Below, piece by piece: positions 1-64,000 of a stretch of DNA of 64,000 nucleotides (positions are counted from its first letter, which is position 1; each line of letters opens with the position of its first letter). Made by a program: the position numbers and the translations under genes. The notes under the pieces are model-generated. The model made no database searches. It was given only the letters and a program-made list of their open reading frames with translations, and was not told where the DNA came from. Source of the DNA: Eledone cirrhosa. Lineage: Eukaryota. The stretch covers positions 205,778,001-205,842,000 of the forward strand of contig OZ024740.1 of the NCBI GenBank assembly GCA_964016885.1, in the 5' to 3' direction.

Positions 1-697
1 CCATGGCTGGTAGCCTTCCTATCACCAACCACTTCACAGGAAGTGGAGTTGCATCTGTCAAGAATGTGTGTGTGTGTGGGGTGGGGGTGAAGTAGTGAAG
101 TTGAGAATAACTGTTAAGGAATGCTAGTGTAAAGGGGGGGGGGGGAGGGTCACATTGTAAGCTGCAGGTCAGAAGTGTTAATTATCTGTCACCTGCTAAA
201 TACATTTAATTACCTAGTGTTTCATAATCACATATATTTCATCAACAGGTTGGGTATGATGACAAGTGTTCCAGTTGATCAGATCAATGGAACAGCCTGC
301 TTGTGAAATTAACATGCAAGTGGCTGAGCATTCCACAAACAGGTACAACTCATGCCTGCTGAGTGAACTGAGGCAATGTGAAATAAAGTGTCTTGCTCAA
401 GGAAATAGTCCACCACTGGGAATTGAACTCATGACCTTACGATCGTGAGCCAAATTCCCTAACCACAAAGCCATGCACTTTCATTCCATCAATAGATAGC
501 TAACAACACAACAACAAATGTTAAATCAGCAGTTGTCATTGTGAACCCCATGACTGGCTTCATACTCATCATGGGTCCTTTCTGGGACAATGTTTTATGG
601 TTAGATGTTTCAACCCTGTAAGTTGTCTCTCATAGCATGCAAGGATACAGGATATCAATTTTAAACAAGATACACACAAGTCTAAAATCTAAAAAGT

Positions 698-1098
698 CTA
701 AAGTCTGTCTCAAGCTTGGAGGCTCATCTGGCTGGTGCCTATTCCAGTTTCTGTGATATGAAGCAACTGAGAGTACAAGACTCCCTCCTGGTCAGTATGC
801 CAGTCCATATCAGGGCTAAAGTCTGTCTCAAGCTCGGAGGCTCATCTGGCTGGTGCCTATTCCAGTTTCTGTGATATGAAGCAACTGAGAGTACAAGACT
901 CCCTCCTGGTCAGTATGCCAGTCCATTTCAGGGCTAAAGTCTCTCTCGAACCTGGAAGCTCATCAGGCTGGTGCTTATCCCAGTTTCTGTGGCATGAAGT
1001 GACTGAGCGTACAGGACACCAGTCCATTGCAGTGTTAAACACCCAGCTATTGCTGGTACTCATTTTTCTTTCAGCTGAGTATACTGGAGCAACGTGAA
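698..1098 (-). repeat. SINE-like fragment whose first 118 bp are tandemly amplified (~3 units)
   Basis: CTAAAGTCT..CTC starts at 698, 816 and 934 (period 118). The third unit runs into the CAGCTGAGT..ACTGGAGCAA..TGAAA motif shared with other SINEs in the window. Confidence 0.6.
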
Positions 1099-1401
1099 AG
1101 TAATCATCCATTACTTGTGTGTATCCTAGACAGGACACAAGTAATGGATGATTAATTAATCATATTGATTCCCCACTTCATGTTTCACTGCACATTTATT
1201 TTTGACAATAACAACACACCAACGATAGCATGTTGTAACAGGTATCTTTACTACAACCTCAAGTCAACCAAAGCCTTGTAAAGGAAACTAGGTAGACACA
1301 AAATATTATTTAGAAGTCCATCAGATGGATTTTACCTGTAATTCAAAAGGTTTGCCTTTTCACATATTGTGTCATGTTGATTCAACTTAGGGGGAATTAT
1401 G

Positions 1402-1617
1402 TTAACCCTTTAGCATTTACATTACTCTATATTTACTATTTTATTTTTATGGCAAAGGCGTTATCTTACGTAATATCGAATCTATGAGATTTTGATGTTG
1501 TTCATTTTGAGAACAATACATTAACATCAGTATGAACACCTGGTTACAGCCGGTTTGAACAGAAAGAGGTAAGAGAATTATGGCCGGATATGGCTGGTTT
1601 AAATTCTGAAGGGTTAA
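1402..1617. mobile_element. MITE with TTAA-CCCTT termini (piggyBac-type). Other copies at ~38861-39088, 39403-39593, 41092-41309, 55338-57005 (split by a Helitron), 57221-57442 and 57512-57708
   Basis: TIRs TTAACCCTTTAGCATTTA...TAAAT(G/T)CT(A/G)AAGGGTTAA with a shared internal sequence. An empty-site version of the host repeat (GGAATTATGTTAAGG) lies at ~6603-6617. Confidence 0.8.
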
Positions 1618-2687
1618 GGGTAAATGTGTCTCCTCAATGGAGGGGGGGGGGGAATTGGTAGAGTCATTAGACCGCCCAATAGCATGCTTTGTGGTATTTG
1701 TTCTTGGCTCTCTTCATTCTGAGTTCAAATGCAGCCAAGGTCAACTTTGCCTTTCATCCTTTCATGATCGATAAAAAAAAAGTATCAGTCAAGTATTGGA
1801 GTCGATTCTTTGTCTCCCCCCCCCCCCCCCTCTCTCTCTATATATATATATATATCTTTCTCTGGAAGAAATCAGTTGTGTTCAGACATAGAATGGAGTT
1901 GGGCTCTACTTGGTTTAAAAAATGCCCAAGAAATGTCCTATGTCACTACAGAGCCTTTGCTACTCCATCAGGAGTTATGAGTGCATATATGCATACACTC
2001 ATACGTACATACATACATAGATACATAGATACATACACACACACATACATACATATATACATACACACACACATACATATATACATACACACACATACAT
2101 ACTTACATACACACATATACACACACATATACATGATGGCTCCCCCCTCGTTATCCAATATGGCCATTGCACGATATGCCATTATTAATAATTATTAATT
2201 AATTCTATCGTGCAATGCCTGTGCGTGAAGATATTTTTTAAAGTGAGGAAAGACTGTGCAATGAGCCAATCCCACTCTCTGAGCGACACTAGCTATAACC
2301 CGAAAAGAAGAAAAGATCAACATCATCGGTAACTACTGAGCCGCAGGTTTTATATCGGAGTTATCCCAGTTTCCTGAGTTGCCTTCTCCTAGAAGAATGC
2401 CTTGACAAAGGCTAGGGGTCCTTCACTCCCAGTGGTTTAACCGTGCGGTACATGTGTATATACATATTTACACACTTTCGGATGGGCATTGACTCTTATG
2501 AGTTCTTCGACCCAATATGTCGGGTCACTCTTGAGTGCAACTGGTAATATGTAACCCAGTACATCCTGTCGCATGGTTGAGTTGTTGGCGACTAAACTGG
2601 CAACCCCACCAAGTTTACTTGGTGAGGAGGGTGATTTTTGACACCTCGCAGGGCAAAAAGCAAAACCTGTCATACATACATACATAC

Positions 2688-5153
2688 GATATTCTATTGG
2701 AGGTATCTTACTGACCTCTACCAACAAGTTCTTAAGGGAGATACACTTATACCAGAATGGTTGACATTAGCACAAACAATACTGGTCCCCAAGAACAAAG
2801 ACACCCACTTGGCAAAAAACTACTGACTCATTGCATGCCAGATCCTGATGTATAAGATGTATACAGCCTGCCTGAACCTATTCTTCCAAGATCACTGTGA
2901 AAATAATAACATCATCACAGATGAACAAGCAGCTGGAAAGAAAGGGGTTTGGGGATGTACTGAACAACTCCTAATCAACAAAACTGCGATGTCGGAGGTG
3001 CGACAACTTAGGAGGAATGTGGCTACAGTCTGGCTGGACTACAGGAAAGCTTTTGATTCTGTTCCCCACTCTTGGATGATAGAGGCCCTCCAACTTGCTA
3101 AAGTCCCAGACATTATTATCAGAGCCATAGAGAAGCTGTCTTCTTTTTGGGCTACTATCCTAAGGTTAAAGACAGAGAGGGAGGACTCTATTTTCACTGG
3201 TAAAATAAAATATTGCATGGGTATATTTCAGGGGGACAGTCTCTCTGTGATATTATTCATCTTCTCATTAAACCCCTTGTCCTTTCTGCTCAAGAAATGT
3301 GAGGGATACATCATTGGCTCACAGGAGGACAGAAATATGAACCTAACCCATAATTTCTTTGTGGATGATCTGAAACTCTATGCCAAGAACATGGATGGGA
3401 TGAAGAAAAATCTTGACCTGGTTACAACATTCTCAAAGGATATAGGAATGGAGTTTGGCCAAGATAAATGCTCATACATCACTGTAAAGTGGGGAAAAAC
3501 AACAACCCAATCTAGCAACATTGTCATCAATGGCCTAACTGTTTCGCCGATATCTGATGAGGACTGCTACAGATACCTGGGGATAGATGAGAACATATCC
3601 TATAATGGTATCTGTAATAAAGAACGCGTAACCAGGGAATACTACACCCAATTAAGAAAGATTTGGTCATCGGAACTCTCTGCGCAAAACAAAACAGTGT
3701 CTCATAATGTGTTTGCTGTACCTGTCCTAACACCAATGTTTGGAATACTCAATTGGACGATAGACGGAATCCGAGCAGTTGATGTTAGAACTCGAAAAAT
3801 ACTGAACAACACTGGAAACTTCCACATCAACAGTGACATAGACCGCCTTTACTTGAAATGTAAGCAGGGAGGCAGAGACCTAATATCAGTCCAGACAACA
3901 TTTGAATGTTGCATCATATCCCTATGACAACATCTATGAACCTCGAACCGTAGGAGCCCATCTCTCGAGCAAGTCTATCTGCATGAAACAGATAAGATCA
4001 TGAGAATTGGGAAGGAACTCCTTGAGAGATATTCCCTGTGTGATAATCAAAAACTCACACCCAGGGATGTCGCTCAGCAGTATCGCAGTGAATCCATGGA
4101 TGAAAAACTGCATGCTTATCAGCAAAAATTCATGCATGGATATGTTGCCAGGAAGCTCCAGAGTGAGAGTAATATAGATAAGGAAAGTAGTCTATCTTGG
4201 ACCAACAACCGCTATATTGGCTCCCACTTTGAAGGATATGCTTTTGCAATCCAAGAACAGGAAGTTAACATGAAATACCAGATTCACAAGAGAGATAGGG
4301 ATGCAGGTAAAACATCTAGATGTGATAACAAGTGCAGATTCTGCAGAATTAACATCGAAGATGTCACCCATGTCATCAGCAGCTGCCCAAAGATGTCATC
4401 GTGGTACTATCTACCTATGAGGCATGATGTAGTGGCCAAAACACTGTACAATGCAATCCGTAGAAAAGATAACCCCGATAATAAACACATTAAAAGCTGC
4501 AGCAACGTGGAAGACATCCATGTACATAATATGAAAGAGTACTGGTGGAATGTTCCAGTAAAAACCCCCAATAGAATGCAGGCATAACAGACCAGATATT
4601 ACAATATGGGACAGGGAGAAGAAAGCATGCACAGTAGTGGAAATTAGCTGCCCAGCAGATGCCAATATAATATCAAAGATTAGCAAAAAGGAGAATATTT
4701 ATGTAGAACTGATGAGAAATCTGCAGATACTCCACCCTGATTACACCTTCAGATTTATGCCTGTGATTATTGGGGCACTGGGGTATGTTAGTAACTGCCT
4801 CAATACAAATCTTGAGAAGCTAGGCTTCACAGGAACAGAAAGAACACAACTAGTTAGGAAATTACAAGTACAATCCATTAATGGAACAGTAAAAATATGT
4901 AAAACATTCCAAAAATGTTGCATCTAATAATTGCATATACACATACAGATACAAAGCATATACACATGCTCACATACAACTCAAAACATACACATCCATA
5001 CATACAATAACATCCATACCTACACATGCATGCATACATACATCTCTACCTAGTTGATGTTGTGTAATTTCCAATGAGAGAGTCTTGTGTCTATGTTAGA
5101 AACCGACTCTCTCTCTATTGGTAAAACTTTGTGAAATTATAAAACCAGAAGAA
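2688..5153 (+). mobile_element. R4/Dong-like non-LTR retrotransposon (RT, CCHC knuckle, restriction-like endonuclease), 5'-truncated and degenerate
   Basis: ORF pieces 2688-2826, 2848-3927 and 4000-4587 share one frame, and 4637-4927 follows a frameshift. Motifs: WLDYRKAFDSVPH, GIFQGDSLS, FFVDD, YRYLG, CRFC..E..TH..SSC, RHD, PD..WD..EISCP. The 3'UTR ends at CCAGAAGAA. Confidence 0.9.
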
Positions 5154-5161
5154 CATACATA

Positions 5162-5338
5162 CAAACGGAGGCAGGGTTGCACCAAGATCACCTGGTGACG
5201 AACGTTCTGAAAAGACTTGATGGCAACCAACAACACTTGGTACAGGCGCAAAAAAGCCGCTGCTGATCAAGACCATTGGTGACTACTTACTGCTCGATAT
5301 GCCAAATGACGCGAGAGAACCTAAGACTAAGGCTAAGA
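5162..5338 (+). mobile_element. 3' end fragment of an RTE-like LINE with (CTAAGR)n tail
   Basis: Degenerate KRRQG.TKITW...AAADQDHW-like C-terminus, followed by CTAAGACTAAGGCTAAGA. Confidence 0.45.
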
Positions 5339-5426
5339 CATACATACGTACATGCATACATATTCGCACACATACATATACACATACATACATGCATACA
5401 TATACACACACATACATACATACACA

Positions 5427-6234
5427 AAATACCTGATTCACAAAAGAGATAGGGATGCAGGCAAAACACCTAGATGTGATAACAAGTGCAGACTCTGCAG
5501 AACTAACATCGAAGATATCACCCATGTCATCAGCAGCTGTCCAAAGATGTCATATGAGGCATGATGTAGTGGTCAAAACACTATACAATGCAATCCGTAG
5601 AAAAGATAGCCCCGATAATAAACACATTAAAAGCTACAGCAATGTGGAAGACATCCATGTACATAATATGAAAGAGTCCAGTAAAAACCCCAATAAAATG
5701 CAGGCATAACAGACCAGATATTATGATATGGAACAGGGAGAGCCCAGCAGATGCCAATATAATATCAAAGATTAGCGAAAAGGAGAATATTTATGTAGAA
5801 CTGATGAGAAATCTGCAGATATTCCACCCTGATTACACCTTCAGATTTATGCCTGTGATTATTGGGGCACTGGGGTATGTTAGTAACTGCCTCAATACAA
5901 ATCTTGAGAAGCTAGGCTTCACAGGAACAGAAAGAACACAACTAGTTAGGAAATTACAAGTACAATCTATTAATGGAACAGTAAAAATATGTAAAACATT
6001 CCAAAAATTTTGCATCTAATAACTGCATATACACATGTACAGATACAAAGCATATACACATGCACACATACAACTCAAAACATACACATTCAATAACATC
6101 CATATCTACACATGCATGCATGCATACATAATCTACCTAGTTGATGTTGTGTAAATTCCAAGAGAGAGTCTTGTGTTAGAAACCATCTCTCTCTCTATTG
6201 GGAAAACATTTGTGAAATTATAAAACCAGAAGAA
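5427..6234 (+). mobile_element. Second, shorter R4/Dong-like copy (endonuclease region plus 3'UTR)
   Basis: Highly similar to 4273-5153 with small deletions, and has the same 3' end, CCAGAAGAA. Confidence 0.9.
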
Positions 6235-6705
6235 CACACACACACACACACACACATACATACATACATACATACATACACATGTGTCTCTGGATTACTC
6301 AGTCACTTTCACTATATCAAAAGTTTTCTGATTTAGTCACACCGACAGCAATTTTGGGGGAGGGGAAAGTTGATTAAATCAACCCCAGTGCATTACTGGT
6401 GCTTTATTTTATTGACCCCATAAGGATGAAAGGCAAATCTAATCTTGGCTAGTTTTAAACTCAGAATGTAAAAGGACATAACTCTGCCTCACAGCATGTT
6501 GTCCGACGCGCTACTGATTCTGCCACTATAATATAAGATGGATTGTACCTGTAATTCAAAGGTCTACCTTTATCCCATATTGTATCATACTGATTTGACT
6601 AGGGAATTATGTTAAGGATACATATGTCTTTGGAATACTCAACCATATACACATAACACATGAGTTGGTCATTCAATTAATCAATTGACTGAATTGAATG
6701 CTCAT

Positions 6706-7001
6706 TGTCAAAATTGACAGAAGATCTGTCAAAATTGACAGAAGGTCCATCAAAATTGACAGTTCCATCACAATTGACAGAAGATCTGTCAAAATTGACA
6801 GAAGATCTATAAAAAATGGCAGCAGATGCACCAAAATTGATAGAAGATCCGTCAAAATTGACAGAAGTTCCATCACCGTTGACTGAAGATCTGTCAAAAT
6901 TGACAGAAGATCCATCAAAATTGACAGAAAATCAGTCAAAATTGACAGAAGATCCATCAAAATTGATAGAAAATCCGTCAAAATTGACAGAAGATCCGTC
7001 A
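6706..7001. repeat. 21-bp minisatellite (~14 units)
   Basis: Unit GTCAAAATTGACAGAAGATC(C/T), containing the near-palindrome TGTCAAAATTGACA. Confidence 0.95.
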
Positions 7002-8148
7002 TGTTCAAAGTAGAACTATTTAAATTATCATAAAATATGGGTCCACTATATGTGTTTTTATTTAACCTTTTCAGAAGATGTGAGTCAATTGGGATTATAA
7101 TGTTATAAAAGAAGCCACAGCAGAGGTAATCTATGCAGGAATTATTGCCTATAGGCAGATTACACATAGATAAAAACACTAAAGAAGTTTATCTTTAAGG
7201 AAGATTTTTGTGTACGATTATTCTCATACACATACATATACACAGCAACAACAAATACACACACACACACATATATGTTGGTGTGTGTATACATACCTAC
7301 ATAAATGTCTATATATATATTCACACATCATTCAAACTTGAAAAGAAACACGTGCACACTATAAACAGTAAATAAATACTATGTGTGTGTGTGTGCATGC
7401 ATGTGTGTGCATATTTACATATGTGAATACATACATACACACAGATCATAAAAGGGATAAAGCATACTAAATTCCTGGCATAGATTAGTAACAAGTTTAT
7501 AACTTCTCACCACAAAGTTACCTCCATATAATCCAGGAGCCAGAAATGCCACCAAGTATCTTCTACATAACTGACAGACATTAACATAAGACAACAAATG
7601 GCTGATTAATGAAACATAAGACAACAAATGGTTGATTAATGAAAACAAAACCTGAACACATTAGTATATCATTGCCAACTTATATAATGAAACAAATGAA
7701 ACAAATCAATAGAAATTAATCAAATAAAAGAAGAAAACATTAAACATAAAACAGATGATATGTAGACTGAATTACATACTACAACAGGGAATGTGGAGAC
7801 TTCTGGTGTCCTTGGCCGTAGAGGATCACCTCCCTACTCACCACTATCAGCACAGAGTTGGCTAACCTTGCAAGCTGGAATGGCTCTTCCAGCGCGTCTC
7901 TCTCACTATCCTCCAGGGAAACGCCTTTTCTATTCTGTCCACTGGGGCCGTGGGGTGGCCAGCACCTGGGCCCCCATTTGCCCATCATAGTGAGAGAGAT
8001 GGAGAGTGAGAGAGATGGAGGCAGGTGTAGATGTATATATTTATTTACCACACCACATTTTATTCACCTTTGAAGAACTCAAAGGATCTGTTTACGTTTG
8101 CAATCAAAGTTTTATCAAGGCAAAGTCGCTTTCTTATTTCAAACTTAC

Positions 8149-8360
8149 TTTGAAAGGGAATGTTGATGTTTCCTTCCAAAAAGTTTTGAGGCAGCCAATA
8201 AACCTATGGTATTGCCATGGGTGATAGTGAGCCTAAGGTGCTGGAATAGCCAAACACACATGCAAGTATCACCTGATACTACAGTAAGGCAAGCCACCAA
8301 CAACGACAAGAACCTCATTGTTTGTGGTCTAGCTCCTATGAATGTCGTGAATTCCACAGG
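8149..8360 (-). CDS. Candidate exon of an unidentified minus-strand gene; signal-peptide-like MRFLSLLVACLTVVSG
   Basis: On - there is an acceptor TTTTTTCAG and a donor GTAAGT, with one open frame in non-repetitive sequence. A second candidate exon (8438-8489) lies 77 nt upstream. No recognised homology. Confidence 0.3.
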
Positions 8361-8739
8361 CTGAAAAAATAGTTTGCTGATAATTCATGGTGTTACAGAA
8401 TTTTATTTTGTCCAGCTATGGATGCAGTGACCCTCACCTGCTCTGTGGCATCTAGGATGTGTGAAGGAGCAAAACAACTTTTAGGGTAGCTAAAATAAAA
8501 TAAACCTGTTTCCTTTTTTTTATACAAACAGTGACATGTGTAATATCATGGCATTTTTATGTTTGATAAAACTTTCTTTTAAGGGAGTCAAGGGAATATG
8601 TTGTCCAGAGGTGCATATGATTCTTTTGGATTTTCCTTCATTATTATACTAGCATAATAGTTTTTTATTTATTCATATTTCTGTTTTATTTCATTCTCAC
8701 ATATTCCCTCACACTTAATCTCATTGGAGATTTGGTGTA

Positions 8740-9090
8740 TAAATACTATAACAATGTCAACTGAGGGTTAGTGTAGCTGTTAAATACTATAATTGTTTCT
8801 ACTTTTTGGCACAAGGCCAGCAATTACCCAGTATATTACTGGTACTTTATTTTATCGACCTCGTAAGGATGAAAGGCAAAGTCAACCTCGGCGGGATTTG
8901 AACTCAGATCGTAAAGGGACGTAACTATGCTAGAAAGCATGTCTGACCCTCTACCGATACTGCCAATTCACCGTAATGTCAACTAAGGTTTGGTGTAGCT
9001 GTTAAATACTATAACAATGTCAACTAAGTTTTCTGTTAAATACTATAATAATGTCAACTGAGGGTTAGTGTAGCTGTTACATACTATAAC
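8740..9090. repeat. ~41-bp tandem repeat interrupted by a SINE (8788-8975)
   Basis: AAATACTATAACAATGTCAACTGAGGGTTAGTGTAGCTGTT units lie on both sides of the SINE. Confidence 0.8.
8788..8975 (-). mobile_element. tRNA-derived SINE family 1 (Meta-domain-like). Other copies at ~1650-1810+, 6320-6530-, 25878-26072-, 35340-35500-, 35635-35850+, 37628-37795-, 41464-41610+, 42755-42940-, 46315-46450+, 52780-52900-, 59190-59400- and 60050-60245-
   Basis: Pol III B box GAGTTCAAATCC, followed by conserved CTTTGCCTTTCATCCTTACGGGGTCGATAAAATAAAGTACCAGT, in more than 10 dispersed copies. Confidence 0.85.
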
Positions 9091-9358
9091 AATCTTTCTT
9101 AACCCTTTCACTATCATATTTATAACGAAAGATACTGCATATGATTTTCAATAAATGTTACATAAAATTATGATGGAAGGTTTTTAGAAAAATATGAACA
9201 TATTAAAACAGTTTCATATTGTAGAACCAGGGGTGGTTTCGTGCAGTTTAGTCCCAAATATCAAATTAAAACACAACTGACATATTTTTGATTAGAACCA
9301 CAAAATATAAACTGTTTTGTTTTGTAAATCAACTGTCCAGTTGGTGCCAATGTCGTTG

Positions 9359-9389
<31 letters not shown>

Positions 9390-10638
9390 TTCACATAATG
9401 TGCAAAACCATTTTGCTGATTTGAGAGCTGATGAGGACGAAGATGTGTGTGTATAAACTTGTCTTGTACATCGCCTTTCTTTATTTCCTTCTTCTAGTCA
9501 CTTCTATGCCTCAACACACTTCTCCTTGTCCTCCTCTCTTTCAATCTATTCTATATTTCATCTGTCTGTCACCCACCTTGTGGATAGTTTCTCTATTGAC
9601 CACTGACTACTGGTCTCTGTCCTCTGAGGCATTTTTGCCCATCACTGTCTTTGACAGTATTTAGATGTTTTAATGGCTCTTCTAGCGATGAATTTTCTCA
9701 TTTTTATATGTATTCAAATACAGTCGCACTTCTTCGCAATCAGAGACAACATTGTTTCTTCATTTAGTAAATATCAAGTTTTTGGTAAAATGCTAGGTCT
9801 GGCACACAACTATGACAGATGGAGAAGACTGGTCTACAGCTTGTCAAAGCATGGCACCCCTATGATTCCATTGGGGGCTGAGGTTCTATGATATGATATG
9901 AAAATAATAAATATTGGAACCCTTGTTTTCATTTTCATTACCCTTCTTTCAACAACACCAGACTGCACCACTCTTCAAACTAGTTGATTTATATAAATTG
10001 GGTCTTGACATTTGCAGTCGGGACCATAAGAATAATTATAATTAAACTCTCTTGTAAAATACACGTTTTACAAAGTAATGGGTAGAGGGACCTCTTTAGC
10101 CCTGGCAGGGACTTGATAACCTCTCTAGTGTTGGTATCATGATAAACTGCACCCAACACACTGTAAAGTTGTAGTGCTGGTACCATGATGAAATGTACCT
10201 AGTACACTCTATAAAATGGTAGTGTTGGTTCCATAATAAAATGCATCTAGTAGATTCTGCAAAATGGCTGCCAGTCATAGAAATCATGTAAACATGGAAA
10301 GCAGATGTAACTATGATGAAGATTAATGATGACCAACTTGTATACCTCACCCCAAGGTAGCCATGGTAACTGATCTATCTATATATTGAACCATCGGATG
10401 TGAAGTTGGATCATCATCATCATCATTATCCTCATAATGATCATCATCATTTTACATCTGTTGTTTCATGCTCGCATCAATAAAAATAATTATAATTTGA
10501 TAAGATGGCTAGATTTTTAATTGAAGGTACCCTTATAACATATTCTGTAGGCCCAACACTAGCTGAACCCAATCCTGAAATACTTAAGTTCAGGGCTGGT
10601 GCTACTATTAAGGCCAATGAGGTAGCCACCTATGGCAT

Positions 10639-10898
10639 AGAGAGGCTCGTTGCTGAACAGAGAGGCTCATTGCTGAACAGACAGGCTCATTGCTGAACAG
10701 AGAGGCTCATTGCTGAACAGAGAGACTCATTGCTGGACAGACAGACTCATTGCTGAACAGAGAGGCTCATTGCTGAACAGAGAAGCTCATTGCTGAACAG
10801 AGAGGCTCATTGCTGAACAGAGAGGCTCATTGCTGAACAGAGAGACTCATTGCTGAACAGACAGGCTCATTGCTGAACAGAGAGGCTTATTGCTGAAC
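10639..10898. repeat. 20-bp minisatellite (~13 units)
   Basis: Unit CATTGCTGAACAGAGAGGCT. Confidence 0.95.
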
Positions 10899-11577
10899 CT
10901 TAAAGAATCACAGTTTTATACAAATTTGAGAAATTAAATAAAATATATAACAATGCATTCATGAGTTTTATATCAAATAATAATAATATTATAATTGAGA
11001 GAATGGGACACATAACTAGGGATGCTAAGTACCCAAGCACTAACAGTACTTAGTACTAGCAGAATTATGAAAGATGCAAATGTCTCCACTGCATGCAACC
11101 AACTTTAAGAGATCATGGGCTTAAATTCCACTTAAAAAATATCGTTCAACTGAAAACCTTGTTAGAAGATATTTGCTCAAGGTGCTGTGCAGTGGGATCA
11201 AACCTAGAACAGCATGGTTGCAAAGTGAGCTTCTTAACTCAGCCATATCTGAGTCCTTGAATAGAAGGCCAGTCTACCATATGTAATTATATTTCAAGTT
11301 AATCTGTTACTTATTTCTGATTGTTAATTGAACTGAAATGCATAGAATTAATTAGTAATTGCACTAACATGGATGTTAAATGAAGATAATAATAATGATG
11401 ATACATGCACACACACACAAACACATATAGAGAAAGTGATCATAAAATTATACATACATATATTCATGTGGAAATTGGATGTTAAATGATATATATATAT
11501 AATAAAGAGGGTGTGGTAAGATACCAGATGAACCATAACACATCAGAGTATTCAATACTTAGGATAGTAGAGTGGGG

Positions 11578-11699
11578 AATAGCAAAAGAGTCAAGACCCC
11601 GACGGCTGAGCTCCAGCCGTTTTGACAGCTAGATCCAAACAGTTTGGATCTAGCTGTCAAAATGGAGCACAGCCGTCGGGGTCCTGACTCTTTTCCTAT
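11578..11699. repeat. Imperfect palindrome (fold-back of a dispersed repeat also seen at ~25060-25155 and ~48235-48335)
   Basis: AAAAGAGTCAAGACCCCGACGGCTGAGCTCCA..TTTTGACAGCTAGATCCAAAC, then A, then GTTTGGATCTAGCTGTCAAAATGGAGCACAGCCGTCGGGGTCCTGACTCTTTT. Confidence 0.85.
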
Positions 11700-12140
11700 C
11701 ATCATCATCATCACCGTTTTACGTCTGTTCTTCCACGCTAGCATGGGTTAGACGGATTGTCCTGTTGTGGGCAGTGTCCGGTCAGCTGACCTTGTCTCGC
11801 TCATATGGGAACTGATTCTGGCTTGATTTCTACAGTTCGATGCCCTTCTTAACACCAACCTCATTTACAGTGAGTGCTGGGTGCTTTTTTTCTGTGGCTC
11901 CTACATGTCCACTTTACAGTCTGGGCTGGGTGCTTTTTTGCCGTGGCACCTCCACACCCACTTTGCAGTGGAATGATAAGGACCTCAGTCCTATCATCTC
12001 ATTTCTACAGCTGAGTAAACTAGTGCAATGTGAAATAAAGTGTCTTGCTCAAGGAAACAACACATCACCCGGTCCGAGAATTGAACTCACAACCTTTCGA
12101 TTGCAAGCCCAATGCTCTAACCACTAAGCCATGCGCCTTC
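11700..12140 (-). mobile_element. tRNA/CORE-like SINE family 2 with RTE-type tail
   Basis: Reverse complement of the 20985-21360 SINE, with a (GAT)n tail. Confidence 0.85.
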
Positions 12141-12167
12141 ACATATATATGTGTGTGTGAGTGTGTG

Positions 12168-12223
<56 letters not shown>

Positions 12224-12739
12224 CACACACATATATACATACACACATATATATATGTGTGTATATATATATACATATATATATATATACACATACATAT
12301 ATATATATATTATTTATTCTTTTTTATTAACAAATTTTTTTACCCATTTTTTTTAGAGTGCATATGAAATAAATTCCCTCAGTTGTCAGGGAAGCTCCCT
12401 AGAAGTTGTTGATAGCTTTTATTACCTAAGTGATCTAATCTGCAGTGGGGGTGGGGAATGTTATGATAATGTGAGATCTATTCCAATTGCCATTGTTGAG
12501 ACTGCTGTATAAATGCTTCCTAAAAAGAAATCCATCAAATATCAACTCTGCTGAAATAGTAAACTCTGCTGAAATAGTAAATGAAGTGTGTGAGACTCTA
12601 AAATCAATTTCCTTAAATTATGTAAAACCTACAATACATGATAAAGTCACACTCAATACTGATAAGAAAAAACTTGATTAAGTACACCTTCAAGCAGAGG
12701 AAGGTTACATCAAAGGTAAAATCTCTGAAATAATTTAGA

Positions 12740-15700
12740 TGACTGGTATTGGTGTATATATTACTTATAATAATATTAAAAAGAATAAGAATGGCTGGTG
12801 CGTGTTTGTACAAAGTTCCATATCACAGGAGTCAATAATAACACAATAGAAATATTTTACCACGTGTCGTGATGGTGTAGTTGGTGAGTTGGTCTCAACT
12901 CCAAGACTGGAGCGTATAAAGAAGAGAGAGAGAAGGCAGGAGTCATCTCTTCATAGGCAGGAGTCATCTCTAGGGAGAGAAGGCAGAAGTCATCTCTAGG
13001 GAGAAAAGGCAGTAATTATCTCTTCATAGGCAGAAGTCAGCTCCACCATTATGCATGTTGACTCTTCGCAAATCGCCGCCAGAGAGTGAATTATTTTTGG
13101 TGACGTCAGAGCTACGTGCATGTAACTCTGTATAGCTGTCACCAAGCACACGACAGGTGTTGCTTCGCTACATATAGCCCTCCTCCAGATGACCAATTGA
13201 TGAAGAAGTAAACATATGTAGTGAGAAGCAAGGCAAAGATAGGTAATAAACAAAAGAAATGTTTGCACAAACAGCAAACAAAAAGCAGACACATGCAAAA
13301 CAAACACATGTGCAAAATAGCCACATGCAAAACAGCCACATGCAAAACAATCAATAAAATGCAACAAATCGTAAGAAAGACAAAAGCAACAAGGGCAGCT
13401 TAAATGTACACAGTTTGACACAGTTTTTGGGGCTAGTTTGTTTTACAGTTTGTTTCCAGAAAGGCTCCAGTGGCCAGTTCATATAATAAAAGTTTGGAAG
13501 AGTTCTTTGGGCCAGTGGACTCTTCAACCGGAACAGGTCGTGGTCTTGTATCTAGGTGAGGGTGGGGCAGAAGGAGCAGGTGTGTGTGCAAAGGAGAAAG
13601 ATGGGGCCATATGTGGCTCAGTGGTGTGAGCATCTGTTTGGGCCCATTTAAGTCTATCAACCGCAATGGTCTCTCTGGATCCCTTAATGTCTACTGTGAA
13701 ATGTTTATCAGAATGAGCTAACACACGGTAGCGTCCAGAGTACGGTTGTGTGAGAGGTGGTCTCACAGCATCATTTCTTACAAACACATGGGTCCACGAG
13801 GCAATATCCCTCGGGACTGCAGTTTTTACAGTTTGTTTCCTCGTATCCATCGGCGGCAGGTCCTCGTATCCATCGGCATAGAGTCAGGAGAAGTCCGTAG
13901 AGCAGCTTTTAGTTGTCGGTGGAAACGCTCCACCATTCCGTTAGATGCAGGATGATACAAAGTTGTTCGGATGCATTTAGCACCCATGATCTTCGTTAAT
14001 TCATAGAAGAGATTCGATTCAAACTGCCTTCCATGGTCCGTTGTAATCGTGGTTGGCACTTCAAAGCGGACAATCCATCCTGATACTAGGGCACGCACTG
14101 TTGTTTCAGCAGTGATGTCTTTCAAGGGGATGGCTTCAGGCCATCGCGAAAAACGATCAATAACAGTCAATAGGTAAGTATGACCACCACTGACTGGCCA
14201 AGGTCCCACGATGTCCACATGAATGTGCCAGAAACGGGCGCCCGGTTTACTGAAAGTACCGAGCGGAGTCTTAACGTGTTTATGGATTTTCGATTTCTGG
14301 CAAGCAATGCAGGAACGGCACCAAGCAGTAATATTGCGCCTCATATTTGGCCAGAAGAATCTGGATGTTATGAGCTTTACTGTGGCAGAAGATCCTGGGT
14401 GGGAAATGCTGTGTAAAGCAAGAAACACAGTACGACGATGGTTTAATGGGACGAATGGTCTCGGTGAATCCAAGGAAACGTCGCAGAGAATCTGTCTGTC
14501 TGCGGTGGGCAATGGCAGGTATTTCAAATTACTCGTCACAAATTTGGCTGATGTAATATCCAACGATTCCTGTGCAGGTTGGTCTGCTGCCAAGTGATTT
14601 AAATCGATGTCATGGGATGACGCAATCGAACTGATCGGCAATCGAGACAGGGCGTCAGCCGCTGTGTTCAATGAGCCTGGAATGTATTGGATGTTGTTTG
14701 TGAATTGCGAGATAAAGTCGAGATGCCTTGTTTCTCTGGGCGAGTACTTGTCGGACTTTGCCCTTAAAGCGAAGGTCAAAGGTTTATGGCCAGTATATAT
14801 TGTAAAACACCTTCCTTCGAGCATATGTGAAAAATGTTTCACAGAAAGGTAGATGGCTAACAGCTCCTGGCCAAAGGTGCTGTAGCGAGTTTCTGCAGGT
14901 TTCAACTTCCGGGAGAAAAATTCCAATGGTTGTTGGTGATTGTCACTACTCTGTTGTAAGACTGCACCCACTGCAGTATCCGACGCATCAACACAAAGTG
15001 AAAGCTTGGCATTGGACACTGGGTGGGCCAGCAAAGATGCACTAGCCAATGCTAATTTGGCTTTTTGAAAATCCTCGAGTTGAGTCTGAGTCAAAGAGAT
15101 TTTTTTTCCCTTTCCTTTCTTTTCTTTCTTTAGATTGGAGAAGGAGATGGCATCACATGATGTGTCTCAGCCAATCAGATGGCTGCAATTCAGAGAAGAA
15201 TGACAATTGATGGGAAAATTGGCGGACCAGTCAGCCATTGTGAATTTTTTTTTTTGTTAAACGAACAATTTTCAATTTCGTTTTTTCGCATAGTTGCAAG
15301 AAATAAAGTATTAGTTTTGTCATCAATTTTTTTTTTTTTATATGTTCTATGTTTCTCTTGGGTAAATACTTGTTAAAAGAAAAAAATAATATATTTGCTA
15401 TGAAGGCTTCATAGAGTCGAATGCATTTTTGAAATGTATAATGTTCGAAGGTTGCGTTTAAAAAAAATAATGTTGGAGTGTTCTAAACGGCAAGGAAATG
15501 GTGCTCAAGAATGTTAAATAATTCAATGGGATTACCCATATAGCAGAAGTTTTTAGAAGTTTTTAGAAGTTTCTAGAAGTTTTTAGAAGTTTTTAGAAGG
15601 CTGTGTAATCCATAATCGGGGTCAACCACTGACTGGTATTGGTGTATATATTACTTATAATAATATTAAAAAGAATAAGAATGGCTGGTGCGTGTTTGTA

Positions 15701-16049
15701 CAAAGTTCCATATCACAATAGAAATATTTTACCACGTGTCGTGATGGTGTAGTTGGTGAGTTGGTCTCAACTCCAAGACTGGAGCGTATAAAGAAGAGAG
15801 AGAGAAGGCAGGAGTCATCTCTAGGGAGAGAAGGCAGAAGTCACCTCGAGAGAGAAAAGGCAGAAATCATCTCTTCATAGGCAGAAGTCAGCTCCACCAT
15901 TATGCATGTTGTCTCTTCGCAAATCGCCGCCGGAGAGTGAATTATTTTTGGTGACGTCAGTTTGTGACGTCAGTTTGTGACGTCAGAGCTATGTGCAGGT
16001 AACTCTACATAGCTGTCCCCAAGCACATGACAGATGTCGCTTCGCTACA
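12740..16049 (-). mobile_element. Ty3/Gypsy LTR retrotransposon, internally deleted (gag/PR/RT missing)
   Basis: Direct LTRs at 12740-13172 and 15630-16049 (TG...CA). On -, a PBS-like TGGTTGACCCCG lies next to 15629 and a PPT GGAGGAGGG next to 13173. Carries an RNase H-integrase ORF. No clear TSD. Confidence 0.9.
13826..15094 (-). pseudogene. Gypsy pol fragment: RNase H plus HHCC zinc finger and rve integrase (continues by frameshift into 13524-13850)
   Basis: Motifs [61 protein letters not shown]. Confidence 0.92.
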
Positions 16050-16059
16050 ATAACATACC

Positions 16060-16350
16060 TCCATGTTACCAAACAACATCATGCTGCATGGAAAATTATA
16101 CCTGAAATCTCTGGTAAGCACCCAAAGCCAACCATTAGACTTAAAGGTGGATCCATAGATAAGTGTTTATCCAACTAGATTGAATATTTTACTGACTTCA
16201 AAATAAGAAAAGGAATGAAATGGACGGCTTGTAATGACCTAAATAAAATCTGGACCTCAAATCTTGATGATAAAATCAAAGTAAAAACCTTTAAAACAAT
16301 GATGTGGTTCTGAAGCCTGGACCTTGACATCAAGTTACAAAAAACTATCA
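16060..16350 (+). mobile_element. Degenerate LINE RT C-terminal fragment
   Basis: Frameshifted translation resembles KGMKWTACNDLNKIWTS...GSEAWTLT. Confidence 0.45.
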
Positions 16351-16359
16351 AAACCAAAC

Positions 16360-16745
16360 CCCTAGGAAAACTGACAAAAGGGGTCAAGTTTCATCAAGAG
16401 AATGCTACAGCACATAAGTCCTTGATTTCAATGGATGCTGTGCATGACTGTGGCTTTGAACTGGCTGATCACCCTCCCTATTTTCCTGATTTGGTCCTAA
16501 CTGATTGTCATCTATTCCCTAACCTGAAAAAAAACTTGGCTGGGAATGATGATGATGTCATATCTGCTGTTGATGACTTTTTTTACCAACAGGATGAAAG
16601 CTTCTTCACTAATGAGATCCAAGAACTCCAACACTAATGGAAGAAGTATGTGAACCGTAAGGGAGACTATGTTGAAAAATATACCTCATTTGTTCACATT
16701 CCATGAGAGTATCTTGGCCAGCCTATGAACTTTTCAACCAACCTT

Positions 16746-16748
<3 letters not shown>
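16360..16748 (+). mobile_element. mariner transposon 3' fragment
   Basis: HQENATAH...HPPYFPDLVLTDCHLFPNLKK is a variant of YSPDLAP.D. A TIR-like TATGAACTTTTCAACCAACCTTTG precedes TA. Confidence 0.85.
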
Positions 16749-16796
<48 letters not shown>

Positions 16797-16802
16797 ATTT
16801 CA

Positions 16803-17335
16803 ACACAGCAACAACAACTACAACAACAACAGCAGCTACAACAGCATATATACATATCTCAGTCGATGCGACCAGATTTCAACACAGCAACAACAACAAC
16901 TACAACAACAACAGCAACTACAACAACAGCGACAGCAACAACAACAACAGCAACAACACCATTGTCTGTGTTGAATGTGTGTGTATGCATGTATATATAT
17001 ATATATGTGTGTATGTATATATATATGTATGTGTATATATCACACACGCGAAGCGAACAAATTTCAAAATTTCAACCCAGCGACTACAACAACAGCAACA
17101 ACAACAACAAATGCAACAACACCATTGTCTGCAGCAGCAGCATCAGTGAAATGAACAACAACAACGGCAGCAGCAGCAACAACAACAATAACGACAACAA
17201 CAACAACTGCCACCACCATCACTGACACCATCCACCACCACCACCACCACCACCACCATCACTGACACCATCCACCACCACGACCATTACCATCACTGAC
17301 ACCATCCACCACCACCACCACCACCACCAGCACCA
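16803..17335. repeat. Compound (CAA/CAG)n, (TA)n and (CAC)n microsatellite block
   Basis: Direct reading. Confidence 0.9.
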
Positions 17336-17570
17336 GCGATCAGGCCTTAAAAACAACTATAATAATAATACTAAATAACTATTCTGTTCTTGACACGGGG
17401 CAGCAACTGTCCCAGCGCATTGCTGGTGCCTTGTTTTTTTTTGGGGGGGGGGGGGGGGAGTGGAGACCCGTTGCTCTTTGCTGTAAAGCAAACAATTATT
17501 ATTATATAAAAACTGAACTGGAAAAGTCAACAGTTGACATGATTTTGATCTTGTATCAGTACTGACGGTA

Positions 17571-17601
<31 letters not shown>

Positions 17602-17689
17602 AGTGGTGTGTGTGTTTGTATGCATGAGTGTTGGTGTGTGAGTGAGTATGTGTGTGTGTGGCGTGAGTGTCAATAAGTGTTTTTTTTTT

Positions 17690-20600
17690 ATGACCATGCT
17701 GTAAAATGGAGGGGTAGAGAGGGCCCATGAGTCCAGTAAGACATCCTCTCTAGTGCTGGTGGCACAAATAAAAGCACCCAGTCCATGCTGTAAAGTGGTG
17801 TTGGTGTTTGGAACGGCATCCAACCAGTGTATCAATGCCAAAACGATTATAAGCACAGTAACAAATTTATAGGAACAACAAAATATGAAGACGTCGCATC
17901 TCAGAGTTGCAACACTTAATGTTGGCACTCTCAGAGGTAGATCTGCTGAAATAGCGGAGATGCTGGAGAGAAGGCATGTGGATGTGTGCTGTGTGCAAGA
18001 GGTGAGATGGAGAGGTGCCTCTGCGAGACTAGTCGCAGGCAAACATCTTAGCTATAAGCTTTTCTGAGTAGGTAAGGATGATGGGTTAGGGGGAGTAGGC
18101 ATTTTCTAGGACGGAGGACGGAGACATCGTTATACTAGCAGGGGACTTCAATGGACATGTTGGACAGCTCCAGGATGGTTACACTGGGGTACATGGTGGG
18201 CACGGTTACGGCTCAAGAAATGAAGAAGGAGTGAGACTTCTTGAATTTTGTGATGCAAGTACACTGATTATTTGCAACACTAACTTCCAGAAACCTGCCA
18301 ACCACCTAATAACCTACAAATCAGGCGAGCACATAAGCCAGATTGACTTCTTACTAGTTAGGCAGCAGGACAGGCAGATGGTGGCTAATACCAAGGCATA
18401 CCCTGGGGAAGAATGTACCCCACAGCATAGATTAGTCGTTGGTGATATTTCAGTAAGCAAGAGATGGAATGAGACATACAGGAAGGTGTGGAGAAGAAAG
18501 GTCTGGAAGCTAAAAGACCTTTCACTAAAATACAAATTTAGGAAACCCCTTCAAGATGTGTATGACGAAAAAGAAGACGATTTAGAGACGTATAACATAG
18601 ATAATAACTGGAATTTCTTGTGACAACTTACTGCAGGCTACTGATGAAACTTGTGGCTGGAGCAGAGCTCCAACCAGACAGAGAGTGACCTGATGGTGGA
18701 ACAGCACAGTAGATAAGGCCATTAGAGACAAAAGACTAGCATGGAAGGCTTGGAAAAAGGGTGGGAGTAGAGAAGGATATACAGCCGCTAAGAGAGAAGC
18801 TAGACATCAGGTGTACTTAGCACGCAGGGAGGCTGAGAGTAGGAGGTTTGCCAATGTTCTGCGACGGGAAGATCAGAGGCGTGCGGTGTTCCACATTGCA
18901 AGGCAGTGTGTCAATGCAAATCAGGATGTTGTTGGAGATAAATGTGTCCGGAATGATGCCGGTGTACTTAGTGTCACGAATGATCAGAAAAAGGAGGCCC
19001 GGAAATGTCATTATGAGAGACTGATGAATGTGGAAAACGAATGAAAAACGAAGAGATCCGACAGAGGGACCAGCTATTGAGATTGACGAATATAGGGTCC
19101 AAGAGGCGATTAAGGAAATGAAAAATGGTAAGGCTGCTGGACCATCGGGGATAGTTGCTGAGATGCTGAAGGCATCAGGGGACGTAGGCACTAAACTGGT
19201 TGCACGCATCATCAATAAGGCTATATATGGTGGTGTCATACCCAAAGACTGGTGCAGCAGTATTCTCATAAATTGCTACAAAGGTAAAGGGAATGCTCTG
19301 GAGAGGAGCAATTATAGGGGTATGAAACTGATGGATCAGGTTATGAAAGTGGCAGAAAGGATATTAGCACAACTAATTAGAGAAAGGGTCAAACTAGATG
19401 AGATGCAGTTTGGCTTTGTGCCTGGGAAGAGTACAACAGATGCCCTCTTCTTGGTGAGACAATTACAAGAGAAGTTCTTAGAGAAAAATAAGCCACTATA
19501 CTTAGCCTTTGTTGACCTAGAGAAAGCCTTTGATAGGGTACCCTGATCTGTCATCTGGTGGTCCCTAAGGAAACTAGGTGTTGAGGAATGGCTTGTGAGG
19601 ACAGTGCCAACTTTGTACAGAGGTACTGTCAGTAAAGTCAGGTTAGGAATGGAGTTTAGTGAGGAATTCCAGATACAAATAGGAGTACATCAAGGTTCGG
19701 TGCTCAGCCCGCTCTTGTTCATTATAGTCCTCCAAGCCATAACAGAGGAGTTTAAGACTGGCTGTCCATGGGAACTTCTCTATGCTGACGATCTGGTTCT
19801 TATAGCAGAATCAGTAAAGGAGCTAGAGAATAAATTCTGGCTATGGAAACAGCAGTTGGAAGCAAAAAGACTGAGAGTGCACCTAGCTAAGACAAAAGTG
19901 TTGATGAGTAGAAAAGAGGACAAAACTCTGATTCCGTCAGGGAAATGGCCATGTTCGATATGCAGAAAAGGAACTGGCAAAAATTCTATAAAATGCACAC
20001 AATGCAGATCCTCAGTACACAGGAGATATAGCGGGATAGCAGGCAAACTAACAGGTAGGGAGAAATACGTATGCAGTAGGTGTACAGGGAAATTAGACAG
20101 TAGAAGTCGCATTGATAGATACATTTTTCAAATGCAGGCGGGTGCTATAGAAATGGTGGATAGCTTCCGGTACCTAGGAGATCAGATTAGCATGGGAGGG
20201 GGTTGTTCCGAGGCCATAGTATCTAGAATAAGAACGGGTTGGAAGAAGTTTAGGGAGCTGCTTCCTCTGTTGACGAAGAAGGGTTTCTCCCTGCATATGA
20301 AAGGCTGGTTATATGATGCCTGTGTGAGGAGCGCGATGCTGCATGGTAGTGAGACATGGGAAGCAACTGCAGAGGATATGCGACGGCTGGAGAGAAATGA
20401 GGCAGGCATGCTCCGTTGGATGTGCAATGTCAATGTGCGTGAACGACCCAGCATGAATGTGTTGAGAGAGAAACTGTGTCTGAGAGGGATAGAATGTAGC
20501 GTGCGAGAGAGGAGACTGGGTGGTATGGGCATGTGATGCGCATGGAGGATGACCGATGGGTGAAGAAGTGCCAGGAAATGCTAATTGAAGGAAGACGTGG

Positions 20601-20758
20601 TAGAGGTAGACCACGAAAAACATGGGTGGAGGTGATGAGAACAGATCTCAGATCGCTGAAGCTCACGGTGGAGATGACGAAGGACCGCAACAAGTGGAGA
20701 GATGCTGTGCTGAATAAGACCCGTCCCACCCTTGCAAGCAGGGAAAAGCGGACGTAAA

Positions 20759-20790
<32 letters not shown>
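17690..20790 (+). mobile_element. RTE-clade LINE, near full length but degenerate (5'UTR, partly deleted APE, RT, PHD-like finger, (GAT)n tail)
   Basis: LRVATLNVGTL..VCCVQEVRW (APE), AGDFN, FVDLEKAFDRVP, GVHQGSVLSP, LLYADD, with several stops and frameshifts. Closely similar to 30038-32740. Confidence 0.93.
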
Positions 20791-20895
20791 ATACATATAT
20801 ATATATATATAAGTTATTCTGAGTTGAGTCGGAGGTAACTACAGTAAGTAAGGTACTCAATACATAGCAAAGTAAAAATGTTTTAATATAGAAGA

Positions 20896-20944
20896 GCTTC
20901 TACAGGACTAGAACTGTTTCATTCGTGAGATATCATCAGGAAGC
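20896..20944 (-). ncRNA. Type I hammerhead ribozyme motif, family A
   Basis: On -: GCTTC CTGATGA TATCTCACGAAT GAAA CAG-TTCTAGTC-CTG TA GAAGC (stem I, core, weak stem II, GAAA, stem III, GUA site). Confidence 0.7.
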
Positions 20945-20984
20945 TGACTTTGGGGGGGGGGGGGTAGAATTAACATTAATATAT

Positions 20985-21360
20985 GGAGGCACATGGCTTA
21001 GTGGTTAGAGCATTGGCCTTGCAATCGAAAGGTTGTGAGTTCAATTCTCAGACCGGGTGATGTGTTGTTTCCTTGAGCAAGACACTTTATTTCACATTGC
21101 TCCAGTTTACTCAGCTGTAGAAATGAGATGATAGGGACTGGGGTCCCTATCATTCCACTGCAAAGTGGTCGTGGAGGTGCCACGGCAAAAAAGCACCCAG
21201 TACTCACTGTAAAGTGGATGTCTAGGTGCCCAGTACTCACTGTAAATGAGGTTGGTGTTAGGAAGGGCATCCAGCTGTAGAAATCAAGCCAGAATCAGTT
21301 GCCGTCCCACCCTTGCAAGCAGGGAAAAGCGGACATAAAATGATGATAATGATGATGATA
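20985..21360 (+). mobile_element. tRNA/CORE-like SINE family 2 with RTE-derived body and tail (partial copy also at ~36730-37065 -)
   Basis: A box TGGCTTAGTGG, B box GAGTTCAATTC, CCTTGAGCAAGACACTT. The 3' end CCCACCCTTGCAAGCAGGGAAAAGCGGAC.TAAAATGATGAT matches the RTE LINE end. Confidence 0.88.
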
Positions 21361-21565
21361 TCTAAGGGACTCGTTAGGTTTGTGGGACGGGTAATAGAGG
21401 GAAGTATCTAGGTCGAGAGTGACATCTAAAAAGTTGGCTCTAGTCATATTAGATTCTATGGTTATACTAAATCCTAGATTACGGAAGAACAAGCTTAAGT
21501 TTCTCCGAAACCCATCAATGGTTTTGGGGTTAACTTTGTGCAAGGCAAAGAGGCCGTCGTCTCGG
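21360..21565 (-). pseudogene. Penelope-like RT fragment
   Basis: RDDGL...FRNLGFSITIESN..ANFLDVTLDL....PSHKPN, homologous to the RT at ~28000-28400. Confidence 0.8.
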
Positions 21566-21987
21566 GAATGTGCTTGTTGACACCTGGAATATATATTAAG
21601 AGAAACTTCACAATAAGGGGAAGCACCCCAACACTTGAATCTGTTTATAGAACCCTTTCTGCCTTTGTCACCCTTATTTCAGCCTTAAAGAATTAGCTTC
21701 TAAAGAATTTCCCTTTTCTTTAAACCAATGAAACCCACCCATCCTGTAGACACCTGCCTTACAGGCATTGTTAGTTTAAGAGATAAACAAGGATTGGTAT
21801 TCCAAATTTGAATTTGTTTACAGTATTCTTTCTGCCTTTGTTAATGTTATAGCTTTAAAGAATTAGCTTTTAATGAACTCCCTTTTCTTTTAATCCATCA
21901 ACCAATGACCACCACCCATCCCAATCTCCACCCTCTCCTACCACCAGAAAAGAAAAGATATAAATACCACCACTTACTTGGACAGCC

Positions 21988-22038
21988 AGCTTCCTGATGA
22001 TTTCTCACGAATGAAACAGTTCTAGTATTGTAGAAGCT
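21988..22038 (+). ncRNA. Type I hammerhead ribozyme motif, family A
   Basis: AGCTTC CTGATGA T-TTC-TCAC-GAA-T GAAA CAGT-TCTAGT-ATTG TA GAAGCT. Predicted cleavage is after 22032. Confidence 0.75.
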
Positions 22039-22048
22039 CTTCTATATT

Positions 22049-22118
<70 letters not shown>

Positions 22119-22860
22119 TTAATACAATAACAGAGATAGTTTAAAACTAAACTCTGACTGGTAACCATCTCACTCAACAAACATTAGGTTATATTTAAAT
22201 ATATACCCAATTTTAGTGTTTGGGGTGCTAACAATATGTATAATGTGGAAAAGCCAGTTGTATTATTTTATGAGATATAATTAAAGTTAAAGTATATCTC
22301 TTTCCAAACATTGTTTCATTATAAGTTTTCTACAAGTTGGGAGAATGTTTCCAGTTTATGTAGAAGCCTAATATATATTCATGTAAGAATATATTTAGGT
22401 GGGCACTTATAAATCATCAGTGGAAGCCCGTTAAACTTTGATATAAGAAAATAATTTCTTACCGCTGTCAAAAATCGTGTCCGTAAAGTTAACCTCTCTC
22501 GCCTCGAATGACCGCCAAATTTGAAATTCCAGCAGTTTTGGGCTGAGGAAGTATCATAGCGACACGAAGCGGGAAGGGGAGACAACCCACGATCCACGAA
22601 ATGAGGAAAAAAAAATAATATACACGCGGGTTAATTAGTTTTTTTGAAAACATTATCAATCCAACGTGTTTAAGAACTCAATTGAAAATAAAAAAATAAA
22701 TATATGCTTGTATAAATTACACACGCATATAGATATTTTCTTAGGCTAAATCAGAAGTTGTACCCGAATAAGAACCGCTTCTCATAACCGCAGTAAATGC
22801 AGAAAGTTGCCTATAAAGGGCAAATGGGAATATAATTCTCCGGCCGAATTAAGAGTAAAA

Positions 22861-23331
<471 letters not shown>

Positions 23332-23493
23332 AAATTTTGCTCTACGTGGCTGAATACAATAAATGTAATCTGAGTTTTTTTTATATTAATAATAACATTC
23401 GATTTGTTTGCAATTAAGCAAACAAGCCTCAATTTTATAGCCATGTCAGTAGAATGAACACTTCATTCTTGCTCTTATGTTGGCTTGCGAACA

Positions 23494-23543
23494 GAACTGC
23501 AGATACTAATGTTTCTGGATATTACCCTTCATCAGTACAGCTC
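23494..23543 (-). ncRNA. Type I hammerhead motif, family B (slightly degenerate)
   Basis: On -: GAGCTGTA CTGATGA AGGGTAATATCCA GAAA CATTAGTA TC TGCAGTTC. Confidence 0.6.
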
Positions 23544-23812
23544 ACTGTTCACCTGCCAAATTGTCAGAGCTAGTGAAAATATATGCTATTTTCAAAAATA
23601 CACAGTGACTGATCGGCCTGATTTGCATATTAGCAGACTGGCTGATCAGTCAGATCTGCATATTAGCAGATCTGGCTGATCAGTCAGATCTGCATATTAG
23701 CAGATCCACTGATCAGCCAGATTTGCATATCAGCAGACTGGCCAGTCAGTTTCCTGTATACTAGCGATAAATGGCCGGCTTCACCAGCCTGACAGTTTGG
23801 CAGGTGAACAGT

Positions 23813-23862
23813 GAGCTGTACTGATGAAGGGTGATACCCAGAAACATTAATGTCTGCAGTTC
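23813..23862 (+). ncRNA. Type I hammerhead ribozyme motif, family B
   Basis: GAGCTGTA CTGATGA A-GGGT-GAT-ACCC-A GAAA CATTAATG TC TGCAGTTC, with a GUC triplet and a palindromic minimal stem III. Confidence 0.8.
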
Positions 23863-24006
23863 TCTTCGCATGCCAACATAAGAGCAAAAATGAAGTGTTC
23901 ATTCTACTGACATGGCTATAAAATTGAGCCTTGTTTGCATAATTGCAAACGAATCGAATGTTATTATTAATATTCGAAAAACTCAGATTATATATATACA
24001 TATACA

Positions 24007-24783
24007 TCTATATATCTAAAACAGAAAATGTCTGTCTGTCTGTCAGATCACTAAAACTCGAGACCCACCCAACCGATTGTTTTCAAACTTTACCCATGTA
24101 ATACTTATGTTCCTGTGAGTGTTTTGAGAAAAATAATTTCAAATTTTCAATGCCCTAGGGACCGCATTAGGCGATCTAGCGATCTCTCTCTATAATTCTT
24201 AGTCTTTCTCTTTTTAGATAGATACATAGATATAACGTTGCGCCCTTATAATATCTGTCTGTATGTCTGGCTGTCTGCATTATGACATTATGACGCGGTG
24301 TGTGTGTGTATGTTTATATGTATATATAGTGTGTGTATATATATATAGTGTGTAACGTTTTCCGAAATATTTACTTCTACGTTCACAGATTGATTTTTTT
24401 AGTTTCAGAAGATCTGTTATTTTAATATATATATATATATACATATGACGTATTATCTTCGTTTTTTCCGTTCATTGCCAGAGAACGTCTCTATGAACCA
24501 CCTAAGAGAACATTAGTCTACGACTTCTTTTATACCATAGACGTGGTTCTGTCTTTGCGCGTAATTGTTTTTCACCGCTCCTATTAATGACGTATTATAT
24601 TCGTTTTTTCCCGTTCTTTGCCAGGGAACGTTTCCACGAACCAAAGTATCGTCTTCCTGTCTTCCTCCGGTTGCAATGTTTTTTTAAATATCCTCTTCTG
24701 TGTTTACAGATTGAATTTGTTAGTTTCAGAAGATCCCGTTAAGGGTGAAAGCAGCGATTCTTTGCTTAAACTTTAATCTGTTA

Positions 24784-24846
<63 letters not shown>

Positions 24847-24991
24847 GTGTACAGATATTTTTTGCATACACAATAACAAAATATAATATAAACAAACGTA
24901 TTTATTTCACGAGGCTCGATAAGGATAAATATATATCAAATATATAAGAACCCTAGAGTAAATCCCGAGCAACGCCGAGCCATTCTGCTAG
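24007..24991 (+). mobile_element. Non-autonomous Helitron
   Basis: 5' A|TC start with (TGTC)n, subterminal hairpin-like CCCGAGCAACGCCGAG, 3' CTAG|T. Confidence 0.85.
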
Positions 24992-25283
24992 TATATATAT
25001 ATATATGCGTGTGTGTATGTATGTATGTATATATATATACATATATCAGAATGGAGGCGGTTAAAACCATTACTCACCAGAATACTTTAAACCTGGGGTA
25101 GTAGAGTGGGTAATATAAAAATGGCAGGAGCTCAGCCGTCAGGGTCCTGAATTTTTCATATATATCTATATTCTAAAACAGAGAATGTTTGTCATTCTCT
25201 CCGATCACTAAAACTCGAGAACCACCCAACCGATTGTTTTCAAACTTTGCACATGTAATACTTATTTTAATATATATATAATT

Positions 25284-26467
25284 ATATAAGTTAAAACAAT
25301 GAAATAAAAAATTAAGTCATTAGAAATATAATTCACTGCTTTACGATCGTTTCTAGGTGATGATAATACATCGTAACTATACTTCGATATCGATCTATGT
25401 AAGGTTAGTTACAAAATATCAGATAAAGAGAATATTTACTTACATGCATATCACCAGCTGTTGTCAAAAGCAATAATAATTTTATTCAAAATTAGTAGTA
25501 AATTAGTATTATGTTTAGTTCTATGACCTTGTTTGGAGGTAGTTGAAGAACAAACCAATCAGATTGTTTTATTCCATATGAATTTAAAATGAAAAATAAT
25601 TCTCTTTAGTTGAGGTCATGACCCTTTGAAAGGAATGGTTGAATGGTGTTAATAACAGAATTGCCATAAAAAATCTATTAGGAAAAAGGGGATTGTCATA
25701 TTGATAGTTGAATGTATCTGGTATAGTGAAGTTTAAAAGGAATGTAAAAATTAAATGATGATTAGTGTTGTATGGAGTTTTTAGGTGAATATAAATTAAG
25801 GTCATGACCAGGAAAGATAGTATATTAAAAGATGAAAATTATAATAAGATAATGAAATATAGTAATACAATAATATAATATAATTGTTTCTACATTTGGC
25901 ACAAGGCCAGCAATAACCCAGTACATTACTGGTACTTTATTTTATCGACCCCGTAAGGATGAAAGGCAAAGTTTACCTCGGCGGGATTTGAACTCAGAAT
26001 GGCAAGGGTCGTAACTCTATGCATCAAAGCATGGCGTCCAACCCTCTGCCGATACTGCCAATTCACCGCCCTAATATAATATAATGTAACACAATATAGT
26101 ACGGTGTGGTACATTGTACTTAGTATAATACAGCGTATGATACGCCTTAAAATACCTTCAAGTATGTTTATGTATAAATAATCAAACTCAGATAAATACA
26201 TGTTGGCATAGTCAAAACGCATAAATTTCATAGATCACAAAGTGCATATACCCACATTATAGATAGAGTTATAGTTATATTGATACTCAATTAAAAACAT
26301 ACATACACATAAATAGATGCAAATATATACATACATCTACACATGTGCATACAATCATATACACATATATCTATATATATATATACATTTACATATACAC
26401 ACCTATACACATATATATCTATATGTATGTACACACACATATATGTACACACACACATATAAACACT

Positions 26468-26545
<78 letters not shown>

Positions 26546-29500
26546 TACATAGATACATATTTACTCATGCAATTACGGGTGGTTGTGTACCTTGTTGCCC
26601 TTAGTCATTAACGCATAAATCTAAGGAAGCTAAACAATTAAAAGGTAAGAAATAAGCATGAATGCGTATAATTAGGGGCAAGGGATACTAACAAATGTTA
26701 CGCTACTCAGAATTATATTGAGTTGCTATTTAGAATATTTAATTAGGTTTATAGTATTTAAATGTTCTTCGTATACGGTGATTACAAACTATGATCAGTT
26801 CCTGTCTTTTATTCAATAAATCGTCCTTAGATTTAGTAATTTCCAAGATCTCCCCTGAACATAACCTGCATTCTCTCCTGTTCCCAAGATATGGAGTTCT
26901 TTGTAGAATGGTGTTCCACGATAGCTTGAAATCTATTTTTTTCTTTTTATAGTTATTTACCGCTTCAGCTAAAGATGTGGTGTTAGCTAGTTTAGTATTG
27001 TTGAAACTACTAGAGTGTGCGTAAAATCTTTTCTTAAATGTGTTTGATGTAGATCCTATATATGTTTTGTTGGAGTCTGTAGTAGACACACTGCATTTAT
27101 ATATTACATTATTAATCAAACAGTTGCCATTTAAGGGGCAAATGCTTCTATTTCTGCAATTACAACCATATGTAAGATGGTTGTTGGGGGTTGCTTATAC
27201 TATTCTCATTAATCCTTGAGCTATTCCTATTGTAATTCATGATAGCAGGAGAATGAAGGTTGCTTTGTGGGTGGTTTAGTGCTAGGGTTGTATTGTGACT
27301 TTGTGTTCTGTTGTTTTTGTGTTAGTGATTTGGGTGGTTGTGTTTTCCAGTTTGAAGGATTGTATTATTTGTCCTTTTAAAAGGTGCAGTCCTATTTAAA
27401 TTATGTCGTGGTGGTGTGGTCATATTATTTTTAATTTTATAAATGTTGTAGTTGCTTATTTTTTGCTGGAGATTGTTTGATGTAGAGTATGAGAATTTAA
27501 CAGTATATCTGTTAAATATTTGGTGGTATCTGTGGTTTGGTGGAAAATGTTTATGTAGAATTTCGAAGAATTTTTGGGGATTTGTCCAATAGTTTGCAGG
27601 TTGAAGGGTGCGTTGTACCATGTTATGTTTCTTTTGCGGTTTTTAGTTAAGCTCTTATTCCCACTTATATTAATGTGCTGTGTTCTAGAAGAGTTCTTAT
27701 GGTTAGTATTCGTATTTGTGGAATTTGGTAAACTACTGTGGTTGTATTTGGTTTTATTATTGGGTAGATTATGAGATTTTGAATGCTTGGTATTCATATG
27801 TGAGTTGATAATATTGGTCATAGATCGTGTAGTAATAGTTGTTGTGGTTTTTCGGTTGTTTGGTGTAATAGGAATAATCCCTTTAGGTATTTGTTTCAAT
27901 GGTATATTTTGGTGTTTGTAGTTTTTGCTAGGTTTTATGTTTTGGTCCATAGTAGTGTTGGGGATATATGAGATTGTTTTCTTTATATCCACTTCTAGTT
28001 AAGGTCTCGTTGTAGAAGGGTGCATTATTATAAAATATATCTTCATTGGAAGATAATTTAGAAAGTCTAAGAGATATGTTATATACTAAGTTTTTGAGTA
28101 TAGAGCCAGGGTGGTTAGAGCGTGAATGTACATAGTGTAGATTCTGGTTGGGTTTGTGGTAAGGTTGATAAATATTCGTAGAGAGGTCTAAGGTAACGTC
28201 AAGGAAATTAGCTACTTTTGAAGTGTTTTCAAAGGTGATGTTAAGGTTGTAGTAGTCCTTGAGGAATTTTTTAATTTGTTTTTTTTGTTTTTCTCTATAT
28301 TGGAATTGCTAAGATTGTTAGATAACAATAGACAATCATCTCGATAAAGACCACCATTGAGGTGGGGAAAAGAAGAATGAATATTATAGAGAAGAAATAG
28401 TCAACGAGGTTTGTAAGTTGAGCAGAGTCCATGGATCCCATCGTAATATCGAATAAGTTGTTATATGTGTTTCTTGTCCAGTGTTCTTCTTGGAAGTTTA
28501 ATAAGGTTTTTCTAGCGTGAGTTATGGTATTGATTTCTTCAGTAGATAAATCCGATCTATTTCTGGCGAAGATCAGTGCTTTGTTTAAAAGAATTGGAGA
28601 AATCGAAGAATAGTAAGAATCGATGTCGAATTGAATGAATGAAGCTGAGTTTTTATTCTCGATGCTAGTGAACCATTCAATAACTTGGGAAGTGTTATCC
28701 CATAATGGAAGTGTTACAAATTTTCTAATTTGCGGAATGATTCGATCAATAATTTTCTTGCTGATATTACAGATATCAGATTTTGATGGGCATATCAGTC
28801 TAATAGATGGGTTCGAATTAAAGTCAGATTTATGGTCCTTCAGGTTGAAGTGCGGGATTTTAGGCGTGAAAGGCTCAGTCCTATCTTCAATATTAAGTTT
28901 TTTTTACTATATCACATGATATGTTGTTCAATGATGTCAGTGTGGTGGTATTTGCTTTCTTATAGTTTTTTCTAAGTTCTTTATATATGAACTGGTTATA
29001 TTTATCGATATCCATATGGTACAGATTACCAGTTTTATCAGAATAGACATGGACCTTGTTTGAATTTTTCAGTTGTAGAAGGGTAGAGTCTAATCCCTTT
29101 TGGAATTCAGATTTGTGTTTTCTGAACTTTATGTTTTTAATCATGTTCAGTAGGGTGCTCTCGACATTTTCAAGTTGAATATTATGAGGATTTTTGTATG
29201 TTTTAAATTCATAGCGGTACTTCATTTCGTTTGTATTGGTTTTGTTGTCAAAATGATAGGCCCTCCATCGCATTCTCCTAATAAATTGGTTAGTTTTTTG
29301 TATGAGCAAGAGTAGATATTCATCTATACACATTCAACTATCAATTTGACAATCCCTTTCTTCCTAATAGATTTTTTATGGCAATTCTGTTATTAACAAC
29401 ATTCAACCATTCCTTTCAAAGGGTCATGACCTATATGGAATAAAACAATCTGATTGGTTAGTTCTTCAACTACCTCCAAACAAGGTCATAGAACTAAACA

Positions 29501-29863
29501 TAATACTAATTTACTACTAATTTTGAATAAAATTATTATTGCTTTTGACAACAGCTGGTGATATGCATGTAAGTAAATATTCTCTTTATCTGATATTTTG
29601 TAACTAACCTTACATAGATCGATATCGAAGTATAGTTACGATGTATTATCATCACCTAGAAACGATCGTAAAGCAGTGAAGTATATTTCTAATGACTTGA
29701 TTTTTTATTTCATTGTTTTAACTTATATCATGACTCTGTTTTCCTTTTAATGTTTTATTGTTTTCCGGGATTTATTTTAACCTACAACATTTTCAACATA
29801 TAGATTACATTGAGTTCTTCATGCAGACTAGACCCCACAACTTACCGTGGATATCTCTGTGTG
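25284..29863 (-). mobile_element. Penelope-like retroelement with inverted pLTRs (25284-25718 vs 29330-29728), degenerate
   Basis: Minus-strand ORF pieces: IRRMRWRAYHF (28893-29333); RT with FDIDSYY, GLYRDD and NFLDVTLD; KRNITWYNAPF; CNC..CPLNGNC plus GIY-YIG (VIYKC..YIG, 26739-27160). The terminal regions are inverted copies. Confidence 0.9.
26739..27119 (-). pseudogene. GIY-YIG endonuclease domain of the Penelope element
   Basis: NVIYKC...TYIGST.NTFKKRFYAH..SF...CRLC..E...LLNKRQEL...CNH. Confidence 0.88.
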
Positions 29864-30035
29864 TATAATTATATATTCGTGTACAGATATTTTTACATAC
29901 ACAATAACAAAATATAAACAAACGTATTTATTTCACGAGGCTCGATAAGGATAAATATATATCAAATATATAAGAACCGTAGAGCAAATCCCGAGCAACG
30001 CCGGGCCATTCTGCTAGTATACATATATATACATA

Positions 30036-32717
30036 TTGCAAACAACCACAATGACAGAGGACGGAGACATCGTTATGCTAGCAGGAGACTTCAATGGTCA
30101 TGTTGGACAGCTCCAGGATGGTTACACTGGGGTACATGGTGGGCACGGTTACGGTTCAAGAAATGAAGAAGGAGTGAGACTTCTTGAATTTTGTGATGCA
30201 AGTACATTGACTATTTGCAACACAAACTTCCAGAAACCTGCCAATCACCTAATAACCTACAAATCTGGTGAGCACATAAGCCAGATTGACTTCCTGCTAG
30301 TTAGGCAGCGGGACAGGCAGATAGTGTCTAATACCAAGGCATACCCTGGGGAAGAATGTACCCCACAGCATAGGTTAGTTGTTAGTGATATCTCAGTAAG
30401 CAAGAGATGGAATGAGACATATAGGAAGGTGTGGAGAAGAAAGGTCTGGAAGCTAAAAGACCTTTCACTAAAATTCAAATTTAGGAAAGCCCTTCAAGAT
30501 GTATATGACGAAAAAGAAGACGATTTAGAGACGTATGACATAGATAATAACTGGAAGTTCTTACGTGACAACTTGCTGAAGGCTACTGATGAAACCTGTG
30601 GCTGGAGCAGAGCTCCAACCAGACAGAGAGTGACCTGGTGGTGGAACAGCAGTGTAGATAAGGCTATTAGAGACAAAAGACTAGCATGGAAGGCTTGGAA
30701 TAAGGGTGGGAGTAGGGAAGAATATACAGCCACTAAGAGAGAAGCTAGACGTCAGGTGTACTTAGCACGCAGGGAGGCAGAGAGTAGGAGGTTTGCCAAT
30801 GTTCTGCGACGGGAAGATCAGAGGCGTGCGGTGTTCCACATTGCAAGGCAGTGTGTCAATGCAAATCAGGATGTTGTTGGTGATAAATGTGTCCGGGATG
30901 ATGCCGGTGTACTTAGTGTCACGAATGACCAGAAAAAGGAGGCCTGGAAATGTCATTATGAGAGTCTGATGAATGTGGAGAACGAATGGGAGAGAGAGAA
31001 ATTACCCTTGGTAGATCCGACAGAGGGACCAGCTATTGAGATTGACGAATATAGGGTCCAAGAGGCGATTAGGGAAATGAAAAATGGTAAGGCGGCCGGA
31101 CCATCGGGAATAGTTGCTGAGATGCTGAAGGCATCAGGGGACGTAGGCACTAAACTGGTTGCACGCATAATCAATCAGGCTATATATGGTGGTGTCATAC
31201 CCAAAGACTGGTGCAGCAGTATTCTCATAAATTGCTACAAAGGTAAAGGGGATGCTTTGGAGAGGAGCAATTATAGGGGTATAAAACTGATAGATCAGGT
31301 TATGAAAGTGGCAGAAAGGATTCTAGCACAACTAATTAGAGAAAGGGTCAAACTAGATGAGATGCAGTTTGGTTTTGTGCCTGGGAAGAGTACAACAGAT
31401 GCCCTCTTCTTGGTGAGACAAATGCAAGAGAGGTTCTTAGAGAAGAATAAGCCACTATACTTAGCCTTTGTTGACCTAGAGAAGGCCTTTGATAGGGTAC
31501 CCCGATCTGTCATCTGGTGGTCCCTAAGGAAGCTGGGTGTTGAGGAATGGCTTGTAAGGACAGTGCAAACTTTGTACAGAGGTACTCTCAGTAAAGTCAG
31601 GGTAGGAATGGAGTTTAGTGAGGAATTCCAGATACAAGTAGGAGTACATCAGGGTTCGGTCCTCAGCCCGCTCTTGTTCATTATAGTCCTCCAAGCCATA
31701 ACAGAGGAGTTTAAGACTGGCTGTCCATGGGAACTTCTCTATGCTGACGATCTGGCTCTTATGGCAGAATCAGTAGAGGAGCTAGAGAATAAATTCCGGC
31801 TATGGAAACAGCAGTTGGAAGCAAGAGGACTGAGAGTAAATCTAGCTAAGACAAAAGTGTTGATGAGTAGAAAAGAGGACAAAACCCTGATTCCGTCAGG
31901 GAAATGGCCATGTTCGATATGCAGAAAAGGAACTGGCATAAATTCTATAAAATGCACACAATGTAGGTCCTGGGTACACAAGAGATGTAGCGGGATAGCA
32001 GGCAAACTAACAGGTAGGGAGAAATATGTATGCAGTAGATGTACAGGGAAATTAGACAGTAGAAGTCGCACTGATAGACACATTTTTCAAATGCGAGAGG
32101 GCGCTATAGAAGTGGTGGATAGCTTCCGGTACCTAGGAGATCAGATTAGCATGGGAGGGGGGTGTTCCGAGGCCATAGTATCTAGAATAAGGACGGGTTG
32201 GAAGAAGTTTAGGGAGCTGCTTCCTCTGTTGACGAAGAAGGGTTTCTCCCTGCGTACGAAAGGCCGGTTGTATGATGCCTGTGTGAGGAGCGCGATGCTG
32301 CATGGTAGTGAGACATGGGCAGCTACCGCAGAAGATATGCGACGGCTGGAGAGAAATGAGGCAAGCATGCTCCGTTGGATGTGCAGTGTAAATGTGCGTG
32401 AACGACCCAGCATAAATGTGTTGAGAGAGAAACTGTGTCTGAGAGGGATAGAATGTAGTGTACGGGAGAGGAGACTGAGGTGGTATGGACATGTGATGCG
32501 CATGGAGGATGACCGATGGGTGAAGAAGTGCCAGGAAATGCCAGTTGAAGGAAGACGTGGTAGAGGTAGACCACGAAAAACATGGGCGGAGGTGGTGAGA
32601 ACAGACCTCAGATCATTGAAGCTCACGGTGGAGATGACGAGGGACCGTGACGAGTGGAGAGATGCTGTGCTGAATAAGACCCGTCCCACCCTTGCAAGCA
32701 GGGAAAAGCGGACGTAA
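30036..32717 (+). CDS. RTE LINE ORF (C-terminal half of APE, RT, PHD-like finger), uninterrupted for 893 codons, 5'-truncated
   Basis: AGDFNGH, QIDF, QHRLV, LYADD, CSIC..CTQC..WVHKRC..CSRC, RGRPRKTW. A (GAT)n tail follows the stop. The element starts at ~30038 in a TA-rich tract, so the listed start codon is not the real one. Confidence 0.93.
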   Translation: MQTTTMTEDGDIVMLAGDFNGHVGQLQDGYTGVHGGHGYGSRNEEGVRLLEFCDASTLTICNTNFQKPANHLITYKSGEHISQIDFLLVRQRDRQIVSNTKAYPGEECTPQHRLVVSDISVSKRWNETYRKVWRRKVWKLKDLSLKFKFRKALQDVYDEKEDDLETYDIDNNWKFLRDNLLKATDETCGWSRAPTRQRVTWWWNSSVDKAIRDKRLAWKAWNKGGSREEYTATKREARRQVYLARREAESRRFANVLRREDQRRAVFHIARQCVNANQDVVGDKCVRDDAGVLSVTNDQKKEAWKCHYESLMNVENEWEREKLPLVDPTEGPAIEIDEYRVQEAIREMKNGKAAGPSGIVAEMLKASGDVGTKLVARIINQAIYGGVIPKDWCSSILINCYKGKGDALERSNYRGIKLIDQVMKVAERILAQLIRERVKLDEMQFGFVPGKSTTDALFLVRQMQERFLEKNKPLYLAFVDLEKAFDRVPRSVIWWSLRKLGVEEWLVRTVQTLYRGTLSKVRVGMEFSEEFQIQVGVHQGSVLSPLLFIIVLQAITEEFKTGCPWELLYADDLALMAESVEELENKFRLWKQQLEARGLRVNLAKTKVLMSRKEDKTLIPSGKWPCSICRKGTGINSIKCTQCRSWVHKRCSGIAGKLTGREKYVCSRCTGKLDSRSRTDRHIFQMREGAIEVVDSFRYLGDQISMGGGCSEAIVSRIRTGWKKFRELLPLLTKKGFSLRTKGRLYDACVRSAMLHGSETWAATAEDMRRLERNEASMLRWMCSVNVRERPSINVLREKLCLRGIECSVRERRLRWYGHVMRMEDDRWVKKCQEMPVEGRRGRGRPRKTWAEVVRTDLRSLKLTVEMTRDRDEWRDAVLNKTRPTLASREKRT

Positions 32718-32769
32718 AATGATGATGATGATAAATGATGATATATATAGATATATATAATATTGAAAC

Positions 32770-32873
32770 GGCTTCTACAGGACTAGAACTATTTCATTCA
32801 AAGGAAATTATCAAGAAAGCTTCCTGGTGATTTCCTTCGAATGAAACAATTCTAGTCCTGTAGAAGCCATTTC
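32770..32873. ncRNA. Head-to-head pair of family A hammerhead motifs (degenerate - copy; + copy at 32819-32867 with CUGGUGA core)
   Basis: + copy: GCTTC CTGGTGA TTTCCTTCGAAT GAAA CAATTCTAGTCCTG TA GAAGC. The left half is its diverged reverse complement. Confidence 0.6.
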
Positions 32874-32936
32874 TATATTATATATATAATATATATATAT
32901 ACATATATGTATATATATATATATTAATATAGATGA

Positions 32937-32984
32937 GATTCTACAGGACTAGAATTGTTTCATTCTTTAGAAATCATCAGGATG
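32937..32984 (-). ncRNA. Family A hammerhead motif with truncated stem I
   Basis: On -: TC CTGATGA T-TTC-TAAA-GAA-T GAAA CAATTCTAGTCCTG TA GA. Confidence 0.55.
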
Positions 32985-32988
32985 TATA

Positions 32989-33022
<34 letters not shown>

Positions 33023-33248
33023 CCAGGGGGAAAAAAATACTGGTCCCCCCCCCACACACACATATACACACACACATACACACGCATACATCAACATACA
33101 AAGAGACTTATATACACACACACACACACACACGCGCACTTCTCCGTATAAGACAAAAGCTGAAAAATATCTTTTGACATGCTAAAATCCCCCCATTGCT
33201 TTCAGACACATTCTTACTGACCACCCCTGCCACCACGAATTACTCTGC

Positions 33249-33317
<69 letters not shown>

Positions 33318-33386
33318 ATCTCAATAGCCATTTGACACACATCGCTGCTAACCATTATCACAACATCGAACACCTTACTACTACTA

Positions 33387-33428
<42 letters not shown>

Positions 33429-33452
33429 TTGTTGTGAAAGAGTCATTTCTCA

Positions 33453-33683
33453 ATCTTGGCGCAAAACCAATTTTTTATTCACATGACCTCTACCGACCAA
33501 TCAAAATTGTTTTGACCACAAGAATTGTTGCTGGAGCCACTTTTTTAACATAAAAACAGTCTTGGCGCAAAATCAATTTTTTACACTCACATGACCTCTA
33601 CCGACCAATCAAAATTGTTTTGACCACAAGAAATTTTGCAACACCAAAGTAACGCTGGAGCCACTTTTTTAACATAAAAACAG
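33453..33683. repeat. ~110-bp tandem duplication
   Basis: TCTTGGCGCAAAA...TTTTTTAACATAAAAACAG occurs twice. Confidence 0.85.
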
Positions 33684-33899
33684 GTAGAATTCCCAAAACT
33701 AATCAGATCAGAGCAAACAGCACGGACACTCTATCTAAAAATTATTTTTGAAAAGCATTTAGAAATGCGCAACCGGTAAAAACTTAAAAACTTAAAACCA
33801 CAACTGAATACTAACCCATACAATCACTAATACTCTTTTATTCCTAATTAAACCATTTTTCAACTGTGAACAATTTGTCAGCATTTTCTATTCCGTTTA

Positions 33900-33934
<35 letters not shown>

Positions 33935-34011
33935 CTATATTAAATATTGTATATATTCTACTAATGTATTGAGTACCTTGCTTAATGTGGTTACCCCCGA
34001 TTGAACCCGGG

Positions 34012-34095
<84 letters not shown>

Positions 34096-34526
34096 GTATC
34101 TTAGTTATATGAGCAAAATAATCTGTCTTATTGATTTTAGCATGATCAACAGGATTGGTGAATTATAAGATTGGTGAGATAAGGTAAAATCAATGGAAAT
34201 ACAGCAGGTTAAAAGCCTGACCAAAACTGTTATTTAGACTACCCCTCTACTAAGCTCTGACTATGTCTAAGCATATATAACCCTATAGTATAGTGTGTGT
34301 ATGTGTGTGTTTGTAGGCATGTGTATATATATATACCTTTAATTAATATATATATATGTATATATATATATTGTTATACTTTGGGAGGGTCATGTTGCCA
34401 ATAAGAAACACACGCACCAGTTGCTTTCACTTCAATTTAATTTATTATATATTTATAAATTTACAAATTTATAAATTTCTGGTTGGTTGGTTGGTTCCAC
34501 AACCAGATAGTTGTTTATATATATAT

Positions 34527-34571
34527 AGTCATAGTTCTTTCGTCACACACTCTGTGACCTCTTCAGTGACT
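34527..34571 (-). ncRNA. Type I hammerhead motif, family C (mirror copy)
   Basis: Exact reverse complement of 34677-34721. Confidence 0.7.
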
Positions 34572-34676
34572 GGGGATTTCTTTCTTCGTTTCTGTGCCTT
34601 TCCTTTCTTCTATCCTACGCCATTTTGGCGTAGGATAGAAGAAAGGAAAGGCACAGAAACGAAGAAAGAAATCCCC

Positions 34677-34721
34677 AGTCACTGAAGAGGTCACAGAGTG
34701 TGTGACGAAAGAACTATGACT
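34677..34721 (+). ncRNA. Type I hammerhead ribozyme motif, family C
   Basis: AGTCA CTGAAGA G-GTCAC-AGAGTGT-GTGAC GAAA GAAC TA TGACT: 5-bp stems I and II and a minimal stem III. Confidence 0.72.
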
Positions 34722-34934
34722 ATATATATATAAACAACTATCTGGTTGTGGAACCAACCAACCAACCAGAAATTTATAAATTTGTAAATTTATAAATATA
34801 TAATAAATTAAATTGAAGTGAAAGCAACTGGTGCGTGTGTTTCTTATTGGCAACATGACCCTCCCAAAGTATAACAATATCGGTTTCAACACACGATTTC
34901 AGATAAAGAATCTTGCTAAACAAATTCAGAAACG

Positions 34935-34994
<60 letters not shown>

Positions 34995-35904
34995 GAAACA
35001 AAACAAACACAGGGACGCAAAGATACACAGTTATATTAGGTTCACTCTTGGAGGATATATATATATAACTATAACTATAAATATATATGTGTGTATATAT
35101 ATATATATCATCACCATCATCATCATCATTTTACGTCCGCTTTTCCCTGCTTGCAAGGACGGGACGGGTCCTATTCAGCACAGCATCTCTCCACTTGTCA
35201 CAGTTCTTTGTTCGTCATATTAATATATTAATATATTAATTAGTCTCTAATAATTAAACATCTCAATGAGAGAAATCTCTCAGAGAAGCAATATTATATA
35301 TTAGAATTAACTGAGAAAGAACTCTAATTATGGGAGTACAAACTAGATTAAATCGACCCCAGTGTATTACTAGAACTTTATTTTATCGACCCCGTAAGGA
35401 TGAAAGGCAAAGTTAACCTCGGTGGGATTTGAACTCAGAATGTAAAGGACCATAATTCTATGGCACAAAGCATATTGTCCGACGCTCTACTGATACTGCC
35501 AAAATGCTATTAATGGTAGTATGGTATAGATAGACTGTTAAAAGATAAAAAAATAAACAGCATTTTATCCTTTAAGTATTGATAGTTATTTTTTATATTT
35601 TATTTACAGCCTATCTGTACCATATCATTAATAGCTGGTTTGACAGTATCGGTAGAGCGTCAGACACTATGCTTTGCAGCATAGGAGTTATGTCCCTTTA
35701 TGTTCTGAGTTCAAATCCCGCCAGATTAATTTTGCCTTTCATCCTTACGGAGTCGATAAAATAAAGTACCAGTAATGCAATGGGGTCGATTTAATTGACT
35801 TTCACCTCCCTCAAAATTGCTGGCCTTGTGACTAAAGTAGAAATCATTATACCATGCTTTGCAGCATAGAGTTATGGCCTGTTATGTTATTAAAGGATAC
35901 TCCC

Positions 35905-36700
35905 TCCGGCATCTGGCCTTGTTATGGTGAGGGGGGGGGGGGGTGCTTGTGTGTTCTGTAAATCCAAGAGAACAATACCGTCTGGAGGTTTGCTCTTGGT
36001 AGGGCCACTCTAAGTAGGTTGGTCTCCTGAGAGGTTCCAGACCAATGGTTACTCCACAGCATGTCGGCTCACCACCATGATGGCAGCCCTATCATCCGAC
36101 TATTCTGTGGAGGGCCAACAACCCACCCAGATGAACCATTACCCTGTTACGAAAGGGTCCAGAAGAAACTGAAGGGCCCAACATCGGAATGGGCCCTGAA
36201 TGCCACCATCAACAAGAAATTGACTTATGCTCCAAAATTCCTGTTGCCTCATGGATTGTCCTGTCAGTCCTTTGCCCTGGGGCAGTCACTCTGCTGTCCT
36301 GAGAGCTATCCCATTATAACATCACTGGCGGTACTCTGTGAGACACACTAGCCTGGCAGTGGCTCATCTGGAGTGGCCCTGAAGACAGGACGGGCCTCTG
36401 TGGCTTGGCACTGGCCATGCCCATGTATATACGCAAGTTACTCACCAACTGGAACCCAGTGAGTGACTGTTTGCTGTCCACCTGTTTTCTCCACCAATGC
36501 AGGAAGATGACTATTGTCGTTGCCTATGTCCCTATAGTCATCTAAGAGGACACTGTCAAGGATAACTGCTATGATCAGCTCCAACAGGTTTTAGGACAAA
36601 TCCCACGCCATGACATCACGTTCATCTGGACAGATGCTAATGCTACCATCTCTTCTTCTGCCAGGTTCCCTCCAACTGACCAATTGCAGACTCAGTCCAT
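35905..36700 (+). mobile_element. Old LINE 5' fragment (RTE-like 5'UTR plus degenerate AP endonuclease)
   Basis: Frameshifted LAVLCETH..., WNPVSD, MTIVVAY.P, YDQLQ, WTDANA motifs. Confidence 0.6.
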
Positions 36701-37194
36701 TGGCACAACCTTTGTTGACCCATCCACCAATCATCATCATTATCATTTTACGTCCGCTTTTCCCTGCTTGCAAGGGTGGGACGGGAACTGATTCTGGCTT
36801 GATTTCTACAGCTGGACGCCCTTCCTAACACCAACCTCATTTACAGTGAGTGCTGGGTACTTTTTGTCCGTGGCACCTCCACGACCACTTTACAGTGTGG
36901 GCTGGGTGCTTTTTTGCCGTGGTACCTCCACGACCACTTTGCAGTGGAATGATAGGGACCCCAGTCCCTATCATCTCATTTCTACAGCTGAGTAAACTGG
37001 AGCAATGTAAAATAAAGTGTCTTGCTCAAGGAAACAACACATCACCCGATCTGAGAATTAAGCTAAAGGTCCACATGATTGCAGAATGCTCAGCCACATA
37101 CATGTTAATTTCACAAGCAGGTTGTCCCATTAATTGAACAGCTGGAACATTCATTGTTGAAACTAAAAGAGTGGCCCAGTCCCCCCTCTCTTTC

Positions 37195-37263
<69 letters not shown>

Positions 37264-37307
37264 ATGTGCATCAGTGTGAGTGTGAGTTTCTGTGTCTGTG
37301 TCTCTGT

Positions 37308-37354
<47 letters not shown>

Positions 37355-39725
37355 TGTGTGTACACGTGTGTGTGTGCATGTGTGTGAGTGTGTGTATGTG
37401 TGTGTGTGTGTGTGAGTGTGTGTGCATTAAAAAATTAAAGTCTTTACTTTAGTTTGCTGCAAATTTTAACAACAATCTATCTACTAGCAAAGATGCTATA
37501 AATATTTGTATTAACAAACTACCTGAGCAAGACAGTTTTGAAAAGTACAAAATACCACAGCGACTACATCACATTAAAAACTGAAGTCTTTATATTAATA
37601 CTTCAAATTTTCACAATGATCTGTCCACTAATAATTGTTTCTACTCTAGGCACAAGGCCAGCAATTATCTCAGTGCATTACTGGTACTTTATTTTATCGA
37701 CCCCGTAAGGGTTTTAACCCAGATCGTAAAGGGCCGCAACTCTATGCTGCAAAGCATGGCGTCCGACCCTTTACCGATACTGCCAACCCACCACCCACGA
37801 TATTATAAACAGTTGAATTAACAAACCTGTTTTTAAATATTTTCTGCTAAATTATTACAGAATATTAAGAGTTAATAGATATGGGAAGCGAGAGGCTCAA
37901 GACATGGAGATAGGGAAAATTGTATTAAGATGAGAAGCAAGAAATTGTGTGGATAAAAATAGAGAAGGTGTGAATGAGAATATGGTAAAAAGGAGACAGA
38001 GAGACCAAAAATGAAAGAAATTTTTATATGAAAATATTTAATGTCTAAAAATTGCCAAGCTTTCAAAAACCCATGAGACAGTGTTTGGAAAATCCTTTGG
38101 ATTGGTCTTATTTCTGACGTCACTAAGACAGTTCGCAATCCTTGGGAACAGCTAAGCTGAAGCTAAAATGTCAACCATGGCCTCGAGCAGGGAGGAACGG
38201 CTATTGATACAACAGCAATCTGGATTAATGCAACAGTAGCAGCAACAAGAAAGCAAGAAAAATATGAAAAAAAAACAAGGAAAAAAAATAGTAATCCAGG
38301 ATTAAACTGAGAGCTGATGGGAAAATTTATAACGCTAATCTTTACCAGCTATTAGCAACAGTTTGTGAAAGTCAAACACCTAATACCCAACTACTTTGGG
38401 TAAAATTGGAGGATATTGGTGTAACTACTTCACGGAGGCTGCAAACAGTTCTTTGAAAGGTAAGAAATCTTTAAAATGACCTCAGAAAATTTATGCCATG
38501 AAAGATAAAGTTAAATTATCTGTCATTTGCTTTAAATGTTCGTTTTTATGGCAGAAATATGTCCCATTTTCCTGCACACACTTTTCTTATTCCTCGTTCA
38601 TTATACTTTTAATATTATTTTATGTTAGTAAAAAAAAACAACAATTTTCTTTACAATTAATTTGCCATTTTCTGGTAGGATTATTATTGAACCAATAACA
38701 GTGGGAACAACTGAGGTCCTGGGTCCCTGGACTATCAGGATGGAGATGACTATCCACAACAATGAGCTCAACAAGGTTCACAGGCTCTTTCAATGTATCT
38801 CCCTCACCACTCTCAGGGATAAAACATTCTTTCCACTGAGACCATGAACCAACAACAAACTTAGCCCTTTAACATTTAAACAGGCCATATCTGGTCAGAA
38901 TTTTCTCACCTCTTTCTGTTCAAGTTGGCCTTAACTGGCCACTCATATTGATGTTAAGATATTGTTCTCAAAATAAATAATATCAAAATCTTGTAGATTC
39001 GATATTATGTGAGATATTACATGAGATAAAGCCTTTACCATGAAAATGCAATACTATATAGAGAGTAATGTAAATTCTAACGGGTTAAACATGACATTGG
39101 CCATGAAGCAGTGGAGAAGAAAAGGTGTCTTGTTTGAATAAATAATATTTGATGCCTAATGTTCTAAAACCCTTAATAGATTCACTCTTCTTTTGCCACA
39201 ACTTCTATCATCACAGATTCTACTATAGCAATATTTCTTACTATTAAGCAACCACTATTATAAAAAAAATAATTGCAACAAAATAATTTATTACTTTATT
39301 GATACAAAGGAATTAGAAAAAAAATCAATAAGAGTCAGAAAGAAAAAAAGGGAGATCTATACACTCCAGTACACACTACAATAGGGAATATTGGTGTTAC
39401 CCTTAACCCTTTAGCATTTAAACCGACAGTATCTGTTCAAACTGGCTATAACTATCCACTCATACTGATGTTAAAGTATTGTTCCCAAAATAAATAATAT
39501 CAAAATCTCGTAGATTCGATATTATGTGAGGTAACGTGTTTACTGTGAAAATACAATAGTAAATATAGAGTAATGTAAATGTTAAAGGGTCAAACATTGA
39601 TTCAGTAAAAAGATTCTGTTTGACTCTTGATGGTTTTCAGAAAGATTATGACAATATAAAAAAAAAAAACCACAGTGAAGATAATAGAAATGTGAATTTG
39701 ATGTATAAATATATATGTGTGTGTG

Positions 39726-39811
<86 letters not shown>

Positions 39812-39862
39812 CATATGTGTGTGTATATATATATATGTACATGTGTATATAAATATATATAT

Positions 39863-40005
39863 ATATTTAATATAGAAATGGCTTCTACAGGACTAGAACT
39901 GTTTCATTTCTAGTCCTGTAGAAGCCATTTCTATATTAAATATTTATACTCTTCTATGTATTGAGTACCTTACTTACTGTGGTTACGCCCAATTGAACCC
40001 GGGAT
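39863..40005. repeat. Family A remnant: 36-bp perfect hairpin of the hammerhead 3' half plus element tail (tail also at ~33932-34015 + and 20812-20895 -)
   Basis: ATATTTAATATAGAAATGGCTTCTACAGGACTAGAA, a 9-nt loop, then its exact reverse complement, followed by TATTGAGTACCTTACTTACTGTGGTTAC. Confidence 0.85.
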
Positions 40006-40054
<49 letters not shown>

Positions 40055-40673
40055 ACTGTACATACCTTAACTAGAACATAAGTAAATCAAATACAAACCC
40101 ATGCTATAGTGCATAGACCCAAACAAATACATATCATAATCTTACATTCAACTCTACCTACAAAAGCCCACCACATTAACCATAAATTAAATTCAAATAT
40201 TTTGTTCAAAATCATACTCTAGCCCTCCCAGCCAAACAACAACCAATTTACACCATCTATTGGTAATGGGGTAACGGTTTTGTGTGCTACTGGTAACATG
40301 TAACCCAGTACAACCTGTCACATGCAGGATGAAAAACAAAACCCATCAACGGGCGAAGGAACTCATAAAAGTCAAAGGCCATCCCTTTGTATGTACATAT
40401 GTACTTATGTTTTGGGTTAGGGCAATCGGCAATCATATTTGCATATATCATCATCATCCTCACCATCATTATCATCATCATTTAACATACATTTTCCTCA
40501 CTAGCATGGGTTGGACGGGTTGTCCCATTTAAGGCAAGTTGGGTCAGGTGACCGTGTCTTGCTCAAACAGAACTCTTTCTGGCTTGGTTTCTATGGCTGG
40601 CCGCCCTTTCTAATGCCAACCACATTTACAATGTGGGCTGGATGCTTTTTATTGTGACACCTACATGACTTAT

Positions 40674-40728
<55 letters not shown>

Positions 40729-42525
40729 AATATGACTCCAGATTTCCCTAGCCCATAAACAAAACACATTTAGAAAATCAAAGCTAATCTCGAACCCTAG
40801 CCAGATATAGACTAAACACCTAAACTCAACCTCAGACCCCATCCATATTTCAATTAAACCAACCACTAAAGCGCATCAACCATCAACCTGAATCCCTGTT
40901 TTCTGTTAACGAATCCTTACTTTCTTTTTCTTTACACCTCTATCTTTATAATGTAATACAGTATTTCGCCATCATTCATATTTCCTTTATTTTTATATTT
41001 AAAAATAACATCCCATATTTTAATGGCTCATTTAGTATTGTGATTTATTCCAGTTATTAATATAGCCTAGTGATATTCAAATGTTTTTTTCTTAACCCTT
41101 TAGCATTTACATTAATCTATATTTACTATTATATTTTCACGGTAGACACTTTACCTCACATAATTATTTCAAGTGATATCAAATCTATGAGATTTTGATA
41201 TTATTTATTTTGAGAACAACATCTTAACATCATTATGAGTGACTGGTTACAGCCGGTTTGAACAGAAAGAAGTGAAAGAATTAGGCCAGTTTAAATGCTA
41301 AAGGGTTAAGAGGCTTGTCGCTCCTAAATTTTATGTATACTTTTAAATGTTTATGATGAAACAAATGAGATGGAGTTAATATGTGTTAGGAAATTTTTTA
41401 TTTATTTATTTATTTTTTGGTTTATGCCAGATACCTAACATAGAATATACTGGAATATTATAAGGCGGCGAATTGGCAGAGTCATTAGAACACGGTATTA
41501 GTTTTGGTTCTCTGCTCACTGAGTTCAAATTCCAACGAGGTCAACTTTGCCTTTCATCCTTTCGAGGTTGATAAAAAAAGTACCAGTCTAGTACTGGGAT
41601 CGATTCTTTGTACTCAGGTCTGGAGAGAGTTGGGCTCCGCCAGGCTTAAAATGCCCAAGAAATGCCGTATTTTAATACAGGACTCCTATAACTCTATCAG
41701 GAGTTACAGGACCATACCATACCATACTGAGAATCTTTTAACTTACCATACCTTTAGATTTCATACGTGGAAATGTGTGTAAGACAAAAATGTTTTCAAT
41801 TCCATCTGGACACATGGATTTATCATTTATCTCTATGCAATATCTTGGATTAATTTACCGTATGGATTACACCTTGGATGAATCAGTTCATTCTATTTGT
41901 GGATTGAGTTAGACATTTTCTTGACATAACTTTGCCCCCCATATGGCCTAGGGAACTGTATCTCACACATATTTCTGCATTTTATCATGGGTGGTTGGGA
42001 TCATTTTATCATGGCATTTGGGATCATTTTATCATGGGTGGTTTTCATATCTTTGATATAACTGATGGGACCTCTTGAGCTTTTGTTTGGAAAGTTATTC
42101 ATGGCTGTATACCCCTCTCAACACCAACCACTTTACAGTGTGTACTGGGTGTATTTTATCATGACACTAGTACCAGGAAGGTTATTGGTCATTGACTCCA
42201 CTGAAGAGCCCTTTCTACCTTAGATACATATATATACATACACACATAGGTATGCATGTATATGTATATGTAGCAATATCCATAGGTGTGAAAAAGGGAA
42301 AAGGAAAACAGTGCTCAATCAGGAAGAGAGCAGAAATATTATATTATATTATATTATATTATATATATTAATATTTTGTTATACTTTGGGAGGGTCATGT
42401 TGCCAATAAGAAACACATGCACCAGTTGCTTTCACTTCAATTTATTATAATAAATTTATAAATTTAGGAATTTATAAATTTCCGGTTGGTTGGTTGGTTC
42501 CACAACCAGATGGTTGTTTATATAT

Positions 42526-42570
42526 TGTCAAAATTCTTTCGTCACACATTCTGTGACCTCTTCAGTGACT
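42526..42570 (-). ncRNA. Family C hammerhead motif (diverged stem III) within solo repeat ~42377-42665
   Basis: On -: AGTCA CTGAAGA GGTCACAGAATGTGTGAC GAAA GAAT TT TGACA. Confidence 0.5.
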
Positions 42571-43189
42571 GGGGATTCTTTTCTTTGTTTTTGTGCCTCT
42601 CCTTTGTTATGTCCTACGCCATCTTGTTTCTGTGTGTGTGTTGTGTGCTCAGTCTGCGCATGCGCCACATAATATTTTGATTATGAAAATATTTTTCATT
42701 TATTAATATTTTGAATAATATATATATACATATATATATTATATATACAATATAATATAATTGTTTCTACTTTAGGCACAAGGCCAGCAATTACCCAGTA
42801 CATTACTGGTACTTTATTTTATCGACCCCGTAAGGATGAAAGGCAAAGTCAACCTCGGCGGGATTTGAACTCAGATCGTAAAGGGACGTAACTATGCTGG
42901 AAAGCATGGCGTCCGACCCTCTACCGATACTGCCAATCCACAATATAATATAATATAACATATATATGTGTATATGTGTGTGTGCGCGTGTGTGTGTGTA
43001 TGTGTGTGTGTGTGTATGTGTATATTACATATTATATATATATATGACTGGGGTTGTATATTGAATGATATATGAAATGTCCATGTAAATAAACATTTTT
43101 ATAGTCGTTATGAAATTTTAGTACCAGTGATTAATCTTCCACTGGCAACCAAGCAAGGGAGAGCACTCTAATGGCACTGTCACTGGTTC

Positions 43190-43900
43190 TTTTTACTCCT
43201 TTTTTGAAAAGAGTCTTAACCTTTTGGAAGTTAGTCCTTCATCAGAAAGTAGAATGTGAGACAGAGAAAAAGAAATAGAAAGAATGATAAGAGTAAGAAA
43301 AGAAAGTAAACAGAAATTTTTATTTTCATTTTTTTTTAGGTGTTTAGTTAGCCAGCCATTTTGTAATATATATATCCTGGTATGTTGGTGGAGTACTGAT
43401 GAGTTCTTCCCTTCTTGCAGCTCTCGCCAGTGTTCATTTATCCTTTCTCCAATGCTACAGGCCTTCTCACATATGTATGTCATGTTAATATTCCTACACT
43501 GTCCCTCTGTACATCTTATGTTATATACAACGTAATTGGGGCTTTTATAGAAATACCTGGTTTTTCTAATATCTTAATATTTAATTTTAATTTGCTTAGG
43601 GCCCTTCTAAATCTGTAAGCTAGTTCGCGTCTGGGGGTTGCATTGACGAACATTACATTCTGGTATTTGTTTCTGCCACACTATGAGTTAATCTTATTTG
43701 TCTTCTTCTTAGTTCTCTCTATCCTATTCCAAAATTTGCTCCTATACATGGGGCAAGTCCCATTCACATCATTTTTCTATAATCTTCATCCATTTGGCCT
43801 TGGTTCCTTTAGACACCTTGATCCTGTCTCTCTGATTGTAACCAGAGAACTGCATGCGATGGATGAAGTGATGTATGTGTCTCTCTAATTCTTTAGGATT
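43190..43900 (-). mobile_element. Old Penelope-like 3' fragment (GIY-YIG remnant plus decayed hammerhead at ~43206-43249)
   Basis: TYICEKACSIGERINEH..VLHQH resembles YIGETGR.L.ER..EH. Downstream lies CTGATGAAGGACTAACTTCCAAAAGG. Confidence 0.6.
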
Positions 43901-44189
43901 GCACACGTGGGACAGATTCTTCAGTAATCTTACTCAGTCTGCAAGTAGTATGTTAACTTCCATGTTATCTAAAATGGCTGAGTTTCAGTGGCTCAGATAC
44001 TTGGAGGCCATGTGTTTGGCATAATGCAAATATATATGAGGGAGTTAGAATAGGTGTCAGAATTATCAAGCTCAGAATAGTCATAGGCAATAGAATAACG
44101 GCAATTATCTCTACATATACACCCAATCAGGACTGAGTAAAAATCAGAAGGACTGTTTCTATGAGAAACTCTTACAGATAATTTCATTC

Positions 44190-45812
44190 AAGCTGGCAAC
44201 TTCAATGGACATGTTGGCTAACATCAGGATGGCTACACTTGACTACATGGAGTATATGGTTATGACTTGAGAAATGAAGAGATGGGCGAGGCACCTAGAA
44301 TTCTGTGATGTGAATGAATTAACTATTTCTAATATCAACTTTAGGAAACTAGTCAGCCACTTGATCATCTACAACACAAGCCAGATTGACATTTTGTTAG
44401 AAAAAATGGATAGGCAGATAGTTATGAATGTTAAGTCATTCTCTGGAGGATAATACACTGCTCAACTAAGATAGTTATTAGTGACATCAGAATATGCACA
44501 AGATAGAACAAGAAATACAGGAAAATATGGAGAAGGAGAGTATGGACACTAAAGGACCTCTTTTTTAAATATATGTTCAGAAAAACCCTATGTAATGTAT
44601 ATGAATAGAAGGTGGAGGAGTTAGCTATATATGATATAGAGGACAACTGGAAGTTTCTGTGACAACCTACTACAGGCTACTGATGAGAATTGTGGGTGGA
44701 AAAACATCAGACAGACAGAGGGTGACTTGGTGGTGGAACAGCACCATGGATAGAACTGCTAAAGCCAAGAGACAATCATGGAATGACTGGAAAAAAATGG
44801 GGGTTGCAAAGATCAGTTCAGAGTGGCTAAAAGAGAAGCTATATGACAAAATTGAGAACAAGAGGTTTCCAATGTCCTGCAATGTGAGGTGTTCTGCAAT
44901 GCAAAGTAGTGTGCTTGTGAGAACCAAGATGATGAGGAAAAGAGTGTTTGAAATGACACCAGTGTACTTTGTATCACTTTTTGCACAATAGAAGGAGGCT
45001 TGGAAATGCAATTTTGAGAGGTTTATGAATGTAGTGAATGAGTGGATGGAAGAGAGACAACCCATAGCTAACACAACAGAGGGACCAGCTGTTGAAATTG
45101 ACAGTTATGGAATCAAAGAAACAATCATGGAAATGAAAAATGGTAAAGCCATCAGTCAATCAGAGACAGTTACAGACATGCTGAAATCTTCTAGAGAAAT
45201 AGGAGTCAAACTAATCACATGCATAATGAATCAAGTAATACATGATGATGTCATACCCAATGACTAGCATAGCATATACTCATTAATTGTTACAAGGAGA
45301 AAAGATAATGTAATGGAAAAAAAGCAGCTACAGAGACATAAAACTGATAGATTAAGTTATGAAGGTGGCAGGAAGTGTTTTAATACAAATAATTAGGGAA
45401 AGAGTAAAATTAAATGAGATACAGTTTTGGTTTTGTGCCAGGGAGGCGCACCACTGATATTTTCATAGTGAGACAACTATAAGAATCATGAAGCATGGAT
45501 GAGTTGAGAGAAAAAGTGGGTGTAAGGGGATTTAGATGTAACATGCAGAAGAGAAGACTGCACAGGTATGTCAAGGTGATGTGTATGGATGATGATCATT
45601 GAGTGAAGAATTGACAAGAAATCCTACAGGAAGAGAGCTACAGCAGTTGAAAACCAGGAAAACCTGGGCAGAGGTTGTGAGAGCTGGTCTCAAATTGTGA
45701 CAGCTCACAGAGGAGATGATGAAGGACTACAGTGACTGGAGGGATCTCGTACTGAAAAATACCCATCCAACCCAAACATGGAAACACAAATTTAGAATAG
45801 GGATAATGATGA
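44190..45812 (+). mobile_element. Old, heavily degenerate and internally deleted RTE copy
   Basis: Colinear with 30080-31420 and 32410-32730 (RQRVTWWWNS, EGPAVEID, EMKNGKA). Confidence 0.85.
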
Positions 45813-46028
45813 TGTGTATATATATATATATATGTGTGTTTATGTGTATATTACAAATTTTATATTTAATTTCCTTCAGAAACATTTTTATTTTTACTCC
45901 ATAAAAATGTTTAAACCTTTGTTTTCATATGAACATAAAGAAAACAAACTTAAAATCACCATAAACAATTTTTAATATTGTTATTATTATTTTTTTTTTT
46001 TCAGGTTTCTTTCTGAGTGTTTAAAAGT

Positions 46029-46154
46029 ATGGCTGACAATCAGAATGCTAGCGGCAATGAGGATAAGCCCCGAAGACGAAAGAAGGCAAAGAAGCAAAAA
46101 ATCATATCCTCCACAGGAGCTACCATCTTTATGATAATAAATGTTTTCCTTGTT
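46029..46154 (+). CDS. Tetraspanin coding exon 1 (N-terminal tail plus TM1 start)
   Basis: Acceptor (T)nCAG at 46004, ATG at 46029, MADNQNASGNEDKPRRRKKAKKQKIISSTGATIFMIINVFLV, donor GTAAGT, phase 0. Confidence 0.8.
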
Positions 46155-47116
46155 GTAAGTAAACACAAAACGCTACAATTCTAAAAGGTCTACATTATGT
46201 TAAACATTTCATTACCATATCTTTAATAAAATATACTACCTATGATTTCCAATTCATTTTTAAACTAGTCAATAATTTGGAAGGATTTAGTACTATAATT
46301 AACTTTCTCGTTATTAACCTGCCGAAGTTAGCTTTGCCTTTCATCCTTACTGGGTCGATAAAATAAAGTACCACTCATGCACTGGGGTCAATTTAATTGA
46401 CCCCCTCCCCAAAATTGCTGGCCTTCTGCCGAAATCTGAAACCATTATTAACCTGGTGGTTGGAACATAACTTAACAATGATTCTTATATATAATTATGA
46501 GGGAAGATTTTTAGATAAATATAAACATGTTAAATCTTTTCTTACTATATGTTTACTCTGCCTATGATTTGCAAACCATTTTGAAAATAGTTCAATATTT
46601 TTATAATTTTATTTATGGAATATATCATGTAAATAGAGATTAATAGAAAAAGAAAAAAAAAGACAATTCAGATTGAGAAGAAAGAATGGAATGTAAAATA
46701 GGAAAATATAAAGAAAAAAGAGGAAAAAAATGGAAAAAGGAAGGAATGGCAAGGACTCTAGTGTCACAGAAGAATGGAGAGGGGGGAGGGGGATGATTGG
46801 GCCTAGGGAATTTGAAAGCATTTAGTAGTAGGATTAACTTTCTCATTATTAAACCTTTCATGACAGTATTTCTAATAAAATACACTGTATTTCAATTAAT
46901 TTATGAAGGATTTGAAGAGATTTACTAAAATTATTAATTATTTAATTATCAAGACATTATTTGCAGCATAACTTGTTGGAATTAAGTTGGAAGATTTTAA
47001 ATTAAATAGGGACATTTTAAAATAGGTGTTTTTGTTGTTTTTCTTTGCATAGATCCAGGGGTGGTTTGGGGTAGGTTGTTATCAAAGGGTTTAACTGCTG
47101 TTTGGAATCTAACCTA

Positions 47117-49182
47117 ACAAAATGGTTCTTACATAAAATTATGATGTAAAGTTTTTAGAGCTATATAAACACTTTAAAACAGTTTTGTATCATAAAACAA
47201 GGGGCAGTTTCAGGTGGTTTACAGGTCTACTTTCTTACAGCAAATTGTTAATATTTTCACTACATACCATATTAATTCAGGCATCATGTGAGACCAGTGA
47301 CATCATGACTTTCGACATGCCGCCAAGTCGAAAGTCATGACGTCACTGGTCTCACATGATGCCTGGCAGCCAATATCTCTCGAGGGCGTGAACCTGGAGG
47401 ATGTGGAGTCCTTTGTTTACCTGGGCTCAACAGTGGTTCCAACGGGACAGGGCGCAATCAAGGTCAAGCGTCGCATAGGTGCTGCCAGATCCGCTTTTGG
47501 GCGCATACAGCGGTGTCTGTGGGACAGAAGAGAGATCACCTCGGTGACCAAAGGGTGAATCTACCAGGCCGTCGTTCTCACTATCCTCCTTTATGGCTGT
47601 GAAACATGGCCTATGAGGGTAGTCGATCAACGAGGACTGGAGGTCTTCGACATTGACTGTCTCTGCCACATTCTTCACTGCCGACGCGTTGATCGGGTAC
47701 CTACCACCAGTCTTCGTCTTCACCTGAATCTTCAACTCCTTCCTTCAGTGCTTCTGCAACGGCACTTGAGATGGTTTGGTCACACAGCCTGATGCCCTAA
47801 CTGGCACAAGCACGTTGGCGGGCAGCTGAAGACCTGGGCAACGAAGATCAAGGAGGATCTCTCCGAACTCTCAGGTCCACAGGTGGTCGGCCTGTGTCGA
47901 TGGAACCGTGACTGGCTCGCTATCTCCAGTGACCTAGCCCGGGACCGTCATGCATGGGCTGCCATGGTTCGGGATGCTGTCAGGACAAGGGAAGAAGCCG
48001 GCTCAACCCGTTCAGAGTGAATGTCGACACAAGTATAAGTACAAGTACAGGTCAGATGACCATGTCTTGCTCATATATCTTATAATATTATATATATAAA
48101 CAAGAAGTATAAGTCAACAAATATACTCCTGAGTAAACAGACTCACCTGTACACTTCGTCGAGTGCTCTACCCTGCATACTGAAGTGTCGGTGATTAGCC
48201 AACACAGTCGAATTAATATATATATATACAAAGAATTGGGACCCAATGGCTGAGCTCTTGCCATTTCAACTCTTTATAATATAGCCATACTCTACTACCC
48301 CCAAGTATCAAGAACTCTGTTGAGTAATGGTCTAACTTGCTAGCTAACTGTGAATATATAAAATGAAAAATATGTAGTAGACACTAATCTTTTCCTTGCC
48401 CCCTCCACTATTCCCCTTCCTCAGTCTTGATACCCTACTCCTTACCAATATTCCATTCATCTTATCCATTTCGAACTTGCTTACACCACAACTCTCACCT
48501 TCCTCACCCCTCATACACCTCTTTTATTCAACCCATTCATACAAGCATAGAAAGCTGGACCCACTCCACATCTAATCTCCCATAATGCTGCTGCCATGAC
48601 TAAAATGTCCACCCTGTCTGGTGATCTGGTTCCACAACAAAAGTACCCAGTCCACCCTTCAAAGTGGTTGTCTGGTAATATGACAAGAAGTAGCACCCAA
48701 TCCACCCTGTTAGGTGGTCGTGCTAGTGACATAAGAGGCTCCAGTTTGTGATTGATATGATTGCCTAAATTTCTTTAAGGTGCTGCCCTAGCATGGATGC
48801 AGTCTTATAACCAGTACACAATAATTTCATTATTATTATTATTAATAGCCAGTAAAAGAATAACATCCGCATGCAATTTGTTTCAACTTCATTTAGTATC
48901 ACTAGAATGAAATCATCAGAATTCATTAAATTATGGCTCTATTTACTAAATTAAATTAATTCATTAGAGGATTAATGATTTTGAGAGATACATAAAAAAC
49001 AAGTTTACATATTTGATAATGAATTAATATGGTATGTAGTGAAAATATTAACAATTTGCTGTAAGAAAGTAGACCTGTAAACCACCTGAAACTGCCCCTT
49101 GTTTTATGATACAAAACTGTTTTAAAGTGTTTATATAGCTCTAAAAACTTTACATCATAATTTTATGTAAGAACCATTTTGT
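47117..49182. repeat. 163-bp inverted duplication (47117-47279 / 49020-49182) bounding an inversion
   Basis: The two segments read as exact reverse complements by eye. Confidence 0.9.
47317..48048 (+). mobile_element. GC-rich RTE-like LINE (second family), 3' part
   Basis: AAKSKVM...VESFVYLGS...LLYGCETW...RWFGH, with tail CAAGTATAAGTACAAGTA. Confidence 0.85.
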
Positions 49183-50280
49183 CACACGGCGGCTGCAGTG
49201 TGTACCCTTTCGAGAGCACCTTGTACATCTGTCCCATTAGTGGCCATCAGCACGATGTCATCCGCGTAGGCCAGGTCTGTCACCACGACCTCTCTCCCGA
49301 CCTCTACGCCCTGGTATTCCCGGAGCGCTGTGTTGAGAGTGTAGTCAATGGCGTAGTTAAAGAGAGTTGGCGATAGCGCACACCCCTGCCGAACACCGGT
49401 CCCAACATCGAACGACTCTGTCTCCCCACCATAGACCCTCACTTGAGCCCGAGTCGACTGGTAGTAGCCTTGTATAAGACGAAGCAGCTTCACTAGGATG
49501 CATTATACGCCACAGGGCTTCCCGATCTACCGAGTTGAAGGCAGCTGCAAAGTCGATGAAGCAGAGGACGGTAGGCTGTTGATGTGCCCACCGTTGTTCC
49601 AGGACACGCCGGAGAATGAAGATTTGATCAGCGCACCCTCTCCCCAGACGGAAGCTGCCCTGAGAAGGACGGGTACGGACATCATGGATGGCCTGGAACC
49701 TCTTCAGCAGAAGGATTGCCAAGCTTTTGGCAGCAACGTCAATTAAACTGATACCCCTGTAGTTGGAACACAGTTTCCTGTCGCCCTTTTTGAAGAAGGG
49801 TAGGAGAGTTGCCTCGCTCCGTTACCCACACCGAGGAGAGGACTCGATGGGGCCAAGCTGCGAAGACATCAGGCTCAGCCTTGTAGACATGGAACGCTAT
49901 CCTCGCCCAGCGCCTTGTTGTTCCGGAGATGTGTCAGGACACCACGTACCTCCTCGACCATTGGAGGGGCAGTGTTGCACCCGTATTCTTCTCCGGAAGG
50001 CTGCACCTGGGTTGGTGTGGATGGTGGCAGGTGGTTCAGCAGCTCGGAGAAATGGTCCCACCATCGGACTAGCCAGTCATTAAGATTGGTAATGACCGCC
50101 CCGTTCCGATCACGGATTGTCTCGCTGATACCCGTACTGCTTCGGCTGGCCTGCTTCACCAGTTGGTAGAGCTTGCGCAAGTCACCACAAGCTGCTGCCC
50201 TCTCCGTCTGCTCTGCAAACTCGCGCCAGTGTGCATTCCGATCAGCCCGAATAGCCCGAGATGAGCGACATCGGAGATCT
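49183..50280 (-). mobile_element. Same LINE, upstream RT part in opposite orientation
   Basis: FRLGRGCADQIF, FIDFAAAFNSVDR, GVRQGCALSP, LAYADD...LERVHTAAAV. Confidence 0.88.
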
Positions 50281-50866
50281 CGAAGATCATCTGACCTGAC
50301 TTGTCTTTTAACAGGACAACTCGACTAACCCATGCTGGCATAGAAAAGGGGGATGTTAAACAGTGATGAAGATGATGATGATGACGACAGGCATCCTCCC
50401 CCTCATCTTCATCATTATCACCATTTAACATCCATCCTGGCAGGAGTTGGGCTGAGATAGAGGCTCATCTCTTCTCATTAAATGGATATATATCTCTTCA
50501 ATGGATATATTCTTGTTGGCAATGTTTATAGAATGTTTATAGCAATTGTCTCTTTTTCACTATCATCATCATCGTTTTTACACCCATTTTTCCTTGCTTT
50601 CATGGGTCAGATGAGCTTGCTTCAGTACCACATCTCTCCACTTGTTTACCTCTTTATTCATCCCCTTTATGAGATCAGCTTTCAGCCCCTCTGTTCGTGT
50701 CTTTCTTGGTCTGTCTCTTTCTCAGTTTCCTCAATGATCCTCATATACTACAGCATCTCTTCATTTATTTATCTCCTTTGTAAAGTTCAGTGTTTGAAGA
50801 CAAAATACATTGTTTTATAGATATAAATCTCTCTGATAGATTTTATTTTCTTCTTCAATATTACAG

Positions 50867-51121
50867 ATAATTGGTGGTACATTGATCCTGGGTGGAATTG
50901 TAGTAAAATATGGCTCTGCAAAAATGGAGATACAGTTACAACCACTTTACCATACTATGGCAGAGGCAATAGCTGAAGCAGATATGCCAAATTTCGATAA
51001 ATATGTCAATGTCACACATAATGTAGCACTGGGTTTCATTGTAACTGGAGGATGTCTTCTTTTCATCGCTGTGTTAGGATGTTGTGGTGGCTGTTGTCAA
51101 AATAGGTCATTACTAATACTG
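50867..51121 (+). CDS. Tetraspanin coding exon 2 (TM1 end, EC1, TM2, GCCG)
   Basis: TTACAG|ATA...CTG|GTAAGT, 255 nt; IIGGTLILGG...FIAVLGCCGGCCQNRSLLIL. Confidence 0.92.
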
Positions 51122-51654
51122 GTAAGTACAATCATTTCTTTCATCTTTTTAATGCATATAACTAAGCTGTTTATCCCTTTTGTTACAATATTTCTAGTAA
51201 AATACACTCCCAATGTGTTTCAATTAATTTTTTTGAAATTCTCATGAGTGGAGAATATATTTATGACGTTTTAATATTGTGATATCTAAAATATCTTATG
51301 TGTCATTTAGAGTAGAGTTTTTGTTTCACAACTCCATTACATAATGATGTTTTACCAATTTCTGACTGTTTTGACAGTCATATTCATTAAAAACAAAAAC
51401 AAGAAGAAATATAAATTTACTGTTAAAAATGAAACCGGTGTAATATTCACCTACAAAGTGAAACCGGTGTAAGATTCACCTTCAAAATGAAACTAGTGTA
51501 ATATATACCTCCAAAGTGAACAAATAATTTAGCAGCTCATTTATGTAAAATTTTGAAGTTGGTGAAAATTGGCACAATTTTGAATATAAGCTGACTCCCA
51601 TTTCCCTATTTTTACCATTGACTTTTTATTTTTGTCACATATTTCTTGGCTTGG

Positions 51655-51940
51655 TGATGGTGGTGGTGGTAAAGATGTTGATGATGATGTTAATGATGAG
51701 GGTGGATGGGGGTTAATGGTGATGAGGATGGATGATGATGATGATGATGCTGATGATGATGATAATGATAATGATGGTGATGATGATGATGATGATGTTG
51801 ATGATGATGATGATGTTGGTGATGATAATGATGATGATAATGATGGTGATGATGATGATAATGATGATGTTGATGATGATGATGATAATGATAATGATGT
51901 TGATGGTGATGATAATGATGTTGATGGTGATGATAATGAT
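51655..51940. repeat. Imperfect (GAT)n microsatellite abutting the exon 3 acceptor
   Basis: Direct reading. Confidence 0.95.
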
Positions 51941-51977
51941 TCACTGCTATATTATTGTTATTTCCCTTAACTTCCAG

Positions 51978-52052
51978 TATGGAGTCTTGTTAGGTGGTGT
52001 GATGATAGCAGAAACAGGATTTGTCATATTGCTGTTTTCAGTTAAGAAAGAA
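51978..52052 (+). CDS. Tetraspanin coding exon 3 (TM3)
   Basis: TTCCAG|TAT...GAA|GTAAGT, 75 nt; YGVLLGGVMIAETGFVILLFSVKKE with the typical polar E in TM3. Confidence 0.9.
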
Positions 52053-52274
52053 GTAAGTGACATTTTGTATCAATCTATTAGTTTACTTTGGTCTTTCTTT
52101 CTCTCTTTCTCTCTTTCTTTGTTTCTTTGTTTCTTTGTTTCTTTCTCTCTTTATTTCTTTCTTTAAAGTGATAGTGCTGGTGTCATAATAAAATGCACCC
52201 AGCACACTCTGTAAAATGGTTGTGCTGGCACCACAGAAAATACATCCAATCCACCCTGTCTACATATTGTCCAT

Positions 52275-52778
52275 ACAGTGTACCTATTGTAAACCTGATA
52301 CACACAGGGATACAGTGTACCTATTGTAAACCAGATACATAGATACAATGTACTTGTTGTAAACTAGATACACACAAGGATACAGTGTACCTATTGTAAA
52401 CCAGATACACACAGGGATACAGTGTACCTATTGTAAACCTGATACATACAAGGATACAGTGTACCTATTGTAAACCTGATACACACAGGGATACAGTGTA
52501 CCTATTGTAAACCTGATACACACAGGGATACAGTGTACCTATTGTAAACCAGATACATAGATACAGTGTGCCTATTTAAACCAGATACACACAGGCATAG
52601 AGTGCACCTGTTGTAAACCAGATACACACAGGGATACAGTGTACCTATTGTAAACCAGATACACACAGGGATACAGTGTACCTATTGTAAACCAGATACA
52701 CACAGGGATACAGTGTACCTATTGTAAACCAGATACACACAGGGATAGAGTGCATCTATTGTAAACCTGATACACACA
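52275..52778. repeat. ~36-bp minisatellite (~14 units)
   Basis: Unit ACAGTGTACCTATTGTAAACC(A/T)GATACACACAGGGAT. Confidence 0.95.
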
Positions 52779-52987
52779 TCCCAATAAGGATGATAAACAA
52801 AACTAACTTCTGCAGGATTTGAACTAAGAACGCAAAGGGCCGTAACTCTATGCCGCTAAGCATGTTGTCCGACGCTCTACCGATTCTGCCAATCCACCGC
52901 TCTGAAGGAGTAAATAATAATGGGTGGTTTTGGTATCCGAAGAGACAAATTACTAAACTATTCTTATTTCAAATAATTTTATTTTAG

Positions 52988-53095
52988 ATGAAAGACTCTA
53001 TGAAAGAACCAATGATTAACAACCTGAAAAATATGTATGCTGGTCCTGACAAAGAAGATGTTACTTCATATGGTTGGAACTTTGTTATGTCTACG
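52988..53095 (+). CDS. Tetraspanin coding exon 4 (large loop helices A/B)
   Basis: TTTTAG|ATG...ACG|GTATGT, 108 nt; MKDSMKEPMINNLKNMYAGPDKEDVTSYGWNFVMST. Confidence 0.88.
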
Positions 53096-53727
53096 GTATG
53101 TAGCATTTTTTACTAAAGAAATCATGTTTGTGTATCAACCATAAACTTTTCAGTAAACTGCTTTTTTCATAAGAAAATTAGGAAATTTGTTCATCTGCTG
53201 CAGTGGTTCTTAATTTTTTTTACCTATGGACACCTTTCATTCCTACTTTACTCTGGTGGACCCCCAGAGCCATTCGATATTTTAAAAATCCTATTGTATC
53301 TATTAAAATTAAATATTCTAAGGAACTGTATAAAAATTGTTAAAATATCTTGTGTAGTGTAGAAGTATAACCAATTTATCGTGCAAAAACATTATTAACT
53401 AACGAAAATTCAATAGAAAATGAGTCACACATACAAAAATTATGAAATATCTGAAGAATTTCTTACCTTTTTCAATAATAGAAATCAAAGGAAGAAAAGT
53501 GCCAACAATAACTGTAATCAATCTTTCTCTCTCTCTTTGTAAAAATGTATATATACATATAGAGTGGGTGACCAATGTTTATATAAATATACACATTTTT
53601 ATTATGTAGGCCTGTAAACACCACTAGATGTGGCTTCAAGTGGGTTTGATTTCAAAGGGTTCAATACTGATACTAAATGTGAATCTAAATGGAATTTTAT
53701 CTCTCTAAACATTTTTTTTTTTTGCAG

Positions 53728-53940
53728 TTCCAGTGTTGCGGAATCAGAAACTACACAGAATTTCATTATGCTAAAAAATGGGATCGAAGAATTAAAATTA
53801 AGGGCATGCAATTCTTGAAAGAAATTCCTGACACCTGCTGTTCCCGTAAAGTTGATATTTTGAATGAAAAACAATTCAAAGAAGTGATTGACACAAATTG
53901 TACCATTTACCCAACTGTTAATAATTCATATATTGGAAAG
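53728..53940 (+). CDS. Tetraspanin coding exon 5 (CCG and PxxCC motifs)
   Basis: (T)nGCAG|TTC...AAG|GTAAGT, 213 nt; FQCCG...IPDTCC...TNC...YIGK. Confidence 0.95.
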
Positions 53941-54421
53941 GTAAGTCCTTGTCCTATACATTTTTTACTGGTTTAATTCATTAGACTGCGACCATGCTGG
54001 GGCACTGCTTTAAAGAGATTTAGTCAAACATATCAACCCTGGTCCTTATTTTATCTGCCACTTTTTGTCAGACTGTTACATTACATGACATAAACAAAGT
54101 CACTGATATAAACATAGAAACAAACACACACACACACATGCACACACACACATATATATGGTCTTCTAAATGTTTTTAATTAAACATACGGTATATTGCC
54201 AAATATACTATACATACATTCATGCATACATCGCTATTTCAGAGCACCAATCCTAATACCTAATTTTTGTTGGACCGGCAATCTCTCTGTGTAATCAGCT
54301 CCTGATTATTACTGGAATTCTATAAGGGGATTGTAACATTCAGTTACTGTTACTGTGGGTTCACCAGAGTCGGGCCAGATCAATTCAGATCGAACCATGA
54401 GCTGATCAATCGCAAAATTGT

Positions 54422-54912
54422 CATCATTTACTTCGTTATTTTTGTTTACCTTTTACATACAATTATATATATATATATATATACCCTTGCACGCAGGGAA
54501 AAGCGGACGTAAAATGATGATGATGATGATGATGATGATATATATATATATATATATATACAACTCAAACGTAATGAAGACCTAAGACTTCGTCCTTTAT
54601 CATTTTCACTATATATATATATATTGGAAAATGTGTGAGATCCTTGGTACAGTTAGGTATATTTGAAAAAAAAATGAAAAGAATGACTTCACTTGTAGTG
54701 TTAAATAATTTGATTTAATTTTATAATATAACTCATAATATTATAATATTATAAAATTAAATCAAATTATTTAACACTACAAGTGAAGTCATTCTTTTCC
54801 TTTTTTTTTCAAATATACCTAACTGTACCAAGGATCTCACACATTTTCCAATATATATATATATAGTGAAAATGATAAAGGACGAAGTGTTAGGTCTTCA
54901 TTACGTTTGAGT

Positions 54913-54983
<71 letters not shown>

Positions 54984-55022
54984 GTATGTAAAAGGTAAAC
55001 AAAAATAACGAAGTAAATGATG
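54422..55022. repeat. ~600-bp AT-rich fold-back palindrome with an RTE 3' tail (54484-54539) inserted in the left arm
   Basis: Inner arms 54558-54729 / 54746-54916 are near-perfect. Outer arms are 54422-54459 / 54984-55022, with (TA)n between inner and outer arms. Confidence 0.9.
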
Positions 55023-55538
55023 GTTGTGGTGGTGGTGGTGCTGCTGGTGCTGGTGGTACTGCTGGTGGTGGTTGAGAATTTCCTTGCCGTTTGTAGTAGG
55101 TTAAGCAATTAGAGGCAAGTAGTGTGGTAATGCTTGAGAACTATGTTGTTTATTACCTGCACAAAATCCTGAAAAAGCACAGTTAGATATCAACTCTTGA
55201 GAGCATTGCTTTGATACACCATTTCCAAAGGACCTCTGTCAGTTTCAATGTTGAGTGTTCCTGTCATTCAATCAATGGAACAGCCAGCTCATGAAATTAA
55301 TGTGTAAGCGGCTGATCATCCATAGGCACATGCACCCTTAAACCATTAGCATTTAATCCGACCATATCGAGCAAGAATTCTTTCAGCTATTTTTGTTCAA
55401 ACCGGCTGTAACCAGCCCCTCATACCAACGTTAAGATATTGTTCTCAAAATGAATAATATCAAAATCTCATAGATTCGATATTATGTGAGATAATTATGT
55501 AAGGTAAAGCCTTTTCTGTGAAAATACAATATTATATA

Positions 55539-56977
55539 CTAGCAATTTAGCCCGGCGTTGCTCGGGTTTGTTCATTTGCTATGAAAAGTTACATACAGGT
55601 AAATGTGGCTTGAAAGCGAATAAGCTTATCAATTAAGTGCATAAAGCAGTTGAACCGGTTATTAAAAGTTACGAACCAATTAGCATTTTGGACAATCAAT
55701 GATGGGTTAATAATCTTCCAATAGCGAATTTAGCAGACCAAAGTTGCCCTGATGCTGTTGGGTGTCAGATCTGTCTGCCATAGGTGACCCTACCAGGAAA
55801 TAGTTTTCCAGACGGCATAGCTCCAACACCAACATCTATAGCACCTCTTTGTAGACAATATTGCGTGTCATCCCTTGAGGAGTGTAAGCAAAAAGTCCAT
55901 TCCTGCTCCCTACGCAGGAACAGGCAACATAAAGTTGGCCATGGGAGAAGCATGGCTCCCCCAAATGGATGCCTGCCACCGATAATGTTTGCCCTTGTGA
56001 CTTGTTAATGGACATGGCAAAACATGGTCTCACCGGAAATCGAACGGGATATCTGACGCCGAGGGGAAAAGGTTCATCCTTGGCAGTGTATTCGGCAGAA
56101 TTGCCAGAAGTACAACACTATGGGTGTTGTGATATTAATATTTAACCAATGAAAGTCGTAAAAAATAAATAATTTAAACATTCCGATTCATATGTCTATA
56201 GCATTAATCTGTTATATGAAGTGTTATTTTGCGGGTTGTTATTTGCAATAAGTTGATTTAAAATGCCCCAGAAAAGCCGTATGTCAATACGGAACTCCAA
56301 TGACTCCCCCAGCAGTTAAATTATAGAGAGGGGGAATAATCTATTATAGAGAGAGGGAAGAGCGATGGAGAGAGTAAAGCTAAGAAACTATAGGGAGGTG
56401 TGTAAAACAGTGTTGTCATATAGAGAGTGAAGAGCGACAGAGAGAGTAAAGCAGTTAAATTATAGAGAGGGGGAATGATCTATTATAGAGAGAAGGAAGA
56501 GCGACGGAGAGAGTAAAGCTATGTTTGTTGTTGTATAAATTGATGTGTTGCTTAGTTTTCAAAGTTTATGTCGAGTTCCTGAACAAAGTTTTGTCGCTGT
56601 TGTAAACTGTAATGGTGATAGGGTAGTAGAAGGAGGCATTAACCTTTTAAAGAGAGTTGCAGAGGAGATTGAGAGGGGAGTAGAGGGAGGGATGAACCTT
56701 TTAAAGAGAGTTGCAACATGTATGTAGTTTCATTGATTGTTGAGGGTAGTAGAGAGAGGGATTAAGCGTGTAAGAGAGAGGGTTACAGCATGTATTTAGT
56801 TTTATCGATTTTTTTCATAGAAGCAGGAAATTTTGGCAAAGTTTATTATGCGTTGACCATCGTTGGTAAATTTGGAGCACATTGGAAAAAATCATCAAAA
56901 TCGGTAGAAAAATGTGGAAATGCATAAAAATCATACACACACACAGACAGACATTTTCCGTTTTATATATAGAGAGA
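55539..56977 (-). mobile_element. Non-autonomous Helitron retaining a PIF1-helicase fragment, inserted in a TTAA MITE
   Basis: On -: A|TC start, hairpin CCCGAGCAACGCCGGG, CTAG|T end. The MITE halves rejoin at A|T. Confidence 0.9.
55836..56045 (-). pseudogene. Helitron RepHel helicase C-terminal fragment
   Basis: FAMSINKSQGQTL...CFSHGQLYVACS.V...TRNIVYKEVL. Confidence 0.92.
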
Positions 56978-58278
56978 TAGAGTAATGTGAATGCAAAAGG
57001 GTTAATGTAATTCTTAGGAGATTCAGTGTAATACAGTGTGTGACAAGGCAGGTTCTTTGAATTATAAGCACTGTCTAACCAAAAGACTTTTAAACAGTTT
57101 CCACATACACAATTTCTTTTACAAAGCATGGATTAACCCAAAGCTATGGCAAATGATACTTACCCAAGATACCATGTAATGGGATTGAACCTGGAACCTA
57201 ATGATTGTGAAGTGAACTTCTTTAGTGTTCAAACCGGCCAAAACCGGCCAGAGTTCTCTACCTCTTCCTGTTGAAACTGGCTGTAACTGGTCACTCAAAC
57301 TGATGTTAAGGTATTGTTTTCAAAATAAATACTTTCAAAATCTCATAGATTCGATATTATGTGAGATAATTATGTGAGGTAAAGCCTTTACTATTAAAAT
57401 ATAATAGTATATATAAAATAATGTGAATGTTAAAAGGTTAAACATTCAGCTGTATTACATCCATATAGACTCTATATTCTATTTCTGTCTTTGTTCAGTA
57501 TATAATATAACTTAAGCCTTTAGCATTTAAACCGGTTGTATCCAGCCAGAATTCTCTCACCTATTTCTCTTCAAACCGGCTGTAACTAGCTACTCATATT
57601 GATGTTAAGGTATTGTTCTTAAAATAAATAATATCAAAATCTCATAGCTCCAATATTATGTGAAAATATAATAGTAAATATAGAGTAATGTAAATAGTAA
57701 AGGGTTAAACTACTATGGACATCACTCACAACTGAGTATGACTTGGGAGCATTGACCATGCTTCAGCTAAGAGTTTTAAGTGTCTGTGTAGTTGTGAATA
57801 TAAAGACGGTCACAAATATAATGGGCTTTTCTAAAGTTTCTGTCTACCAAATTTCACTCTCAAGACATAGGTCAACCAAAGGCTATAGGAGATGACACTT
57901 GTGACAAAGTACTACAAGGCAGGTGTGAACTCCAGCCACAAGGTTGCAAAGACAACTCCTTGACTACACAGCTAAAACTTCACACTTTTAAATCTTTTCT
58001 TTAATAAATATAAACCCACAACATTTCTCAGGTTTCTCTCTGAAGTCCCCCACCCAACAGACTCCCCTTGATAATGGATGGTAAATCTGAAAATATTTGG
58101 GATCATTAAAATTGCTAAGGATAACTTTTTATCATTCTCACTCTCTTATCTCAGTTTGTTTTCTTTCTCTATCTATTTTCTCAACTTCTCATTACCTTGC
58201 ACACATTGTTGGGCTTCCAAATATCCAAACTTATTTTCTAGTTGTATTTATATCAAATATAAAATTATTTTGTTGCAG

Positions 58279-58362
58279 AGTTGTTGGAAAACAATACAGT
58301 CTTTATTGAGTGAACAGAGTGGACTTATGATGGGAATTGGTATAACAGTATTAGGATTTGAG
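58279..58362 (+). CDS. Tetraspanin coding exon 6 (last loop Cys plus TM4 start)
   Basis: TTGCAG|AGT...GAG|GTAAGT, 84 nt; SCWKTIQSLLSEQSGLMMGIGITVLGFE. Confidence 0.92.
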
Positions 58363-58429
58363 GTAAGTGTTTAAAAGAAGAATACTTAGGATTGTTATTA
58401 TATAATTAACAATCCTATTTTAATAATTC

Positions 58430-58506
<77 letters not shown>

Positions 58507-60474
58507 AGCCATTTCCCCCTAAAAAAAAAATTCTCATTGCACTCCTAGTAAAGAAATCCATTGATATAAACACTTTCAATATTTATAGTATCATCATCAT
58601 CATCATCATCATCACCTTTACTACATTCACAATACTTTGTAATGCATCATATCTTACTGAAGTATTCATTGCTATTCAGATGTGCCATTGATAGGAGGCT
58701 CTGTATCATTGCTCGGCCTACTAGGAATAGCAGCCAAATAGCTCTCAAAAGAACCTATATCATAAAATAAGAAAAGGACAGACAGAATAATATAGTCCTT
58801 GACCTTATTAGGTCAACACTCTGCTCCATCATCCATAAGTGCAGTCATACAAAGCTTGGGACAGACACTTCTGTTTTCTGCTTTCATAAATGATTGACCC
58901 AAACCTGTGAAATCAAGGTGTATCTATGTTGACTACTCCACACTGTTTATACCTGTATGATTGGCAGGTGAGAGCAATGTGGCTGCCATTAGCTTATATA
59001 AAGCCTGTGTAAGCAATTAGAAATTAACATTTGATCCATGAAAATGTAAAGCAATATTTATAGTTCTATCAAAGAAAAGAAGCCCAACAAACCTTGTATA
59101 GCATTAGGGAATTGAAAAAGCAGTTTTATACTATGAGTATAACCATAGACAGCAAGCTGATGTGGGCAAAACATGTCACCACTATATGTAGTGGTTTCTG
59201 ATTTAGGCACAAGGCCAGCAATTTGGGGGGAGGGGAAAGTCGATTAAATTGATCCCAGTGCATTACTGGTACTTTATTTTATCGACCTTGTAATGATGAA
59301 AGCCAAAGCTAAGCTCAGCAGGATTTGAACTCAGAACATACAGGGCCCTAACTCTATGTCGCGAAGCAGGGTGGCTGACGCTCTACTGATACTGTCATTC
59401 AATCATCTTGCCACTATATATAGTAAAACTGTACACATTGGTGTGTTACAAAAATTAGAGGTAAGGTGGACAGGAATGGAACAACAACTGTTTACAAAGT
59501 TCAAAGCTGAAGAATTATAGAATATCCCTATCTAAGTAGGATGAATGCCTCACAATGCACTCTGAGCCTACTCATTGTAATCCACCCCAACAAAAAAAAT
59601 CTTAGGACCATTGCAATTGATGATGTTGTGCTACAAAATGTACACAAGCCACAGCCAATCAAAACTACAATGGTATGAAAGACACCATTCTACAAGGGCA
59701 GGTAGATTTATACCTGAGCAAGGTAACTCAACACCTGATAACAACACCCAACATTCTACAAAGGCAGCTATATTTATACTATTTTCTTAGTATTGTCAGA
59801 GCAAGAAGTTCTCAAAACTAGGTTTGTCAGCATGTCAAACTGTAAGATGAAATTATTTTATTTGAGAGAATGGTGCTCATAACAGGAAGAAAGGAGTGGA
59901 CATTGTAGGGCTAGCCAAGGTTGTTAAACATCCAAGTATTAGTCATAGCTGTGCCTTAATAACCTGAATAATAGGCTTAAAAAATCTAATCACACCTATG
60001 TCGTTATGCATTTATTAATCTAGGTTTGTTGGAATTTATAATTATTTCTATTACCAGCAATTTGAAGGGGAGGGGAAAGTGGATTAAATTGACCCCAGTC
60101 CGTGACTGGTACTTTAATTATCGCCCCCCATAAGGATGAAAATCAAAGCTAACCTAGGCAGGATTTGAACTCAGAATGCAAAGGGCCGCAACTTTACGCC
60201 ACACAGCATGTTGTCCGGAACCTTACTGATACTGTCAATCCACTACCCTTCCATTGGAATTAATCATGAAAACACTCTACTCTAATCTTAGAGTGAAGTA
60301 AAATAGGAAACCTATACATCCACCTCCATTATTAATTTACTACTAGCTTGTTATAATTACATTTAATTCAATTATAATATTAATTAGAACACACCACCCA
60401 TTTCTAGGCCTCTCCTCCTATTAAATAATTAAATAAAAACTACACATAAACCATCTTCAAACATCATGGATTCA

Positions 60475-60985
60475 GATATGGCTGAGTGGTTGACTTTGCA
60501 ATCAAGAGTTCCTGGGTTCAATCCTAATGCATGGCATCTTGGGCAAGTGTTTTTACCATAGTCCTAGGTTGATCCAAGCCTTGTGAGTGAAATTTGGTAG
60601 ACAGAAACTGTGTGGAAGAATGTTGAAAGGGTTGTATATGTAATTCAAATATCCAGCTTTGTCACACACTGTGTCACACTGATTTGGTTTTGGAATTGCA
60701 TTAAGGGTATACTTGCCTGTATACTGGGTGATACGTTGTGTCCTTAAGCAAGACACTTTATTTCACATTGATCCAGTTTTGTAGAAATATGTTGTGATGT
60801 CACAGGGGCCAAGCTGTATCAGCCATTGTCTTTCCCTTGGACAACATTGGTGGCATGGAGAGGGGAGACTGGTATGCATGGGTGACTGCTGGTCTTCCTC
60901 AAACACACCTTGCCTGGGAGGGGAACTTTCTAGGTACAAATCCCATGGTCATTCATGACCGAAGATCGGTCTTTACCCTTACACT
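60475..60985 (+). mobile_element. Cluster of tRNA/CORE-like SINE fragments
   Basis: TGGCTGAGTGG (A box), GGTTCAATCC (B box), CTTGGGCAAGTG and CCTTAAGCAAGACACTT. Confidence 0.65.
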
Positions 60986-61273
60986 TGCCTGTAGAATACT
61001 CAATTACTGCCTTATACTATTTATGGAATCTTGGGGAGCCTGTGAAGGCCTTGACTTGGACCCTTCTCCAAACATAACCGATGAGTTTCCGAACAGTTTC
61101 TATCTACCTAATTTCCCTCACACAAGCTGGGACAACCCGAGAATAGGGTAAATGACTCTTGCTCAAGATGCCACATAGTGAGATTAAACCTGAAACCTTA
61201 TAATTGCAAAGTGAACTACTTAATCATTTGGCTTCTTAGAGAAGATTCACAAATCCCATATGAAAGAAATGCT

Positions 61274-64000
61274 ATTCACACACACACACAGTCCTGTTCA
61301 CAGTCATATTCACACACACAGTCCTGTTCACACACACAGTCCTGTTCACAGTCATATTCACACACACAGTCCTGTTCACACACACAGTCCTGTTCACAGT
61401 CATATTCACACACACAGTCCTGTTCACAGTCATATTCACACACACAGTCCTGTTCACAGTCATATTCACACACACAGTCCTGTTCACAGTCATATTCACA
61501 CACACAGTCCTGTTCACAGTCATATTCACACACACAGTCCTGTTCACACACACAGTCCTGTTCACAGTCATATTCACACACACAGTCCTGTTCACAGTCA
61601 TATTCACACACACAGTCCTGTTCACACACACAGTCCTGTTCACAGTCATATTCACACACACAGTCCTGTTCACACACACAGTCCTGTTCACAGTCATATT
61701 CACACACACAGTCCTGTTCACAGTCATATTCACACACACAGTCCTGTTCACACACACAGTCCTGTTCACAGTCATATTCACACACACAGTCCTGTTCACA
61801 GTCATATTCACACACACAGTCCTGTTCACAGTCATATTCACACACACAGTCCTGTTCACAGTCATATTCACACACACAGTCCTGTTCACACACACAGTCC
61901 TGTTCACAGTCATATTCACACACACAGTCCTGTTCACACACACAGTCCTGTTCACAGTCATATTCACACACACAGTCCTGTTCACAGTCATATTCACACA
62001 CACAGTCCTGTTCACAGTCATATTCACACACACAGTCATATTCACACACACAGTCCTGTTCACACACACAGTCCTGTTCACAGTCATATTCACACACACA
62101 GTCCTGTTCACAGTCATATTCACACACACAGTCATATTCACACACACAGTCCTGTTCACAGTCATATTCACACACACAGTCCTGTTCACAGTCATATTCA
62201 CACACACAGTCCTGTTCACAGTCATATTCACACACACAGTCCTGTTCACACACACAGTCCTGTTCACAGTCATATTCACACACACAGTCCTGTTCACAGT
62301 CATATTCACACACACAGTCATATTCACACACACAGTCCTGTTCACAGTCATATTCACACACACAGTCCTGTTCACACACACAGTCCTGTTCACAGTCATA
62401 TTCACACACACAGTCCTGTTCACAGTCATATTCACACACACAGTCATATTCACACACACAGTCCTGTTCACAGTCATATTCACACACACAGTCCTGTTCA
62501 CACACACAGTCCTGTTCACAGTCATATTCACACACACAGTCCTGTTCACAGTCATATTCACACACACAGTCATATTCACACACACAGTCCTGTTCACAGT
62601 CATATTCACACACACAGTCATATTCACACACACAGTCCTGTTCACAGTCATATTCACACACACAGTCATATTCACACACACAGTCCTGTTCACAGTCATA
62701 TTCACACACACAGTCCTGTTCACAGTCATATTCACACACACAGTCCTGTTCACACACACAGTCCTGTTCACAGTCATATTCACACACACAGTCCTGTTCA
62801 CAGTCATATTCACACACACAGTCCTGTTCACAGTCATATTCACACACACAGTCCTGTTCACAGTCATATTCACACACACAGTCCTGTTCACAGTCCTGTT
62901 CACACACACAGTCCAGTTCACAGTCATATTCACACACACAGTCCTGTTCACAGTCATATTCACACACACAGTCCTGTTCACAGTCATATTCACACACAGT
63001 CCTGTTCACAGTCATATTCACACACACAGTCCTGTTCACAGTCCTGTTCACACACACAGTCCTGTTCACAGTCATATTCACACACACAGTCCTGTTCACA
63101 GTCATATTCACACACACAGTCCTGTTCACAGTCATATTCACACACACAGTCCTGTTCACAGTCATATTCACACACACAGTCCTGTTCACAGTCCTGTTCA
63201 CACACACAGTCCTGTTCACAGTCATATTCACACACACAGTCCTGTTCACAGTCATATTCACACACACAGTCATATTCACACACACAGTCCTGTTCACACA
63301 CACAGTCCTGTTCACAGTCATATTCACACACACAGTCATATTCACACACACAGTCCTGTTCACACACACAGTCCTGTTCACAGTCATATTCACACACACA
63401 GTCCTGTTCACAGTCATATTCACACACACAGTCATATTCACACACACAGTCCTGTTCACAGTCATATTCACACACACAGTCCTGTTCACACACACAGTCC
63501 TGTTCACAGTCATATTCACACACACAGTCCTGTTCACAGTCATATTCACACACACAGTCCTGTTCACAGTCATATTCACACACACAGTCCTGTTCACACA
63601 CACAGTCCTGTTCACAGTCATATTCACACACACAGTCCTGTTCACAGTCATATTCACACACACAGTCATATTCACACACACAGTCCTGTTCACAGTCATA
63701 TTCACACACACAGTCCTGTTCACAGTCATATTCACACACACAGTCATATTCACACACAGTCATATTCACATACACAGTCATATTCACACACACAGTCCTG
63801 TTCACAGTCATATTCACACACACAGTCCTGTTCACAGTCATATTCACACACACAGTCATATTCACACACAGTCATATTCACATACACAGTCATATTCACA
63901 CACAGTCATATTCACATACACAGTCATATTCACACACACAGTCCTGTTCACAGTCATATTCACACACACAGTCCTGTTCACAGTCATATTCACACACACA
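61274..64000. repeat. Homogeneous satellite (>2.7 kb, runs off the window) built from 12- and 18-bp modules
   Basis: (CA)2or5-GTC-(CTG|ATA)-TT modules, with a dominant 30-bp unit CACACACACAGTCCTGTTCACAGTCATATT. Confidence 0.97.

What the first reader, a model, noticed from the sequence alone, without database searches (positions are those of the whole stretch)
23366..23990. Family B element: MITE-like shape whose inverted arms are hammerhead-containing pLTR-like sequences
Seen: ~200-bp diverged inverted arms surround a core of ~29-bp repeats rich in palindromes (TGATCA, AGATCT, TGCA). The + arm has an intact core, a GUC site and the palindromic stem III ACATTAATGT. Established: palindromic minimal stem III is typical of Penelope hammerheads proposed to act as dimers. 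Inference: repeat tools would probably label this a DNA MITE, but it is more likely a retro-mobilised ribozyme element.
Basis: partly seen in the sequence, partly recalled or inferred. Interest (0 to 1): 0.72.

Follow-up and report, generated by a model that had tools for sequence, protein, structure and literature searches.

The report
Fold-back Penelope-type hammerhead retroelement
This is one of thousands of copies of a short non-coding jumping element whose mirror-image arms are two back-to-back copies of one unit, likely pasted in by a Penelope-type reverse transcriptase; it is a known kind of element, but many copies stop where its predicted self-cutting RNA would cut.

Summary
Real, and not a DNA MITE. 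The insertion (23326-23990) is two copies of one ~440-bp hammerhead-bearing unit joined back to back, 3' ends outward, in a (TA)n tract. At least 1,698 arms match one 29-mer exactly. In 131 sampled insertions arms vary in length, tandem and solo forms occur, all 77 simple two-armed copies point tails out, and 52 of 54 carry the 40-nt tail at one end only: the published Penelope-like (PLE) insertion signature. Corrections: the repeats are 33 bp, not 29; the perfect stem-III palindrome is a rare mutation of a G·U-palindromic family form; the core has an extra A (rare, but in print); the core is not more conserved than flanks among copies; Rfam finds no hammerhead; no autonomous partner sharing the arm was found. 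Of interest: 5' ends pile up just 3' of the predicted cut (24 of 58 against 1 of 34), only partly replicated in a sister subfamily, and templates look mostly linear, about 1.5 units. Cleavage is untested. This scan found the same kind of element before on other DNA of this genome.

The parts
23326..23990 (.). Whole insertion: two copies of one ~440-bp unit joined back to back, 3' ends outward
   Evidence: unit period 439 in the natural reference copy L021
23326..23781 (-). Left copy, nearly a full unit (unit positions 41-463): 33-bp repeats, hammerhead, 3' part, long end
   Evidence: blastn of reference unit on window, 89%
23326..23365 (-). 40-nt tail, present at this end only
   Evidence: sequence; 52 of 54 two-armed insertions have one long and one short end
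23494..23543 (-). Hammerhead of the left copy, damaged (G16.2>A at 23504, AUC triplet)
23609..23742 (.). Four 33-bp repeats rich in palindromic words; two exact ATTTGCAT octamers (23621, 23721); likely internal promoter region (inferred, untested)
23780..23990 (+). Right copy, 5'-truncated and inverted (unit positions ~211-423), short end; 2-nt overlap with the left copy at the joint
23797..23876 (+). Predicted extended stem I (about 21 pairs with a 2-nt bulge) enclosing the hammerhead
   Evidence: folds; pair counts
23813..23862 (+). Type I hammerhead: stem I 23813-20/23855-62, CUGAUGA 23821-27, A 23828, stem II 23829-39, extra A 23840, GAAAC 23841-45, loop III 23846-51, GUC 23852-54; predicted cut after 23854
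23291..23326 (.). (TA)n tract at the left end; a short TA run follows the right end at 23990-23998 (likely target site)
   Evidence: TA run at 153 of 179 assignable 3' ends

Best explanation
This is a non-coding retroelement of about 440 bp, with a predicted type I hammerhead, that is likely copied in trans by a Penelope-like (PLE) reverse transcriptase and GIY-YIG endonuclease. Shown: the unit, its thousands of copies, two fixed 3' ends 40 nt apart at (TA)n, variable 5' ends, tails-out inverted pairs with the tail at one end only, and partial tandems under two units. Inferred: a partial tandem is transcribed from the repeat region of its upstream unit, giving mostly linear RNA of about 1.5 units; the PLE protein cuts both strands in (TA)n and starts cDNA at the two internal sites, one per strand; the two 5'-incomplete cDNAs join back to back, which gives the MITE-like shape. 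Inferred, less sure (about 0.55): part of the RNA is cut by the hammerhead, probably as a dimer, before copying, so many arms end at the cut. The window copy is likely a dead end: about 7-8% diverged from other copies, no tandem unit, left ribozyme damaged.
For: Copy number: 1,394 and 1,698 exact 29-mer matches, reversed-pattern controls 0. Of 131 insertions: 77 tails-out pairs, 0 heads-out, 53 one-directional, 1 complex; 179 of 208 terminal 3' ends at two sites, 153 of these 179 at a TA run; 52 of 54 assignable pairs long+short (p=2e-13). Shorter arm 28-514 nt. These match the PLE description in Craig et al. 2021 (PMC8557442, passages) and the two RT start sites that define the tail in Frangieh et al. 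2024 (PMC11167929, parts 1-2 of 4). Both arms of an insertion share variants more than unrelated copies: 236 of 277 against 59%. Double hammerhead -32.6 kcal/mol is the two-molecule minimum; the monomer fold (-8.9) is not the one-molecule minimum (-11.9). Stem I pairs with changes on both sides: 7 against 3.2 in shuffles (5 of 500 reach it) over two subfamilies. PLEs with C-terminal GIY-YIG are abundant here and several carry similar hammerheads and end in (TA)n. 5' ends: 24 of 58 arms at risk stop within 18 nt 3' of the cut against 1 of 34 in the 18 nt 5' of it and 5 of 63 further 3' (p=2e-5 each); nine arms start at the first base after the cut, none 2-7 nt before it (read by eye).
Against: No autonomous element shares the arm: none of 50 GIY-YIG loci from the Pfam search, 30 of the window-type PLE, or 11 of a further family; these are a small share of 10,596 and 63,011 candidates. 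Rfam finds no hammerhead. Core changes 23 against 26 expected; stem II changes 34 against 16.6 expected. In subfamily B the two outer pairs of the 8-bp stem are often lost (21 and 15 of 41 rows unpaired) and the compensated pair has 4 compensated but 9 unpaired rows; those rows were picked on the core, so core invariance there is built in. The cut-site edge replicated only in part in subfamily B: 21 of 79 against 10 of 58 on the 5' side (p=0.22) and 7 of 86 on the 3' side (p=0.002), with no arm clearly at the first base. The pile-up also coincides with the 3' strand of a strong hairpin, so RT stalling could give it. No excess of A>G on the sense strand (0.0113 against T>C 0.0103). Target duplications cannot be read in (TA)n.
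Confidence: 0.88

Rival explanations
1. Same PLE-mobilised element, but the hammerhead is inactive or irrelevant; 5' ends pile up because RT stalls or switches template in the extended stem I.
For: Pile-up range equals the 3' strand of a -35 kcal/mol hairpin; edge not sharp in subfamily B; extra A replaces the usual direct G10.1-C11.1 stack; Frangieh et al. found cleavage unnecessary for insertion in vitro and no RNA reads ending at the cut; 8 of 9 Xenopus dimers did not cleave in vitro (10.64898/2026.07.22.740005).
Against: In subfamily A the commonest 5' end is the first base after GUC and recurs in the upstream unit of tandems; the repeat region also folds (-37 kcal/mol over 121 nt) and shows no pile-up, though it is a weaker control; core, extra A and stem III are kept between subfamilies while stem I changed.
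Confidence: 0.4
2. A circular-RNA retrozyme: the hammerhead cuts monomers that are ligated, and RT runs round the circle.
For: Permuted partial tandems; tandem units share variants (90 of 107); five arms genome-wide run 1.7-1.9 units; circles are documented for canonical type I retrozymes (PMC7229834, passages).
Against: Genome-wide, a motif at 239 occurs twice at unit spacing 25 times, one at 178 only 5 times, against 10-14 expected for a circle (p=0.06-0.005). No array of two full units among 131 insertions or these five. A minority of circular templates is not excluded.
Confidence: 0.2
3. A DNA MITE or foldback transposon that inserts at TA, with a chance or captured hammerhead in its terminal repeats.
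For: The window copy alone has ~210-bp inverted arms and TA at both ends.
Against: 53 of 131 insertions have no inverted arm; arm length 28-514 nt; the two ends differ by the 40-nt tail in 52 of 54; only 14 of 77 pairs hold a whole hammerhead in both arms.
Confidence: 0.02

Closest known systems
Penelope-like elements, insertion architecture (Craig et al. 2021, PMC8557442; passages and supplementary metadata rows seen)
   Same: 5' truncation, partial tandems, inverted 5'-truncated copy giving flanking inverted repeats, 30-40-bp tail at one end only, (TA)n bias.
   Different: No ORF; no sequence match to any autonomous PLE end examined here, whereas non-autonomous Chlamys elements generally match their partner's 3' end.
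Metazoan PLE hammerheads (Cervera and de la Pena 2014, PMC4209133; parts 1-2 of 4 and supplement parts 1-2 of 3 read)
   Same: Type I, unpaired base after A9, short self-complementary stem III suited to dimers; the paper already notes pairs of hammerheads 100-700 bp apart on opposite strands. One of 56 rows of Fig. S3 has an extra A before GAAA and the Hydra row an extra U (row assignment of the A inferred from text order).
   Different: Stem III is longer (10-nt, two G·U) and stem I extends to about 21 pairs; the extra A is family-wide here.
Metazoan non-LTR retrozymes (Cervera and de la Pena 2020, PMC7229834, passages; Li, Clavereau and Pollet 2026, 10.64898/2026.07.22.740005, parts 1-3 of 5)
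   Same: Non-coding unit of a few hundred bases with a type I hammerhead, linked to PLEs.
   Different: Dispersed fold-back pairs and under-two-unit tandems instead of arrays; 5'-end map favours mostly linear RNA; expression and circles untested.
Poseidon_Ac mechanism (Frangieh et al. 2024, PMC11167929; parts 1-2 of 4)
   Same: Two internal RT start sites define the tail; both strands of AT-rich DNA are cut and extended.
   Different: There, uncut RNA was the main substrate in vitro and no reads ended at the cut; here about 40% of subfamily A arms at risk end just 3' of it.
MITEs (Goubert et al. guide, PMC8969392; passages)
   Same: Short, non-coding, inverted flanks, high copy number.
   Different: Ends are unequal, arms variable, many copies have one direction only.

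Membership tests
Penelope-like element (non-autonomous) | Fixed 3' end with variable 5' truncation | tested here: met
   179 of 208 terminal 3' ends at two sites; 5' ends spread over the unit
Penelope-like element (non-autonomous) | Partial tandems forming pseudo-LTRs | tested here: met
   40 arms with a unit restart among 131 insertions
Penelope-like element (non-autonomous) | Inverted 5'-truncated copy at the 5' end, tails outward | tested here: met
   77 tails-out, 0 heads-out of 131
Penelope-like element (non-autonomous) | 30-40-bp tail at one end only | tested here: met
   52 of 54 assignable pairs; 23 more pairs had one end unassignable
Penelope-like element (non-autonomous) | Type I hammerhead with short self-complementary stem III in the repeat | tested here: met
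   Descriptor hit, 0 in 100 shuffles; dimer is the two-molecule minimum; no Rfam match
Penelope-like element (non-autonomous) | Sequence shared with the end of an autonomous RT/GIY-YIG element | tested here: inconclusive
   No match in 91 PLE loci, a small share of the candidates; one unique chimera, L293
Penelope-like element (non-autonomous) | Mobilisation by PLE protein | not testable with these tools
   Needs a biochemical or cell assay
Non-LTR retrozyme | Tandem arrays of two or more complete units each with a hammerhead | tested here: not met
   12 arms hold two same-strand hammerheads but none two full units; sample is chromosome C1 plus two genome-wide patterns
Non-LTR retrozyme | Self-cleavage and circular RNA | not testable with these tools
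   No RNA holder listed; genomic 5' ends are indirect
Canonical hammerhead core | CUGAnGA, GAAA, NUH | tested here: met
   + arm sequence; 16 of 20 arms picked outside the ribozyme keep it
Canonical hammerhead core | G10.1-C11.1 directly next to G12 | tested here: not met
   Extra A in 1,394 matches, 0 without; rare published variant
MITE / TIR DNA transposon | Equal terminal inverted repeats of fixed length in all copies | tested here: not met
   53 of 131 without inversion; shorter arm 28-514 nt; staggered ends
MITE / TIR DNA transposon | Target-site duplication | tested here: inconclusive
   Cannot be read in (TA)n flanks

The most novel reading that the evidence does not exclude
The copies are a fossil record that a PLE-type hammerhead with an A·A variant core cuts its RNA in the germ line, that cut RNA is the template for about 40% of arms, and that the template is a linear ~1.5-unit transcript rather than the circle assumed for retrozymes; one RNA variant feeds both arms of the fold-back.
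Probability: 0.4. Interest if true: 0.6.

Novelty: new member of a known kind. Interest (0 to 1): 0.38.

Why it matters
For annotation: MITE-shaped repeats in PLE-rich genomes can be class I elements, and one test (tail at one end only, tails outward) tells them apart. For mechanism: the papers read here call the role of PLE hammerheads unclear; a short, abundant, non-coding family gives many independent insertion ends, and these point to cleavage in vivo and to a mostly linear template. Both claims are cheap to test in vitro. The element class, the fold-back shape and the extra-A core are already in print.

Tried and rejected
Rfam scans of the window and of 23440-23920: only sub-threshold miRNA-like hairpin hits. 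Partner search by GIY-YIG, by the window's own broken PLE, by a relaxed hammerhead pattern (19 hits) and by the L293 junction (only itself spans it among 40 scored): no partner. No RNA holder listed; contigs laid once gave only variant frequencies. A-to-G editing marks: none. The ~100-200-bp insert at unit position 396 in some copies first looked like a subfamily mark showing two templates per insertion; its length varies, so it is more likely a repeated later insertion of another repeat and was not used. The G/A variation at 301 keeps a pair but is a CpG site, so it was not counted as evidence. An initiator at unit position 227 was considered; 5' ends at 205, 213 and 223-226 lie upstream of it, so only a start region of about 205-240 is claimed. 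Lunse et al. 2017 was not held; it is known here only through a review (PMC6765202, passages). Rows dropped: of 139 loci given, duplicates and edge-cut clusters were removed and L034 was left out as a segmental duplicate; one search left out non-collinear arms. The 18-nt windows were set by the predicted cut but after seeing the histogram.

Full report
Observation. The + arm reads as a type I hammerhead at 23813-23862: 8-bp stem I, CUGAUGA, one A, 4-bp stem II, an extra A, GAAAC, a 6-nt loop and GUC. A descriptor finds it once in the window and never in 100 shuffles. The left arm carries the same motif on the - strand with G16.2>A. Rfam has no hammerhead match at E<=10.

What the unit is. The genome is 3.0 Gb; the element has 4,601 candidates, 40 scored. 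Exact 29-mers occur 1,394 times (ribozyme) and 1,698 times (downstream), reversed controls 0. Copies show one unit of about 440 bp (period 439 in the natural reference L021): repeats, hammerhead, 135 nt, a first 3' end, 40 nt more, a second 3' end. The window copy is a near-full unit on the - strand (23781 to 23326) joined to a truncated unit on the + strand (23780 to 23990). A sister subfamily about 85% alike has 343 and 742 exact matches.

Architecture. From 139 loci on chromosome C1, picked by either 29-mer, 131 distinct insertions were scored: 77 two-armed with tails out, none heads out, 53 one-directional, 1 complex. Of 208 terminal 3' ends, 98 fall at the short site, 81 at the long site, 29 elsewhere; 153 of the 179 abut a TA run. 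Of 54 two-armed insertions with both ends assignable, 52 have one long and one short end (p=2e-13). The shorter arm is 28-514 nt and only 14 of 77 pairs have a whole hammerhead in both arms. This excludes terminal inverted repeats and matches the PLE pattern described by Craig et al. 2021: 5' truncation, partial tandems, an inverted truncated copy and a 30-40-bp tail at one end (PMC8557442, passages). Frangieh et al. 2024 showed that the tail lies between two internal RT start sites and that both strands of AT-rich DNA are cut and extended (PMC11167929). The two arms of an insertion agree at polymorphic sites in 236 of 277 comparisons against 59% between insertions, so both likely come from one RNA variant.

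The ribozyme. The family stem III is ACATTAGTGT in 103 of 129 units; the window's perfect palindrome occurs in 1 of 129 and in about 1% of contig depth. Both self-pair over 10 nt at -8.8 kcal/mol, and the double hammerhead is the minimum-energy fold of two molecules. The extra A is family-wide (0 matches without it). It is rare but in print: one of 56 rows in Fig. S3 of Cervera and de la Pena 2014 has AGAAA and the Hydra row has an extra U; two autonomous PLE families here have the U form. That paper also reports opposite-strand hammerhead pairs 100-700 bp apart. Against function: among arms picked outside the ribozyme the core has 23 changes against 26 expected and stem II 34 against 16.6, as for neutral decay after insertion; an earlier count on 20 arms looked better (5 of 300) but was not corrected for base composition. 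Over both subfamilies stem I has 7 pairs with changes on both sides against 3.2 in shuffles, but the outer pairs are often lost in subfamily B.

5' ends. In 67 arms picked by the downstream 29-mer, 24 of 58 at risk stop within 18 nt 3' of the predicted cut, against 1 of 34 in the 18 nt before it and 5 of 63 in the next 18 nt (p=2e-5). Nine arms of the whole sample start at the first base after GUC and none 2-7 nt before it (by eye); stops recur at the upstream hammerhead of tandems. In 97 subfamily B arms the figures are 21 of 79, 10 of 58 (p=0.22) and 7 of 86 (p=0.002), with no clear start at the first base; pooled p=3e-4. So the pile-up replicates and the sharp edge does not. Because the range is also the 3' strand of the extended stem I, stalling remains possible. 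I put cleavage in vivo at about 0.55.

Linear or circular. Genome-wide, a motif at 239 repeats at unit spacing 25 times and one at 178 five times, against 10-14 expected for a circle; those five reach 1.7-1.9 units and none two. The template is likely mostly a linear RNA starting near 205-240, downstream of the 33-bp repeats, as for PLE promoters in the pseudo-LTR (review PMC6765202, passages). Some circles are not excluded. No A>G excess was seen.

Partner. PLEs abound: 10,596 GIY-YIG candidates and 63,011 for the broken PLE at window 26739-29500. Several with a CX4CXXC linker and C-terminal endonuclease (Neptune/Nematis type by the features) carry hammerheads and end in (TA)n. None of 91 loci compared shares the arm, apart from one inserted copy in L067. 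One subfamily B copy, L293, is fused directly behind a GIY-YIG end on the same strand, but no other of 40 scored places spans that joint. The partner is unnamed.

Literature and earlier notes. Searches; none returned a paper on this family or on genomic 5' ends at a PLE hammerhead cut, but the library lacks most subscription papers, Lunse et al. 2017 was not held, and the preprint's supplements and Craig's sequence files were not seen (only a metadata sheet). The label POU/Oct site for ATGCAAAT is recalled. Earlier notes of this scan describe other families of the same kind in this genome (1,096 notes fit the words); none matched this sequence.

Verdict. A real, ordinary member of a known kind: a non-autonomous PLE-type hammerhead element in the fold-back form. 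The remaining interest is the genomic hint of cleavage and of a linear template. Interest 0.38.

Noticed in passing
window 22860-23295: Perfect 218-nt palindrome centred on (TA)101, directly left of the element, 100% complementary; a very recent fold-back or an assembly artefact.
   Followed up: no
window 34368-34880 and 42373-42626: Another near-perfect fold-back (99%) with a hammerhead-like core in each arm (34682 +, 34566 -, 42565 -); likely a second PLE-type family.
   Followed up: no
window 20880-22060 and 32741-32990: Third hammerhead-like family (20939 -, 21994 +, 32980 -) with a U before GAAA, ending in (TA)n.
   Followed up: no
window 26570-29500 (-), with 25281-25715: Broken PLE: RT-like pieces and a GIY-YIG domain (Pfam); 25281-25715 is an inverted copy of its 5' part. 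No canonical hammerhead seen in the 3' ends of 4 of 30 relatives viewed.
   Followed up: partly
L057-L086, L127-L146: At least four PLE families with C-terminal GIY-YIG carry variant hammerheads (U3-A8 cores, an extra U or C before GAAA, one with GCAA).
   Followed up: partly
unit position 396, e.g. L011:2080-2260, L019:1235-1415: A repeat of 100-200 bp, also at window 25881-26065, is inserted at the same ATT-rich spot in many copies with varying 5' ends: a target hot spot.
   Followed up: partly
L293 (G000:C1:255281967-255284992): Unique chimera: hammerhead-like motif, GIY-YIG end and a full subfamily B unit on one strand, joined at a short shared word; possible template switch between PLE RNA and element RNA.
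   Followed up: partly
L264 (G000:C27:2569200-2572231): 52-bp tandem array whose unit contains a hammerhead core with the same extra A but no evident stems I and III.
   Followed up: no
window 18110-20808, 30053-32763, 44191-45484: LINE-type copies; 30018-32717 is an 899-aa open frame with RT and PHD-like domains.
   Followed up: no
window 13826-15166 (-): LTR-retrotransposon RNase H and integrase fragment; described only.
   Followed up: no
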